Shown here in pieces: positions 1 through 64,000 of a stretch of DNA of 64,000 nucleotides (the stretch's first letter is position 1; each line of letters opens with the position of its first letter). A program made the position numbers and the translations under genes. The notes beneath the pieces are model-generated. The model was given only the letters and a program-made list of their open reading frames with translations, was not told the DNA's origin and did no database searches. This DNA comes from Planctomycetota bacterium (GTDB lineage Bacteria > Planctomycetota > UBA11346), in the NCBI GenBank assembly GCA_038231435.1, contig JBBRLJ010000030.1, positions 1-64,000 on the forward strand, read 5' to 3'.

Positions 1-49
1 TCCGCTTTCCGCTTTCCGCTTTCCGCTTTCCGCTTTCCGCTTTCCGCTG
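1..49. repeat. Tandem heptamer array (TCCGCTT)x6 + TCCGCTG, truncated by the window edge, abutting the E2 stop codon
   Basis: Read directly: six perfect 7-nt units at 1-42, TCCGCTG at 43-49, then TCA (minus-strand TGA stop of E2) at 50-52. Confidence 0.95.
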
Positions 50-1282
50 TCACATCCGCTCAGGATGCTCCAACAACTCCGCGATCCCATTGAGCAATCG
101 CGCCGCCGGCCCGCCATCCGCGATGCGATGATCGAAGGTCAGCGTGATCTCGGCTTCGCGCGCCCGATCCCACGATTTCGTGGCCGGATTCCAATCCGGC
201 ATGCTCTTCACCGCGCCGATGCCCAGGATCAGCGCCTGTCCGGGCAGCGGGATGGCGGTGGCCCAGGTCAGGCCGAAGGTGCCGTAGTTCGAGACCGTCG
301 CGACGGCGTCGCCGGCATCGCCGACGCGCCCGTCGCGGCCCTTGGCGATGATCTCCTCGACGATGGTCGTGAGCTTGGCGAGATCGGTCGATTCCACGCG
401 GCGCACCACCGGGGTGAGCACGCCATCCTCGATCTCGACGGCGACGGCGAGGTCGATGGTCGAGGGCTTGAGCAGGCGGTTGCCGAACATCCGGCAGGCG
501 AGGGGGCTGCCCTGGGCGAGCATGAGGGCGAGCGCGCGCATGCCGTAGATGGTCGCGCTCGGCCGGCCCTCGACGGTGCGGCGATGGGCGAGCAGCGCAT
601 CCATGCGCACCGGGCGGGCGATGGTCGCGAGCGGCCGGGTCCACGAGCGGGACATCGCGTTCGCCACCGCTTGGCGCACCGGGCTCATCGGCTCGCCCTG
701 GGCGAGGTAGTGGTCGACATCGGCGGCGCTGATGCGGCCGCCGGCGCCGGTGCCGGGAATGGTCGCGAGGTCGCTGACCTTGAGGCCGGATTCCTGGAGG
801 CGTGTGCGCACGCGCGGGCTGATGTAGGCGCCTTCGCCTGAAGCGGCGCGCAGGGCGGCATGGCCGTTGCCGCCGTCGCGAGCGATCGCGTCGTGGACCG
901 AACTCTCAGCGTGGTGGGCACCCGCATGCGTAGCGCCGTTGGTGGCGCGGCGGGAATCGCGTTGCCGCCGCTTGGCCTTCGGCGTGGTGCCGATGTCGTG
1001 GACGCCGGCGGGGATGGGCGAAGGCGCCGCTTCCTCGACGCCACCCGCGACCTCGATGTAGGCGAGCACGTCGCCGACCGCCAGCTTGTGCCCGGGCTCG
1101 GCGCATTGCTCGGAGAGCCGACCGGCGGCGGGAGCGGCGACGGTCAGCAGCGATTTCTCGGTCTGCACCTCGACCAGTTCCTGCTCGGCCGCCACTTCGG
1201 CGCCGGGTGTGACCAGCCAGGCCACCACGGTGGCTTCCGCGGCCGATTCGCCGAATTGGGGCATCCGCACCGATAGGCGCAT
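50..1282 (-). CDS. 2-oxoacid dehydrogenase E2 subunit (dihydrolipoamide acyltransferase)
   Basis: N-terminal lipoyl domain (MPQFGES...VEVQTEKS), E3/E1-binding domain (ISPRVR...GTGAGGRISAADV), catalytic TVSNYG and DHRIADG motifs. Start taken at ATG 1282 (MRLSVRMP). Confidence 0.9.
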   Translation of the reverse strand: MRLSVRMPQFGESAAEATVVAWLVTPGAEVAAEQELVEVQTEKSLLTVAAPAAGRLSEQCAEPGHKLAVGDVLAYIEVAGGVEEAAPSPIPAGVHDIGTTPKAKRRQRDSRRATNGATHAGAHHAESSVHDAIARDGGNGHAALRAASGEGAYISPRVRTRLQESGLKVSDLATIPGTGAGGRISAADVDHYLAQGEPMSPVRQAVANAMSRSWTRPLATIARPVRMDALLAHRRTVEGRPSATIYGMRALALMLAQGSPLACRMFGNRLLKPSTIDLAVAVEIEDGVLTPVVRRVESTDLAKLTTIVEEIIAKGRDGRVGDAGDAVATVSNYGTFGLTWATAIPLPGQALILGIGAVKSMPDWNPATKSWDRAREAEITLTFDHRIADGGPAARLLNGIAELLEHPERM

Positions 1283-1445
1283 GACGAAGGCTATAAGCAG
1301 CCAGGGCGGCGCCAAGGGCTCATCCGGGCTGGGGACGCAGGAGTGGTGCCGTCCCTCGTGCGTCGTCGGAATCCAGGCCGGACGGCCCGTGCCGCCGATC
1401 AGCCGGCGGTGAGAGGACGGGCCATGGGCACAGGGCCGCGGACGG

Positions 1446-2423
1446 TCAGAAGGAAACGGTCTCGAGCACCGCCTCGGCGATGCGCTCGGCATCCGGGTGG
1501 TGCGCCGCGAACAGGTCGGGATGGAAGGGGATCGGGGTGTCTTGCGCGCACAGCCGCTTCGGTGGCGCGTCGAGATGCTTGAAGGCTTCTGCCGAGACCA
1601 TGGCGACGATCTCGGCGGCGACGCCGCCGAACGGCCAGGACTCGGTCGCGACCACCAGGCGGCCGGTCTTGGCGACCGAGGCCAGGATGGTCTCGGCATC
1701 GAAGGGCCGCACGCAGCGCAGATCGATCACATCGCACTCGATGCCGTGATCGCGTGAGAGCAGCTCGGCGGCACGCAGGCACTCGTGCATCATGCCGCTG
1801 TAGCTCACCACGGTGCAGTCGCCGCCGTCGCGCCGCACCGCGGCGGTGCCCAGGGGCAGGTGCTCGGCGCGGCTCTTGTCGAAGTCAGCCCTGAGGTGGT
1901 AGTACAGGTATTTGTGCTCGCAGAACATCACCGGATCGTCGCAGGCGATCGCATCCTTGAGCATGAAGTAAGCGTCGGCCACCGTCGCCGGAGCGACCAC
2001 CACCAACCCCGGGTGGTGCGACAGCCAGGATTCGGGCATCTGACTATGGAACGGTCCGCCGCCGGGGGTGCCGCCGATGGGCAGGCGCGCGACGAACGGG
2101 CACGACTTTCCAGTCCGCCAATGGAGGACGGCGGCGTTGTTCACGAACTGATTGAAGGCGATGGTGGCGAAATCGGCGAACTGGAATTCGATCACCGGGC
2201 GCATGCCCTCGAGCGCCGCGCCGATGGCGATGCCGGCGATGGCGTCCTCGCTGATCGGGGCATTGAGGACGCGGGTCTTGTGCTTCTCGGCGATGCCCTT
2301 GGTGACCTTGAACGCGCCGCCGAAATTGCCGGCGACGTCCTGGCCGTAGATGAATACGCGCGGGTCCTCGTCGAGGGCCTCGCCGAGCGCCATGCGTAGG
2401 GCTTCCAGATAAGCGACGGTCAC
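1446..2423 (-). CDS. 2-oxoacid dehydrogenase E1 beta subunit (branched-chain/pyruvate type)
   Basis: GQDV..FGGAF, APISEDAIAG, EFQFADF, FHSQ, FCEHK motifs. GTG start overlaps the E1 alpha stop (GTGA). Confidence 0.92.
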   Translation of the reverse strand: MTVAYLEALRMALGEALDEDPRVFIYGQDVAGNFGGAFKVTKGIAEKHKTRVLNAPISEDAIAGIAIGAALEGMRPVIEFQFADFATIAFNQFVNNAAVLHWRTGKSCPFVARLPIGGTPGGGPFHSQMPESWLSHHPGLVVVAPATVADAYFMLKDAIACDDPVMFCEHKYLYYHLRADFDKSRAEHLPLGTAAVRRDGGDCTVVSYSGMMHECLRAAELLSRDHGIECDVIDLRCVRPFDAETILASVAKTGRLVVATESWPFGGVAAEIVAMVSAEAFKHLDAPPKRLCAQDTPIPFHPDLFAAHHPDAERIAEAVLETVSF

Positions 2424-3454
2424 GTCTTCACCTTCTTCAGATCCTTCACCGAGTAGGCGTTCCACTCCTCGGCTTCCGGATCGGGATCGGGCTCGGACTT
2501 GGCCTGCTCGACCGCGCGCTCGATCTCGGCGCGAGCGTCATCCCACATCTTGGCGATCTCGCCTTCGTTGGCGACGCCCTGGATCTTGAGCGTCTTCTCG
2601 CAGAGCTGGATGCAGTCGCCGAAGCGGCTCTTCAACTCGGGGGTGACGTAGCTGGCGTCGTCGTGCAGGCCGTGACCGGCGAGGCGCAGCAGGGTGGCCA
2701 CGACCATCTGGGGGCCGTCGCCGGCGCGCGCGCGCGCCACGGCCTCCTGCATCGTGGCCAGACAGGCATCGGCATCCGTGCCGTCACAGGAGTGCCCGCG
2801 CACGCCGTAGCCGATCGCCCGGTCGACGAGATCCGCGCACGCGAAGCTGCGGTCATTGAAGGTCGAGTACGCCACCTGGTTGTTCGCCACCATCAGCACC
2901 AGTGGCAGCTTCTCCACCGCCGCGGCGTTGAAGCCTTCATGGAAGGCGCCGGCGTTCACGCCGCCGTCGCCGATCGATGTCATGCCGACGGTCAGGTCCT
3001 TGCCCGAGAGCTGACCCTTCATGCGCCGCGCCATCAGCATGCCGGTGACCACCGAGGTCATGGCGCCGAGGTGCGAGATCATCGGCAGCAGGCCGATGTC
3101 GAGGTTGCCGCGATGGATGTTGCCGTCGCGGCCGCGCATCGAGCTGGTGCGCTTGCCCATGCAGGTGCGCGCCACGTCGATGATGGTCTCGCCGAAGGCC
3201 AAGCGGCCCGCCTGGTCGCGGATCAGCGGGGCGAAGATGTCGCCACGGCGCAAACACATGCCGCCAGCGGCGCTGAAGGCCTCTTGCCCGCGTCCGGTGA
3301 AGACGCTGCCCGGGACCAGATTCTGGGCCTTGAGCTTCGACATGCGGTCGTCGATCGCGCGCGCCAGGATCATCCAGCGCAGATGGCGCAGACGCTGGTC
3401 GCTGGTGATAGCGGGCTCGGATCCGCGCGCCTTCATGTCCGGCTGGGGCTTCAC
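2420..3454 (-). CDS. 2-oxoacid dehydrogenase E1 alpha subunit (TPP-dependent)
   Basis: TPP motif GDGG...NN, GQEA, RLAGH..HDD. GTGA overlap with the fabH stop; ATG 3436 is an alternative start. Confidence 0.92.
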   Translation of the reverse strand: MKPQPDMKARGSEPAITSDQRLRHLRWMILARAIDDRMSKLKAQNLVPGSVFTGRGQEAFSAAGGMCLRRGDIFAPLIRDQAGRLAFGETIIDVARTCMGKRTSSMRGRDGNIHRGNLDIGLLPMISHLGAMTSVVTGMLMARRMKGQLSGKDLTVGMTSIGDGGVNAGAFHEGFNAAAVEKLPLVLMVANNQVAYSTFNDRSFACADLVDRAIGYGVRGHSCDGTDADACLATMQEAVARARAGDGPQMVVATLLRLAGHGLHDDASYVTPELKSRFGDCIQLCEKTLKIQGVANEGEIAKMWDDARAEIERAVEQAKSEPDPDPEAEEWNAYSVKDLKKVKT

Positions 3455-4464
3455 GAACGTCCCCAGGTCAGGTAGCAGGCGCCCCAGGTCAGCCCGCCGC
3501 CGAAGGCTGTGAGCAGAACCCGCGATCCGGTCTTCAGGCGGCCGTCGCGCGCGGCTTCGTCGAGGGCCAGGGGGATGGTCCCGGCGGTGGTGTTCGCGAC
3601 GCGATCGATGTTCACCACCACTTTCTCCATCGGCAGCCCGAGGCGCTTGGCCGTGGGTTCGAGGATGCGCAGGTTCGCCTGGTGGGGAACCAGCAGGTCG
3701 ATGTCCGCGGCGGTCAGCGACAGGCGGCCGAGCAGCGTCTCGCAGACCTCGGCCATGCGCCGGATGGCAGCCACGAACACCACCCGGCCGTTCTGCTTGA
3801 TGAACTGGTCACCGCGCTCGAGCGCGGCCGCGGTGGCGGGGATCGCCGAGCCCGAGCAGGGGATGATCAGGTCTGGGCCGCCGGAGCCGTCGGAATGCAT
3901 CTCGAAGTCGACGATGCCGTGGCCCTCGGACGGGCCGGCCTCGACCAGCACCGCGCCGCAGCCGTCGCCGAAGAGGATGCAGGTGTTGCGGTCGCGGTAG
4001 TCGACCCGCGACGACATGACATCGCCACCGATGACCAGGATGCGGCGGCAGCGTCCGCTCTCGATGAAGGCCGTGGCGGTCGAGAGCGCGGCGACGAAGC
4101 CGTTGCAGGCATTCAGCAGGTCGTAGCCCCAGGCGCGCGTGGCGCCGATCTGGTGCTGCACCAGATTGGCGGTCGAGGGCATGACGTAGTCGCCGGTGAT
4201 GGTGGCGACGATGATGCCATCGAGATCGCTCGCGGCGACGCCGGCGCGCTCGAGGCATTGCCGTGCGGCGGCCACGGCGAGATGGGACAAGGCTTGGCCG
4301 GGAGCGACCAGCCGCCGCTCGCGGATGCCGGTACGGGACACGATCCACTCGTCGTTGGTGTCGACCATGCGCTCGAGGTCGGCGTTGGTCAGCCGGCGCT
4401 CGGGCAGGGCCGTCCCTGTCGCCACGCACTGGGCGCGCTGATGGCCGCGGACTGGGTGAGGCAT
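3451..4464 (-). CDS. fabH: 3-oxoacyl-ACP synthase III (FabH)
   Basis: Catalytic triad contexts NACNGF, PHQAN, ANTTAG; DEWIVSRTGIRERR; AFGGGLTWGA. Confidence 0.93.
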   Translation of the reverse strand: MPHPVRGHQRAQCVATGTALPERRLTNADLERMVDTNDEWIVSRTGIRERRLVAPGQALSHLAVAAARQCLERAGVAASDLDGIIVATITGDYVMPSTANLVQHQIGATRAWGYDLLNACNGFVAALSTATAFIESGRCRRILVIGGDVMSSRVDYRDRNTCILFGDGCGAVLVEAGPSEGHGIVDFEMHSDGSGGPDLIIPCSGSAIPATAAALERGDQFIKQNGRVVFVAAIRRMAEVCETLLGRLSLTAADIDLLVPHQANLRILEPTAKRLGLPMEKVVVNIDRVANTTAGTIPLALDEAARDGRLKTGSRVLLTAFGGGLTWGACYLTWGRS

Positions 4465-4628
4465 GAGGCTCCGGAAGATGGCCGGCGGGCGCGGTCGTCC
4501 GCCGCCGAAGCGGCGCGGAGTCTATGGGGACCTCCGCTTTAGGCAAACAGGCGGGGACTGCGGACGGCCGGTCCAAGCCCGCGCCAAGGCCTGTGGCGTG
4601 TCTGGGGTTGCGACGGTCACATATCTCC

Positions 4629-5690
4629 ATGACGACTCCATCCCCGTCCCCATCGCATGAGCCAGCCCGGCGGCGACGCTGGCCTTGGTTCCTGCTCCTG
4701 GGTGTAGTTCTGATAGTGGCGACTGCGGTAGTCGTCGCCCCAGCGGCTGCGTGCCGATATGTGAGGGGGCGTTGTCCCTTGGACCTGGGCCACCACTACG
4801 TGCTCACCGGTGCCAGCATCACGAATGCTTCACCGGCTGCTCAGGCGACCTTGGCGATGACTCCTGGCCGGGCGCGGCGCTTGGCCGACTCCTTGGACGG
4901 CATGTGGCTTCCACCCGGGCTGGTGAGGCCAGGTCTGAACTTCGACGGGACCGGGCGACTGCCGCGCGACCTGGTGCCGTTCACCTGGAAGGCCAACGTG
5001 GTGTCGGGCGGCCCCAGGCCAGTGCTGGCACTGCGCCTGACCCGCGACGAGGCGAACGACCTCTTCAGCCCCTTCCGCCGATTCCCCATCGATCGCGATC
5101 GTGGGATGTTCTTCTCGTATGTCCTGCATGACGCCAGCATACACGACGACGATCGGCCGGGGCAGGGGCCCGACCACCGGCGCCTGCGCGTCGACGCCAC
5201 TGGCGAGATGTGCTTCGAGTGGGGCCGCTGGCGGCATCGCATCGAAGTCCGGCGATTCACTGCCCACCTCGATTGGACCTTCGAGCACGTCGCCCGTGGA
5301 TTGAAACCGGGGTGCGTGATGACCATCGATGCGGTTGACGCCGACCTGCCGCATGTGCCGTTCATCACGGATTGGGATGCCCAATGGCGCACGCTCGAAG
5401 CCTCGGCCAACAAGAGTTTCGCCAAGCACCTCAGCAAGCACGCGCTGCCGGAAGGGAGCCCGATCGAGGCGTTGGTCGACGGGTTGATCGGTGATGGTGT
5501 CGCTGCCTCCGCCTCCGCCTCCGCCGAGCCAGCCGCGGCGGCCAAAGCCGGCGACGCGGTCTCCTCCGCCAAGGCGGGCAAGGCGGGCGAGGCGGACGGA
5601 ACTGTCGCCGATCTCGCGGTCTCGGCCTCCGCCTGGGTCACGGGAGGTCGTGCGGCGGCACCATTGCGGCAAGCCGGCGCGAGCTTCTGA
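4629..5690 (+). CDS. Membrane-anchored hypothetical protein, paralog of the next gene
   Basis: RRRRWPW followed by a hydrophobic helix, beta-rich body, Ala-rich tail; aligns by eye with 5698-6696. Start at ATG 4629 inferred. Confidence 0.7.
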   Translation: MTTPSPSPSHEPARRRRWPWFLLLGVVLIVATAVVVAPAAACRYVRGRCPLDLGHHYVLTGASITNASPAAQATLAMTPGRARRLADSLDGMWLPPGLVRPGLNFDGTGRLPRDLVPFTWKANVVSGGPRPVLALRLTRDEANDLFSPFRRFPIDRDRGMFFSYVLHDASIHDDDRPGQGPDHRRLRVDATGEMCFEWGRWRHRIEVRRFTAHLDWTFEHVARGLKPGCVMTIDAVDADLPHVPFITDWDAQWRTLEASANKSFAKHLSKHALPEGSPIEALVDGLIGDGVAASASASAEPAAAAKAGDAVSSAKAGKAGEADGTVADLAVSASAWVTGGRAAAPLRQAGASF

Positions 5691-5697
5691 TGACAGC

Positions 5698-6696
5698 ATG
5701 CCCCGCGAGCGCTCCGATCGACAGCGCGCGCTGAACCAGACTCAAGCTCCTGCTCCAGCTACGGAACCCGGGCACCGTGGGGGCCTGCCACCGTGGCTCA
5801 TGCGACTCGGCCGGCTGGATCGGGTCGCTCCGGAAGCGGCGCGGACCGCGCCCAGGAAACGCTGGCCGCGGTGGCTGGCATGGTTCGCCGCCTGTCTGGT
5901 GGCTCTGTACATCCTCGCTCCGTACGCTGCCATCGGCATCGCCGCGAGCTACCTGCCGCGCGATCTCGGCGATGGCATGGCCATCACCGAGGTGCGCTCG
6001 TTCGCAGCCGTAGAGCCCGCGAACCTGGCGATGTACATACGTCCGGGCCGCGCGCGCCTTCTTGCGAGATCGGCCCAAGGATGGTGGTTGCCGCCATGGA
6101 TCCTGCGCGCCGGCCAGAACGCCGGCGGCACTCTCGCGGTGCAGTCGGAGACCGCCACGGTCGACCTGTTCTGGAGAGCGATCATCAGCGGGGGCGAGCC
6201 GCGGCCGACGCTGGTGATGAGATTCACCACCAGGCAGGCGGCCGCGTTGCTGGCACCGTACTCGACCATCGACCTGGATCCCGCGCGCGGCATCGCGCTC
6301 TCCTACGCCGTCGATCGCTCCGAGATCCGCCTCGAGGATCGCGTCGAGGGCGCGGAACCGGCCTGGAACCTCCGCGTCGAGGCCTCGGGCAGGATCGGCC
6401 TGACCATTGCCGGCATCGCCGAGGAGGTCCCGGTGTCGCGCCTGCTCGCGCATCTGCGCGTGCGCTTTGCCCCCGATCCACACGGCTGGATCCCATCGGC
6501 GGTGCTGACCATCGAAGCGATCGATTCCCCGACCACCGACATGCCCATGGTCACCGCGCCAGCGACGCGCCGCCAGCTCGAAGGCATGATCAATGTCATC
6601 CTCAAGCGCCGTCTCGCGCGCCTGACCCTGCCACCCTGGTTCCCGACCGACGCCGTGGTGGAAGGCCACGTGGCGCCGGACGGGCTGCAGGAGTGA
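5698..6696 (+). CDS. Membrane-anchored hypothetical protein, paralog of the previous gene
   Basis: RKRWPRW plus TM helix; shared PGRAR, WLPP, SGG.PRP.L, LRV.A.G and TI.A.D motifs. ATG 7 nt after the upstream stop. Confidence 0.7.
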   Translation: MPRERSDRQRALNQTQAPAPATEPGHRGGLPPWLMRLGRLDRVAPEAARTAPRKRWPRWLAWFAACLVALYILAPYAAIGIAASYLPRDLGDGMAITEVRSFAAVEPANLAMYIRPGRARLLARSAQGWWLPPWILRAGQNAGGTLAVQSETATVDLFWRAIISGGEPRPTLVMRFTTRQAAALLAPYSTIDLDPARGIALSYAVDRSEIRLEDRVEGAEPAWNLRVEASGRIGLTIAGIAEEVPVSRLLAHLRVRFAPDPHGWIPSAVLTIEAIDSPTTDMPMVTAPATRRQLEGMINVILKRRLARLTLPPWFPTDAVVEGHVAPDGLQE

Positions 6697-6726
6697 ACAC
6701 GAGGGGGCCGAGCCACCATCCAGCTT

Positions 6727-6840
6727 TCCGCTTTCCGCTTTCCGCTTTCCGCTATCCGCTATCCGCTATCCGCTATCCGCTATCCGCTATCCGCTATCCG
6801 CTATCCGCTGTCATCTTCAGTCTTCAGTCTTCCATCTTCT
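6727..6840. repeat. Tandem heptamer array (TCCGCTT)x3 (TCCGCTA)x8 TCCGCTG followed by (TCTTCAG)-type heptamers
   Basis: Read directly: 12 in-register units at 6727-6810, then TCA TCTTCAG TCTTCAG TCTTCCA TCTTCT. Confidence 0.95.
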
Positions 6841-6930
6841 CCTTCCCCAATCCTTCCTCGCAGCCCTCCGATTTACGGCTCCCCATCCCTCGGGGCCCAG
6901 GTATGAATCCTCCCCCTCGGAAATCGACTT

Positions 6931-8373
6931 ATGACCGTCCGCGTCCGCATCGCTCCCTCGCCCACCGGCGATCCCCATGTCGGGACCGCCTACATCGGCA
7001 TGATCAACTACTGCTTCGCCCGGAAGCACGGCGGGAAGTTCGTGCTGCGCATCGAGGACACCGACCAGTCGCGCTGCACCGAAGCTTCTGCGCAGGCGAT
7101 CTATGCGAGCATGCGCTGGCTGGGCCTGAACTACGACGAGGGTCCCGACGTCGGCGGCGATCGCGGCCCGTACGTGCAGAGCGAGCGCGTGAAGCTGAAC
7201 ATCTATCGGAAATACGCCGAGCAGCTCATCAAGCAGGGTGACGCGTACTATTGTTTCTGCACAGCCCGCGAGCTCGAGTCGATGAAGTCCCGCCAACGCG
7301 CCGCCGGCGAGCCGATCATGTACGACCGCCGCCACCGCGGCATGGATCTCGCCGAGGCCAAGGCGCGCGTCGCCGCGGGAGATCCGTACGTCATCCGCCT
7401 GAAGGTGCCGCTCGAGGGCGAGAACGTCTATAAGGACCGCCTGCGCAAGCAGCCGGTCGTGAAGGCATGGAAGGAGATCGACGACCAGGTGCTGCTGAAG
7501 AGCGACGGCTGGCCGACCTACCATCTCGCGGCGGTCGTCGACGATCATTTGATGGGCATCACCCATGTGATCCGCGCCGAGGAGTGGCTCAACAGCCTGC
7601 CGAAGCACGTGCTGCTCAACGCCAAGCTCGGCTTCACCGCGCCCGAGTACGTGCACGTCGGGCTCCTGCGAAATGCCGACAAGAGCAAGATATCGAAGCG
7701 CAAGAACCCCACCAATCTCATGTGGTACCGCGCGCAGGGTTTCCTGCCCGAGGCGCTGCTGAATTTCCTCGCCACCCTCGGCCACAGCTTTCCCGATGGC
7801 CGCGAGAAGTTCACCCTCGACGAACTGATCGCGGTGTTCGACCTCGACCGCATCAACGTCGCTGGGCCGGTGTTCGATCTCACCAAGCTGCGCCACCTCC
7901 AGGGCCAGTATTTCCGTGAGCTCAGCCCTGAGCGCATGAAGGCCGAGATCCATCGCGCGCTCGACGAGCGCGTCGATCAGCTGCTGCCGCTAGTGCGCGA
8001 GCGCATGTCCTTCGGCGGTGATTTCATCGCCCAGACCGAGCCGTTCTTCGCCGACACGGTGTCGCCGCACGTCGACGATCTGGTCCCCAAGGGTTGGGAC
8101 AAGGCGCAGGCGAAGGCCGCGCTCGAAGCCGTGCAGCTGGTGGTGAAGAACCATGCCGCGGCTGAGAACGCGGTGTGGGACGTGCCCTCGCTCGAGGCGC
8201 TGGTGCGCGCGTTGGCCGAGGAGAAGGAGTGGCAGCCGAAACAGCTGTTCATGACCCTGCGCGTGGCGCTCACGGGCAAGCGCGAGTCGCCGCCGTTATT
8301 CGACACCATGGCCGCGCTCGGGCATACCAAGTGCATCGACCGGTTGGGGCTGGCGCAGCAGAAACTCCGCTAA
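6931..8373 (+). CDS. gltX: Glutamate--tRNA ligase
   Basis: RIAPSPTGDPHVG (HIGH), LRIEDTD, YCFCT, PTYHLA..VDD, KISKR (KMSKS), RVALTG...SPPLF. Confidence 0.97.
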   Translation: MTVRVRIAPSPTGDPHVGTAYIGMINYCFARKHGGKFVLRIEDTDQSRCTEASAQAIYASMRWLGLNYDEGPDVGGDRGPYVQSERVKLNIYRKYAEQLIKQGDAYYCFCTARELESMKSRQRAAGEPIMYDRRHRGMDLAEAKARVAAGDPYVIRLKVPLEGENVYKDRLRKQPVVKAWKEIDDQVLLKSDGWPTYHLAAVVDDHLMGITHVIRAEEWLNSLPKHVLLNAKLGFTAPEYVHVGLLRNADKSKISKRKNPTNLMWYRAQGFLPEALLNFLATLGHSFPDGREKFTLDELIAVFDLDRINVAGPVFDLTKLRHLQGQYFRELSPERMKAEIHRALDERVDQLLPLVRERMSFGGDFIAQTEPFFADTVSPHVDDLVPKGWDKAQAKAALEAVQLVVKNHAAAENAVWDVPSLEALVRALAEEKEWQPKQLFMTLRVALTGKRESPPLFDTMAALGHTKCIDRLGLAQQKLR

Positions 8374-8465
8374 TCCTCGCCGGTGGGGTGCATCGGCGAC
8401 CCGCCTGGCGCACTCCTCTGCACCGAGTGGATTGAATCGCCGCCCGGATCGGCGATGGTTGGGAG

Positions 8466-9518
8466 ATGATCCCTGACGGCCTGAATCCGCGTTCGTGGGC
8501 CCTGGGCATCGTCGTCGCCGTCGGCCTCATGGGTTTCTGCCAGCAGAGCTGCCTGCTGACCTACGCGTTGTGGTCCGGCTCCGATAGCAGCACCCGCACC
8601 ACGCGCACGGTACTCGCCCATGGCGATGGCGCGGCGAGCGGCGTGTGGGCTGACGAGGACCGCACGCTCGGCGTGGTGTTCGCTCCGACCGACGCCCCAG
8701 ATCACCCCCGACAGATCAGCGTGGGCTGGGACGCATTCCCCGCCGGCGAGCTGCGCCAGGCGCTCGGCTCAGAGATGGTGGATTCGGTCGAACGCATCGA
8801 CATCGCCGACACGGCGGCGGACCACACCGACGAGTGCACCTTCTCGATCACCGTCCGTCTCCGACCGCTCGAAGGCCTGGCCATCGTCGAGCCGTGGGTC
8901 GACGATGGCGGTGACTGGCTGACGCTGGGGAGTGACCACCAGCAACCAGACGGATTCGCCGCGCTCGAAAGCGCCTTCGCGCCGTACAGCGCGCCGCTGC
9001 GGCTCATGCTCAAGGAGCGCGAGATCACGCCCGACCGCGCCGCGGCCACCTGGCGTATTCGCGACGCCTTGGGACATCCGTGGAGTGGATTCGATCCTGC
9101 CGCGTCGACCGCCGCGCCCGTCCCCGGCAGCGTGGCAGTACGCATCGCGCCGATCGCTGGCCGGCCGCCGTTCGATCCGTTCGTGGTCACCGTGCCGTGC
9201 GACCTCGCCGCCACCGCGCGGCTGTTTTCGCTCAATGGCGGCGGCGGCTTCTTCGCCGGCACATGCCATCTCTCCTGGCGCGGCCAGCTCGACCACCACC
9301 TCGGGACCAGCGAGGCCGAGGTCGCTGAAGTGCGCAGCCTGATCACGTTCGCCAAACCTGCCGAATTCCATTGGACGCTCACCGAGAACAAGACCACCAC
9401 CAATGTCGGCGCCGCCTTCGCCAACGGCGCCCGCATCATCTTCACTCCCGTGACGGTGGCGATCGACATCGTGCTGCTACCAGTGTATTTCATCGTCCTG
9501 CTCGCCGTGTTCCATTGA
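8466..9518 (+). CDS. Hypothetical membrane/exported protein
   Basis: 350-aa ORF with GGGAG upstream, N-terminal hydrophobic segment and C-terminal TPVTVAIDIVLLPV hydrophobic motif (YceK/YidQ-like tail). Confidence 0.6.
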   Translation: MIPDGLNPRSWALGIVVAVGLMGFCQQSCLLTYALWSGSDSSTRTTRTVLAHGDGAASGVWADEDRTLGVVFAPTDAPDHPRQISVGWDAFPAGELRQALGSEMVDSVERIDIADTAADHTDECTFSITVRLRPLEGLAIVEPWVDDGGDWLTLGSDHQQPDGFAALESAFAPYSAPLRLMLKEREITPDRAAATWRIRDALGHPWSGFDPAASTAAPVPGSVAVRIAPIAGRPPFDPFVVTVPCDLAATARLFSLNGGGGFFAGTCHLSWRGQLDHHLGTSEAEVAEVRSLITFAKPAEFHWTLTENKTTTNVGAAFANGARIIFTPVTVAIDIVLLPVYFIVLLAVFH

Positions 9519-9584
9519 CCGGCCCGGATCAACGGACCACTCGCCCATGGTGAGCGACAGCTCTCCACTCCTCCCTGCTCCCCG

Positions 9585-9680
9585 ATTCCGGGGGGGCAGC
9601 GCGGAGCGCGTTGTGGGGGGAGCCGCGCTGCGGCTTCGGATGCCCTTCGGGGCATCCGCCGGCCGAAGGCCGTAGCCCCC
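9585..9680. repeat. REP/MITE-like palindromic element, copy 1
   Basis: TTCCGGGGGGGCAG...GGCCGTAGCCCCC ends shared with 29454-29506 and 31616-31693; internal perfect hairpin CGGATGCCC-TTCG-GGGCATCCG at 9637-9658. Confidence 0.6.
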
Positions 9681-10565
9681 ATGCAGAAAGCCAGGGACTT
9701 CCTCACCTACTGCCGCCTCGAACTCGGCCTCTCCGCCAATACCCTGAAGGCGTACGAGAACGATCTCGCCAAGGCCAACGAGGGCTTCGCCGCGCTGGGG
9801 ATCGCATTCGCCGACGCTGGTCCGGACGAGGTCGCGCGCCTGCTGGGCTGGCTGCGCGACGAGCGCGCGCAGGCGCCGGCCTCGCTGGTCCGGCTGCTGG
9901 TCGCGCTGCGCATGTACGCGCGCTACCTGGTGATGGAGAAAGTACTGCCGCGCGATCGCATCCAGCTCGCGCGCATGCCGCACCTGTGGAACAACCTGCC
10001 TGGGGTGCTCAGCGTCGACGAGGTCGAGCGCCTGCTGCAGGGTCCGCCCGAGGGCCCGATGCGCCTGCGCGACCGTCTCGCCTTGGAACTGCTCTACGCC
10101 TGTGGTGGACGCGCCAGCGAGGTGGTGGGGATCGGCCTCGCGGATCTGCGCGAGCACGCGTCGCTGGTGAAGCTCCATGGCAAGGGCAACAAGGAGCGCA
10201 TGGTGCCGCTGGGGGACAAATCCCGGGCGGCACTGCGCCGGTATCTCGACGGGCTCAGACCCAGCCTCGACCCGGAGCGCAAGCAGGAGTGCCTGCTGCT
10301 ATCGGCCAAGGGCCAGCCGATGTCCCGTCAGGCGCTGTGGCGAGTGGTGCGCGACGCAGGGGTCTCCGCTGGCCTTGGCAAGCCGGTCTACACCCACCTG
10401 CTCAGGCACAGCTTCGCCACCCACCTGCTCGAGAACGGCGCTGACCTGCGCGCGGTGCAGGATCTGCTCGGGCATGCCAACCTGACCACCACCCAGCGTT
10501 ACACCCACGTCGACGCGAAACGATTGATCGATCTGCACCGTAAATTCCATCCGCGCTCAAAGTAA
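9681..10565 (+). CDS. xerD: Tyrosine recombinase XerD
   Basis: GLSANTLKAYENDL, LELLYACGGRASE, GKGNKERMVP, HLLRHSFATHLL, VQDLLGHANLTTTQRYTHV, C-terminal FHPR. Confidence 0.88.
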   Translation: MQKARDFLTYCRLELGLSANTLKAYENDLAKANEGFAALGIAFADAGPDEVARLLGWLRDERAQAPASLVRLLVALRMYARYLVMEKVLPRDRIQLARMPHLWNNLPGVLSVDEVERLLQGPPEGPMRLRDRLALELLYACGGRASEVVGIGLADLREHASLVKLHGKGNKERMVPLGDKSRAALRRYLDGLRPSLDPERKQECLLLSAKGQPMSRQALWRVVRDAGVSAGLGKPVYTHLLRHSFATHLLENGADLRAVQDLLGHANLTTTQRYTHVDAKRLIDLHRKFHPRSK

Positions 10566-10697
10566 CATTATCCTCATGTCCGAGCGACTGGCACCGCGAT
10601 CGTCCTGCCTAGGCTTGGGGTAACGGGATTGCGGGACCTCGACTTCGTGGGGTACACTCCTTGACGCCATGCCATCGCCAGATGGGAAGGGTTCGCA

Positions 10698-11546
10698 GTG
10701 CCTGATCAGACCGCCGATACATTGGCCCTGGAAGTCCTCCAGGCGAATGTCCAACTCCTCGCCGAACGCGAGCAGCTGGAAACGGAGCGGCGTCGCCTGC
10801 TTGAGATCGATCGCCTCAAGACCGAATTCCTGGCGCGCGTCAGCCACGATCTGCGCACGCCCCTGAACAGCATCATCGGCTTCTCGGAGCTGATCATCAA
10901 CGGCGTCGGCGGGAAGATGAACCGCAAGCACGCCGAGTTCATCGCCGCGATCAACCGCAACGGCCATGCGCTGCTCGGCCTGATCAACGATCTGCTCGAC
11001 CTGTCGACCATCGATTCGCGGCAGATGACGCTGAAAGCGGCGACGGTGCCGCTGCAGACCATCCTCGACGACCTCCGCGCCGCCACCGAGCCGGTGCTCG
11101 CGACGGCGAACCTGACACCGCTCTGGCCCGAGCCGGCCGATCTGCTGGGCAAGAACGCCTGGGTCGATCGCCGCCGCGTCGCCCAGGTGCTGGTCAACCT
11201 GGTCGACAACGCGCGCAAGTTCACGCCGGCCGGTGGCCGAGTGCACGTGGCCATGGACGCCGATGAGCAGAGCGCAATCTTCACCGTGAAGGACACCGGC
11301 CCCGGCATCCCGATGGAGGAGCGCGAACGCATCTTCAGGCCGTATTATCAGCGCGCGCAGAACTCGTACGGCCGTGGCGACGGAGTGGGCCTGGGCCTGG
11401 TGATCGTCAAGGCGATCGTCGATCTGCACAAAGGCCGCATCTCCATCGACAGCGATTCCGGCAGGGGCTGCATGTTCCAGGTCGTGGTCCCGCAGAAGGA
11501 CGTGGATCTGGCCGCGATGCCGATGCATCAAGGCTCCGCTCCGTGA
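10698..11546 (+). CDS. Cytoplasmic histidine kinase (HisKA + HATPase_c, no sensor domain)
   Basis: SHDLRTPLN H-box, NLVDNARKFT N-box, DTGPGI, GVGLGL. Confidence 0.9.
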   Translation: MPDQTADTLALEVLQANVQLLAEREQLETERRRLLEIDRLKTEFLARVSHDLRTPLNSIIGFSELIINGVGGKMNRKHAEFIAAINRNGHALLGLINDLLDLSTIDSRQMTLKAATVPLQTILDDLRAATEPVLATANLTPLWPEPADLLGKNAWVDRRRVAQVLVNLVDNARKFTPAGGRVHVAMDADEQSAIFTVKDTGPGIPMEERERIFRPYYQRAQNSYGRGDGVGLGLVIVKAIVDLHKGRISIDSDSGRGCMFQVVVPQKDVDLAAMPMHQGSAP

Positions 11547-12445
11547 CGCCTCAGGTGCGCCAGCGCATCCTCGTGATCGAGGATATGGCAACGCTGCGCG
11601 CACACATCGTCGAGACGCTCGCTGATCTCGGATCCGATCTCATCATCCACACCGCAGGCGACGGGCGCGAGGCGATCGAGCTGGTCGATGCCGCCGAGAC
11701 GCCGTACCATCTCATCGTCTGCGACATCATCATGCCGCGCATGGATGGCGAGGGCGTGCTCGAGGAGCTGCGTCGCCGTTCATACCCCGCCGCGGTGATC
11801 ATGCTCACCGCGCTCGGCCAGGATGACATGATCGTCCGCTGCCTGCGTCTCGGCGCCTGCGACTACCTGATCAAACCGGTTGGCATCGACGAACTGCTGG
11901 TCGCGGCTGGAAACGCCCTCCACCACATGCCGCTGCTGAGCCGCCATGTCGAGGTCGAGTACGACCCGCACGGCTGGTTCGAGATCACCGGCCAGAGCGA
12001 CGCCTCGGTGCTGTACAAATACCGCAAGTTCCTCCTCCTGCTCGACAAGTTCAAGCTGCCCGAACCGGCGGCGAGCGAAGTCAGGCTGGCTCTCGAGGAG
12101 CTCGGACGCAACGCCATCGAATGGGGCAACAAGGGCGACCAGGCGAAGAAGGTGAAGTTCGGCGCGCGCATCCTGCCCGGCAAGATCATCGTCTACATCG
12201 AGGACGAGGGCGAGGGCTTCAAGCCCGACGGCGTGCCCAACCCGAGCCTCGACCCCATGGCCCACATCGAGACGCGCAAGCTCACCGGCAAGCGCATGGG
12301 CGGTTACGGCATCCACCTGATCCGCCATCTGATGGACAAGCTCATCTACAATGCCAAGGGCAATCGCGTGGTGGCCATCAAGTACCTCGATCGCGATCGC
12401 GCCGAGAATCCGACCGCGGGCACCGCCTCGTCCGACTCCGCCTGA
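11543..12445 (+). CDS. Response regulator receiver fused to an RsbW-like anti-sigma/Ser kinase domain (HATPase_c_2)
   Basis: Receiver VIED / CDIIMP / LIKP; C-terminal LEELGRNAIEWGN, IEDEGEGF, GGYGIHLIRHLMD. GTGA overlap with the kinase gene. Confidence 0.88.
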   Translation: MTPQVRQRILVIEDMATLRAHIVETLADLGSDLIIHTAGDGREAIELVDAAETPYHLIVCDIIMPRMDGEGVLEELRRRSYPAAVIMLTALGQDDMIVRCLRLGACDYLIKPVGIDELLVAAGNALHHMPLLSRHVEVEYDPHGWFEITGQSDASVLYKYRKFLLLLDKFKLPEPAASEVRLALEELGRNAIEWGNKGDQAKKVKFGARILPGKIIVYIEDEGEGFKPDGVPNPSLDPMAHIETRKLTGKRMGGYGIHLIRHLMDKLIYNAKGNRVVAIKYLDRDRAENPTAGTASSDSA

Positions 12446-12570
12446 CCGATCGCCGCTGGCGTGCTCCTGCGGATGCCTCTCCGCAGGAAGAAAATCCATC
12501 TTCGCACGAGCCGTCTCGATTCACGGCAGCGCCCCCGTGGTACGATGCAGGCATGCCGACGGAGGGTTCC

Positions 12571-13377
12571 ATGCTGACGCTGCCGATCTCGCCTACCAAC
12601 GCCACGTCCACGGAAGGGTGTCCTGTCGCCCACGGGGTGGACGCCCAGGAGCTGGCGGCGTACCGCGCGAAGGGCTGGCTGCTCAAGCGCGGGCTCTTCG
12701 CACCGGGCTATATCGCGCAGCTCTCCGACGAGATCGACGGCCTGCACGAGAAGATGGCGACCAGCCCGCCCGACTACGTCCACCTGTCTTGGGAAGAAGG
12801 TTTGCCGGCCGATCGGCCGCAGCGCATCCGCCAGCTCATGAACAGCGAGCGGGTGTCCCCGATCCTCGACGCGATGTCGCGCTCGGACGAGATCCTCGCG
12901 GTGATGCGCGCATTGATCGGCGAGGATCTCTACCTCTTCCACTCCAAGCTGATGATGAAGGCCGCCAAGGACGGCACCTTCACCCCCTGGCACCAGGATT
13001 GGGGCTATTGGCAGTACGGCTGCATCGACCCCAGCCAGGTCAATTGCATGCTCGCCATCGACGCGGCCGACGAGGAGAACGGCGCCATCCGCTTCGTCGA
13101 CGGCACCCATCTCCAGGGCCCCGTGCCCCACGACCGCTTTCAAAGCGCCTCGTTCGGCATCGGCCTGCATGGTGGCTTGGACAAGTTCCCCGATGCGACC
13201 CTGATCGAGATGCAGCCGGGAGACGCGATCTTCTTCGGCCCGCTGGTCATCCACGGGTCCGGACCCAACGCCTCGGCGCGCGACCGCCGCGCCAACACCT
13301 TCGCCTACGACAAGGCGGCCAACCAGAAGGAAGGCGTGCTGCCCGAGCACATGCACCGGGCCGGCCGGCGGGGCTGA
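12571..13377 (+). CDS. Phytanoyl-CoA dioxygenase (PhyH) family Fe(II)/2-oxoglutarate oxygenase
   Basis: PWHQD, AIDAADEENG, GDAIFF...IHGSGPN....RRA; RBS GGAGGG before ATG 12571 (ATG 12553 is an alternative). Confidence 0.88.
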   Translation: MLTLPISPTNATSTEGCPVAHGVDAQELAAYRAKGWLLKRGLFAPGYIAQLSDEIDGLHEKMATSPPDYVHLSWEEGLPADRPQRIRQLMNSERVSPILDAMSRSDEILAVMRALIGEDLYLFHSKLMMKAAKDGTFTPWHQDWGYWQYGCIDPSQVNCMLAIDAADEENGAIRFVDGTHLQGPVPHDRFQSASFGIGLHGGLDKFPDATLIEMQPGDAIFFGPLVIHGSGPNASARDRRANTFAYDKAANQKEGVLPEHMHRAGRRG

Positions 13378-13399
13378 ACCCGCCCCATCCGAGCTTCGC

Positions 13400-13434
13400 G
13401 AGACAGGCCGCTCCCAAGCGGCCTGTCTCCGTTT
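13400..13434 (+). terminator. Putative intrinsic terminator hairpin after the PhyH gene
   Basis: Perfect 13-bp stem GAGACAGGCCGCT-CCCA-AGCGGCCTGTCTC; weak T tail (CGTTT). Confidence 0.55.
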
Positions 13435-13657
13435 CATGGCGCGATCGCGCCGAGACGACGCTCCATGGGTGATCGGGGTCGATCATATCCCGCAGCCGAG
13501 TAAGAGGTCATACCTGGCTTCTGGGTAGGCCCACAGGGCGCATCGCCGCCGCGCGTCCTAGGCTCAATCATGCGGTGGGGTTAAGCGGGATTCGCCATGC
13601 GTCTCGCTCACACGCTCGGACTCGCGCCGTGGCGCGCGGGGTTGTTGCCGATGACTA

Positions 13658-13691
13658 TATTGATAAATCGCCTTATTAATACGTTTCAATA
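13658..13691. promoter_or_regulatory. AT-rich imperfect palindrome upstream of the pilin cassette (candidate operator)
   Basis: TATTGATAA-ATCGCC-TTATTAATA (8/9 inverted match) in an otherwise GC-rich window, 52 nt before the first start codon. Confidence 0.45.
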
Positions 13692-13733
13692 GTGTCCGGT
13701 TGGCCGCCGGAGGCACGTCTGAGCGAGGAGCCC

Positions 13734-14489
13734 ATGCGCATTCCACACCTCATCTTCGCGCCCACTGTCCAAGCGCCGGCCGCCGGGCGGGCTGCATTCA
13801 CCGCCATCGAGCTGCTGGTAGTGATCGGGATGATGATGGCGGTGATGGCGATGGCGACGCCGCCGGTGATCGGCGCCATGCGCCGCGGCGCGGTGCAGTC
13901 GGCGGCCAGCGATCTCGAGAGCTGCTGGCGCCAGGCGCGCGCGTTGGCGATGTCTCATCCGCTCCCTGAGGAAGATGAAGCGGACGCTCCGGCGAAGCAC
14001 TACGGCATCGTCATGGTGCAGCGGACCTCGGGAACCGCGTACGCCGCGGTGATCTTCGACAACCGGGCGGCCCAGGAGATCTCCGCCGACCCCGAGCACG
14101 CGGTGCTGCGCCGCGACCGCGACGCGGCCAGCGATTCCGATGCGGCGAATCCGCCAGTCGCCAAGATGATATTCAACCGCGGAGTCCGCCTGGCGAGCGC
14201 GAGCAACGGCGAGGCCCCCGATACGGGTGAGCGCGTCCTGGTGGTGTATGCGCAATACCGGTCTGGCGTGCCGATCGATGCGAGCGATGTCGCCTCGGGA
14301 CACGGGTCCACGGCCCCACCCATCGGCCTCGGGCTTCCGGGGCGCGCCGAGCTCGGCATTCCAGGCAGTCCAGTCTCCACCGAGCTGCGCCTGCAGACGC
14401 CGGACTACCAGACAGCGATCCGGCACCGCGGGTATGCCGTCGGCGTGGCCCTCTACCCAGTCGGCTTGGTGGCCGCCCAAGCGCTGTGA
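13734..14489 (+). CDS. Prepilin-type N-terminal cleavage protein (FimU/GspH-like)
   Basis: RAA|FTAIELLVVIGMM class III signal with Glu5; helix ...WRQARALAM; RBS GAGGAG. Confidence 0.8.
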   Translation: MRIPHLIFAPTVQAPAAGRAAFTAIELLVVIGMMMAVMAMATPPVIGAMRRGAVQSAASDLESCWRQARALAMSHPLPEEDEADAPAKHYGIVMVQRTSGTAYAAVIFDNRAAQEISADPEHAVLRRDRDAASDSDAANPPVAKMIFNRGVRLASASNGEAPDTGERVLVVYAQYRSGVPIDASDVASGHGSTAPPIGLGLPGRAELGIPGSPVSTELRLQTPDYQTAIRHRGYAVGVALYPVGLVAAQAL

Positions 14490-17400
14490 TGACGATGCGG
14501 ATGCCGACACGGATGTCGACTCCGCGGCCATCGCACGCGACGGGCTCCATCGCCTTCACACTGTTCGAGGTGGTGATCAGCATGTTGGTGCTGAGCGTCG
14601 CAACGTTGGCTACGCTGGCGATGCTGCCGATCGGCATCAGAGCGCAGCAGATGGGGCGCAGCCAGCTGTACGCCAGCTCGACGGCGCTATCGCTGATGGA
14701 CAGCTTTCACAATCCGATGATCACTTTCGATGGCCATGGGCGCCTGGTCCCGGAGCTCGAGCACAACGCCAAGGCGTCGACTCCGGACCAGCCGCCGGTG
14801 CCCGGATGGGCGCACCGCCTGCGCGAGGCGAATCTCTTCGGCGCCACCTATGCCCACGATCTCGAGCGGCATCTGTCGGGTTGGATCACCGGTGTGATGC
14901 CCGTGCCGCTGGAGATCAGCCGTCGTCTCGATAGCGACAACGACGAGATCCAGAAGTTGCTCGATCAAGGCGCCTTCCTGTATTACGTCGATCCCGGATA
15001 CGTTCGCGGGCTGACGGTGGCTTCGGCACGCGACAAGGCGCCGGTGCTGAATCCGCCGCCGGAAGCCCAGAAGCTGGTATTCGCGGTCAACGGCTTCGCG
15101 CAAGAGAACGCCATGACCAGCCATCCCTACGAGAGTTGGCCATGGTACGAGCTCTATCCGTTCCCGCCGGCGTGGGTGGCGATGCGCGCGCACGGGCGGG
15201 AATACCGCCGTGGTCCAGTGAGCTACGTCAAGAAGGTCGATCCGGTCACTGGCGAGGACATCTTCGATTATGTCGGCACGGATGGCCTGCGTTATCCGAT
15301 CATGAATCCCCGCGAGGGACGCAACATGAGTGGCGGGCGGACGCGCTCGGTGAACGACTGGTCGGCACCTCCGGGCTCGGGCGACACGCGGCGCATCTAC
15401 TCGCGCGGCGGCCTGCTTTTCGGCGATGGCGGACACGCGAATTGGGACCCGGTGTGGTTCGATCCCGCGCCGAGCAACTACAAGCAGCTGGTGGCGCCGA
15501 ACTCAACCATTGGACCGGCGACGCCAACGGATCAGACCCTGAGCAGGATCGATCCCCGTGATCCAGTCGAAGACCCCGACCCTGCCAAGACCGGCTCGAC
15601 CGGCTGGTACCAGGGAAGGAATTGGCGCTACTTCCACGAGAAGTTCCAGAATGGCACGCCGTGGGACACCGGCTGGATCTCGTTCCAGCGCCTGGCGGGA
15701 TTCAACTCCGACGTCGGCGCCGATCTCACTCAGGCCCAGTACGCGCGGCTCGATACCAGCAACGAGCACGTCCATTACGAGCGCGCGGGATGGCTACCCG
15801 TGCTCGCGACGCTGCTCAACCGCGAGGATCCGTGGTGGGACGCCTGGTTCTTCAATCCGGTGCGAGATCCGATCACCGGCCGATTCTCCTATCCCAACGG
15901 TGGCGCTCCCGGCAACGAGCACGACGTCGGCACCGGCGTGATCCCGCCCCGGCCTCCGTGGTGGGGCAATGCGTACTACCTCACCGACACCGAGCAGCCG
16001 TGGGCCGGAATCGATCAGGGGATCGTCGGAGCTCCCGCGAGCATGCCGCCACCTCCGACGTACGAGATGCGCGCCAGCTATCGCGACCGCGCCATCGCGC
16101 TGTGGAACGACGTCACCGCCAGTCTGCCCTTCGACCATTGCCAGCGCCGTCCGTGTGCCGGATACACACCGGACGTTTGGGACACCCAGCACGATTGCGA
16201 CGTCTACGAGTACGGACCGCAGGAGCTGGATCGCTTCCCCATGGTCGATCCCGCCGACCTTCCGGGCACGCCACATCCGGCCCAGGTGTTGGCGCTGAGC
16301 TACCTGGCGCACGCATCGATGATGATGACCGGATGGGATGTGCCGTTCGTGAGTTGGTCCGTCGCTGGACGGCTGGATTGGGATATCCTGACTTGGCGAT
16401 ACCGCGAGGGCGGTTCGAGTCCTACGCGCGACCCCGGCAGCAACCAGCTGGTGTGGGGGGACGTCACCGGCGCTACGACGGCGAGCAAAGACGCGAAGAT
16501 CGTGGCGCCGGGCACACTGGCGAGCGCCGGGTCCAGCTCCGTGCAGGTGAGGAACGACACCTCGCGCGACATGATCTTCTTCGCCGGCGACATCATCTGC
16601 TTCGAGTCCGACTATCGCGACTGGTACCGCCGCTCCGAGCCGAATCCCGATGCGCAGACCGCGCGCCACGGTCATACCATCGACCATTCCGGTTTCATGG
16701 GCGCGCCCGGCGACCGCATGCTCGCCAGCTGCCGGCGCTATCGCGTGAGAGACGATGTGCATGTCGGCCCCGATGCGACCGGTACCCTGAACGTGGACCC
16801 GCCGTTGGTCACCGACATCGCCGATACCGTGAAGAGCTGGCCCGACTCGTGGGCGAATCCCAAGGCCAATCCACCGATCCCCATCGACACGCCGCATCCC
16901 CAGCAGCTGATCAGGGTATGCAACGAGCACGATCGCGCGTTCGCGCGCAAGGTGCACGAGATGTGCATGCGCTGGGCGGCGCGTTACTGCGCCGACAATC
17001 CCTACGACTGGGGCGCTCCGCGCATGATGAACCACCAGGTGATGAACGACAAGCCGCTCGCGCTCCTGGACCTGTTCGAGGACGCGGCGAGGGGGGCGGT
17101 GTCGGACGGGGTTGCGCAGCGCGTGCCCCAGAATCTGCCGACCAGCCTGGGCACCTCCTCTGCCGAGTCATTCTACCGCTGGCTCACTCCTCCCAACCAG
17201 GCCGCCCGCTCGTGGTTCCTCGACCACCACATCTCCCCCGGCGGACCTGCCTGCGATATCAGCCATCACGGACCGGCGAAGGCTCCTGAAGCGGCGTGGA
17301 GCAGCCTGGTCTACAATCCACAGCTCGCGCCGCCGTCGACTCCCGGCGCATCGTCCACCGGGGAGTGGAATTTCACCAGCGACGCGAAGCGCTATTGGCT

Positions 17401-17908
17401 GAACCGTCGCTTCGAACCATTCCATCGCGGGCGCGAGCTGGTGTTCTGGTCGGTGGACTGGAAATCATACGAGGATGCCGAATCCGCGCCGAGCGCTCCT
17501 CTGGATTTCGCCAAGCACGCGCGCTCGATCGGCCTGAAGCCAGACCTGGTCACTCCGGCGTCGTTGCTGCCGATGCGCCAGCCGCCCTCGCCGTTCATGG
17601 CGCCGTGGGACTACGTGCTGCAGCGCAATGACAGTCAATACGCCGGCAATCCCGAGAGCGGAATGGTGTGGCTCGATGGCGAACGGCATCAGCGCTTCAT
17701 CGACAACACCGTGAACAGCTGGTACAAGTTCTACTGGTCGTACGCGGTCGCCGGATCGGACATCGTGCTCGGCCATTGGGGCGCCGACCGCAACGGCAAC
17801 CGCAACTTCGATGTCGGCCCGGTTCCGGCGTCGACGCGCATGCGCGCGCTGGTGGTCGCGCGTTTCAACATCTACGACCCGGTGCTGAGGCTCAATGTCA
17901 ACAATTGA
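14486..17908 (+). CDS. Giant prepilin-type protein (PilV/GspI-like N-terminus), 1140 aa
   Basis: IA|FTLFEVVISMLVLSVATLATLAMLPIGIR signal; uninterrupted ORF overlapping both neighbours. Confidence 0.8.
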   Translation: MMTMRMPTRMSTPRPSHATGSIAFTLFEVVISMLVLSVATLATLAMLPIGIRAQQMGRSQLYASSTALSLMDSFHNPMITFDGHGRLVPELEHNAKASTPDQPPVPGWAHRLREANLFGATYAHDLERHLSGWITGVMPVPLEISRRLDSDNDEIQKLLDQGAFLYYVDPGYVRGLTVASARDKAPVLNPPPEAQKLVFAVNGFAQENAMTSHPYESWPWYELYPFPPAWVAMRAHGREYRRGPVSYVKKVDPVTGEDIFDYVGTDGLRYPIMNPREGRNMSGGRTRSVNDWSAPPGSGDTRRIYSRGGLLFGDGGHANWDPVWFDPAPSNYKQLVAPNSTIGPATPTDQTLSRIDPRDPVEDPDPAKTGSTGWYQGRNWRYFHEKFQNGTPWDTGWISFQRLAGFNSDVGADLTQAQYARLDTSNEHVHYERAGWLPVLATLLNREDPWWDAWFFNPVRDPITGRFSYPNGGAPGNEHDVGTGVIPPRPPWWGNAYYLTDTEQPWAGIDQGIVGAPASMPPPPTYEMRASYRDRAIALWNDVTASLPFDHCQRRPCAGYTPDVWDTQHDCDVYEYGPQELDRFPMVDPADLPGTPHPAQVLALSYLAHASMMMTGWDVPFVSWSVAGRLDWDILTWRYREGGSSPTRDPGSNQLVWGDVTGATTASKDAKIVAPGTLASAGSSSVQVRNDTSRDMIFFAGDIICFESDYRDWYRRSEPNPDAQTARHGHTIDHSGFMGAPGDRMLASCRRYRVRDDVHVGPDATGTLNVDPPLVTDIADTVKSWPDSWANPKANPPIPIDTPHPQQLIRVCNEHDRAFARKVHEMCMRWAARYCADNPYDWGAPRMMNHQVMNDKPLALLDLFEDAARGAVSDGVAQRVPQNLPTSLGTSSAESFYRWLTPPNQAARSWFLDHHISPGGPACDISHHGPAKAPEAAWSSLVYNPQLAPPSTPGASSTGEWNFTSDAKRYWLNRRFEPFHRGRELVFWSVDWKSYEDAESAPSAPLDFAKHARSIGLKPDLVTPASLLPMRQPPSPFMAPWDYVLQRNDSQYAGNPESGMVWLDGERHQRFIDNTVNSWYKFYWSYAVAGSDIVLGHWGADRNGNRNFDVGPVPASTRMRALVVARFNIYDPVLRLNVNN

Positions 17909-19643
17909 GCCCACCGCGAATCGGCGGCCCGTGTCGCTTTCTCCGACCTTGATCGGAATCTGCGCGCGGGTCCGTGGGCCTGCGTGGTGCGGGTGGCACG
18001 GAGCTCGACGGAACGGTTTCACCATGATCGAGGTGATGGTCGCCGTCGCGATCTCCACCGTTCTGATCCTCACCGCGGTGGCGGCCTTCCGCGTGGCCAC
18101 CGGAGCCATCGCCACCGCGACCAGCCTGAGCATCGAGAACTCGTTGCTGCGCACCGGTTGGCAGGCTTCGCTCGAGGACGTGGATTTCTATCATTCGCTC
18201 GCCGACGACAAGCCGCCGTACAACAAGGGATTCATGCGCGCACGCACGCTGCGCGTGGACGATCCGGCGACACCGAACATCAGCGAACCGTTCATCCGTC
18301 GGGCCTTCCAGCCGATCATGTTCCAGCCGAGCACCGATCCTGACGTCCTGCCCTTCGACCATCCCGACCCAGCCAATGCGGCGCATTATCGTGCTGACGC
18401 CAAGGTCCTGAATCCGAACACCCTGCAGGCACATGATCCCCGCTCGATCGACCGCTCCTTCCTGTATTTCAATTACACGCCCAGCGGGGCGCGTTACCGC
18501 TACATCAGCCCGGTATGGGTTCATGGCGACTACCGCCTGGTGTGCGCCACCGACATGCGCTCGCGTCCCGACGAGATCGATCCGAAGTTCCCGACCGGCA
18601 TCGCCAGCGGTGGCACGGCGACGGTGCTCACCGATCTCGACAAGAAGAACATCGATGCGGATCCCAATCCACCCTGGGACAGCTACAGGCCGCAGCCTGA
18701 CAGCGAGTATCCGGAGCAGGTCCGCAATCTGGCCTTGCGCACCAGCGTGAACCAGGTGGTGCCGATGCTCTATTGGCAGATGTTCAGCCGCCTCTCGCTG
18801 CTCGGCGCGACCGAATATACCTCGATGGGCTACAACCTCTTCCTCCAGGACCAGAATGGCAATCCGCCCGGAGACAACAGCGGGTGGATGCCCGGTGACT
18901 GGATCGGCACCAGTCCACACAACTTCCCGTCCGATGGCGGACCGCAGTGCGAACTGGCGCAGAGCTGCTGGGGGGTGGGCGGCCTGTGGTGGCGGTCGGA
19001 TGTCACGGGCTCGCGCGATTTCACGAACTGGATCGGTCGCGATTTTCGCGAAAGCCGCACCTGGGCCATCGGCCTGCGCGCGCTGCTCGCCGATTCGGCC
19101 GATCGCGGCAACGGCGGCGGCATCGACAATCAGAACGGCATGTCCCAGCTGCTCGAGACCGGCAACGTCGCCGGCGGAGGCAACCAGAGCTGGTACTACG
19201 GCTACGCCCAGGACGGGAACACCGGAGACGTCGCTCGCAACGACCGCCGCTTCACGTCGAAGACGGTGCGCTTGCCGTACAACATGACCGACGGCGAATT
19301 CGCGCGCATCGATCCCGCCGGTTGGCATCAGGCCGGCGCCCAGCGTGTCGCCACCTACGTGCCCACCGCGCTCGATTACGATTCCAAGCCGCGCGACTAT
19401 CCAGCGCTCGAGACCACCATCCTGCGCTATTACCGCGCTGGAGGGCAGGGTACCCTCACCGTCGTCACTTCGACGATCACGGATGCGATCAGCGGCAAGC
19501 GCGTGGAGCTGGTGTCCAGCCCCTACGGCACTTCGTATCGCGGAGCGCGTCAGCACTGGCGCCTCTACAGCCCCGGCTACGCCGACGGCAATGCCATCGG
19601 CGACTTCTACGACCCCATGCCCGGACCGCTCCATGCTCCGTGA
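17895..19643 (+). CDS. Large prepilin-type protein (PilW/GspJ-like)
   Basis: RRNG|FTMIEVMVAVAISTVLIL signal. Confidence 0.8.
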   Translation: MSTIEPTANRRPVSLSPTLIGICARVRGPAWCGWHGARRNGFTMIEVMVAVAISTVLILTAVAAFRVATGAIATATSLSIENSLLRTGWQASLEDVDFYHSLADDKPPYNKGFMRARTLRVDDPATPNISEPFIRRAFQPIMFQPSTDPDVLPFDHPDPANAAHYRADAKVLNPNTLQAHDPRSIDRSFLYFNYTPSGARYRYISPVWVHGDYRLVCATDMRSRPDEIDPKFPTGIASGGTATVLTDLDKKNIDADPNPPWDSYRPQPDSEYPEQVRNLALRTSVNQVVPMLYWQMFSRLSLLGATEYTSMGYNLFLQDQNGNPPGDNSGWMPGDWIGTSPHNFPSDGGPQCELAQSCWGVGGLWWRSDVTGSRDFTNWIGRDFRESRTWAIGLRALLADSADRGNGGGIDNQNGMSQLLETGNVAGGGNQSWYYGYAQDGNTGDVARNDRRFTSKTVRLPYNMTDGEFARIDPAGWHQAGAQRVATYVPTALDYDSKPRDYPALETTILRYYRAGGQGTLTVVTSTITDAISGKRVELVSSPYGTSYRGARQHWRLYSPGYADGNAIGDFYDPMPGPLHAP

Positions 19644-21096
19644 TCCACTCCCGCGTGACAGCCATCACCGTGACGGCGCGGTGCTGATCATCGTCGCCGG
19701 ATTGGCGTCGATCCTGCTCGTGCTGTCGGTGACCTTCCTGGCACGCATGCGTTCGGATAGCCGCGAGATGCGCGCGGTCGTCGATCAGGCCCAGGCACGG
19801 TTGATGATGCATGCGGCGGTGATGTACATCCAGGAATGCTCGCGCATCGGTTGGGGAGATCGGACCGGCGAATGCTGCGGCTGGACCGACGTCCGCGATG
19901 GATCGCTCGGTCCACGCGGGCCGCGGCCGGCGGCCGGAGCCGGCGCGGCCACCGGGATCCCCGCCCCCGAATGGTGGTCGATGCACGCTGATTGGCCGCC
20001 CTACAAGGCGTATCCGGACGAGGTCGCTGACTTCCCGGCACTGGGCCAGCGCAAGGGCGGCTGGCCCCTGCCCGGCACCGCGACGCGCTGCCCGATGGCG
20101 GTTGCGGTGCGCCCGCCGTTCGCGGTGCAGTTGACGGTGAACTACAACCCGGTGCCGACACCCGTCGCCTACCGCGACCCGGCGTGGAATACGCCCTGGA
20201 ATCCGCGCAGCGGCGATCCGAGCTACGATTGGGGATCCTGGCCGGCGATCGTGCAATGGCCGGTAGGTTGGATCGATCGCATATTCGATCCCAGCCACGG
20301 CGCGAAGGGCATGCTCGATCCTCAGCCCGTCGCCGAGACCTGGACTGACTTCTGCGCCGGAGCCCAGGAGCCCGCTGGCGGAGGCGATTGGAAGCGCGAG
20401 GCCATCGATGCCGATGGAGTGCCCCGGCGTGGACAGGTGGCACTCGCGGTGCAGCCGGGATCGGAGAACCGTTCGTGGTTCCGAGTCTACCGCGAGCTGC
20501 AGGCCGACCACGACGACATCGACCAGCCCGACGATCATCTCTGGTGGGACAAGGTCGCGCTCTACGACCCGGCGGACCCCAGCCAGGCGAAATACAATTG
20601 GAGCGTCTTCATCATCAGCTGCGGAGCTGGCGGCACGCGCGGCTACCGCTTCTGGAACGACGCCGAGATCGCGGCCTGGGAGGCCAGGCATCGTTTCCTG
20701 CCCGGGGTCGGACGCTGCCTCGAGCCGGTGACGGCCGAGGAATCCGGATTGTTTCCCGATCAGCGTACCTTCCGCGATCTGCTCGAATCCAGTCAGATCC
20801 TGTGGTTCCGCTGCGAGTGGTCGGCGCTGCAATCAGGCGCTCGCGACAACACCGTCTACAACGATCCGGTGTTCCGCGTGGGCATCGTGCCGATGGGCGT
20901 GGCGGTGGTGCGCGAGCGTGATCAGAACTGGTGGGTTCCCTCGGTCGACTACGATTACAACGCCCAGTACGCCAGCACCTCGGTCGTGCAGACCGGAACC
21001 TCGGCGTGGAGCGACACGCGCAGTTCGTCGCCCAAGACCTATGGCGGAAACCTGCGCTGGATCCAGCGGCTGGACCGTGATCCGGTGAAGTGGTGA
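19633..21096 (+). CDS. PilX/GspK-like minor pilin (lacks Glu5)
   Basis: RDG|AVLIIVAGLASILLVLSVTF...QAQARLMMHAAV, typical PilX N-terminus. ATG 19633 overlaps the upstream stop. Confidence 0.75.
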   Translation: MLRDPLPRDSHHRDGAVLIIVAGLASILLVLSVTFLARMRSDSREMRAVVDQAQARLMMHAAVMYIQECSRIGWGDRTGECCGWTDVRDGSLGPRGPRPAAGAGAATGIPAPEWWSMHADWPPYKAYPDEVADFPALGQRKGGWPLPGTATRCPMAVAVRPPFAVQLTVNYNPVPTPVAYRDPAWNTPWNPRSGDPSYDWGSWPAIVQWPVGWIDRIFDPSHGAKGMLDPQPVAETWTDFCAGAQEPAGGGDWKREAIDADGVPRRGQVALAVQPGSENRSWFRVYRELQADHDDIDQPDDHLWWDKVALYDPADPSQAKYNWSVFIISCGAGGTRGYRFWNDAEIAAWEARHRFLPGVGRCLEPVTAEESGLFPDQRTFRDLLESSQILWFRCEWSALQSGARDNTVYNDPVFRVGIVPMGVAVVRERDQNWWVPSVDYDYNAQYASTSVVQTGTSAWSDTRSSSPKTYGGNLRWIQRLDRDPVKW

Positions 21097-22445
21097 GCGT
21101 GCCCTTCGCGTGCCGATCGCGCGGGTTCACCCTCGTCGAGCTGCTCGTGGTCGTGGCGATCATCGCGATCCTCGCGGGCATGCTGCTCGCAGTCGTGTCG
21201 ATGGCGCGCATGCGGGTGCGGTCCCTCGATACCGTCCAGAGGATGCAGCACGTGCTCGACGCCCTCGCCGCGTATGGGCAGGAGCGCGTGAGCAGGGCCG
21301 CCGCCCTGCAGCGGGCATGCGGACTCGGTGGCGTCGAGAGATTCGCTACCATCGACATCATCGAGAACGTCGTCGCTGCGCCCAGCGTGGGTGGAGCGAG
21401 GCCGGTCGAGCTGTACCGCCCGGACTCGTCGGGGCAGCTCTGGGATCGCAATGATTGGTATCAGCAGTTCCAAAATCAGCCTTACTGGAATCGGCTCGTC
21501 GACGCGCTGCCGCCGTCGAGCGGCGCGGTTCCCGACGGTTGGTATGAACGAGCCTGGCCATTCCATTGGCCGGACAGCGACTGGGACCAGGCGGCTCCGG
21601 GAGCGGATCCGCCGGTACTGCGCTTTCCCTGGGGAAAACCAGGGCTGCGGCTCGACGGCACGATCTGCGATCCGGCACTGCCGCCGACCGCCGTCGCATG
21701 CACGCTCATCGAGTGGAAGGACCTGTGGGTATTCCAGAACAACAGCCTCAACGACCCCAGCCGGTTCGTGCGCGTTCCGGTGCCGAATCGCTGGGCGGTG
21801 ACCGGCTCGAGCGCGCCGGACTCGGCTGTCGGTTACAGCGTGCCGTCCCTAGACCAGACCGAGGCCGTGGACACCGCAGTGACCGGCACCCGCTCGAACG
21901 GCGGCGCCGTCGCAACGGAAGCGAGCCAGCCGTTGCCCTTCGATCTCGGCCTGTTCTCGCCGCTAGCGACGATACCGCTACTCCAGGCCGCCGACGTCCT
22001 GCCGATCGGTCCCGAGGGTGATCAGGCGTACCGCCGCGATCGCTCGGCGAAGCGGCCATGGAACGACGCCTGGGGCCGGCCGCTGGTGGTGGTGTACGCG
22101 CTGTTCCAGCCCGAACGTGCCCGCCGCCATTTCGACGGCCAGAACCGCCGCGACATCATGCTCAAAGGTGCCGCGACCGCGTACGGCTACGACCGTTCGT
22201 TGTACCTGGCGATCGGTGCCTGCGGCCCCGAGGCCGATGCGACGACTCTCGCAGAGCTGTCCGAATCCACCTCGCCCACCACGGACCATCCGCCGCTGCG
22301 TCTTCTATGGCGTGGGATCCGCTCGGTCTGCCACGCCGAGCAGTGGACCGAGCGCTCGCAGCTGGCTCCGCCGTGGGCTGGCGTGAGGGAGGGGAAGCAG
22401 GGCGGACAGCGGTGTTTGCTGACCACACCATTGGAATTTCATTAG
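21093..22445 (+). CDS. Prepilin-type protein (PilE/GspG-like N-terminus)
   Basis: SRG|FTLVELLVVVAIIAILAGMLL; GspG-like DAWGRPL motif near the C-terminus. GTGA overlap. Confidence 0.82.
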   Translation: MSVPFACRSRGFTLVELLVVVAIIAILAGMLLAVVSMARMRVRSLDTVQRMQHVLDALAAYGQERVSRAAALQRACGLGGVERFATIDIIENVVAAPSVGGARPVELYRPDSSGQLWDRNDWYQQFQNQPYWNRLVDALPPSSGAVPDGWYERAWPFHWPDSDWDQAAPGADPPVLRFPWGKPGLRLDGTICDPALPPTAVACTLIEWKDLWVFQNNSLNDPSRFVRVPVPNRWAVTGSSAPDSAVGYSVPSLDQTEAVDTAVTGTRSNGGAVATEASQPLPFDLGLFSPLATIPLLQAADVLPIGPEGDQAYRRDRSAKRPWNDAWGRPLVVVYALFQPERARRHFDGQNRRDIMLKGAATAYGYDRSLYLAIGACGPEADATTLAELSESTSPTTDHPPLRLLWRGIRSVCHAEQWTERSQLAPPWAGVREGKQGGQRCLLTTPLEFH

Positions 22446-22511
22446 CGGAGGAATCCGGGAACCGTCGCTCGTCTCGCTTCCCTCTTCCGCGTCTGGGCTG
22501 CTTCCCGAGGC

Positions 22512-24062
22512 CTACTTCAACAACCCCGAAACCGACGTGATGTTGCGCAGATCGTTGTCCTGCAGTTCGAGTCTCGCTCCGGCCCATGCTCCAGGCGCGT
22601 CGATGCAATCATCGACGCCGCCGACCATGTAGATGTTCGACCACACGCGCAGCGAGGCCGTCGAGCGCAGCAGAACGGTCCCGTGCTCGTAGCGCCGGTC
22701 GTCGAGATCACGGTTGTTCTGCTTCTGGCGCGCCATGACCCGAACCGCCAGGCGATCGCTCCACAGCGGCACCTCGGCGTAACAACCGATGCGGGTCTCG
22801 ATCAGGCCACCCGCGATGGTGAGCCAGTAGGTGCCCTTGGTGGCGGTCTCGCCGAAGCGCCAACCGAGCAGCAGGTTGAAGTCCACCGGGATGCTGTCGG
22901 GGCTCTCTGCCTTGAGCGGCGAGCGATCGCGCGGCGCCGAACGATACGAGACTCCGCCCTGGTAGAACTTCCAGGCGTGCGGTTCGAGGCGCAGGTAGAC
23001 GCCGGCGGTGAAGCTGCCGCTGCGCGTGTCGTAACCGCCATCGACGCCGCCGAACAGCTTCAATTCGCTCAGTCCACCGGTCAGCGGTTTGATCTCGTTC
23101 AAGCGCTCGGTGAGATTGTCGACCGCGGCGACCAGCTTGTCGTGGGCGGTATCCTCCATGATCAGCTTGCCGGCGGTGCCCTTGCCCTGCGCGATCTGGT
23201 GGGTGACCACGCGCAGGTCGCCGGCCATGTCGTCGAGCTTCGGCGCCATCTCGGCGAATTTTCCTGCGACCAGCTTGAGATCGGCGCGGTTCTCGGCGAT
23301 CAGGTCGGTCGCCTGGTGCCCGGCATCCGCGATCGACTTGCCGCCGTTGCCGAGGTCCGAGATCGCCTGCGGTAGGCGCTCGGTGGTCTCTTTGATGCTG
23401 CTGCGGTTCTCTTCGACCAGTTCCGACACCTGCTTGCCCATGGCCTCGAGCCTGGTGAGCACCTGGTTGACCAGCTGCTGGTTGTCGGCGACCAGCTTGT
23501 CGAGGCTCTCGGACATGCGCCGCACGTTGCTGATCGCGAGCTTCACCTCGACGCGGTTCTCAGCGATCAGGTCGCGGATCTCGCCTGCCGCTTGACCGAT
23601 GCTCTCGACGCTGTGGCGCGCGAGTTCTACCAGGTCCTCGCCCTTGCGAGCGGTGATCGCCTTGTGGTCGCGCAGCTGCACCGTCGATTGGCCAGGCCAG
23701 ATCTCGACGAAGGTGTCTCCGAGCAGGCCTGCGACCGGGGTGTGGATGATCGCGTAGCAGTCGTCGCGCAGGCGGGAGCGGTAGCGCTCGCGCACGGTCA
23801 GGGTGGCGTGCGTCTCTGACGAGCTCTCGAGGTGCGCCTCGACCACCTCGCCGGCGGTCTCGCCGAGGATCTTCACCGGCAGGCCGGCACGCAGCAGGCC
23901 GATGTCCTGGGCCGAGAACACCACCTCGATGGGGAATTGCGGCTCCAACCAGTGCCTGGCCTTGCCAACCAGCACGATGCCCGCGAGCAGCACCAGGCAG
24001 GCGGCGAGCACGAAGCCGCCGACGATGCGGTTGAGATGGCGGAATTTGAAGGGGGCGATCAT
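22512..24062 (-). CDS. mlaD: MCE/MlaD family protein with long helical region and C-terminal beta-rich domain
   Basis: N-terminal TM (IVGGFVLAAC), MCE motifs GLLRAGLPVKILG..AGEV and GLLGDTFVEIWPG, coiled coil, GKGTAGKLI, alternating beta strands ending ...LQDNDLR. Confidence 0.8.
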   Translation of the reverse strand: MIAPFKFRHLNRIVGGFVLAACLVLLAGIVLVGKARHWLEPQFPIEVVFSAQDIGLLRAGLPVKILGETAGEVVEAHLESSSETHATLTVRERYRSRLRDDCYAIIHTPVAGLLGDTFVEIWPGQSTVQLRDHKAITARKGEDLVELARHSVESIGQAAGEIRDLIAENRVEVKLAISNVRRMSESLDKLVADNQQLVNQVLTRLEAMGKQVSELVEENRSSIKETTERLPQAISDLGNGGKSIADAGHQATDLIAENRADLKLVAGKFAEMAPKLDDMAGDLRVVTHQIAQGKGTAGKLIMEDTAHDKLVAAVDNLTERLNEIKPLTGGLSELKLFGGVDGGYDTRSGSFTAGVYLRLEPHAWKFYQGGVSYRSAPRDRSPLKAESPDSIPVDFNLLLGWRFGETATKGTYWLTIAGGLIETRIGCYAEVPLWSDRLAVRVMARQKQNNRDLDDRRYEHGTVLLRSTASLRVWSNIYMVGGVDDCIDAPGAWAGARLELQDNDLRNITSVSGLLK

Positions 24063-24090
24063 GCGGCAGCTCGACGACGGAGGTTCCCCA

Positions 24091-24987
24091 TCACAGCCTG
24101 CCCATGAAGGTGCCGGTGACGCTGGCGATCGAGGCGCGCGCGGCATGCCGCGAGGGCAGCGACAGCACCTGCCCGCCAAGCAGGTAGGCGGTCTCGGCGT
24201 CGCTGGTGCAGGCGAGCACGGTGAGCTGGCGCGCCGCCTGGATGCGCGCGATCAGGTGCCAGATCTCGTGCTTGGCCATGCCGGCGAGATCGCGCGCCGG
24301 CTCGTCGACCACCAGCAGCTTGGGCTCGAGGATCAGCGCGCGCGCGAGCGCCGCCAGCCGGCGCAGGCGCAGCGAGGCGAGCGCCGAGGCGATGGTCGGG
24401 ATCTCATCGATGCCGAGCAGCTCCTGCATGCGTTCGAGCGCGTCCTTGACCTCGGCGTCGCCGGCCGATCGGTGGTAGCGCAGCGGCAGCGAGATGTTGT
24501 CGGCGAGCGAGAGGTTGCTCAGCAGCCCGCCGTGCTGGGGCACGTAGCCGATGCGCGCGCGCATTGCGTCGAGCTGGTCGCTCGGCAGCAGCCGCGGCCT
24601 GAGCCCGAGCACGCGCAGCTCGCCGTTGGTGGGACGTGTCCCGCCCATCACCAGGGCGATGGCCGCGCTCTTGCCGTTGCCGGCCGGGCCGGTGAGCACC
24701 AGCGAGTGTCCCTGATGCAGCTCGAAGTTGAGATTCTCGAGCAGCGGGGTGGTGTAGGCGCCCGGCGACTGGTACGAGACGCGGTTGAACGACACCAGCG
24801 GTTCGGGAGTGAAGATCTGCGCGTCGGTCTGGCGATGCTGCTGCGCGTCGGGCTCGATGGTCTGCTGGGTGAAGTCGGAGGCGTCGTCCTGCGCGGCGGG
24901 GCGCGGCGACTCGCTTTCGCCATCGCGGCTCTCGCGCGACGTTCCGCTCGTCTCCCCGTCCGCCTGGTCGCCGGATCGCCCGCTCAT
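24091..24987 (-). CDS. mlaF: MlaF-like ABC ATP-binding protein with degenerate motifs
   Basis: Walker A GPAGNGKS, Q-loop GYVPQ, NISLPLRYH, Walker B LLVVDEP; signature and H-switch altered. ATGA overlap with mlaE. Confidence 0.75.
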   Translation of the reverse strand: MSGRSGDQADGETSGTSRESRDGESESPRPAAQDDASDFTQQTIEPDAQQHRQTDAQIFTPEPLVSFNRVSYQSPGAYTTPLLENLNFELHQGHSLVLTGPAGNGKSAAIALVMGGTRPTNGELRVLGLRPRLLPSDQLDAMRARIGYVPQHGGLLSNLSLADNISLPLRYHRSAGDAEVKDALERMQELLGIDEIPTIASALASLRLRRLAALARALILEPKLLVVDEPARDLAGMAKHEIWHLIARIQAARQLTVLACTSDAETAYLLGGQVLSLPSRHAARASIASVTGTFMGRL

Positions 24988-25784
24988 ATGAAGGCCAGCG
25001 CGGTGATCAGGGCGTCCCACACGAAGACCGCGGTGATGGCGCGCACCACGCCGCGGGTCGTGGCGCGCGGGACCTCGGTGATGATGCCAGGGCCGCCGAG
25101 GCCCTCCTTGCAGGCGATGGCGGTGATCAAGAGGCCCGGGACGACGGTCTTGGCGAGCAGGATGACCGCGTCGAATGGCGTGAGGTGCTGGGCCAGGAGC
25201 GCGGTGAAGCGGTCGAGATCCGGCGCGCCCGGCACCAGCAGCAGGCTGAGCACGAATCCGCCAGCGAGCGAGAAGGCGATGAACAGCAGCACCAGGCAGA
25301 CCAGCGAGATGCAGACCCCGCCGAGACGTGGCACCACCAGGTAGCGGAAGGGATCGATGCCCGACCACTCGAGCGCCTGGATCTCGCCGGCCACGCGCAT
25401 GTTCGCGACCTCGGCCGCGATCGCGCTGCCGCTGCGCGCGATCACCACCATCGAGATCAGCAGCGGGCCGAGCTCGCGCACCAGCACCACCACCAGCAGC
25501 TTGCCGAAGAGGTCGGACTGGCCGAGCCCGCCGAGCTGCACCTGACCCTGCACCACCAGGCTCAGCGCGGTGAGCAGCGCGAGCAGGGCGACGAACGGCA
25601 CCGCCTCGACGCCGGTGAAGAGCACCTGGCGCAGCAGCACCTGGCGGGTCACCGGCTGGACGCGCCGCCAGCGCGCGATGCGCAGCAATCCGTAGCCCAC
25701 CAGCGTGGCGATGTCGAGCACGTAGCTGGCGAGCGCGACGGTATTCGCCCCCACCGCGTCGATCACTCCCAACGCTTTGCGCAT
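24984..25784 (-). CDS. mlaE: MlaE family ABC permease
   Basis: QVLFTGVEA, VRELGPLL, ARSGSAIAAEVANM, GIDPFRYLVVPR, EVPRATTRGVV. Confidence 0.9.
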   Translation of the reverse strand: MRKALGVIDAVGANTVALASYVLDIATLVGYGLLRIARWRRVQPVTRQVLLRQVLFTGVEAVPFVALLALLTALSLVVQGQVQLGGLGQSDLFGKLLVVVLVRELGPLLISMVVIARSGSAIAAEVANMRVAGEIQALEWSGIDPFRYLVVPRLGGVCISLVCLVLLFIAFSLAGGFVLSLLLVPGAPDLDRFTALLAQHLTPFDAVILLAKTVVPGLLITAIACKEGLGGPGIITEVPRATTRGVVRAITAVFVWDALITALAFI

Positions 25785-25915
25785 GGGAGGGTTATGCATG
25801 AGGATATGGGGTAATGCAATTGGTGGGGAGGGGTTCGGTCAGCGTTTCGGGGCACGGAGGTCCGAGTCTCGCATCGTTTGATCCGGTATTGAGAGGATGG
25901 GAGGGCGCGGTTGGA

Positions 25916-26110
25916 GAGGGTTCGAAGGTAGGAAGGCTGGAAAGCGAGAAGGCGGGAGGACAGTCGCCGGCACGTGGGATTCGAGCCTTCCGGCCCTCTG
26001 GCGTTCGTACGTTCTCAGCTTCGGGTCTTCGGGTCTTCGCGTCATGTTGGGATTCGAATCGAAAAGGGTTGAAGGTACGAAAGCTGGAAGGCTGGAGGGC
26101 TGGAAGACGG
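25916..26110. repeat. Three blocks of degenerate 8-nt-periodic repeats (consensus GAAGGCTG) in +/-/+ orientation
   Basis: Block A 25916-25963 (6 units), block B 25983-26038 (7 units, reverse complement), block C 26071-26110 (5 units), each in exact 8-nt register. Confidence 0.8.
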
Positions 26111-26155
26111 CCCGAAGGCACGTGTGTCGTGGCATTCTCCCCTGAGCTCGATTGT

Positions 26156-26237
26156 CGCGATCGGCATCGGCGTCAAGGCCAGGCCGCGGGGGCCGCGGTG
26201 GGCGGGGCGCCCAGCCTTGACCCCGATGCCGATCGCG
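26156..26237. repeat. 24-bp inverted repeat (23/24 match) upstream of the four-helix-bundle gene
   Basis: CGCGATCGGCATCGGCGTCAAGGC (26156-26179) pairs with GCCTTGACCCCGATGCCGATCGCG (26214-26237). Confidence 0.9.
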
Positions 26238-26260
26238 GAGTGGGCGCAAGGAGAACGGAC

Positions 26261-26608
26261 ATGCAGAGATTCGAGGACTTGAGCGTGTGGCAGCGAGCGG
26301 CGGGATTGGCGGAGATGATTCGGGAAGAGAGGGGACTGCAGCGCAGCGGCGATGGATTGCGCGGTCAGATCCGCAGGGCCGCGGCATCGATCGCGTACAA
26401 CATCGCTGAGGGTCACGGCCGTGCGTGCGATGGCGACTTCCATCGCTTCCTGTCGATCGCGGGTGGTTCATGCGCCGAAGTGCAGGCGCAGTTGCGCATG
26501 GCGTATCGCGGTGGATTTGTTCCCCGCGATCGCTTCGTCGCCATGCTCGACGAAGCGATCGCCAGCAGATTCATGATCCGCAATCTGCGGCGCAGGCTGA
26601 GCGGATGA
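26261..26608 (+). CDS. Four helix bundle protein (23S rRNA-IVS protein / bAvd-like family)
   Basis: FEDLSVWQRA, LRGQIRRAAASIAYNIAEGHGR, FHRFLSIAGGSCAEVQAQL; 115 aa; RBS AAGGAG. Confidence 0.9.
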   Translation: MQRFEDLSVWQRAAGLAEMIREERGLQRSGDGLRGQIRRAAASIAYNIAEGHGRACDGDFHRFLSIAGGSCAEVQAQLRMAYRGGFVPRDRFVAMLDEAIASRFMIRNLRRRLSG

Positions 26609-26632
26609 GCGGAATCCGCTTCCGCTATCCTC

Positions 26633-29362
26633 CTATTCCAATCCGGCCAACGTCTCCTTGAGATTCGCCAGCTCGACCTGCTCCTTCGCCAGCAGTCCCC
26701 TGGTATCGGCGACTTGTTCCGGCGGCGCTGCCCTGATGTAGTCCGCGTTCGCCAGGCGGCCCTGCTTGCCGGAGATGCTCTTCTCCTTGCCGGCGATCTG
26801 CTTGACCATGTTGGCCTTCAGCTTCTCGAGATCGATCACCCCCGACAACGCGACGTGCAGCTTCAGATCCCCGATGACCTCGGTGACGCTGGTCGCCGGC
26901 TTCGCCAGGCCGGCGCCGATCTCGATGCCGAGCAGATTGCCGCGATCGATGAGGAAGTCGCGGTGCGACGACAGCCCCTGCGCGCGCGTGGCGTCCGGTG
27001 CCGCGACGACGACCGTGAGCTTGGTGCCGTCGGGCAGGTTCTGCTGGTTCCGGATGTTCCGCACGGCGGTGACGATGCGCTGCAGCTCGTCCATGCGCGG
27101 CGCGATCATGGCGTCGGCGAACCGCGATTCGGGTTCGGGAAACTCAGAGACCATCAGGAACGACGTCCACGCGGCGCCGCCGGCGGTGGTCTGCAGCTGC
27201 TGCCACAGGTATTCGGTAATGAACGGCATGCCGGGGTGAAGCAGGCGCAGGACCTTGTCGACGGCGTACCACAGGACCGTGCCGGCGGCGGTGGCCGCCG
27301 GGCCGCCGGCCTTGAACTGGCGTTTCGCCCATTCGACGTACCAGTCGCAGAGGTCGTCGCGGAAGAAGCGGTAGCCGGCGTTGGCGTAGTCGTTGAAGCG
27401 GAACGCCTCGAGCGCGGACGAGCAGTCGGCGATGGCGGTCTGCAGACGGTCGAGCAGCCAGCGTTCCTCGAAGCCCAGCTGCAGGGCAGCGACGTCGGAT
27501 GCCGTCGGCGGTTTCGCGAGCGGGCGCTCGGAGAGGTTCATCAGCAGGAAGCGTCCGGCGTTCCACACCTTGTTGGCGAAATTTCGCCCGGTCTCGAACT
27601 TGGTCGGATTCAGCTTCAGGTCCTGACCTTCGGTGGTCATGTCCAGGAGCGTGTAGCGCAGCGCGTCGGCGCCGTAGCCAGAGCATTGGTAATCCTTGCC
27701 CAGATAGCGCTGCGTGCCGCCCTCGATCATCACCAGCGGATCGATGCCGTTGCCGAGCGACTTCGACATCTTGACCCCGCGCTCGTCGAGCACGGTGCCG
27801 TGGATGTACACGTCCGAGAACGGCTTCTTGTCGAGCGCGAACAGGCTCGCCATGACCATGCGCGCGACCCAGAAGTAGATGATGCCGCGATCGGTGACCA
27901 GGGTCGAGGTCGGGAAGTAGCGCGCGAGCTCGGGCGTGGCCTCGGGCCAGCCGAGGGTGCTGAAGGGCCACAGCGCCGACGAGAACCAGGTGTCGAGCAC
28001 GTCTGGATCCTGCGCCAGGTCGCGCGCGCCGCAGTGCGCGCACGTCGATGGAGCGTCGATGCCGACGGTGATCTGCTTGCAGGTGCCGCAATACCAGGCG
28101 GGGATGCGGTGCCCCCACCAGATCTGGCGCGAGATGCACCAGTCACGGACGTTCTCGAGCCAGTTGCAGTAGACCTTCGTCCAGCGCTCGGGGTGGAAGG
28201 CGACGGCTCCGCTGATCGTCTCGGGCAGAGCGCGCGCCGCGAGGGGGCCCATCTTCACGAACCACTGCTCGGTCACCATCGGCTCGATGGGCTCCTTCGA
28301 GCGCTCGCTGTGGCCCACTGCATGGGTGATGTCGGTGACGCCGAGCAGATCGCCCGATGCCTCGAGCTCCTTGAGCAGGGCCTTGCGGCAGGCGAAGCGG
28401 TCCATCCCGGCGAAGTGCTTGGCCTCGGCGGTCATGCGGCCATCGAAGCCGATGACCTGCAGCAGCCCGAGTTGGTGGCGCTTGCCGACCTCGTAGTCGT
28501 TCGGGTCGTGCGACGGAGTGATCTTCACCGCGCCGGTGCCCTTTTCGGGATCGGCGTGGTCGTCGGCGACGATGGGGATGTCGCGGCCGACGATCGGCAG
28601 GCGAACGCGCTTGCCGATCAGCGCGCGGTAGCGCTCGTCCTTCGCGTTCACCGCGACCGCGAGGTCGCCGAAGAAGGTCTCAGGCCGGGTGGTCTCGACC
28701 TGGATCTCGTCGACTCCGGCGATCGGGCCGCCGACCAGGCGGTAGCGCAGCTTCCACATGTGGCCCTGGACCTCCTGGACGATGACCTCGTCGTCGGAGA
28801 GCGCGGTCTTCAGCACCGTCGACCAGTTCACCATGCGCGTGCCGCGGTAGATCAGGCCAGCGTCGTAGAGGTTTTTGAACTGCGTGCGCACCGCGCGCGA
28901 CAGTCCCTCGTCCATGGTGAAGCGTTCACGGCTCCAGTCGCACGACGAGCCGAGCTTGCGCAGCTGGGTGGTGATGATGCCGCCGGACTGCTCCTTCCAC
29001 GCCCACACGCGTTCGATGAACCGGTCGCGGCCGAGCGCCTCGCGCGTGGTCGATTCCTCCTGCAGCTGCTTCGCGACCACGGCCTCGGTGGCGATGCCGG
29101 CGTGGTCGGTGCCGGGCTGCCACAGCGTGTCGAAACCCTGCATGCGCCGCCAGCGGATCAGCGTGTCCTGCAAGGCGTTGTTGAGCGCGTGGCCCATGTG
29201 CAGGACGCCGGTGACGTTCGGCGGCGGGATCGCGATCGCGTAGTGCGGCTTGCCCGGCCGCTTGCCGGCGCCCGCCTTGAAGCAACCGCCCTCTTCCCAG
29301 CGCCGGTAGACGTCGGACTCGATGGCTTTGGCGTCGTAGGATTTCGGCAGTTCGAGGGCCAT
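26633..29362 (-). CDS. valS: Valine--tRNA ligase
   Basis: PPPNVTGVLHMGH, DHAGIAT, TTRPET, DWCISRQIWWGHRIP, DVLDTWFSS, KMSKS, C-terminal coiled coil. Confidence 0.97.
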   Translation of the reverse strand: MALELPKSYDAKAIESDVYRRWEEGGCFKAGAGKRPGKPHYAIAIPPPNVTGVLHMGHALNNALQDTLIRWRRMQGFDTLWQPGTDHAGIATEAVVAKQLQEESTTREALGRDRFIERVWAWKEQSGGIITTQLRKLGSSCDWSRERFTMDEGLSRAVRTQFKNLYDAGLIYRGTRMVNWSTVLKTALSDDEVIVQEVQGHMWKLRYRLVGGPIAGVDEIQVETTRPETFFGDLAVAVNAKDERYRALIGKRVRLPIVGRDIPIVADDHADPEKGTGAVKITPSHDPNDYEVGKRHQLGLLQVIGFDGRMTAEAKHFAGMDRFACRKALLKELEASGDLLGVTDITHAVGHSERSKEPIEPMVTEQWFVKMGPLAARALPETISGAVAFHPERWTKVYCNWLENVRDWCISRQIWWGHRIPAWYCGTCKQITVGIDAPSTCAHCGARDLAQDPDVLDTWFSSALWPFSTLGWPEATPELARYFPTSTLVTDRGIIYFWVARMVMASLFALDKKPFSDVYIHGTVLDERGVKMSKSLGNGIDPLVMIEGGTQRYLGKDYQCSGYGADALRYTLLDMTTEGQDLKLNPTKFETGRNFANKVWNAGRFLLMNLSERPLAKPPTASDVAALQLGFEERWLLDRLQTAIADCSSALEAFRFNDYANAGYRFFRDDLCDWYVEWAKRQFKAGGPAATAAGTVLWYAVDKVLRLLHPGMPFITEYLWQQLQTTAGGAAWTSFLMVSEFPEPESRFADAMIAPRMDELQRIVTAVRNIRNQQNLPDGTKLTVVVAAPDATRAQGLSSHRDFLIDRGNLLGIEIGAGLAKPATSVTEVIGDLKLHVALSGVIDLEKLKANMVKQIAGKEKSISGKQGRLANADYIRAAPPEQVADTRGLLAKEQVELANLKETLAGLE

Positions 29363-29453
29363 GGGATTCCAATTCGAGGAGGCGGGAAAATCGTACGGAC
29401 AAATACGCGAGCAAAGAGCCGAATCGGAACATCTCCAGCCATCTCGGTTCCCC

Positions 29454-29506
29454 GCTTCCTGGGGGGCAGGCCGGAGGCCGATGTTGGGGGGCCGTAGTCC
29501 CCCAAC
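29454..29506 (+). repeat. REP/MITE-like palindromic element, copy 2
   Basis: GCTTCCTGGGGGGCAG + 10 nt + GATGTTGGGGGGCCGTAGTCCCCCAAC; inverted relative to 31616-31693. Confidence 0.8.
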
Positions 29507-29654
29507 AAAAAAACGGCCCGGAAAGGCCGCCTCGCGCGTTGAGCGAAGACGCCTCCCGGTCAGGTGGTGACGACTACCGATACCGAGGTTGGCGCGCGCA
29601 TGACCGGGACGCTATCGCCCTCGTGCGACGCGACAAGCCCGCGGGACCGCTCCC

Positions 29655-30056
29655 TCAATTGCCCCAGCCCTTCATCGGCCGCCCATGGCTGTTGGCGTCG
29701 CGCTTGACCCAATCTGCTGGCGCCACGACCACGCGATCGCCGGCGCGCGGCGGCTTCTTGCCGACGTTCCATTCGTCATAGGGCAGCGTCATGGTCTCAC
29801 CCTGGTGGGGGCCGCTCAAGACCTCGACCTCGATCAGATGGCTGACGTTCTCGTCGCGGTCGACGTCCATGCCCTCGGCGACCTGGTCCCAGACCTTGAC
29901 GACGCGCATCTCGCGCGGCTCGGTGTCCTGGATGGCCTTGGCGCGCGGCGTCGGGGCCACGCGCGGGCTGTTGCAGCCGACGAGGCCGCCGGAAACGCAT
30001 GCGGCGATGGCCACGAGCAGGAAGGCGTGGGAGATGAGGATCAGGATCCGCCGCAT
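29655..30056 (-). CDS. Small hypothetical lipoprotein
   Basis: MRRILILISHAFLL...LVGC lipobox; short beta-rich mature domain. Confidence 0.65.
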   Translation of the reverse strand: MRRILILISHAFLLVAIAACVSGGLVGCNSPRVAPTPRAKAIQDTEPREMRVVKVWDQVAEGMDVDRDENVSHLIEVEVLSGPHQGETMTLPYDEWNVGKKPPRAGDRVVVAPADWVKRDANSHGRPMKGWGN

Positions 30057-30174
30057 GTGTTCAGTCTTTTCTTGAGTTCGCCCGCTGCCAACCGATAAGT
30101 GCCCCCCGCCCTCGTCCCGAGGAGGGTACCCGACCCTCCGCCGACCCGCACGGTCCATCTGCATCAGGAAGTCC

Positions 30175-31599
30175 ATGTCCCACGATCCGCTTTCCCAGTC
30201 CAGCTCCAAGGCCAATGCCGGTTCCCATGCAGGAAGCGCGATCGGCTCGGCCCATGGCGCTGGCGCCATGAACGGCGTCGCCCAATCGCTCAACCCGATC
30301 GCCGAGCAGGCCAACGCCGCCTTGGCCAAGGACTGCCCCGTGGTGCTGTCGCTGCTGAGCCAGCTGGGCAGGCGCATGTACTTCCCGACCAAGGGCATCC
30401 TCGCCCAGGGAGCCGAGGCCAAGGCCAAGGCCAAGCGCTACAACGCCACCATCGGCATCGCCACCGAGGGCGGCGGCCCCATGCACCTGGCGAGCGTGCA
30501 CGAGTGCTTCGCACCGTCGATGAAGCCGGCTGACCTCTACAGCTACGCGCCGTCGGACGGCAAGCCCGAGCTGCGCAAGGCCTGGGCCGAGAAGCAGCGC
30601 GCCGAGACCCCGTCGCTCGCCGGCCACCCGACCAGCCTGCCGGTGGTCACCAACGCGCTGACCCATGGGCTGTCGTTGCTCGGCGACCTGTTCCTCGACG
30701 CCGGCGACGAGGTGCTGGTCACCGACCTGATGTGGGAGAACTATCCGCTCTGCTGGGAGACCCGCCAGGGCGCGCGCATCGTCACCTTTCCACTCTTCGA
30801 CAAGCGTCTTTCCGGATTCAATCAGGACGGTTTCATGCAGGCGCTCGCCGCGCGGCGCGGCAAGAAGCTGGTGGTGGTGCTGAACTTCCCGAACAACCCC
30901 TCGGGTTACAGCCCCACCCGCGGCGAGGCGGGCGCGATCGTCAACGCGCTGATCGCCGCGGCCGAGGCCGGCACGCGGCTGGTGGTGGCATGCGACGACG
31001 CATACTACGGCATGTTCTTCGACGAGCAGGTCGAGAAGGAGAGCCTGTTCGGCCGTCTCGCGCGCGCCCACGACAACCTGCTCGCGGTCAAGATCGATGG
31101 CGCCACCAAGGAGGAGTTCGTCTGGGGCCTGCGCGTCGGGTTCCTCACCTATGCGGTGAAGAACGGCACGCCCGCGGTCTACACCGCGCTTGAGCAGAAG
31201 ACCGGCGGCCTGATCCGCGCCACCATCTCGAACGTCAGCCACGCCAGCCAATCGATCGTGCTGCGCGCCCTGACCCATCCGGATTTCCGCAAGCAGCAGG
31301 CCGAGAAGGTCGAGATCCTGCGCCGCCGCGCCGCGGTGTGCGCGATCGAGAGCCGCAAGCCCGAATACGCCGACTGCTGGGACGTCTATCCGTTCAACGC
31401 CGGCTACTTCATGTGCGTGCGCGTGAAGGGCGTGAAGGCCGACGCGGTGCGCCTGCGCCTGCTCGACGAGCACGGACTCGGGACCATTGCGCTGGGCGAG
31501 ACCGAGCTGCGCGTGGCGTTCTCGTGCCTCACCGAGGAGCAGATTCCGGACGTCTTCGCGCGCATCGCTCAGGGCGTGCGCTCGACTCGCGGCTCTTAG
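30175..31599 (+). CDS. PLP-dependent aminotransferase class I/II
   Basis: LNFPNNPSGYSP, ACDDAYYG, IDGATKEEFVWGLRVG (PLP lysine), FNAGYF, LRVAFS. Start may be ATG 30268. Confidence 0.9.
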   Translation: MSHDPLSQSSSKANAGSHAGSAIGSAHGAGAMNGVAQSLNPIAEQANAALAKDCPVVLSLLSQLGRRMYFPTKGILAQGAEAKAKAKRYNATIGIATEGGGPMHLASVHECFAPSMKPADLYSYAPSDGKPELRKAWAEKQRAETPSLAGHPTSLPVVTNALTHGLSLLGDLFLDAGDEVLVTDLMWENYPLCWETRQGARIVTFPLFDKRLSGFNQDGFMQALAARRGKKLVVVLNFPNNPSGYSPTRGEAGAIVNALIAAAEAGTRLVVACDDAYYGMFFDEQVEKESLFGRLARAHDNLLAVKIDGATKEEFVWGLRVGFLTYAVKNGTPAVYTALEQKTGGLIRATISNVSHASQSIVLRALTHPDFRKQQAEKVEILRRRAAVCAIESRKPEYADCWDVYPFNAGYFMCVRVKGVKADAVRLRLLDEHGLGTIALGETELRVAFSCLTEEQIPDVFARIAQGVRSTRGS

Positions 31600-31615
31600 T
31601 TGGGGGCTGCTTTCA

Positions 31616-31693
31616 GTTGGGGGGCTACGGCCCCCCAACATCGCGCTGCCCCTACCGACCGGGGCCTTACGCCGCCGCTGCCCCCCAGGAAGC
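31616..31693 (-). repeat. REP/MITE-like palindromic element, copy 3 (inverted)
   Basis: Reverse complement matches copy 2 at 26/27 and 16/16 in two blocks separated by a different 35-nt spacer. Confidence 0.8.
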
Positions 31694-31795
31694 CGGAAAT
31701 CTGAAGGTTTGGCGGCTTGGTGCCGCGAAGAGCGAAGAACGCATGCGACCGCGGGCTTCGGTTGTCCCGCTCAGGGCGACGAGGTAGAGTCGGGC

Positions 31796-32434
31796 ATGGC
31801 CGAGGTGCAGGGTTCGCGCATCGGGCGGGTGGGGTCGCTGGTCGCGTCGGTGTTCGCGGTGGTGGTGGGATTCGCGGTGGTGTGGCGGTGGCCATCGGCG
31901 GAGGCGGCGCGACCGTCGTTGCCGGAATCGTGTCAGGCGGCGCTGCGGGACATCGCCACCACCAGGGTGGTGATGAAGATGGTCGCGCTCGGCGGTTACG
32001 AGGAGGAGGGGGTCATCCGCTGGACCTCGGCCAAGGACGAGGTGGTGTGCTCGAGTCGGGTCGATGTCGATTTCGGCGTACCCATCGCCCGGTTGAGCCC
32101 CGACCGCTTCGTGCGCGACGGCGCCAAGCTGCTCATCCGCCTGCCGACGCCGACCGTGCTCGAGCCGGGCTTCCGTGTTTCGGATTCCCGCATCCTGGAT
32201 CAGCGTACAAACCGCTGGCTCAGCGAACCAAAATACGTCTCGGCGCTGCTCGCCGCCCAGCGCCAGGCGCTCGCCGACGCGCCGGGCCGGGTTAAGGCGC
32301 TCGGCGTCGATCTGGAAGTGCGCGATTGCACGCGACGGTTGCTCGAACACCTGGTGCCCGAGATCCTCGGCGAGCCTTCCCTGCGCGTCGAGGTTCGCTT
32401 CGACGACGAGCCGCCGCCGAAGGGCACCACGTGA
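31796..32434 (+). CDS. DUF4230-like membrane-anchored protein
   Basis: N-terminal TM; VDVDFGVPI...LLIRLPTPTVLE pattern followed by helices and a terminal VEVRF strand. Confidence 0.6.
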   Translation: MAEVQGSRIGRVGSLVASVFAVVVGFAVVWRWPSAEAARPSLPESCQAALRDIATTRVVMKMVALGGYEEEGVIRWTSAKDEVVCSSRVDVDFGVPIARLSPDRFVRDGAKLLIRLPTPTVLEPGFRVSDSRILDQRTNRWLSEPKYVSALLAAQRQALADAPGRVKALGVDLEVRDCTRRLLEHLVPEILGEPSLRVEVRFDDEPPPKGTT

Positions 32435-33000
32435 GCATGCGCCATCTGGCGGTGATGCTGACGCTCGGACTCGCGGCGGGCCTCGGCGCGCGCGCCCTGG
32501 CTGCGCACCACCCGCCGCGTTCGACGGGCGCCACCCTGTCGGCGAGCCTGGAGCGCATCACCGGCTTGGCCGAACTCAGGCTGCTGCGCACCGAGCTGAG
32601 CTCGTTCCAGTGCGCAACTAGCCCGAGCGGGTTCGGCGGCGTGAAGGCGGTGGTGCCGGTGACCGTGGTGCTCGGCATCGATCTGAGGCTGGTCAAGGTG
32701 ATCCCGGCGGGGGACGACGTGGTGGTGGTGGTGCCGATGGCGCGCGTGCTCGATCACAGCACCGATCATGGCCGTTGGCTCATTTGGGAGGAACTCGGCG
32801 GCAATCTGGAGGGGGCTGAACTCGAACGGTTGCTGACGGCCCAGGCGATCCATTCCGCGCAAGAGGATATCCAACGTCTCGGCCTGATGGCCATCGCCCA
32901 GCGTGAAGCCGAGTCGGCGGTGAAGGAATTGGCGGTCGCGATCGGATTCGCCGGAGGCCACGTGCGCGTGGTGTCGAGATCCGCGGCTCCGACGTTGTAA
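32431..33000 (+). CDS. DUF4230-like membrane-anchored protein (second copy)
   Basis: N-terminal TM; LAEL; VTVVLGIDL...VVVVVPMARVLD; AQREAESAVKEL...GF...VRV. GTGA overlap. Confidence 0.6.
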   Translation: MSMRHLAVMLTLGLAAGLGARALAAHHPPRSTGATLSASLERITGLAELRLLRTELSSFQCATSPSGFGGVKAVVPVTVVLGIDLRLVKVIPAGDDVVVVVPMARVLDHSTDHGRWLIWEELGGNLEGAELERLLTAQAIHSAQEDIQRLGLMAIAQREAESAVKELAVAIGFAGGHVRVVSRSAAPTL

Positions 33001-33109
33001 GACGCTCATCAGGCGCCGATCGATCATCGGCTCGCCTTGCGAGAGTGATGCGAGAGAGTGATGCGAGAATGATGAAAAAGAGTCATGCGGGAGTACGGAG
33101 ACATGTGAC

Positions 33110-33144
33110 AACAAAAGACCCGGCGCTGGTGAGCGCCGGGTCTT
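33110..33144 (-). terminator. Intrinsic terminator of the RRM gene
   Basis: 13-bp stem AAGACCCGGCGCT-GGTG-AGCGCCGGGTCTT with a T-rich tail on the minus strand. Confidence 0.75.
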
Positions 33145-33166
33145 CATCGGTCGAGGTATTCGACGT

Positions 33167-33520
33167 TCAGCGATCGCGGCTGTAGCCGCCGCCGCCGCCG
33201 CCGCCTTCGCGACGACCCCCGCCGCCGCCGCCGCCGCCCATGCCACCCCCGCCGCCGCCGCCGCCGCCGCCGCCAGCCTGGCGTGGTTCGGCTTCGCGGA
33301 CGCGCAGCGCGCGACCATCGCAATCGGCGCCGTTGAGCGCGTTGATCGCGGCCGTGCCTTCATTGGCATTGGTCATGGTGACGAATCCGAAACCGCGGCT
33401 GCGGCCGGTATCGCGGTCCATGACGACCTTCGCGCGCTCGACCTTGCCGTGCGCACCGAAGAGCTGCGTGAGCCCTTCATCGTTGATGGACCAGGGGAGA
33501 TTGCCGACGTAGAGTTCCAC
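33167..33520 (-). CDS. RNA-recognition-motif (RRM) RNA-binding protein with Gly-rich tail
   Basis: RNP2 LYVGNL, RNP1 RGFGFVTM, LRVREA; GTG start with GAGGA RBS. Confidence 0.92.
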   Translation of the reverse strand: MELYVGNLPWSINDEGLTQLFGAHGKVERAKVVMDRDTGRSRGFGFVTMTNANEGTAAINALNGADCDGRALRVREAEPRQAGGGGGGGGGGGMGGGGGGGGRREGGGGGGGYSRDR

Positions 33521-33724
33521 AGATATCCTCGGATAGGCGCGGCGCGCCACAGGTGAACGGGGTGCGATCGCTCCCCGATGAGACCTGCGCGCGCGGATGC
33601 GCACGCAGGACAGTCCGCGCGAAATTGCGCAGACGGTGACTCGGGAGTATGTCGGATCAGCGCCCATTCCAAGGGAAATGTAGCCATCACTTGTGCTGCA
33701 GACGACGGAGACAGACGCGCCTGT

Positions 33725-35539
33725 TCAGGTCGCGAGCTGCTGCAGTCGCACCAGGCGCGCGTACTCGCCGTCGCTGCCGACCAGGCCCAGATGCGAGCCC
33801 TGTTCGAGAACCGTGCCCCTGCGGGGATCATCTTTTCCGGCAAGGACATAGATCAGGTCGGCGTGCTGGATGGTGGCCAGCCGGTGGGCCACCACGATCG
33901 TCGTGCGACCGCGCATCAGCTCCTGCAGCGCCTCCTGCACGTGACGTTCGCTATCCGCGTCTAGCGCGCTGGTCGGCTCATCGAGCAGCAGGATTGGCGC
34001 ATCGCGCAGCAGCGCCCGGGCGATCGCGACGCGCTGGCGCTGGCCGCCAGAGAGCCGTCCACCGCGATCGCCGACCGGGGTCTCGTACCCCAACCCGCCC
34101 TCGAGGCCGAGGATCGCGTCGTGCACGTGGGCGCGCCTGGCCGCTTCCTCGACCTGCTCACGGCTCGCGCCGGGGCGGCCGTAGGCGATGTTCGCGTAGA
34201 CGGTGTCGTTGAAGAGGAAGCTGTCCTGCTGGACGATCGCGACGTTGTGCACCAGGCTTTCGACCTGGTAGTCGCGGATGTCCACGCCATCGATGGCGAT
34301 GCGTCCGCCGGTGACGTCATGGAAGCGCGGGATGAGATCGAGCAGCGTCGATTTCCCAGAACCGGATTCGCCGACCAGCGCCACCGTCTTGCCGACCGGG
34401 ATCTCGAGATCGAGGCCGCGCAGTACGTCGTCCGAGTCGGGGGCGTAGCGGAAGCGCACGCCTTCGATGGTGATGGCCTTGCGCGGCGGGGGGCAGGGAA
34501 TCGCTCCGTTGCGATCGGTGATCCGGCTCGGCCGATCGAGCACCGCGTAGACGCGTTCGACCGCGGGCAGGCGCTCCTGCGCATCGCCCCAACCGCGCTG
34601 GACTTCGCGCATCACCGTGATCAGGCGGGCCAGCACGCCGAGGAACATGATCAGCTTCATCGGCTCGATGCCGCCGTAGCTGTACAGCACCGCCCCGGTG
34701 ACGATGCCAGCGCCGACCAGGGCGAAGATCGCGCCCTGGGTCAATGCGTCGGATTGCGCGCGCGCGCGGGCGACGCGCATGTTGTCGTCGAACAGCGCGC
34801 GGTTGTTGCCGGCGTAATGCGCGATCTCGCGCTCCGAGCTGCCCATCGCCTTGATCACGCGGATGCCAGCGGTCACCTGCTCGAGGGCGCTGAAATTTCG
34901 CGCCAGCGTCTGCCGCGCCTTGTGCGAGCGGTCGCGGGTGCGGCGCAGCACCGGCGCGATCGCCGCCGTGGCGACCGCCAGCACTGCTAGCACCCCGAGT
35001 CCCATGCGCCAGTCGAAGAACAGCAGCGCCGCGACCCAGCCGAGGCCTTCGAGGGGCCGCTGCAGCAGGCGGCCGTACAGCACCTGCTGCAAGCCGAGCA
35101 TGTTCTCGAGATCGGCGGTCAGGCGGGTCAGCAGATCGCCGCGGCTGAGCTCGCCGTGGAAGGCGAGGTCGAGCCGCGTCAGGTGCGCCACCATCTGATC
35201 GCGCAGGTCCATCATGCAGCGATTGGCGACCCACTGACCCGACCACCACGAGCAGTAGCCGCAGATCGCGGCGATCGGCGCCATCAGCAGCACCTTGGCG
35301 CCCAGCGCCTCGATGCTGCCGATCGAGCCGCCCTGCTTGATCAGTTCGGGGATCTTGGTCACGATCTGCCACAGCAGCGTGCCCATCAACCCGCCCATCG
35401 CCGCGGTACTGGCGATGGTCAGGGCGATCATCCACTTGTAGCGCCACCCCTGGATGAGGATGCGGCGGATCACGGCCAGGTCCCTAGCTGCGGAAATCTC
35501 GGCCAAAAGGTCGCTCCAGGCCGTTCGGGCCAGAGGCAT
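33725..35539 (-). CDS. ABC exporter, fused permease/ATPase (MsbA-like)
   Basis: TM domain; GESGSGKS, LSGGQRQR, LLLDEPTSALD, VAHRL. Start at ATG 35539 inferred. Confidence 0.9.
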   Translation of the reverse strand: MPLARTAWSDLLAEISAARDLAVIRRILIQGWRYKWMIALTIASTAAMGGLMGTLLWQIVTKIPELIKQGGSIGSIEALGAKVLLMAPIAAICGYCSWWSGQWVANRCMMDLRDQMVAHLTRLDLAFHGELSRGDLLTRLTADLENMLGLQQVLYGRLLQRPLEGLGWVAALLFFDWRMGLGVLAVLAVATAAIAPVLRRTRDRSHKARQTLARNFSALEQVTAGIRVIKAMGSSEREIAHYAGNNRALFDDNMRVARARAQSDALTQGAIFALVGAGIVTGAVLYSYGGIEPMKLIMFLGVLARLITVMREVQRGWGDAQERLPAVERVYAVLDRPSRITDRNGAIPCPPPRKAITIEGVRFRYAPDSDDVLRGLDLEIPVGKTVALVGESGSGKSTLLDLIPRFHDVTGGRIAIDGVDIRDYQVESLVHNVAIVQQDSFLFNDTVYANIAYGRPGASREQVEEAARRAHVHDAILGLEGGLGYETPVGDRGGRLSGGQRQRVAIARALLRDAPILLLDEPTSALDADSERHVQEALQELMRGRTTIVVAHRLATIQHADLIYVLAGKDDPRRGTVLEQGSHLGLVGSDGEYARLVRLQQLAT

Positions 35540-35630
35540 GGTAGTCCGGCAGCGCTGCGTTTCCATGAGGGACGCTTGCCCGGTGGGCCACGGCTCCACA
35601 CTCCGATCCCTCTGTCGTGAAAGGATCTCG

Positions 35631-36764
35631 GTGCCCGACACCAAGGAACGTCTGCGTGAACTCGAGCGCAAGCTCGGCGAATTCTCGGGCCTGCTCTCGA
35701 TCGACGCGAAGCTGGCCGAGATCGCCAAGCTCGAGGCGCGCATGTCCGAGCCCGATTTCTGGAACGACCAGGCACGGGCGAAGGGACTGGTCGCGACCTC
35801 CAAGGGTCTGAAGGCTATCGCGGATCCGCACCAGGAGCTGACCCGCGGGGTCAAGGATGCGCTCGAGCTCCTGCAGATGGCCAAGGACGAGGGCGACGCG
35901 CGCACCCTCGCCGACGTCGATGCCGAGATCGGCCGGCTCGAGCAGGCCTACAGCGCGCTCGAGCTCAAGCTGGCGCTGTCGGGCAAATACGATCGCAGCG
36001 ACGTGTTCATGACCATCCATCCCGGCGCGGGCGGCACCGAGAGCTGCGACTGGGCCGAGATGCTCTTCCGCATGTACTCCAATTACTGCACCAAGGTCGG
36101 CTGGCGCTGCGAGGTATTGGAGATGCTCCCCGGCGACGGCGCTGGCCTCAAGAGCTGCACGCTGGCGATCAGCGGCGAGAACGTCTATGGCTACCTGAAG
36201 AGCGAGATGGGCACCCATCGCCTGGTGCGCATCTCGCCCTTCGATTCCAACGCTCGCCGCCACACCAGCTTCACCGCGGTCGAGGTGACGCCCGAAGTCG
36301 ACGAGGTCGGCGACGTGACTTTGGACGAGAAGGACCTACGCATCGACACCTACCGCGCCAGCGGCGCCGGCGGACAGCACGTCAACAAGACCGACTCCGC
36401 GGTGCGCATCACCCATGTCCCGAGCGGATTGTTCGTTGCCTGCCAGGCTGAGAGAAGCCAGGTGCAGAACCGCATGACCGCGATGCGCATGCTCACCGCC
36501 AAGATGCAGCAGGTGAAGGAATCCGAGCGCCTCGAGGAGCTCGCCGACCTCAAGGGCCAGCGCGGCACCATCGGCTGGGGCCACCAGATCCGCTCCTACG
36601 TGATGATGCCCTACCAGATGGTGAAGGACCTGCGCACGCGCCACGAGACCAGCCAGATCCAGAACGTGCTCGACGGCGACATCCAACCGTTCATCGATGA
36701 ATACCTGCGCTGGCGCCTCGGTGGCAGCAAGGACATGCGCGGTTCTGGCGACGACGAGGAGTGA
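35631..36764 (+). CDS. prfB: Peptide chain release factor 2 (single ORF, no programmed frameshift)
   Basis: GAGGTESCDWA, SPF recognition tripeptide, GGQ, WGHQIRSYV; GTG start with AAGGA RBS. Confidence 0.95.
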   Translation: MPDTKERLRELERKLGEFSGLLSIDAKLAEIAKLEARMSEPDFWNDQARAKGLVATSKGLKAIADPHQELTRGVKDALELLQMAKDEGDARTLADVDAEIGRLEQAYSALELKLALSGKYDRSDVFMTIHPGAGGTESCDWAEMLFRMYSNYCTKVGWRCEVLEMLPGDGAGLKSCTLAISGENVYGYLKSEMGTHRLVRISPFDSNARRHTSFTAVEVTPEVDEVGDVTLDEKDLRIDTYRASGAGGQHVNKTDSAVRITHVPSGLFVACQAERSQVQNRMTAMRMLTAKMQQVKESERLEELADLKGQRGTIGWGHQIRSYVMMPYQMVKDLRTRHETSQIQNVLDGDIQPFIDEYLRWRLGGSKDMRGSGDDEE

Positions 36765-37084
36765 CGGCGGCGGGCGCCGCCGCGTCCTCGCTGATCGATG
36801 CGGCGGCGCGCTGACGCCACGGTGCTTGGCCGTGGCGAGGATGGGTGCGCTCCTTCCCAGTGCAGGTCAGCACCGGCGGACCCACGCACTCGGCAAGGCC
36901 GTTGAACCGGCACGTATCGGAAGGCCTAGGCGCTGCCGAAGCGTGGCCGAGGTGTTGGGACGAGCGCCATGGATGAGTTGGCCGCCAGACACGCCCACCT
37001 CGCCGGCCGCAGTGTCGGCGTAACCACATCGCGATTCGTAGGGGTAATCCTTGGTAGCAGTTCCTCGAACACCTATCGTTCCGC

Positions 37085-38365
37085 ATGCTCGCAATGCTAC
37101 GCGCCTCATTCCTATCCATCGCGGTGATGCTCCTGATCGGGTGCGCTTCGCCGCACGCTCATGCAGCATCGTGGAGCAACGGTCCGGATCTCCCTGATCC
37201 GATCGGAAGCGGACCGCAAGCGCTCTTGATGGGCAATGGCCGGGTGCTCGCCGTCGCGAGCGACGGGATGGGAGGGTATTTTTCTGCGGAGCTTCATACC
37301 GGAGCTTCTGGGCTGGCTTGGACGCGGATCCCGATCGCGCCAGGCACGGAACCGTCTCCCACCCAGACGTCTCCGGCGCTGGTCCTGCTCGCGGATGGAC
37401 GGGTGCTCATGGCCGGGGGAGTGAACACGGCCGTTGCCGCCACGGCGCAGGTCATGGTCTATGATCCGGCCGGTCGTGCATGGGATTCGGCCAACAGTAT
37501 GTCGACTCCGAGGGCGAACCATGCGCTGGTCCGCTTGGCGGATGGTCGGGTATTGGTGATAGGCGGAGATGTCTCGACGTTGAATGGCCCTCGGACGCTC
37601 ACGGCGGGGTGCGAGATCTACGATCCGTCACTCGACACCTGGTCAGCGACAGGTGCGTTGACTGTTCCGCGCGCGAATCATGCGGCCATCCTGCTTCCAG
37701 ACGGCCACGTGCTGGTTTCGGGCGGCGTCACCGGGAGCGGCGTACTCATCAGCACGGTATCCGGATGTGAACGATTCGATCCAGCTTCCGGAACGTGGAG
37801 CTCCGTCGGGGCGATGGCACTCGATCGTTCGGGACACACGCTGACGCTGCTTCCCGATGGCGGAGCGCTAGCCGTTGGCGGGTATTCCCAGCCGAACTTG
37901 GGCAGCAATCCGGTGTCGACGGCGGAATGCGAACGCTTCTCCGCACTTTCCGGGACATGGACCGTCACCGCCTCCATGTCTATCGACCGATCCTATCACG
38001 GCGCCATGGTGCTTGGCGATGGGCGCATCCTGGTGGCCGGGGGATATTCATCGACCTTGTCTGGCCCCTTGTCGGCGTGCGAGATATTCGATCCCATCTC
38101 CTCGACGTGGACCGTTGGTCCGTCGATGTCTGATCCACGAACCGGACCCGCACTGGTGCGGATCGGAGACGGCCGCGCGATGGCTATCGGTGGAAGCGGT
38201 ACGGTCTCGCGTCAACCATCGACGGAGGTATTCACGCAGGTGTCATCGGGACGGGGGAAGAACTACTTCTGCGGCGTCGGCGGAGGCAGCTCGAGCATCC
38301 TCATCGGCCTTCCACTTTGGCTCATCCGCCGACGCGGCAGATTCCTCGCGGCCTCCGGACGCTGA
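37085..38365 (+). CDS. Kelch-repeat beta-propeller exported protein with C-terminal sorting-signal-like tail
   Basis: About six repeats of L.DGRVL..GG...E.YDP....W; N-terminal signal (LLIGC); C-terminal CGVGGG-hydrophobic-RRRGR. Confidence 0.85.
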   Translation: MLAMLRASFLSIAVMLLIGCASPHAHAASWSNGPDLPDPIGSGPQALLMGNGRVLAVASDGMGGYFSAELHTGASGLAWTRIPIAPGTEPSPTQTSPALVLLADGRVLMAGGVNTAVAATAQVMVYDPAGRAWDSANSMSTPRANHALVRLADGRVLVIGGDVSTLNGPRTLTAGCEIYDPSLDTWSATGALTVPRANHAAILLPDGHVLVSGGVTGSGVLISTVSGCERFDPASGTWSSVGAMALDRSGHTLTLLPDGGALAVGGYSQPNLGSNPVSTAECERFSALSGTWTVTASMSIDRSYHGAMVLGDGRILVAGGYSSTLSGPLSACEIFDPISSTWTVGPSMSDPRTGPALVRIGDGRAMAIGGSGTVSRQPSTEVFTQVSSGRGKNYFCGVGGGSSSILIGLPLWLIRRRGRFLAASGR

Positions 38366-38377
38366 TGCGGATCGTAC

Positions 38378-39259
38378 TCAGAAGTTCCAGGTCACCGCGA
38401 TCGACTTCTCATCTGGCCCGAAGACCGGGCTGATGGTGAGGTCGTGCTTCGAACGGTGCAGGTATTCGACGGCGGTGGCCGAGAAATAGCCCAGCACCGC
38501 GCCGGTGAACGCGTCGGAGGCCCAGTGTGCGTCGTCGTTCATGCGCGATAACCCAACGCCGGTGGCCAGGGTGTAGGCGAGCAGCGGGATCCCCGGAACC
38601 GCCTTCCATTCATCCGCGACGATGGTCGCGAACGCGAAAGCGGCGGTGGTGTGTCCCGAGGGGAACGAGTGATTGCCGTGGCCCTTGGGCCCGCCCCACG
38701 CATCGCGTCCGGCGCCGGTGTCGGGACGAGGACGGCTGGTGAGCAGCTGCAGGCCTTCGTAGCCGAGGCCGGCGAAGATCATGCTCTCGCCGCCGAGCAG
38801 CGCGGTGCGCTTCACGCGTTCGTCATCGACGAAGGGCGAGGCGATCGCGAAGCCGACCAGGCCGATGGCCACGTACTCGCGGCCGAACGGCTTCACCAGC
38901 TTGGCGACGCGGTTGGTCGTCTGGCTGCGCCGGCGCTGCATCCAGCCTTGGATGCGCTCGTCCTCGGCGTACAGGGCGATGCCGACACCCGCGACCGCCG
39001 CGGCCTCGCCCCATTCGCTCGCCGACCAGCGCGCGGGCGCAGTGACGATGCGGCCGGCGTCGCCGGGGATGCTGCTGAAGAAGTGCGCGTTCCAACCCAC
39101 GTCGTCGCTGGAGTCGGAGGGATCGGATCCATGCATCCGCGGAGTCTCGTCCAGCGACCGTCGTGCGCTGGCACTTTCCGCGTCGACGGCGAAAACGGTG
39201 GTGGGAGCGATGGCAACAGCCAGCAGCGCACAAGCGGCGCAGGCGCGGATCTGGGACAT
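38378..39259 (-). CDS. PAP2-family phosphatase
   Basis: RPRP, SFPSGHT and SRMNDDAHWASD motifs; N-terminal signal. Confidence 0.88.
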   Translation of the reverse strand: MSQIRACAACALLAVAIAPTTVFAVDAESASARRSLDETPRMHGSDPSDSSDDVGWNAHFFSSIPGDAGRIVTAPARWSASEWGEAAAVAGVGIALYAEDERIQGWMQRRRSQTTNRVAKLVKPFGREYVAIGLVGFAIASPFVDDERVKRTALLGGESMIFAGLGYEGLQLLTSRPRPDTGAGRDAWGGPKGHGNHSFPSGHTTAAFAFATIVADEWKAVPGIPLLAYTLATGVGLSRMNDDAHWASDAFTGAVLGYFSATAVEYLHRSKHDLTISPVFGPDEKSIAVTWNF

Positions 39260-39417
39260 GGTCACCCGGGAACGAGGTACGAGGAATTCGAGGGGGAAGC
39301 GGGGCGGCAGCATCGGCTCACCGTGATGCGGTGGAAGGGGCAGGTGGCACCGAGCGTCGCGCCATCGGCGGGGTCGTGTGTTACTCGCGGCGACAGGTGC
39401 CTGGATTGACCAGCGGT

Positions 39418-39434
39418 TCTCATCATCGTCTCAT
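39418..39434. promoter_or_regulatory. Candidate OmpR-family binding box (TCTCAT-N5-TCTCAT)
   Basis: Direct repeat with 11-bp period in the divergent promoter between the PAP2 gene and the PepSY-RR-HK operon. Confidence 0.45.
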
Positions 39435-39496
39435 GCGGGCCTGGTAGAAGACTGTCATACCACGGGTCATCGCACCCGCATCCAAACGGAGGTTTC

Positions 39497-39868
39497 ATGT
39501 CGTTCAGTTCATTCCCCGTCCGCACCCTCGCCACCGCGCTGCTGTGTGGAGGTCTCCTCGCCTCGAGCGCCTTCGCCGAGGAAAAGGACGAGAAGCTCAC
39601 CGAGGCCCAGCTCCCCGCCGCTGTGAAGGCGACGCTCGTCAAGGAAGCCAAAGGCGCCGTGCTCAGCGAGTTCGAGAAGGAGACCAAGAAGGGCAAGTCC
39701 GTCTACACCGCCGAGATCCCCGGCACCGATGCCGGCACCGTCATCGAGCTCACCGTCGCCGAGGACGGCACCTTCATCGGCAAGGAGACCGAGAAGCAGG
39801 ACGCCGACGAGAAGGATGAAAAGGGTGAGAAAAAGGGCGAGAAGAAGGACGAGAAGGGCGAGCACTGA
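39497..39868 (+). CDS. Periplasmic PepSY-like protein
   Basis: Signal peptide (SAFA), QLPAAVKATL, YTAEI, ELTVAEDGT; acidic tail; RBS GGAGG. Confidence 0.75.
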   Translation: MSFSSFPVRTLATALLCGGLLASSAFAEEKDEKLTEAQLPAAVKATLVKEAKGAVLSEFEKETKKGKSVYTAEIPGTDAGTVIELTVAEDGTFIGKETEKQDADEKDEKGEKKGEKKDEKGEH

Positions 39869-39944
39869 GATCAGACGGCAGCCCGGCACGCACCGCGAGG
39901 TCGTGCCGGGCCGCCATCCTCTTGTTCAACGTCGGACCATAGTC

Positions 39945-40619
39945 ATGCGCGCCCTCATAGTCGAAGATTACGCGCCGCAGCGTGCGGCGCTGACGCTGGG
40001 CCTCAAGGACGCCGGTTGGGCCGTCGATGCCAGCGGAGACGGAAACGAAGGGCTGTGGTTCGCCCGCTCGCATCCCTACGACCTCATCGTCCTCGATCTG
40101 ATGCTTCCCGGCCTGGATGGATTCTCGATCCTCGAAACCTTGCGCGCTGAAGGGCGGACCACGCCGGTCCTGATCCTCACCGCGAAGGACGCGGTCGCCG
40201 ATCGCGTCCGCGGGCTCGATCTCGGCGCCGACGACTACCTGGTCAAACCCTTCGCCTTCGATGAATTCCTCGCTCGCGTGCGCGCACTCTCGCGGCGCGG
40301 TTCCCAGGACACCAGCGCGATCGTGCAGGTCGAGGACCTGCGCATCGACACCGCTTCGCGCAAGGTCAGGCGCGGCGACGACGATATCGACCTGTCGGCG
40401 CGAGAATACGCGCTGCTGCTGTACCTCGCCCGGCGCGCCGGGCAGCTGGTCACGCGCCAAGACATCTGGGAGCACACCTACGACTTCGCCTCGGACACCA
40501 ACAGCAACGTCGTCGACGTCTACATCGGCTACCTGCGTCGCAAGATCGAGCGCGACGGAGCGAAGCGGCTGATCCACACCAAGCGTGGCCATGGCTACCT
40601 GCTCGGCGGCGACGGATGA
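39945..40619 (+). CDS. OmpR-family response regulator
   Basis: IVED, LDLMLPGLDG, GADDYLVKPF, SNVVDVYIGYLRRKI, IHTKRGHGY. Confidence 0.93.
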   Translation: MRALIVEDYAPQRAALTLGLKDAGWAVDASGDGNEGLWFARSHPYDLIVLDLMLPGLDGFSILETLRAEGRTTPVLILTAKDAVADRVRGLDLGADDYLVKPFAFDEFLARVRALSRRGSQDTSAIVQVEDLRIDTASRKVRRGDDDIDLSAREYALLLYLARRAGQLVTRQDIWEHTYDFASDTNSNVVDVYIGYLRRKIERDGAKRLIHTKRGHGYLLGGDG

Positions 40620-42010
40620 TGACCATCCGCCGCCGCGTGCTGGTCGCCAGTACCGCCACCGCGATCGCTTCGCTCGCCATCGCGAGCATCGCCATCTATC
40701 TGCTGGTCCGCGCCTCGATGGTGGCCGAGTTCGATGCCGGACTCGCCGCCAGGGCGCAGGTGCTGGCGGCGCTGGTCGAGTTCGACGACGAGAGCGGCGA
40801 GTACGAATTCCATGCTCCCGATGCGAGTGCCGACGACGTCGCCTACCAGATCCGTTCCCAGCAGGGCCGGGTGATCGCGAGTCAGGGCGACGCGCCGTTG
40901 CTCGCCGCCTTGGCCGTGGCGATACCCCAGTCGCCGCACGCCCAGGCGCGGCAGATGGCGAACGGCAGGCGGATCCGCGTCCTGGCGATGGCCGGACACG
41001 TGAAGTTGGAGGGGGAGCATCATGCGGCGGCGGATCATCAGGATCTGGTCGTCGAGGTGGTCCATGACACCCGTCTGCTCGACCGTGATCTGTGGCGCCT
41101 AGCGCTGGTGCTGATCGGGGTGGCGAGTGGCATCAGCATCGCTTCCGGCCTTGCGCTCTCGGTCGCCTTGAAGGCCGCCCTGCGCCCACTCGCGCGGCTC
41201 GCCACGGATATCGCCGCGCTCGATGGCAAGTCGCTCGATCGGCGTATCGATGGATCGATGGCGCCCGGCGAACTGCTGCCGATCGTCGGCCGTCTGAACG
41301 ATCTCCTCGCGCGCATCGAGAACGACGTGCGGAAGGAGAAATCGTTCAACGCGGCGATAGCCCATGAGCTGCGCACTCCGCTCGGCGGGCTGAGATCCAC
41401 GCTCGAGGTCAACCTCGGGCGCGAGGGGAATGCCGTCGACTACCGTCAGGCGCTCCTCACCTGCCACGGCATCTGCCTGGACATGAACGTCATGGTCGAA
41501 CGCCTGCTCATGCTGTCTAAGGCGGAGGCAGGCCAGATCCTGGCGGCCTTGGCCGACACCGATCTCGCCGCCATCGCGCGCGATTGCTGGAACGAAGCGA
41601 GGGAGAAGGCGCGGCTGCGCGCGGCGCGGATCGAGGGCTCGTGGAGCGAGCCGGTGGTGGCGCACAGCGATCCGGCCCTGGTGCGCATCGTGCTGTCGAA
41701 CCTGGTGGACAACGCCCTGAGCCACGGTGCCGAGGGCGGCGTCATCAAGATCGAGGTCGCCGCGCGAGGAGACAGCGCGATCGTGCGCATGGGCAACGCG
41801 GCGCCCGGTCTGACCGCGGAGCAGGCGACGCATGCCTTCGACCGGTTCTGGCGGGCAGATCAGGCGCGCACCCAGACCGGCGAGCACTACGGACTCGGCA
41901 TGGCGCTCTGCCGCGATCTGATCGCGATCCTCGGCGGCACGATCACCGCCGGCTGCGAAGCGGGATGGTTCCAGGTCGAGATGGTGCTGCCGCGGCGATC
42001 TTCGACCTGA
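40616..42010 (+). CDS. Membrane sensor histidine kinase (CusS/QseC-like architecture)
   Basis: Two TMs, HAMP, AHELRTPL, NLVDNALSH, FDRFWRAD, GLGMA. Confidence 0.92.
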   Translation: MMTIRRRVLVASTATAIASLAIASIAIYLLVRASMVAEFDAGLAARAQVLAALVEFDDESGEYEFHAPDASADDVAYQIRSQQGRVIASQGDAPLLAALAVAIPQSPHAQARQMANGRRIRVLAMAGHVKLEGEHHAAADHQDLVVEVVHDTRLLDRDLWRLALVLIGVASGISIASGLALSVALKAALRPLARLATDIAALDGKSLDRRIDGSMAPGELLPIVGRLNDLLARIENDVRKEKSFNAAIAHELRTPLGGLRSTLEVNLGREGNAVDYRQALLTCHGICLDMNVMVERLLMLSKAEAGQILAALADTDLAAIARDCWNEAREKARLRAARIEGSWSEPVVAHSDPALVRIVLSNLVDNALSHGAEGGVIKIEVAARGDSAIVRMGNAAPGLTAEQATHAFDRFWRADQARTQTGEHYGLGMALCRDLIAILGGTITAGCEAGWFQVEMVLPRRSST

Positions 42011-42054
42011 GCACGCCGCCGCGCGAGCCGCGTCCGTGGCCGTTACGACGCACG

Positions 42055-42897
42055 CTATCGCGCGAGCCACTCCGCGATCGCGGCGACCTGGGTGAACCCA
42101 TCGGCGACGAAGAGCACCGGCTGTCGGCTCGTAGGATCGTACGCCAAGCGAGTCATGGCATCGAGATCAAACCGCCTGAGCTCGGGACCGTCGGCGAAGC
42201 CGGCGAGCTCGTCCGCGCCAGAGAGCAATCCCGCGCCGTACGCCTTGAGCGCTCCACCTTCGCGCACCAGGCCGAATTCGAGCGTGTACCAGTAGACCCG
42301 CTCGAGTTCGACCATGCGCGCGTCGTCGGCGCGCACCGCGGCCAGCCCGAACGCACGGTTGAGGGCGGCGTAGACCGGATCGACGAAGGTCGCGGCATGG
42401 CCGATCAGCTCGTGCACCACGTCCGGCTCGGGGGTGTACAGCGGGCGGCTGTGGTGGCGGATGTACTGGGTGGACAGGAACACGTCCATGCCGAGGTATT
42501 CGAGGAAGCGTCTGGCCGAGACCAGGCCCGCAATCGGGGCCATGCGGAATCCGCTCACCGGCTGGATGCGCTGGTTGATCTCGCGCAGTTGCGGAATGCG
42601 CTCGTGGTCGATCCGCAGCGCGGCTGCGCAAGCGAGGTACTCGGCACAGGCGAACCGCTCGTGCAGGGGCGACAGATGCCGCCAGATCGCGCTCCACACT
42701 CCATGCTCCTCCTCCGTATAGGGCGCGTCGAGAACCTCGCCCTGGGCCCGATGTCCGAGCGCCAGCGCGGCGATGAGGTTGCGGCGTTGACGGTATTCCC
42801 GATCACGGAAGCCCGGGTGGTCTGGGTCGAGCACCACCAGGTCTCCGAGTCCGCCTGCGTGCGGCAAGTCCGTGCGACCAGTTCGCGGTGCGCTCAT
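42055..42897 (-). CDS. phhA: Phenylalanine 4-monooxygenase (biopterin-dependent aromatic amino acid hydroxylase)
   Basis: LDPDHPGF.D..YRQRR, TQYIRH...PLYTPEPDVVHELIGH, YWYTLEFGL, KAYGAGLLS. Confidence 0.88.
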   Translation of the reverse strand: MSAPRTGRTDLPHAGGLGDLVVLDPDHPGFRDREYRQRRNLIAALALGHRAQGEVLDAPYTEEEHGVWSAIWRHLSPLHERFACAEYLACAAALRIDHERIPQLREINQRIQPVSGFRMAPIAGLVSARRFLEYLGMDVFLSTQYIRHHSRPLYTPEPDVVHELIGHAATFVDPVYAALNRAFGLAAVRADDARMVELERVYWYTLEFGLVREGGALKAYGAGLLSGADELAGFADGPELRRFDLDAMTRLAYDPTSRQPVLFVADGFTQVAAIAEWLAR

Positions 42898-42955
42898 GCC
42901 GCCCTCATCGATGCTCGACGTGTCCAGGCGGGATGAGCCCATGCTGAATCAGATT

Positions 42956-42971
42956 AGCAACCGGCGTGCCA
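42956..42971 (-). promoter_or_regulatory. Sigma-54 (-24/-12) promoter of phhA
   Basis: Minus strand reads TGGCACG-CCGG-TTGCT, a perfect match to TGGCACG-N4-TTGC(A/T), about 60 nt upstream of the start. Confidence 0.75.
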
Positions 42972-43104
42972 GGGCCAGCCAGACAGCGCATCCACAAGAT
43001 TATACAAACTTCCACCATGGGGACCGTACGACATTGCGGGGAAAACCTGAGCTTTCAGGATCAGGCCAACTGACCGACTACACCGGAACGCGAGATCGAG
43101 ACCG

Positions 43105-44844
43105 ATGCCGAAGTCCAAGGCTCCTGATGTGACCTCTATATTGCCAAAGGCGCCGACCGGCATGAGCGGGTTCGATGACCTTACCGGAGGGGGCCTGCCG
43201 CGCGGCAGGCCCTCGCTGGTGTGCGGCGCCGCTGGCTGCGGTAAGACGCTCTTTGCCATGCAGTTCCTGGTCAACGGGGCGCGTGACCAGCGCGAGCCGG
43301 GAGTGTATTTCGCCTTCGAGGAGACCGCCGAGGAGTTGGCGATGAACGTCGCCTCGATCGGTTACGACATCGCCGGGCTGGTCGGGAAGAAGCAACTGAT
43401 CGTCGATCACGTGCGCATCGAGCGTAGTGAGATCACCGAGACCGGCGAGTTCGACCTCGAGGGTCTGTTCATCCGCCTCGGGCATGCGATCGACGAGATC
43501 GGGGCCAAGCGGGTGGTCCTCGACACCCTCGAGGTGTTGTTCAGTGCGCTGCCCAACGAAGCCATCGTCCGCGCCGAACTGCGCCGCCTGTTCCGCTGGC
43601 TGAAAGACCGGCAAGTGACCGCGGTGATCACCGCCGAACGCGGCAGCGGCACGCTCACGCGCTACGGCATCGAGGAATACGTCTCGGATTGCGTGGTGAT
43701 GCTCGACCACCGCGTCACCGAGGAGATCTCGACGCGGCGGTTGCGCATCGTGAAATACCGCGGTTCTGCCCACGCCACCAACGAGTTTCCGTTCCTGATC
43801 GACGCGCACGGCTTCTCGGTGCTGCCGATCACCTCCATTGGCCTCGATCATGGTGCCCCGACCGATCGGGCATCGACGGGGATCCCGCGGCTCGACACCA
43901 TGATGGGCGGGAAAGGATATTTTCGAGGCAGCAGCATTCTCATTTCAGGCACCGCGGGCACCGGCAAGAGCAGCCTGGCCTCGTGGATCGCCGCCGCGGC
44001 TAGCAGGCGCGGCGAGCGCTGCTTGTATTTCGCCTTCGAGGAATCACAGGACCAGATCGTGCGCAACATGCGCTCGATCGGCAACGACCTCGCGCCGCTG
44101 ATCGACGGAGGGAAGCTGCGCATCCACGCCGCGCGTTCCTCGGTGCACGGGCTCGAGATGCATCTGGTGACCATGATCGCCGAGATCGAGCGCTTCAAGC
44201 CGAGCATGGTGGTGCTCGATCCCATCTCGAATTTCATCGCCGCGGGAACCACCAACGAGGTGAAGGCGATGCTCACCCGGTTGATCGATCTGCTCAAGGA
44301 CAGTGACATCACCGGCGTATTCACCAGCCTGACCTTTGGCGGCAGCGCGCTCGAGCAGACCGAGACCACCATCTCGTCGCTGATGGACGCCTGGATCCTG
44401 GTACGCATGTACGAGACCGACGGCGAGCGCAACCGCGGCTTGGTGATCCTGAAATCCCGTGGCATGCCCCACTCCAACCAGGTGCGCGAGTTCATCCTCG
44501 ACGGCACGGGCATCAACCTGATAGACGTCTACCTGGGCGCCGAGGGCGTGCTGATGGGCTCCGCGCGGGTCGCCCGCGAGGCGCGAGAGTCGGCATCGGT
44601 GCTGTCCGCCGAGGAACAGGAGACCCGGAGACGGCGCGTAGTGGAGCGCAAACGCGCCGCCATTGAGGCGCGGATCGAACTGTTGCACGCCGAACTCGAG
44701 TCCGAACACGACGACGTCCAGCACGGCGATGTCATCGAGCGTTCGCGCACCGCGGCAGCGGGCGAGGCGCGCTCGCGCATGGCGTCCATGCGCAGTGCCG
44801 ACGCGGCGGACCCTGGCCTGGCCCCACCCAGGAGGCGTCGGTGA
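43105..44844 (+). CDS. kaiC: Circadian clock protein KaiC homolog (double RecA-like domain)
   Basis: Two Walker A motifs ([16 protein letters not shown]), FEE motifs, IVKYRGS, ILKSRGM; phosphosite region ISSLMD. Confidence 0.93.
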
Positions 44845-45173
44845 CTCCCGTGGCCAAGCGGATGCCCGCTGCGCGCAAGAAGCTGCAAGGCCCCGCAGCC
44901 TGGGAGATGCGGCTGTACGTGGCGGGACAGACCGCGAGGTCGGTCACCGCGTTCGCGAACCTCAAGAAGATCTGCGAGGAGCACCTCGCGGGCGAGTACA
45001 GTATCGAGGTCATCGATCTGCTGGTGAATCCGCGCTTGGCGAAGGGTGACCAGATCCTCGCCATCCCCACCCTGGTGAGGCGCCTGCCGGAGCCTGTGCG
45101 CAATATCATAGGCGATCTCTCGAACACCGAGGCCGTGCTCGTCGGTCTCGACATGCGTCCGCGAAAACCGTAG
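44841..45173 (+). CDS. kaiB: KaiB homolog
   Basis: [38 protein letters not shown]. Confidence 0.92.
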
Positions 45174-45205
45174 GTTCACGCCCCACGCGGGGGAGGATCG
45201 GGGAC

Positions 45206-45556
45206 ATGGCCAAGCCGATCAGGAGCGCGCGCGGGAGGTCCCGTGCCTCGCCTGCGTCTACTTTCGAACAAGGTGTCGCCCAGCGCGTTCATGTGTTCAC
45301 GCTCTACGTCGCCGGTCTGGGCGAGGTCTCGCGTCGTGCGGTCGAGAACGTACGGAAGGTATGCGAAGCCCGGCTGCACGGCCGCTTCACGCTCGATGTG
45401 GTCGATGTTTATCAGCATCCAGACATCGCCAAACGCGACGACATCGTGGCGCTGCCGTCCCTGGTGAGATCCTCGCCAGCGCCGCGGCGCGTGCTCATCG
45501 GGGACATGTCAAACCTTCAGCATGTCCTGATTGGGTTACAACTTCCGGAACCGTAA
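45206..45556 (+). CDS. kaiB: Second KaiB homolog
   Basis: LYVAG....SRRAVEN, DVYQHP, IVALPSLVRSSPAPRRVLIGDMS. Confidence 0.85.
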   Translation: MAKPIRSARGRSRASPASTFEQGVAQRVHVFTLYVAGLGEVSRRAVENVRKVCEARLHGRFTLDVVDVYQHPDIAKRDDIVALPSLVRSSPAPRRVLIGDMSNLQHVLIGLQLPEP

Positions 45557-45623
45557 ACCATCCGTCATGACGGCCGGGAACGGAATGGGCAGACACCAGG
45601 AGCGCCGGGTGGAGGAGGGTCGG

Positions 45624-47261
45624 GTGGACGACTCCCGGATCGTTGCGTCGATCGCGCCAGGCTTCGAGATGGCGGAGATCGAACGCCTGAGGACGCGCCT
45701 GGCCGAAGCCGAGGATCTGCTCGCCGCCATCCACGGCGGCGGCATCGATGCTCTGGTGGTGCCATCCGAGGATGGCGATCGCGTCTTCACCCTGACCGGT
45801 TCCGACCATGCGTATCGCATCCTCATCGAGGCGATGAGCGAGAGTGCGATCACCATGTCCCCTGATGGGGCGATCCTCTACTGCAATCAACGCGCTTCGG
45901 AGCTTCTGAAAGTCCCCTGTGAGCGGTTGGTCGGCACGTCTTTCGGTAGCTACGTCTGCACCGCCGACGCCGGGCGCTTCGATGGTCTCCTCAAGCGCGC
46001 CGCCAATGCTGCGGCCGCGAGCAAGGGCGAGGTGGTCCTGCAGGCGATCGATGGCGCAAAGATCCCGGTGTTCGTGTCGATGACCAGCTTGATGCCGCAT
46101 CGCATCCCGGGCATCTGCCTGATCGTCACCGACCTCACCGAGCAGAAGCGCAGCCAGGAGCTGTTGGCGGTACGTGAACGGCTCGAGCTCGCGCAGGCGG
46201 CCGGGCGCATCGGCGCATTCGAGTGGAATCTCGTCGATGGCACGATGCATTGGACGGCCGAGCTCGAGGCGCTGCATGGCCTGAAACCAGGGGAATTCGC
46301 TGGCTCGATCGCGAGCTGGGCCGAGCTCATCCATGCCGATGACCGCGGCGCGGTTGAAAACGCGCTGCGCGCTTCTCGAGAATCCCGGGCGCCGCTCGAC
46401 TGCGAATTCAGGGTGGTTTGGCCTGACGGCAGCGTGCACTGGATGGCGGCGAAGGGCCAGGTGCAGTGCGATGCCGCAGGACGGTCGGTACGGCATCTGG
46501 GCGTGAACATCGACATCACCAGGCGCAAGCTGGCCGAAGCTGGACTCGCGGTGAAGGCAGAGGAGCTCGCGCGTTCGAACGCCGATCTCCAGCATTTCGC
46601 CACCATCGCCTCGCACGATCTGCAGGAACCGCTGCGCATGATCTCGGGCTATCTCAGCCTGCTCGAGCGCCGTCATGCGCCATCTCTCGACGACAGCGCC
46701 AAGGCCTTCATCGGATTCGCGCGCGACGGAGCGACGCGCATGTCGGCGCTGATCCGCGCGCTGCTCGCGTATTCCTCGCTCAATGCCCAGGCGATCGATC
46801 TCGTCGAGATCGATCTCGCGGAACCGCTTGGAGATGCCTTGGCCAATCTTTCCGGTCAGATCGCCAGCCGCCAGGCGGATATCGTGCATGATCCGCTGCC
46901 GCGCGTGCGCGCCGACCGCATGCAGATGGCCCGGCTGTTCCAGAACCTGATCGCCAACGCGATCAAGTTCTGCCGGGATTCCGTCCCGGCGGTGCGCATC
47001 TCGGCGCGCGCCGAAGCGGGGACGTGGATCGTGTCGGTCTCCGACGATGGCATCGGTATCGACGAGTCGCAGAAAGACCGGCTCTTCCAGATGTTCCAGC
47101 GTCTGCATTCGAATGACGAGTTCTCTGGTTCGGGCATCGGCTTGGCGCAGTGCAAACGCATCGCCGAGCGCCACGGAGGGAAGATCTGGGTGGAGTCGCG
47201 CGTTGGCTCGGGCTCGTGCTTCTCCTTCTCGCTGCCCGCGATCGCATCGTCTGGCCAATAG
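45624..47261 (+). CDS. PAS/PAC sensor histidine kinase (Cph1-like kinase core)
   Basis: Two PAS domains, ASHDLQEPLR, FQNLIANAIKF, FQRLH, GSGIGLA. Start uncertain (GTG 45624 has GGAGGAGG RBS; ATG 45567 and 45585 are alternatives). Confidence 0.9.
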   Translation: MDDSRIVASIAPGFEMAEIERLRTRLAEAEDLLAAIHGGGIDALVVPSEDGDRVFTLTGSDHAYRILIEAMSESAITMSPDGAILYCNQRASELLKVPCERLVGTSFGSYVCTADAGRFDGLLKRAANAAAASKGEVVLQAIDGAKIPVFVSMTSLMPHRIPGICLIVTDLTEQKRSQELLAVRERLELAQAAGRIGAFEWNLVDGTMHWTAELEALHGLKPGEFAGSIASWAELIHADDRGAVENALRASRESRAPLDCEFRVVWPDGSVHWMAAKGQVQCDAAGRSVRHLGVNIDITRRKLAEAGLAVKAEELARSNADLQHFATIASHDLQEPLRMISGYLSLLERRHAPSLDDSAKAFIGFARDGATRMSALIRALLAYSSLNAQAIDLVEIDLAEPLGDALANLSGQIASRQADIVHDPLPRVRADRMQMARLFQNLIANAIKFCRDSVPAVRISARAEAGTWIVSVSDDGIGIDESQKDRLFQMFQRLHSNDEFSGSGIGLAQCKRIAERHGGKIWVESRVGSGSCFSFSLPAIASSGQ

Positions 47262-47421
47262 AAGCCTCCACATCGTCATTCAGGATATCGATTCGATAGG
47301 CGCCGCGGAGGAGATGATTCGTCGGCGCAACGGCTTAGCGCGCCACGCCCAGCGGTATAACGATCTCGCAGGCCGCATTGCACCATCAGTAGCCAGCGCA
47401 TATAAGCATCACGAGCACACC

Positions 47422-47847
47422 ATGAATTCCGCGCCCCACATCCTGTTCATCGACGACAACGCCGGTGACGTGCAGTTGCTCGAGACGGCGTTCGAGGACG
47501 CGGGCGTGGCCAGCCAGCTGCATGCGGTGGCGAATGCGGTCGAGGCGTTCGAATTCCTTGCCAAGCGCCGCGAGTTTTTCGGCGCTCCGTCGATCGACCT
47601 GATCCTGCTCGACCTGAATCTGCCGATCTTCGACGGCAAGATGATCCTGCGCGAGCTCAAGAAGGATCCCGATTGGAGCCGAATCCCGGTGGTGATCTTC
47701 AGCTCGTCGGAGTCCAAGCACGATCGCAGCGAATGCGAGCGCCTCGGCGCCACGGCCTATCTGGTCAAGCCGCACCATTTCGATCAGTTCGTCGAGATCG
47801 CGCCGCGCATCGTGCGCTACGCCCGCTCGGACATGCTGCCGTCGTAG
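47422..47847 (+). CDS. Single-domain response regulator (Rcp1-like)
   Basis: IDDNAGD, ILLDLNLP, IPVVIFSSS, YLVKP. Confidence 0.9.
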   Translation: MNSAPHILFIDDNAGDVQLLETAFEDAGVASQLHAVANAVEAFEFLAKRREFFGAPSIDLILLDLNLPIFDGKMILRELKKDPDWSRIPVVIFSSSESKHDRSECERLGATAYLVKPHHFDQFVEIAPRIVRYARSDMLPS

Positions 47848-47954
47848 CCACTCCGGGGGGTCTACGAGCCGCACCGGGCCTGATAGCCTTTTTCGCTCGG
47901 CTTTGAGGTTTCCCAGTTGGGCTGCGTGGGGTATCCTCCTGCTCAGGAGCCTCC

Positions 47955-49025
47955 ATGCCCAGACCCAGCTTTGGTCCGTCCGATCGTTTCGCGGTCTGCA
48001 GCGCAGCTCTCATCGCCCTGGCGTTCGCCGGATGCGGCGGGAGTTCGCCGGCGACGAATACCGCTGGAAGTGGCAACGGCCAGCCGCCCACCGTCGTCCA
48101 GTCGAATGCCCTCGCAGCCGCCAACGCCCTGCGCGCGGAAGCGCAGGTCCCGGCCATGACGATCGACGGTCGGCTCAACACCGCGGCGACCCGCCATGCG
48201 GGGTACCAGGCGATCGAAGGCGGCAACCTCACCCATGTCGAGCCGAACTCCGCCAATGCGCTGTTCACCGCCGTCCAGTTCGGCGATCGCATCCGCGCGC
48301 AGAATGGCGGCGTGGACCTGTTCGGGTCCTCCAGCGGACATGTCTATTACGAATGCATCAGCAGCGTCGCTGGCGCGGCCTCCATGCGCTCGCTGTGGAA
48401 CACCGTCTACCATCGCATCCCGATCATGCGTCACGAATCGACGCTGTTCGGGTTCGGCGATCTCGACATCGCGCGTGTCCAGTATCCCACAGCGGGGGTT
48501 CCGGCCTTCACAGGCAACGGCTACGCGACGTCGGAATTCGCGGGTCTGGGCCTGTCGAGCTCGGCGGTGACGGCCAGCCGCTGGCCTGCAGTGGGCGAGA
48601 CCGGCGTCGAGACCTCGTTCAGCACTGACTCCGAGACGCCCGACCCGGTCGGACTGCAGATGCCAGGAGGGACTCCGAATTCGCTGCAGAATCCCCAGAC
48701 CGAACCCACCGACGTCGATGTCGTCGGACCGCCACTGCACGTGATCTTTCCCACCAGCCAGAATTGGACGGCCGTGAGCGTGGCGATGAAGCACGGCTCG
48801 ACATCAGATCCGGTGTACATCCTGCTGGGGTTCGTCCAGCCGGCCGCGTTCCCCACCACTATCGCGGGCGCCAGTTGGGACCAGGACTTGAATGCCGGCG
48901 AAATCTTCATCCTGCCCAAGGTGCCATTGCTCGCCGGCACGGTCTACGATGTGGCGGTCACCGCGACCACCGCCAGCTCATCCCTGTCCATCCCGGCCGG
49001 CTCCTGGACATTCACCACCCAATGA
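47955..49025 (+). CDS. CAP/SCP-domain lipoprotein
   Basis: Lipobox FAGC; ANALRA, LNTAATRHA, LTHVE, WNTVYHR..IM; C-terminal Ig-like WTFTT. Confidence 0.75.
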   Translation: MPRPSFGPSDRFAVCSAALIALAFAGCGGSSPATNTAGSGNGQPPTVVQSNALAAANALRAEAQVPAMTIDGRLNTAATRHAGYQAIEGGNLTHVEPNSANALFTAVQFGDRIRAQNGGVDLFGSSSGHVYYECISSVAGAASMRSLWNTVYHRIPIMRHESTLFGFGDLDIARVQYPTAGVPAFTGNGYATSEFAGLGLSSSAVTASRWPAVGETGVETSFSTDSETPDPVGLQMPGGTPNSLQNPQTEPTDVDVVGPPLHVIFPTSQNWTAVSVAMKHGSTSDPVYILLGFVQPAAFPTTIAGASWDQDLNAGEIFILPKVPLLAGTVYDVAVTATTASSSLSIPAGSWTFTTQ

Positions 49026-49879
49026 TCTCGCGTCGGCGCCTGGCCGCCGTGACCGTCGTCGTGCTCTCGGCCGCGGTCCTGATCGCGCTGCGTCAGGCAA
49101 CGCCCGCATCATCGGCCTACGCTCCACCATGTGATGTGGTCGGGGCGCCTGGCCCGGGCATGGAATCGGCGACGGGCGCGGTTCAGGTCACGGAGCTGCG
49201 CCCGCGCGATCGTGCGCTGGCCCGCGCCTACGCCGCCGTCGGCCTCGCCGCCGATGGGTCGCCCTCGCAGCTCGCCAGCCTGGACGACGAGGCGAAACAG
49301 CGGGTGGACGAAGCGCGCTCGCTCCTGGAGATCACCCCGCGCGCGACGCGGACTCCGGCCGCGGCCGCGAGGGATGCGACCGCGCCACACGACATCGATG
49401 CACCGTCTGGCGGAGCCCCATCTGCGCCTGCGGTGGTGGCCGAGTCATCGGCGGGTGTCGGCTCCATCGTGGCACCGCCATCGGCGGGAACCGGGATGCC
49501 GCCTGCGCCGGAAGCCAAGCCCCGCGCCGTCTTCGATTTTTCCACTGCCGTAGATCCCGCTCGCGCCTTGCACGACGGCCCCGACGGCCCGGTGCTGCAA
49601 TTGCCAGGCTTGTGGGCGAAGGTCGCATTCCTGCCGTGGCACCGCTCGCGCCTGGTGATCGCCGATCGCAGCGGCGGTGGTTACGCCGTGGCGTTCAATG
49701 GCGGCGATTTCTCGACCCTCCGTCTCGATGGCGGCTTGGTGGTGCCGGGCCGATTCTACCAGGTGCGCGGCAACGCCGTGATCACCGGCGCGACCCCGGC
49801 GAGCATCGACATCCGCCCGCTCGACGCGGTGCCGTCGTATCATCCGCGTCCGCTGGTCCTCCCCGACGGGAATGGTTGA
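49022..49879 (+). CDS. Hypothetical exported protein
   Basis: ATGA overlap with the CAP gene; N-terminal hydrophobic helix; Pro/Ala linker; beta-rich C-terminus. Confidence 0.55.
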   Translation: MISRRRLAAVTVVVLSAAVLIALRQATPASSAYAPPCDVVGAPGPGMESATGAVQVTELRPRDRALARAYAAVGLAADGSPSQLASLDDEAKQRVDEARSLLEITPRATRTPAAAARDATAPHDIDAPSGGAPSAPAVVAESSAGVGSIVAPPSAGTGMPPAPEAKPRAVFDFSTAVDPARALHDGPDGPVLQLPGLWAKVAFLPWHRSRLVIADRSGGGYAVAFNGGDFSTLRLDGGLVVPGRFYQVRGNAVITGATPASIDIRPLDAVPSYHPRPLVLPDGNG

Positions 49880-49962
49880 GGAGGAAGTACCCCTCGACTT
49901 ACTGCGGGCGCTAGAAAATTTCCGCTTTCCCGCTCCTCTTCCTCTCCTCCGTTCTCCGCTCC

Positions 49963-51048
49963 CTATCCGCTCTTCGCGCGCTTGTAGAACGGCAGCTTCA
50001 CCACCTCCGCCGCGCAGCGCGTCCCCCTGATATCCACGTCGATGCGCGTTCCCGGCGCGGCCTGCGCCGTTGCCACGTAGCCCATGCCGATCGCCTGGCC
50101 GAGCGTGGGTGAGAGCGTGCCGGAAGTGATCTGGCCGATCGCGGCGCTCCCGGCCGTGTCCATGATCGGGTAGTGGGTGCGCGGGACGCGCTTGTCGAGC
50201 ATGCGCACGCCGACCAGCTGCCTGGCCACGCCATCGCGCAGCTGTGTGAGCACCACGCGATCGCCGATGAAGCCGCCGGCCTTGTCCACCGCAAAGGCCA
50301 GTCCCGCCTCGATCGGCGTGACGCTGCGATCGAGCTCGTTGCCGTATAGCGGCATGCCCGCTTCGAGCCGCAGGGTATCGCGCGCGCCCAGGCCGCAGGG
50401 GGTGACGCCGGCGGCGAGCACAGCCTGCCAGAGCTCGCCGGCGCGTCCGCTCGGCAGGAACAGTTCATAGCCGTCCTCGCCGGTGTAGCCGGTGCGGCTC
50501 AGGCGCACGGTCGCACCGCGCCAGGGGCTGTCGTGGAAGGCGTAGTACTTGAGCCCGGCTGGGACCGTGAGTCCGAGGCCGTCGAGATGCCGCCGTGCCT
50601 CTGGGCCCTGCACGGCGATCATCGCCTGCTCGTCCGAGATGTCGCTGCAGGCTACGCCGGGTGCGAGCGCCGCCCGCCAGAGCGCCAGGATCTTGTCCTT
50701 GTTCGAGGCGTTGACGACGATGTGCCAGGCGTCCGGCGCGTCGCGGCTGACCAGGACGTCATCCTCGACGGTGCCGTCCTCGGCGAGCACCATGCCGTAG
50801 CGCACCTGGCCGGGCGCCATGTCGGAGGTGCGGCGGCAGACCTGGCGGGCGAGGAATGCCGTCGAGCCGGCGCCGGTGAGTCGTAGCCGGCCCATGTGGC
50901 AGAGGTCGAACGCGCCGGCTGCGGAACGCACCGCCTGGTGCTCGCTGGCGATGGACGAGAACTGCACGGGCATGTCCCAGCCGTGGAAGTCGATGATCTT
51001 GGCTCCCGCTTCCTTCTGGAGGTCGTGGAGCACGGTGCGCGCGGCCAT
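49963..51048 (-). CDS. gcvT: Glycine cleavage system aminomethyltransferase T
   Basis: FHGWDMPVQF, FDLCHMG, SRTGYTGEDGYE, GLGARDTLRLEAG, LPFY. Confidence 0.95.
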   Translation of the reverse strand: MAARTVLHDLQKEAGAKIIDFHGWDMPVQFSSIASEHQAVRSAAGAFDLCHMGRLRLTGAGSTAFLARQVCRRTSDMAPGQVRYGMVLAEDGTVEDDVLVSRDAPDAWHIVVNASNKDKILALWRAALAPGVACSDISDEQAMIAVQGPEARRHLDGLGLTVPAGLKYYAFHDSPWRGATVRLSRTGYTGEDGYELFLPSGRAGELWQAVLAAGVTPCGLGARDTLRLEAGMPLYGNELDRSVTPIEAGLAFAVDKAGGFIGDRVVLTQLRDGVARQLVGVRMLDKRVPRTHYPIMDTAGSAAIGQITSGTLSPTLGQAIGMGYVATAQAAPGTRIDVDIRGTRCAAEVVKLPFYKRAKSG

Positions 51049-51353
51049 CGGATTCCTTCCATCGCTGGGCCGGTGGCCCGGGGATCGATCAGGCCCAGGG
51101 TGGGCCGGGTCGGGCACCATGTCATGAAACCACCATCGCTCCAAGCGAGGAATCGCGGGTGGCGGGCGGGGGTGGACGAGCATCGATCGATGTCGCGGTG
51201 GGATTCCGGGGTCGAGCCGCAAGCTCATCCCGGGCAGGGCGATGCAACGCTTGGAAGGGGTCGTGGAAGCAAAATAGCTGGCAACAATACGGTTGAATGG
51301 AAGTAGCATCTCCGTTCACTCTGCGATTCCGCACGCATCCACCTGGAGCCGGC

Positions 51354-53786
51354 ATGTCGCCTTTCTTCCGCCCGTGTCAGCACCAGCATCTGCCTCGGCG
51401 TTTGGCCCTGGTCCTGTCCCTCGGACTCGCCTTGGGGATCGCCGCGGAACGGCCCATGGCCGCCGCCGACGCCGACAAGCCGTTGCCCCCACCCACGCCG
51501 AGCGCCGCCTCGCCGTCCGCCGCGGTGAAGGGAGCGAACGACCTGATCGCCGCCAAGCGCCTCGACGAGGCCATCATCCTGCTCGAGCCGTGGGTCGTCC
51601 TGCATCCCGAGGACAAGTTGGCGACCGAGACCCTGCTCTCGGTGCGCGTAACCCTGAAGGAGCAAGAGATCCGCAAGCTCCTGGGCGAGCAGGCGATGAT
51701 CAAAGAGATGATCGTCGGCGATCCTGATTACGAGATGGCCAAGGCGCGCGCCAAGAAGGCCGTCCAGCAGAGACTCGACATCGTCGAGTATTACGTGGCG
51801 CAGAAGCAGTACGGCGACGCCGCCGCGCTCTGCAACGCGATCCTCAACGAGTATCCGCACGACGAAGCCGTGCTGTGCCTGAAATTCCGCATCCTCAGCA
51901 CGCTGGTGGCGCGCGAGCGCGACGAGCTCCTGAAGGACCAGCAGTACCGGCATGGCGAAGGCATCAACGATGTCATCCGCGACGGCACCTTCTGGCGCGA
52001 TCCGCCCAAGATCCCGCGCACCATGTGGATCTTCGACGAGGACATCGCGGCGATCGATCGCGCGCGTGTTGAAGAGAAGCTCAAGGAGCGCGTCACCCTC
52101 ATCTACGACGGCACCAACGGTACGCAGAGCGCCCAGGTGCGCGAGGTGCTCGGGCCGCTGTTCGCTTACATCGGCATCAACTACGTGATCCTGGATGACG
52201 CGCTCGGTACCGAGAAGCTCACCATCCACCTGGTCGACGAGACCGTCGGCACCGCGCTCGAGACCATCGCCAAGCTGGTGAAGGTGCGCTTCAACTACAA
52301 CGCCGGCACCGTCTACGTCACCAATTCCGACAGCGAGGTCATGACCACCGAGATCATCCGTCTCGAATCGGGCCTGACCGATGTCGAGAACGAGGCCTCG
52401 CTGGCCAACGCCGGCGGTGCTGCCGGCCAGACCGGGAATCTCACGGGCGGGGGTGGCCTCAATCCGAGCGACCCCAACTACCAACAGCAGATGGCCCAGG
52501 CGCTCCAGCAGCAGGCCCAGCAACAACAGCAGCAGCAGAACGGGCAGAACGGTCAGCAGCAGAAGTCGAAATCGGATCTCGAGAAGTTCCTCGACAAGAT
52601 CCCCGACATCGTCGTCGGCTGGCCGACCGATGGCCGCATCTATCTCGACCGCAAGTCGAACACCGTCTACGTGCGTTCGACGCCATCGACCATCGTCGAG
52701 CTCAAGCGCCTGCTGCATGCGCTGGACTACAACAACGTCCAGGTGCTCATCGAAGCGCGCTTCATCGAGGTTTCCGAGGACGCCGCGCGTGAGCTCGGCC
52801 TCGACTGGTCGGGCGGCGGCAACAAGGGCGCCATCTCGGTCGGCGGTGCGGATCTCGTCGGCCCCGGCGGCACGGCCAATCCCGCGGCCTCGGGCGCCTC
52901 GATCGGCACCACCCAATCGGCCCTCGCCGGCGGCACCACGCCGCCGAACAACGGGCTGTTCGCACAAGTGCTGCTGAACCGCGGCATCAACATCGCGGCC
53001 AAGGTCAGCGCGCTCGAGCAGGAGGGCAAGGCCGACACGTTGTCGGAGCCGAAGATCCTCGCGCTCAACAACTCGCTGGGCATCCTGAAAGTGAGCCAGC
53101 AGGTCGCCTACGTGTCCGACTACCAGGCGCGCACCACCAACCAGAACTCGACGGTCAACACCGGCACGGTGGTGTCGTCCTCGACCACGGCCCTGGTGCC
53201 CACGTACACGACCGACGAGACCCACATCCTGCTCAAGATCCGCCCGTCGATCGCGCGCAACAGCGACATCATCACCCTGACCATCGCGCCCAACGTCCGC
53301 GAACTGGTCGACAAGCTGACCTCGCCCTTCCAGTATCCGTCGCAACCTGGTCAGGCTCCGCTGAACGGCACCATCGAGCACCCTGAGTTCGCCGAGCGCG
53401 ACCTGTCGGCGACCCTGCACGTGCAGAACGGCCAGACCATCGCCCTGGGCGGGCTGACCCGCGAACGCGATGTGAAGAAGATGGCGGGCGTGCCGTTCAT
53501 GTCGCGCATTCCGCTGCTCGGCCAGCTCTTCCGCCGCGACACCAAGAGCAGCGACCGCCGCAACCTGGTGATCCTGGTGACCGCGCACATCGTGGACCCG
53601 AACGGTTCGAAGCTCAGCGACGAGATCCAGCGCCTACGCGATACCGCGCGGGTGGTGCTGCCGCCCGAGACCCTCGCCGAGGTCGAGGCCCAAGCCGCGC
53701 AGCAGGCGCCTGGCGCGAACAACCCAGCGACCGTGCCCGCGGCTCCGCGCCAGTCGATGGATTCGCCCTGGCAGAAGGGCCGCTGA
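51354..53786 (+). CDS. Type II/IV secretion secretin (PilQ/GspD family) with TPR-like N-terminus
   Basis: N0/N3-like regions, QVLIEARFIEV, LSEPKIL, NGQTIALGGL, GVPFMSRIPLLGQLFR, NLVILVTAHIV. Confidence 0.9.
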   Translation: MSPFFRPCQHQHLPRRLALVLSLGLALGIAAERPMAAADADKPLPPPTPSAASPSAAVKGANDLIAAKRLDEAIILLEPWVVLHPEDKLATETLLSVRVTLKEQEIRKLLGEQAMIKEMIVGDPDYEMAKARAKKAVQQRLDIVEYYVAQKQYGDAAALCNAILNEYPHDEAVLCLKFRILSTLVARERDELLKDQQYRHGEGINDVIRDGTFWRDPPKIPRTMWIFDEDIAAIDRARVEEKLKERVTLIYDGTNGTQSAQVREVLGPLFAYIGINYVILDDALGTEKLTIHLVDETVGTALETIAKLVKVRFNYNAGTVYVTNSDSEVMTTEIIRLESGLTDVENEASLANAGGAAGQTGNLTGGGGLNPSDPNYQQQMAQALQQQAQQQQQQQNGQNGQQQKSKSDLEKFLDKIPDIVVGWPTDGRIYLDRKSNTVYVRSTPSTIVELKRLLHALDYNNVQVLIEARFIEVSEDAARELGLDWSGGGNKGAISVGGADLVGPGGTANPAASGASIGTTQSALAGGTTPPNNGLFAQVLLNRGINIAAKVSALEQEGKADTLSEPKILALNNSLGILKVSQQVAYVSDYQARTTNQNSTVNTGTVVSSSTTALVPTYTTDETHILLKIRPSIARNSDIITLTIAPNVRELVDKLTSPFQYPSQPGQAPLNGTIEHPEFAERDLSATLHVQNGQTIALGGLTRERDVKKMAGVPFMSRIPLLGQLFRRDTKSSDRRNLVILVTAHIVDPNGSKLSDEIQRLRDTARVVLPPETLAEVEAQAAQQAPGANNPATVPAAPRQSMDSPWQKGR

Positions 53787-53789
53787 GCG

Positions 53790-55928
53790 ATGGCGATGGC
53801 GGTCACCGGCCTTGACGTCGGCCATCGCACGGTGCGCGCATGCGTCATCGAGCGATCGGGGAAGACGCTGCGCCTGCGCGCCTGCGGCGAGGTCTCGCGC
53901 CTCGACGCGATGGGCGAGCCCAAGCCGTTGTCCTCGGTGGTGGCCGAGCTCGACGCCATCGTCTCGTTCTCTGGCCCGGTGGTCTGCGCGGTCAGCGACA
54001 TCAGCGCGCTGGTGCGCTTCGTGGCCACGCTGCCGTTGCCGCCAGACCGCCTCGCCCGCCTGCTGCGGCTCGAGCTGAGCCAGCATGTCGATGGCGGTGG
54101 CGATCTCGCGGCCGACACCCTGGTGGTGCCGATCCCGTCAGACGAGCTGATGCACTGCTGCTTCCTCGCCCAGCCGGCGCAGGTGTACGGCGCGCTCGTC
54201 GACCTGCGTGAGGCCGGCGTGCGTTCGCCGCAAGTGCACTTCGGGCCAGCCGCCGCGTACAATGCCACGTTGCCCCTGCCGCCGGTGCGCGATTCGGCCC
54301 TCGCCCTGCTCGTCGATATCGGTTCGGCGACCACCGGCATCACGCTCTTCGGCGAGGATCGCATGCTCGCCTGCCGCCAGGTGCCGGTCGGAGGCGACGC
54401 CTTCACCGATGCGCTGGTCGCGGCCGGCCGCGACCGCGCCGGTGCCGAGAAGTCGAAGCGCGTCGCCGGCGCCGCGATGGCGCCCACCATCAATTCCGAC
54501 GATCCGTTCGCGAAGATGCTCGACGCCGGGCTGACCAGGGATCCGACGCCCGCGACGCCGCAGGCAGCGTTGGCTGATCCTTCCGTCTCATCGCCGGACT
54601 CGGGTATCTCCTCCTCGTTCTCTTCCGTCTCGTCGTCTGCTTCCTCGTCGTCGGCGAGTTTCGACAGCGGTGATCACGACGAGATCGTGATCACCGATCT
54701 GCCACACGGCGATGAGCCCGCCGCGCCCGCGGTATCCGCGACCCAGGCGACCGGACTGCCGACACCGATATCAGCAGCGGTAACGCGTCCGGTCGAGCCC
54801 ACGGCGCCAGTGTCCTTGCAGGTGACCGCGCTCGATCCGGATCTGACCCGCGCCGCCGAAGCCCTGTTTGGACAGATCGTCAGCTCGCTGACCTGGTTCA
54901 AGGCTCAGCTCAAGCTCAAGGGCATCGATCTCAAGATGGTCTGCCTGGCTGGCGGCGGCGCGGCCCTGCCCGGCCTCGCGGCGTACCTGTCGCGCCGGCT
55001 CTCGATGCCGGTGCAGGCCTTCGATCCATTCGCCGGCATCGAGGCCGCGGCGAAGCCCGAGCACGCGCACGAATACACCACTGCCACCGGGCTCGCCCTG
55101 TCGCACCCGGGCTTCCGCTTCCGGCACGCGGTCAGCCTCGACCTGCGCCCAGACACGCTGGTGCGCCGCGAATTGTGGCGCTCGCGGCTGGCATGGCCGT
55201 TCGTTGCCGCCGCCTGCCTGGCCTTCGCCGCGGTGTTCGCCTGCCTGACCTTGTATGGCCAGCACGAGGCCGAGCGCGCGAGCCTCGCGAACTACGCCGC
55301 GTACCAGAGTTCGTACGACGCACTGAAGAAGAAGCTCGACGAGCGCGAAGCCGAGAAGGCCGCGCTCGACGACGACCTGCGCGCGATCGCGAGCCGCATC
55401 TACGCCGGCCGCGACCTGCTCTACACCATCCGCGCGCTCAAGGAGCGCACCAAGGATTCGTCCGAGCTGTGGGTCACCGAGCTCGAGACCCAGAGCGTCG
55501 GCAAGGACGCCGATCTCGCCTCCGAGGCCAAGCGCATGGGCGACGTGGTGCGCGTCGAGACCAACCGCGATACCGCGATCGATCGCGGGGCGGTCAAGAT
55601 CTCGGGCCGCGTGAAGTTCGCCTCGGCCTCGGACGACCGCCTGCGCCTCGAATTCCTCAACAAGTGGCGCCAATGGATCGAGGAGTGGACGCTGCCGACC
55701 GCGTCCGCCACCGGCGAGGGCGGCTCGCGGTTGTTCACCCGCTCCAAGGAATTCGTCATCGATCCGACGCACAAGGATGAGGCGGCGCTGAAGGCCAACA
55801 CCTCGAGCGGCGAGTTCCCGTGGGTGGTGACCTTCTACTTCGCGCCCACCGATCTGCGGCAGGTGACCAGCGTGCGCACGGTTCCACCCGCTCCCGCGCT
55901 CGGCAGCGCCCCGCCGGTGGGGAGGTAG
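53790..55928 (+). CDS. PilM-PilN fusion (pilus alignment complex)
   Basis: GLDVGHRTV, LLVDIGSATT, GGDAFT, LAGGGAALPGL, TATGLAL, LDLRP; then TM, coiled coil, LWVTEL, VKISG. Confidence 0.8.
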   Translation: MAMAVTGLDVGHRTVRACVIERSGKTLRLRACGEVSRLDAMGEPKPLSSVVAELDAIVSFSGPVVCAVSDISALVRFVATLPLPPDRLARLLRLELSQHVDGGGDLAADTLVVPIPSDELMHCCFLAQPAQVYGALVDLREAGVRSPQVHFGPAAAYNATLPLPPVRDSALALLVDIGSATTGITLFGEDRMLACRQVPVGGDAFTDALVAAGRDRAGAEKSKRVAGAAMAPTINSDDPFAKMLDAGLTRDPTPATPQAALADPSVSSPDSGISSSFSSVSSSASSSSASFDSGDHDEIVITDLPHGDEPAAPAVSATQATGLPTPISAAVTRPVEPTAPVSLQVTALDPDLTRAAEALFGQIVSSLTWFKAQLKLKGIDLKMVCLAGGGAALPGLAAYLSRRLSMPVQAFDPFAGIEAAAKPEHAHEYTTATGLALSHPGFRFRHAVSLDLRPDTLVRRELWRSRLAWPFVAAACLAFAAVFACLTLYGQHEAERASLANYAAYQSSYDALKKKLDEREAEKAALDDDLRAIASRIYAGRDLLYTIRALKERTKDSSELWVTELETQSVGKDADLASEAKRMGDVVRVETNRDTAIDRGAVKISGRVKFASASDDRLRLEFLNKWRQWIEEWTLPTASATGEGGSRLFTRSKEFVIDPTHKDEAALKANTSSGEFPWVVTFYFAPTDLRQVTSVRTVPPAPALGSAPPVGR

Positions 55929-55930
55929 CC

Positions 55931-56893
55931 GTGCAGCCCGACGTGAAGCAGGAAGTCCGCGCGGGCTGGGCCGTGCTCGCCGCCACCCTGGTGATCGGCG
56001 GTGGCATCCTGTGGTGGTTCACCTCGGACGACGGTCTCGAGGCCCAGGTCGAGAACGCACGCGTCCAGCACGCCAAGCTGGTGGGTCGCGAGCCGCTCGC
56101 GGCGCGGGTCGAGAAGCAGGCCCAGGCCAACCAGGAGATGAGCGCCACCGTCGAGGACCTCAAGAAGAACACCCGCTTCACCGTCTCGCGCCGCTTCACC
56201 ATCCTGCCCGAGGACACCGTGCGCGACGATCCGGGCGGTATCTTCCAGCACCGCTTCATCGAGGTCCGTCAGGAGATCATGGATCTGCGCAACAAGCGCA
56301 GCGTCACCCAGAACGAGGACATCGATCTCGGCTTCCCGAAGGGCGGCAAGCCGCCGCCCGACAACCAGGCCCAGCTGATGATGACCATGCTGCAGCTGAC
56401 GCGGCGCGCGACCAGGATCGCGCTCGAGACGCCCACGCCGATCTTCCGCTTCAAGATCAGCAACGGCGTCACCGGCAGCCGCACCACCAGCGAGTCCTCG
56501 CTGCTCACCGGCCCGAGCAATCGTCCGCCGCTCCTGCGCGAGTATCCGCTGACCCTCGACGTGACCGCGACCCTGAGCGATATCCTATGGATCCTCCACG
56601 CCTTCAGCCAGACCCCTGAGGAGATCAAGGACGCGGACGATCCGGGCGAATACCCGCTGGTATTGCAGGGCCTGACCATCAACAGCAGCGTCACCAGCGA
56701 GGATCAGGCGCTCAAGGGCGACGCGATCCAGCTCCTGCACGCGGTCTTCCACATCGCCGGCATGCAGTTCGTACCCCAGGATCAGCGTGCCGGTGGCGGC
56801 GCGGTGGCGACGGCGACACCCGCGGGCGGGCGCCTCGGCACACGAGCGACCCAGACCGGACCAGCCACCTCGTCGGCGATGGCGCGCCCATGA
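55931..56893 (+). CDS. PilO-like membrane protein
   Basis: N-terminal TM, coiled coil, EYPLTLDVTATLSDIL..L ferredoxin-like PilO pattern; operon position. Confidence 0.6.
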   Translation: MQPDVKQEVRAGWAVLAATLVIGGGILWWFTSDDGLEAQVENARVQHAKLVGREPLAARVEKQAQANQEMSATVEDLKKNTRFTVSRRFTILPEDTVRDDPGGIFQHRFIEVRQEIMDLRNKRSVTQNEDIDLGFPKGGKPPPDNQAQLMMTMLQLTRRATRIALETPTPIFRFKISNGVTGSRTTSESSLLTGPSNRPPLLREYPLTLDVTATLSDILWILHAFSQTPEEIKDADDPGEYPLVLQGLTINSSVTSEDQALKGDAIQLLHAVFHIAGMQFVPQDQRAGGGAVATATPAGGRLGTRATQTGPATSSAMARP

Positions 56894-56926
56894 GCGGCTC
56901 GGTCACAGCGATGAGGAGGCGCTGAC

Positions 56927-57745
56927 ATGGCGACACGTGCCAATGTCCAGGCAATGACCGCAGGAGCCGCACTGCTGCTCATGGCCGGCGCGGTGACGTG
57001 GTGGCTGCTCGACGAGCAGGTCGTGGTCCCGCTCGGCATCCCGACCTACAGCGGCGATCCCGTCGAGGTGAAGACCGCGGTGGTGCCGGCGATCGGCGAT
57101 TTCGAGAGCGAATTCAACGTCAATGCTTTCAACCCATTCATTCCGAAGCAGCAGCGCGACATCGAAGCCGTGGAGATCAAGAACAAGAAGAATGGGAAAA
57201 AGCCCGTCGACCCGATCTCTCCCAAGCTACCGAAGATCGAGGAAGTCCCGATCCCGAAACTGAATTTTCCCGCGCTCGCTCCGCGGCGCAAGAACGCTCC
57301 CGAATGCATCGGCATCATCTCCTCCGAGCACGGCGACATGCTGATCGCGCATATGCCAGGTGCGGTCGAGACTACGCCGATCGAGGTCGGCAAGTCGCTC
57401 TCCGAGACCGGTGATTCGACGCGGCAATGGACGCTGATCGCGCTCGAGCAGGGCAACGTCGCGCGCTTCCGTGATCCCGCTGGCGTCGAGCAGTTGTTCG
57501 CCATCGGCGCGACCACGCCCGGTGTCGGTTCAAAGGAGCCGGTGAAGTCGCCGTCGGTTCCCGCGCCTGGGCCAAAGCCGCCGGGAGCGAAGCCGCAGGG
57601 CGGGCCGCGACCGCAGCGCCCGGGCCACGATGCGCAAGGCCTGCCGCAGGGCGGAACCACCGACCATCCGCAAGGGTGGTCGCCGCGTCCACCCGAGCCG
57701 CCCACTCCGTCTGGCGCTCCGCCCGGGATTCCGCGCGGCAAATGA
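56927..57745 (+). CDS. PilP/GspC-like protein
   Basis: TM, NPF motif, Pro-rich linker, IGII...IEVGK beta domain; last gene of the operon. Confidence 0.5.
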   Translation: MATRANVQAMTAGAALLLMAGAVTWWLLDEQVVVPLGIPTYSGDPVEVKTAVVPAIGDFESEFNVNAFNPFIPKQQRDIEAVEIKNKKNGKKPVDPISPKLPKIEEVPIPKLNFPALAPRRKNAPECIGIISSEHGDMLIAHMPGAVETTPIEVGKSLSETGDSTRQWTLIALEQGNVARFRDPAGVEQLFAIGATTPGVGSKEPVKSPSVPAPGPKPPGAKPQGGPRPQRPGHDAQGLPQGGTTDHPQGWSPRPPEPPTPSGAPPGIPRGK

Positions 57746-57862
57746 CCTCGCCAGGCCGCCTTGTGGCAGCCGGCACTGTCGTCAGGTTCGAACTCAGGCT
57801 TCAGTGACGCTACGAGTCCGTCCGGACGAGATACGTCGGATCTGTCAGGCTGGTCCGACCGC

Positions 57863-59293
57863 TCAGGTCGCGGCGAGGGCCTCGAGGCCAGCCGCGGCCT
57901 GCATCAGCTTCGCGTCCGCCCATTGCGCACCCTGCAACTGCAACCCGACCGGCAGGGCACCATCGCTGCCGTAGGGGACCGACAAGGCGGGGATGCCGGC
58001 GAGATTGGTCGCGATGGTGAAGATGTCGGACAGGTACATCTGCAGCGGGTCGGAGAGCTTCTCGCCGGTCTTGAAGGCGGTGGTGGGGCTGACCGGCCCG
58101 AGCAGCACATCGCATGCGGCGAAGGCCTTGGCGAAATCGTCACACACCAGGCGCCGCACCTGCTGCGCCTTCTTGTAGTACGCGTCGTAGTAGCCGGTCG
58201 AGAGCACGTACGTGCCGAGCATGATGCGGCGGCGGACCTCGGCGCCGAAGCCCTCGGCCCGGCTGCGCGCGTAGAGATCGTGAAGCGATGCGGGATCCGC
58301 CGCGCGATGGCCGTAGCGCACGCCGTCGAAACGCGCCAGATTCGACGACGCCTCGCCGGTGGCGAGCACGTAATAGACCGCGACCGCGTACTTCTCGTGC
58401 GGCAGCTCTACCGGCACCAGCTTGGCGCCGGCGGCCTGCAGTTTGCCCTTGGCGTGCTCGAGCCGAGCGCGCACGCCCTCTTGCAGGCCGGGAGCGTGGG
58501 CTGGGACGTAGCCGACGCGCAAGCCCTTGAGCGAGGCGAGCGGATCCGCGCCGAGCTCCATCAGATGGCGCGGCCGAGCCGCGCAGGTGCTGTCGTTGAT
58601 GTCGGCGCCGGCCATCGCCTCGAGGCAGGCGGCGGCGTCGGAGACGTTGCGCGCGAACGGGCCGATCTGGTCGAGGCTCGAACCGAAGGCGATCAGGCCG
58701 TAACGGCTGACCATGCCGTAGGTCGGCTTCATGCCGACGCAACCGCACAACCCCGCGGGCTGGCGGATAGAGCCGCCGGTGTCCGAGCCCAGCGCGAGGG
58801 GGACGATCCCGGCTGCCACCGCTGCCGCGCTACCGCCCGAGCTGCCGCCGGGGATGCGGGTGGGATCGTGCGGATTGCGCACTGGTCCGAAGGCGCTGGT
58901 CTCGTTCGACGAGCCCATCGCGAACTCGTCCATGTTGGTGGTCGCGACCACTACCGCGCCGGCCGCCTCGAGCCGCGCCACCGCGGTCGCGGTGTACGGG
59001 GCGACGAAGCCCTTCAGGATCTTCGAGCAGGCGTTCACCTCGGCGCCGGTGACCAGCAGGTTGTCCTTCACCGCCAGCGGCACGCCAGCGAGCGGCAGCT
59101 TCTCGCCGGCCTTGATGCGCGCGTCGACGCGATCGGCGGCCGCGAGCGCGCGGGCCTCGTGGATGCGGATGATGGCGTTGAGGGTGTCGGCCTTGGCCTT
59201 GGCCAAGGATTCCAGCACGGCGACGCGCGCCGATGCTCCGGCGCCGACGGCGGCGGCGATTCCGTGAGCGGTGCTCTCTCTCGTGGTGCTCAT
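57863..59293 (-). CDS. gatA: Asp/Glu-tRNA amidotransferase subunit A
   Basis: [64 protein letters not shown]. Confidence 0.95.
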
Positions 59294-59580
59294 CGCTCGA
59301 CCACCTTCGGGACCAGGATGGCGACGTCGTTGCGCTGAGGCGCATTGCCGAGCACGTCCTTCTGGCTGAGCATCGGGCCGGGAGCATCTGGCCGGGTGAC
59401 ATTGGCCAGGCCGGCGACGTTCGCGATCGGCTCGATCCCGGCGGTGTCGACCTCCTGGAGCTGGGCCACGTAGCCGACGATCGCCTCGAGCTCGCTGGCC
59501 ATGCGCTTCACGTCGCTCTCGGACATCGCCAGGTTCGCGAGTTTGGCGAGATGCCGCACCTCGGCTTCGGTGATGGCCAT
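59290..59580 (-). CDS. gatC: Asp/Glu-tRNA amidotransferase subunit C
   Basis: [36 protein letters not shown] overlap with gatA. Confidence 0.92.
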
Positions 59581-59753
59581 GGCTCCTCCGGGGCGAGGAG
59601 GTTATGGCTGGAGCGCATGCGACAAGGCGGAATTGGATGCGGGTCCTGGTGGGCTGCTGTGTGCGGCGAGGAGAGCGGGCCACGCGCGTGTTCCATCGCT
59701 CGGCGTCGATGGGATGGACGTCGCGGGTTCGCCGCATGCCGCACGTCCGAAGG

Positions 59754-60419
59754 TCAGCGCCCCAACAACGCCTCGACCAGTTTCATGTCATCCGGTGTGG
59801 TGATCTTGAGATTGCGCGCGTCACCTGGGACGATCGCCACGCGGATGCCGGCGCGTTCGAGGACCTGCGCGTCGTCGCTGCACGTCCAACCCTCTGCGCG
59901 CGCGCGCGCGAAGGCCGCGCGGCCAGCCTCGCGGCGGAAGCCCTGCGGCGTCTGCGCCAGCCACAGCTCCTCGCGAGCCACCGTCTCGACCACCGCGCCG
60001 GCGCGCGCGCGTTTCACCGTCGATGCGCACGGCACCGCGACCACCGCGGCGGTATCGCTGGCGAGCGCGGCGATGCAGGCTTCGATGCACGCTCTCGGTA
60101 CCAGTGGGCGCACCGCGTCGTGCACCAGGACCAGGTCCCCGCGCACGCGCTCGAGCGCCGCCATCACCGAATCCATGCGCGTGGCGCCGCCTGGTACGAG
60201 CTCTACCGGGTAGGGCAGCCGTGCCTGCGCGACCGTCGCGGCCACTCCGTCGTGGACATCGTCGCTCACCGCGATCACCGCGTCGTCGACCAAGCCGGCG
60301 AACGCGGCGAGGCTCCAGCCGAGCACGGTGCGGCCGTGCACGACCTGGAGTTGTTTCGGCAGCGCGGAGCCGAAGCGGCTGCCACTCCCGGCGGCGGGGA
60401 TGATCAGCGTCGTGGACAT
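59754..60419 (-). CDS. ispD: 2-C-methyl-D-erythritol 4-phosphate cytidylyltransferase
   Basis: [10 protein letters not shown]...[35 protein letters not shown]. Confidence 0.93.
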
Positions 60420-60424
60420 GCCGG

Positions 60425-62509
60425 TCAGCGGCGGGGGCGGGGCGTCTTGCGTTCGAGCGGCTGATCCTCGCCGAGCTCGTTGGTCGGCTTCATCGATCCG
60501 AGCTCGCGCGTCCAGCCGCCGGTCTTGGGTTTGGTAGCTTTTGCGGCCGGCCTCGGAACGGCCACTGGCGCCATCTCCTCGGTTTCGTTCGAACCGCCGG
60601 ACTTCTGGGCAGGCTTCTCGACGCCCCGGCCATGGCTGGGTGCACCGCCGGACGCATGTCCGAGCGGCCTGACCGAGATCTCGGTCTCATTCTTTGGCGG
60701 ACGCTTCGAGGGCGGAAGCTGGGCCCTCCCCGCGGCGGCCGGGGCAGATGAGCGGCCGGAGCGGCGCGGTTCGGGCGCTGCGTCGCGTTCAGGTTCTGGC
60801 TGGCGGCTGGCGTCGGACGACTTCGAGCGCGAGCCCTCGGACGGCCGGCCACGCCGCAGCTTGGCGGCGAGGAACAGGATCAGGGGTAGGCCCGAGAGGA
60901 TTCCCCACCCCACGACGTGCGTGGGGTGTCGAGCCCAGGCGCCCTTGAAGCCGGTACCTCCGGTGAGCCAGCTGCCGTAGTTGCCGAGCACCACCGACCA
61001 GCCCGATGGCGAGGCGTAGCTCTTCCAGGCGAGGTACCGCCAGCCAGCGGCGAAGGCGTGCTCGGGGCTGCGCGGCGATTCGCTGGCGAGGAAGAAATCC
61101 TTCGACTTGTAGTCCTTCACCGCGGCGCCCTTGGCATAGGCCTCAGCGGCGGCATCGAGCAGCTGATCGCGTTCGGCGATGGCCGCCGTGCGCGCCTGAT
61201 CAGCCAGACTGGCGACGGCCTTGTCCTTGAGCTCGGCCTGCTGGCGCAAGGCGTGGCCGAGGAAGCGGTATACCGAGCCTTGGCGCTCGGCGTCATCGGC
61301 CACCTGGGGCGCGACGTGATCGAGGAGCTTGGCGGCGAGCTGGTAATCGTGTTCGTGGTAGGCGTTGATGCCGACGGTGATCTGTTCGCTCGGCGTCACT
61401 GCCTCGGTATGGCTGAGGATCTCCTTCGCGGCGTCCTTCTGACCGGTCTTCTCGAGCGCGAGCGCCAGATTGAACAGCGAGGTCCGGTCGCTCTTGCCCA
61501 GCTCCTGCGCGCGCCGCAGGTGGACGATCGCCTCCTGGTACTCCTCGAGCTGGACCAACGCGTTGCCGGCGACGTAGTGCGCCTCGGCGAAATCGGGCTG
61601 CTTCTCGATCGCCTGCACGAACATGCCAACCGCCTCGCGCATGCGCGCATGCGCCGCGTCGTCGTCGTGCGACAGCAACATCACCTTGGCCTGCTCATAG
61701 CGCGCGTAGCCGACGCCGTAGAGCGAGTTCGGATCCGCGGGGCGGCCCTTGAGCGCACGCGAGAAGTGGTTCTCGGCGTTGTCGAGCAGCTGCTTGGCAC
61801 GATCCGGAAATTTCGCCGCCTGGCCGAGCTCGGCGCGACCGAGCTCGTACCAGGCGTCGTAGAAGGTGTCCTTGGCCGCGGTGGCCTTGCCCAGCGCGAC
61901 GATGGCGCCGTCGCTGTCGCCGCGCGCCTCATCGAGACGCGCTTCCATGAACAGGAACTCGGGCGGAGCCGAGTTGACGGCCTTGCCCTTGGCGTCCTTG
62001 AGCATGCGATCGGCCTTCTCCAGATCCTTGGCGTCGATCGCCGCCTTGGCTCCGTAATAGTGCAGCCAGCCGCCCTTGTCCTTGCCGGTGAAGGCGTCGA
62101 GCGCGGCATAGGCCTCGGCCGGTTTGCCCGCCGCCGAGAGCGCCTGCACCTGCACGCAGGCGGCCTCGGAATCGCTCGGGTCGAGCTTCAGCGCCTGCAC
62201 GGCGCTGGCGAGCGCCGCGCCGGTCTCGCCGTGGTTCAGCTGCTGTTTGGCGAGTTCGCGGTGGCCTGATGGCCAATTCGGGAAATGCGCGACCAGCGCG
62301 AGGAGCTGGTCCTGCGCCCCGGGATCGTTCGCGTCGATCGCGGCCTTGACCGGATTCCATTCGTCGTTGGTCGGAATGTCGGAGCCGGCGGCGGTAAGGG
62401 AGAGCGTCAGCAGCGCCGCGATCGTGAGGATCACGCGCCTTGCAAGACGGCCGCGGTGGCCGTCGTGAGCGGCGGCATGGATCGGGTCCGGGTGGCAATC
62501 AGCGGGCAT
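60425..62509 (-). CDS. Tetratricopeptide-repeat protein with C-terminal TM and disordered tail
   Basis: Signal-like N-terminus, many TPRs (AWYELG, AHYVAGNAL, SLFNLALAL), TM near aa 540, low-complexity tail. Confidence 0.8.
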   Translation of the reverse strand: MPADCHPDPIHAAAHDGHRGRLARRVILTIAALLTLSLTAAGSDIPTNDEWNPVKAAIDANDPGAQDQLLALVAHFPNWPSGHRELAKQQLNHGETGAALASAVQALKLDPSDSEAACVQVQALSAAGKPAEAYAALDAFTGKDKGGWLHYYGAKAAIDAKDLEKADRMLKDAKGKAVNSAPPEFLFMEARLDEARGDSDGAIVALGKATAAKDTFYDAWYELGRAELGQAAKFPDRAKQLLDNAENHFSRALKGRPADPNSLYGVGYARYEQAKVMLLSHDDDAAHARMREAVGMFVQAIEKQPDFAEAHYVAGNALVQLEEYQEAIVHLRRAQELGKSDRTSLFNLALALEKTGQKDAAKEILSHTEAVTPSEQITVGINAYHEHDYQLAAKLLDHVAPQVADDAERQGSVYRFLGHALRQQAELKDKAVASLADQARTAAIAERDQLLDAAAEAYAKGAAVKDYKSKDFFLASESPRSPEHAFAAGWRYLAWKSYASPSGWSVVLGNYGSWLTGGTGFKGAWARHPTHVVGWGILSGLPLILFLAAKLRRGRPSEGSRSKSSDASRQPEPERDAAPEPRRSGRSSAPAAAGRAQLPPSKRPPKNETEISVRPLGHASGGAPSHGRGVEKPAQKSGGSNETEEMAPVAVPRPAAKATKPKTGGWTRELGSMKPTNELGEDQPLERKTPRPRR

Positions 62510-62939
62510 CCGAGACCTCATGGGCGAATCCGTGTTTGCTGGCTTCTTGGAACAGCGAGTCGTCGTCGCGTGCCGGAACGGGGACGTAGGTCACCTGGCG
62601 TTCCGCCCGAGCCTCGAAGGTCATGGGCAGGAAATCGGTGACCAGGTCGACGGGGAAGCGTTGCCACCAGGGCAGCGGTGTCGTGACCCGCCCTTCGCAT
62701 CGTGCCAGCACGCCGGCTTCGCGCTCCCATGCGCTGAAGGGCAGGTCGATCGGCAGCGGCTGGCGAATGGTCTGGCCGACGGCGGGATCGACGCTGGTGG
62801 ACCCGGCGATCAAACCCGCTCCCTCGAGCGAATGCTCCGCTGGCTGGATGCGCGCGATGTGCGCTATGCAGCCGGGCTGCGCCATCACGGCGAGAATCGC
62901 CAGGGCAGGGACAGCGGCGTGGACCGGATTGCGAGGCAT
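62499..62939 (-). CDS. Hypothetical lipoprotein
   Basis: MPRNPVHAAVPALAILAVMAQPGC lipobox-like signal; fits operon spacing. Confidence 0.55.
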   Translation of the reverse strand: MPRNPVHAAVPALAILAVMAQPGCIAHIARIQPAEHSLEGAGLIAGSTSVDPAVGQTIRQPLPIDLPFSAWEREAGVLARCEGRVTTPLPWWQRFPVDLVTDFLPMTFEARAERQVTYVPVPARDDDSLFQEASKHGFAHEVSDAR

Positions 62940-62947
62940 GCTCGACC

Positions 62948-63496
62948 CTACCGTTCCTTCCCAGGGGAGGAAGCCCGCCCAGGGGAGGAAGCCCGCGCGA
63001 GCGCCACGGCGGCGGATACCGCCAGTACCAGGACGAACAGGGTCTCGGCGCCCATCGAGCCCTGCGACTCGCGGTGCAGCAGGTGGAAGCGCGTCCATTC
63101 CGAGCCCTCGGCCGCGCCGCTGAGCAGTGCGGCGAGCAGCTGGTTGGCGTTGGCGATGATCGTCGCGCTCCACACGTGGCAGGCGGCTGCGATGAGCGTG
63201 GCGATCAGCAGTAGGTAGGCGGGAAGCTTCCTGCCGCTCTTCATGGCGGCGACGGCTGCGGCCACCGCCGCGAATGCCAGGACCGGCAGCAGCGCCGCGG
63301 TGACGATGGTGCTCCACACCGATAGCAGGTCGCCGAACACCGCGCCGGCGGCGTAGTGCGAGCTGAAATCGCGCCCACCGCCGCCGTGCTCGCCCGGGGC
63401 GTGCGCGAACAGCGGTTTGGCCATGGCCACCAGCAGCACATTGCCCGACACCCATGCGACCGCTGAGACGAGCAGGGCCACCCAAGCGGTTCTCAT
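62948..63496 (-). CDS. Four-TM membrane protein (DUF4149-like)
   Basis: Four hydrophobic helices; AKPLF, AGAVFG, FHLLHRES motifs. Confidence 0.6.
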   Translation of the reverse strand: MRTAWVALLVSAVAWVSGNVLLVAMAKPLFAHAPGEHGGGGRDFSSHYAAGAVFGDLLSVWSTIVTAALLPVLAFAAVAAAVAAMKSGRKLPAYLLLIATLIAAACHVWSATIIANANQLLAALLSGAAEGSEWTRFHLLHRESQGSMGAETLFVLVLAVSAAVALARASSPGRASSPGKER

Positions 63497-63768
63497 GGCG
63501 AAACGTCCGCGATGCGGCTGATCGCCACCAGGCGTGCGAGCGGCACGGCGACATGGGCGCGGTTCACGCGCACGCCGATCTTCCGCGTCTCGAGCACGTA
63601 GACCTCCTTGGTGCTGTTGGCTTCGCGGTGATCGTGCAGATCGGCCGCGGTGAATTCGACGTGGTGCTCGCTCGCGGCGCTGAGGGTGCCGATGACGACG
63701 TAGAATTCATCGAGATCGCACACCACGATCGAGCCGATGAAGGGCTCGAGCCACGCCGATCCGTTCAT
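63493..63768 (-). CDS. Small hypothetical protein, possible Sm/LSm fold
   Basis: LEPFIGSIVVCDL...VIGTL.....HVEFTAA (Sm1-like) and VAVPLARLVAIS (Sm2-like); ATGA overlaps on both sides. Confidence 0.6.
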   Translation of the reverse strand: MNGSAWLEPFIGSIVVCDLDEFYVVIGTLSAASEHHVEFTAADLHDHREANSTKEVYVLETRKIGVRVNRAHVAVPLARLVAISRIADVSP

Positions 63769-64000
63769 GAAGCGAGCTCGAATTCGTCGGGATCGGTGGG
63801 GCGGCGCGCCTGCAAGTGGCCCTTGAGGATGCGGATGAAGCGGTTGCGGCGCGACGGGCTCATGCGCCGGAACAGGTTGTTCACCAGCAGTTCGATCGAG
63901 TCGGAGACGCTCGCGCCGTCGAGCGGCACTTCAGCGCGGCCCATGGTGCGGTGGCCGCCGGCCGAGCCGATCTTCGCGAACGCCAGGGTCGCACGTTTGC
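63765..64000 (-). CDS. DHH/DHHA1 family phosphoesterase, C-terminal fragment (partial at window edge)
   Basis: Own translation of the minus strand gives ...AFAKIGSAGGHRTMGRAEVPL...EFELAS*, with the GGH motif of DHHA1. Confidence 0.65.
   Translation of the reverse strand, partial: KRATLAFAKIGSAGGHRTMGRAEVPLDGASVSDSIELLVNNLFRRMSPSRRNRFIRILKGHLQARRPTDPDEFELAS

Follow-up and report, generated by a model that had tools for sequence, protein, structure and literature searches.

We lean towards the view that the locus at positions 25,916 to 26,632 of the window (the whole 64,000-nucleotide stretch of planctomycete DNA analysed here) is one of many copies of a chromosomal cassette that is likely selfish and whose leader is predicted to be an Frpo-like promoter that is active only when its template strand is single-stranded. 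The evidence comprises the number of copies, empty orthologous sites, tail-to-tail pairs, gene-less derivatives, a covarying leader stem, conserved -35/-10-like bases within that stem and purifying selection on the gene. The leader is the best-conserved part of the locus and was passed over by the first-pass annotation of this DNA.

The locus carries an Avd-like four-helix-bundle gene

As the first-pass annotation had stated, a 115-aa four-helix-bundle gene is encoded on the plus strand (26261 to 26608) between two minus-strand host genes, mlaE (24984 to 25799) and valS (26633 to 29362), and the insert starts directly after the valS stop codon. In profile searches, the gene product scored above the cut-offs of both family models, with 83.9 bits against PF05635 (cut-off 33.8) and 80.5 bits against TIGR02436 (cut-off 24). 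The predicted protein model (pLDDT 95) consists of four long helices and matched Xcc0516 (PDB 2gsc) with a TM score of 0.91; Xcc0516 was also the nearest solved relative (E 1.7e-12), and BT_0352 (2rld) belongs to the same family. By analogy with 2gsc, the protein probably forms a pentameric ring. The relationship to the DGR accessory protein bAvd (PDB 4dwl) that had been put forward was borne out by structure comparison (TM 0.74, 8% identity), but the likeness is in fold only, as a sequence match was absent even by profile. Homology between PF05635 and Avd is noted in the part of the literature consulted (PMC10053308). A DGR would also carry a reverse transcriptase and a template/variable repeat pair; no PF00078 match was found in this 88%-complete genome, and no such repeat pair was present among the repeats in 25700 to 26900.

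The gene is under purifying selection, with dN/dS of 0.08 to 0.19 against four paralogues and 0.08 to 0.29 across ten paralogue pairs. Among the paralogues of its own clade, dN was 0.06 to 0.16 and dS was 0.43 to 0.92. Synonymous divergence of this size points to old copies and not to a recent burst, and the paralogues of this clade thus appear to be old copies held under purifying selection. Contigs from two sequencing runs of a single study, which may represent the source sample, span the arrays with two differences each, and an assembly artefact is therefore unlikely. No contig joint skipping the insert was found in the contigs of these runs, and hence no empty allele fixes its exact ends.

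Octamer blocks and a likely collapsed copy

The three blocks in 8-nt register that had been described upstream of the gene were confirmed: block A with six units (25916 to 25976 with the stub that follows it, plus strand), block B with seven reverse-complement units (25983 to 26038, minus strand) and block C with five units (26064 to 26124 with its linker, plus strand). Lag-8 identity was 0.68, 0.65 and 0.72 for blocks A, B and C, compared with shuffle means of 0.35, 0.29 and 0.32, and the observed value was reached by none of 2000 dinucleotide shuffles for each block. The palindrome reported between B and C is present, is 10 nt long (26051 to 26060) and was not seen by eye upstream of other paralogues. 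The AGCGGA/TCCGCT motifs noted at the 3' end are also present, forming a short hairpin (26598 to 26626) of the commonest heptamer type of the genome, but their periodicity is weak and was reached by 14 of 2000 shuffles.

Blocks A and B lie outside the unit that is conserved among paralogues (26064 to 26600). The block A region (25913 to 25976) aligned at 80% to the leader-adjacent arm of the paralogue on contig C13, and its 8-nt stub, which resembles the start of the leader, recurs at 26117 to 26124. Since block A and the bases that follow it align to a leader-adjacent arm, A and B are most simply read as the left and right arms of an older copy that lacks its middle. Thus, blocks A and B are likely the arms of an older, collapsed cassette copy.

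In the switch proposed earlier, the ring would control whether block B of the valS-mlaE transcript pairs with A or with C, and mlaEFD would be tuned as a result. Block B is complementary to both A and C, and the three-block alternation also occurs at the C13 paralogue. However, the number, length and spacing of the blocks vary among paralogues with unrelated neighbours, A and B themselves are not conserved among them, and the insert is missing in relatives. When both strands were folded, B:C was favoured over A:B on each, and pairing was weaker on the minus strand (B:C -40 vs -54 kcal/mol; A:B -35 vs -46 kcal/mol). Further, a candidate mlaE promoter (25791 to 25819, minus strand; TTGCAT, 17 nt and a -10-like hexamer) lies outside the cassette and downstream of the insert, and was matched by eye in the relatives G001 and G002. 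Given the weaker minus-strand pairing, the empty sites and this candidate promoter, a conserved mlaEFD switch is unlikely, and we give the pairing switch hardly any credence. A TRAP-like ring reading periodic RNA, as proposed, would act on a terminator or a ribosome-binding site; no terminator-like site was found in 25700 to 26800.

The cassette is multicopy and absent from orthologous sites

The genome (G000) holds 17 genes of the PF05635/TIGR02436 family, and 12 of these form six tail-to-tail (convergent) pairs. The unit that includes block C, the leader and the gene (26064 to 26600) is 83 to 84% identical to four other loci. Among 18 other genomes of the bacterial family, no copy was found in nine, one or two copies in four and 10 to 19 copies in five. 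The other copies likewise lie between ordinary chromosomal genes, and each of the 13 insert sites listed borders directly on one or more stop codons. Three relatives lack the cassette at the valS-mlaE site itself: in G001 and G010 the two genes are neighbours across short spacers without a family gene, and the G002 gap contains a different heptamer array with the family gene absent. An mlaE match was found in five relatives in all, and in the other two mlaE has a different neighbour. The empty sites and the multicopy unit support one of the options raised in the first-pass annotation, that of a small self-contained cassette. The G002 spacer (L048) also contains two copies of a palindromic repeat beside its heptamer array, a content that suggests that valS-mlaE is a repeatedly used insertion site.

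Copies that have lost the gene were also found. At two sites, opposed leaders are fused and the genes are lost, and two sites have a leader whose gene is deleted. The fused leader pairs (G000:C28:36477-36729 and G000:C14:82008-82187) are MITE-like, with arrays still flanking them.

Multiple copies and empty orthologous sites are shared with insertion sequences, MITEs and REP-RAYT elements; unlike in these, neither a convincing Y1/RAYT transposase nor a target-site duplication was found. The Y1/RAYT search returned one marginal Y1 match (25 bits) that is unlinked to the locus, and the longest repeats shared by the insert edges in a rough test were 4 to 7 nt. No long inverted pair spanning the 115-aa gene was recovered in a repeat search at the locus, whereas opposed leaders do enclose the paired copies. 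The PF05635 family is rare on plasmids (22 of 72,556 records) and was found at 14 loci in viral contigs.

The same single-strand promoter could belong to a host stress tool, in which rings binding single-stranded nucleic acid are induced by DNA damage or uptake and the arrays are passive products of slippage. The low dN/dS across the ten paralogue pairs, the age of the copies and the failure to find a mobility enzyme are consistent with such a role, as is the presence in the genome of comEC and dprA, which are common genes. However, the family gene is absent from nine of the 18 other genomes of the bacterial family, its sites differ in close relatives, copies have decayed or lost the gene, and repeat type tracks protein clade, as described below. 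We consider a host stress tool unlikely.

Genes ending at inserts were found to have G in place of C at four-fold sites of the inward-pointing strand. Over the final two bins of 60 nt, the G-for-C shift was 0.89 and 0.74 at 12 gene ends at inserts, compared with 0.46 and 0.43 at 1714 gene ends at plain gaps, and returned to baseline by about 180 nt. The shift was weaker beside gene-less arrays (0.59 vs 0.46). This pattern suggests that insert sites may have undergone repeated strand-biased processing. The last 20 codons of valS are not distinctive in this respect, with 6 G to 3 C here and 9 to 3 in the insert-less G001.

Two convergent family genes in G001 (L068:1063-2964, contig G001:C117) have between them a 633-aa ORF of lower GC content with segments that by eye resemble leucine-rich repeats; this ORF is possibly cargo. 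A pair in G115 (G115:C199, L261) encloses a short AT-rich, ORF-like stretch. G026, which belongs to the same phylum, has 52 PF05635 matches, many with internal stops, and represents a large decaying expansion without the leader.

A covarying leader precedes the gene

The hairpin described after block C was confirmed, with arms at 26156 to 26184 and 26209 to 26237 that are 90% complementary and two apical GC mini-hairpins (26183 to 26212). What had been called a 24-bp hairpin is the middle portion of a 140-nt leader element (26124 to 26263, plus strand; 83 bits with a covariance model whose training set includes this copy). In six genomes from four genera, the leader precedes 64 of the 69 family genes with enough upstream sequence, compared with 0 of 11 family genes in eight other genomes. 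Alignment of 57 of the 64 leaders, with seven near-duplicate or badly trimmed rows excluded, revealed a 24-pair stem in which 89.9% of cells are paired and 13 pairs have double-sided changes. Compensatory cells in the stem numbered 161, compared with 55.5 in shuffled alignments and 17 to 45 in slid controls.

The leader covariance model found many copies in five of 30 relatives, two weak single matches among the others, and matches in 2 of 120 further genomes drawn from the phylum. In those two untrained genomes, 12 of 14 leader matches precede a family gene, and the other two end at contig ends just past the start codon. The leader is an addition made within this clade: by eye, most of the distant homologues sampled have none. 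It matches no Rfam family, since the seven weak matches in 25700 to 26800 all fell far below gathering scores.

In RNA, an anti-Shine-Dalgarno segment in the 5' arm (26135 to 26141) is predicted to pair with the ribosome-binding site (26248 to 26254). Such pairing was predicted in 54 of 56 leaders, and cognate basal arms paired better than swapped arms (-22.7 vs -16.4 kcal/mol). The sense strand folded better as RNA in 39 of 56 leaders, and mid-stem G-U pairs outnumbered A-C pairs by 54 to 2. These findings favour an alternative explanation, in which the leader is an RNA element that hides the ribosome-binding site. A ligand, perhaps the encoded ring in an autoregulatory loop, would open this element or keep it closed; or else RNase III would cut it, as happens in rRNA intervening sequences. 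Consistent with this, binding of Avd to a structured RNA element is described in the part of a preprint consulted (bioRxiv 10.1101/2023.10.23.563531). However, 43 of the G-U pairs lie in one column, no duplex promoter for the gene was found, and Rfam provided no match. An RNA element also leaves unexplained the invariant TTGAC, the A..T pair at fixed -10 spacing, the shift to TAnnnT in an AT-richer genome and the arm-specific conservation described below. We regard it as a rather improbable account of the leader, although an RNA role and a single-strand-promoter role are compatible.

Folded as DNA, the leader of this copy reached -51.6 kcal/mol. C-GNA-G loops, which are unusually stable in DNA, were found on the template strand in 28 of 56 leaders and on the other strand in 5. 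This copy has no GNA loop, and only 1 of the 15 leaders of G000 has one.

The folded minus strand resembles a promoter

On the minus strand, the gene-distal arm of the leader reads TTGAC, 14 nt and (T/G)AnnnT. In this copy, these correspond to a predicted -35 hexamer, TTGACG (26171 to 26176), and a predicted -10 hexamer, GACAAT (26151 to 26156), which is unpaired from its A onwards in the folded strand. The equivalents of A(-11) and T(-7) are kept in 55 of 56 distinct leaders. The gene-proximal arm contains a second TTGAC copy (26217 to 26222, plus strand), whose minus strand would serve as the template side of the -35 duplex. Folding of the minus strand with DNA parameters gave pairing of 0.92 at -12, 0.05 at -11, 0.36 to 0.53 to about -6 and 0.79 to 0.89 over a predicted downstream duplex that includes the anti-Shine-Dalgarno segment. 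This is a fork geometry, in which, according to the sections consulted of PMC2613000, the non-template -11A and -7T matter most. Because the gene-proximal arm would be the template, polymerase would run into the gene, starting 0 to 6 nt before the Shine-Dalgarno sequence; from the -10 geometry, the start in this copy is predicted at about 26249.

These features were also present in G115, a genome of 43% GC that was outside the training set. TAnnnT occurs at the same distance in 11 of 11 leaders. In the distal arm, TT at -35/-34 was never changed, while -33 was changed in 7 of 11 leaders and -31 in 2 of 11. In the proximal arm, -34 to -31 were kept and -35 was changed in 3 of 10 leaders, a count that excludes the mis-anchored row L277. 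Sigma-70 contacts template-strand bases at -33 and -31 (PMC2613000, sections consulted). Thus, the arms appear to be conserved as halves of one duplex. The same arm split is seen in the training set, where -33 changes numbered 9 vs 0, a difference partly forced by the search patterns used. The bubble in G115 is less clear and narrower, with pairing of 0.17 to 0.33 at -12 to -10 and of 0.5 to 0.76 after that.

Spacer length was compared with that of host promoters. Among 2736 upstream regions of this genome, TTG...TAnnnT matches numbered 116, 81 and 69 at spacers of 15, 16 and 17 nt, and 9, which is background, at 14 nt. As host spacers are 15 to 17 nt and not 14, the linear duplex signal is out of range. 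A standard scan at 16 to 18 nt returned no promoter, and no duplex promoter for the 115-aa gene was found. In the leaders, the spacer on the non-template arm is 14 nt in nearly all, whereas that on the template arm is at least 15 nt through a bulge in 46 of 56. Both arms have 14 nt in 9 of 56 leaders, namely this copy and eight other G000 leaders, and the predicted promoter of this copy may therefore be weak or dead. The host promoters of this genome, with their peak at 15 nt over 16 and 17, have spacers shorter than is usual in E. coli.

These hexamers could also be taken for a conventional duplex promoter directed away from the gene, which would make array RNA that is then read by the ring; both hexamers do lie on one arm and one strand and face block C. 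However, its 14-nt spacer is at background among host promoters, an extended -10 is absent, the -33 base is often lost from the distal -35 but retained on the other arm, and a paired stem would be unnecessary. An outward duplex promoter is very unlikely.

A model for a cassette gated by single-stranded DNA

Under the single-strand-promoter reading that we favour, the cassette would be silent as duplex DNA, in which the promoter signal is directed away from the gene and its spacer of 14 nt is unused by host promoters, and RNA arising from read-through would fold over the ribosome-binding site and remain untranslated. The minus strand could be exposed by uptake, transfer, repair, replication or cruciform extrusion; DNA uptake, for which comEC and dprA are at hand, could supply single strands. 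Once exposed, the minus strand would fold so that its two arms create a -35 duplex and a downstream duplex, with a fork at -12/-11. From this structure, RNA polymerase would start approximately at the ribosome-binding site and produce a short message without the blocking arm. In tail-to-tail pairs, one gene would be active whichever strand is exposed.

Several observations do not fit this model well. The spacer is short, this copy lacks a GNA loop, and the bubble is less clear in G115. The excess of G-U pairs and the better folding of the sense strand as RNA favour an RNA hairpin. The searches made found no convincing Y1/RAYT transposase, no reverse transcriptase and no target-site duplication, the copies are old by synonymous divergence, the family is rare on plasmids, and the G015 genome has arrays in which no family gene was found (see below).

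The closest parallels to the predicted promoter are the Frpo/ssi single-stranded-DNA promoters of F and IncI1 plasmid leading regions (PMC9849209, PMC11541004 and PMC12672017, in the sections consulted). As in these, a long imperfect stem-loop on the template strand lies directly upstream of the gene, would rebuild -35 and -10 boxes and is predicted to be silent as duplex. Unlike those described there, the leader is chromosomal and multicopy, with one small gene per promoter, often tail-to-tail, flanking arrays of 5- to 11-mers and a 14/15-nt spacer; oriT or transfer genes are absent nearby in the loci examined, the flanks here are valS and mlaE, and the promoter is a prediction. Single-strand promoters have been described from the leading regions of conjugative elements in these same sources, and a multicopy chromosomal version, if real, would mean that genes whose expression depends on DNA being single-stranded also exist on ordinary chromosomes. 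For a protein family that is widespread but has no known function, such a version would supply a time of action and a candidate substrate, and it would link this family to the heptamer arrays that have long been known but not explained. The promoter reading makes arm-specific predictions.

An ORF-bearing intervening sequence in the 23S rRNA of Coxiella burnetii has heptamers before its gene and has been called selfish (PMC4990558, sections consulted). It shares with the present cassette the protein family, the tandem heptamers just upstream and a block to translation at the ribosome-binding site. In contrast to that element as described there, the cassette does not lie in rRNA, its gene lacks enclosing terminal repeats of a single type, its Shine-Dalgarno sequence is strong, and it is under purifying selection rather than in decay.

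Repeat arrays are linked to the gene family

The genome contains 182 arrays of period 7 and 41 of period 8, with 21, 37 and 32 arrays at periods 5, 10 and 11; arrays were present in 157 of 2531 gaps without a family gene. The enrichment of 7/8-nt periodicity that had been predicted near family genes was found, with arrays in 12 of 16 segments upstream of leaders compared with 77 of 1486 control segments, in a test where genes were called by a rough hexamer model. Repeat type also tracks protein clade: 8-mers accompany all six genes of the clade of the 115-aa gene, 6-mers accompany four genes with a variant leader, and 7-mers accompany most others (59 proteins compared over 117 columns only, five short or broken ones excluded). 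This match may be simple co-inheritance. The octamer pattern GAA(A/G)G has 59 matches in this genome and at most 5 in any of 30 relatives. Leader-adjacent arrays of period 11, 9 and 5 were observed at L084, L121 and L072, and are thus not limited to 7 or 8.

Array density per 100 kb was 3.7 to 8.0 in all five cassette-rich genomes and 0 to 1.1 in five of six genomes without the gene, in small samples of 48 to 198 kb per genome (the whole genome for G000) from related genomes. The exception, G015, has 10.5 arrays per 100 kb in an 86-kb sample; the family gene was not found in this genome, which is 79% complete. A 7/8-mer array adjoins 18 of 24 distant homologues sampled from other phyla, compared with 2 control segments. 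Unlike at the present locus, the arrays of these 18 lie right against the gene, with no leader by eye.

More speculatively, the pentameric ring may bind the periodic single-stranded arms and help the cassette to anneal into, or lengthen, arrays behind stop codons; we offer this as a tentative possibility. Array growth aided by the ring would leave many gene-less arrays, and blocks A and B would be the remnant of one such collapsed copy.

Intergenic heptamer repeats have been reported without explanation in Xanthomonas, including convergent inverted pairs (PMC4692102), and TAACTGA heptamer sets have been reported likewise in Beggiatoaceae (PMC4679880), as far as the sections consulted describe them. 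The available text of the Beggiatoaceae paper (PMC4679880) has no match to 'four helix' or 'intervening'. As in those genomes, drifting 7-mer arrays are abundant here and often form inverted pairs; unlike in the descriptions consulted, the arrays here are tied to a gene family and a leader, and the 8-mer and 6-mer types follow protein clades. A broader proposal would be that a selfish chromosomal element without its own nuclease or polymerase senses single-stranded DNA by a fold-back promoter and fires from either strand through tail-to-tail pairs, while its Avd-like ring recognises its own repeat and seeds or lengthens arrays genome-wide, making it the source of the unexplained heptamer excess in bacteria. 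We regard this full proposal as doubtful. A titles-level literature search, mostly of open-access papers, found no description of such a cassette or chromosomal promoter.

In G015 (L147:15419-18294, contig G015:C156), a 510-aa ORF has next to it a long nested hairpin whose core is GTCAAGG/CCTTGAC. The hairpin was considered as a link to TnpB or to a single-strand origin and was rejected, as no such Pfam family was found and the leader covariance model did not match. By eye, the 510-aa ORF, which had no significant Pfam match, resembles a rolling-circle initiator and is accompanied by a weak ribbon-helix-helix gene.

Other repeats also occur in the window. Two of the 182 heptamer arrays of the genome, at 1 to 51 and 6713 to 6839, are long, gene-less and of the TCCGCT type with drifting units. 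In a tandem-repeat scan, an array with a period of 11/13 was detected at 33038 to 33093 and a (GCC)30 tract at 33185 to 33274.
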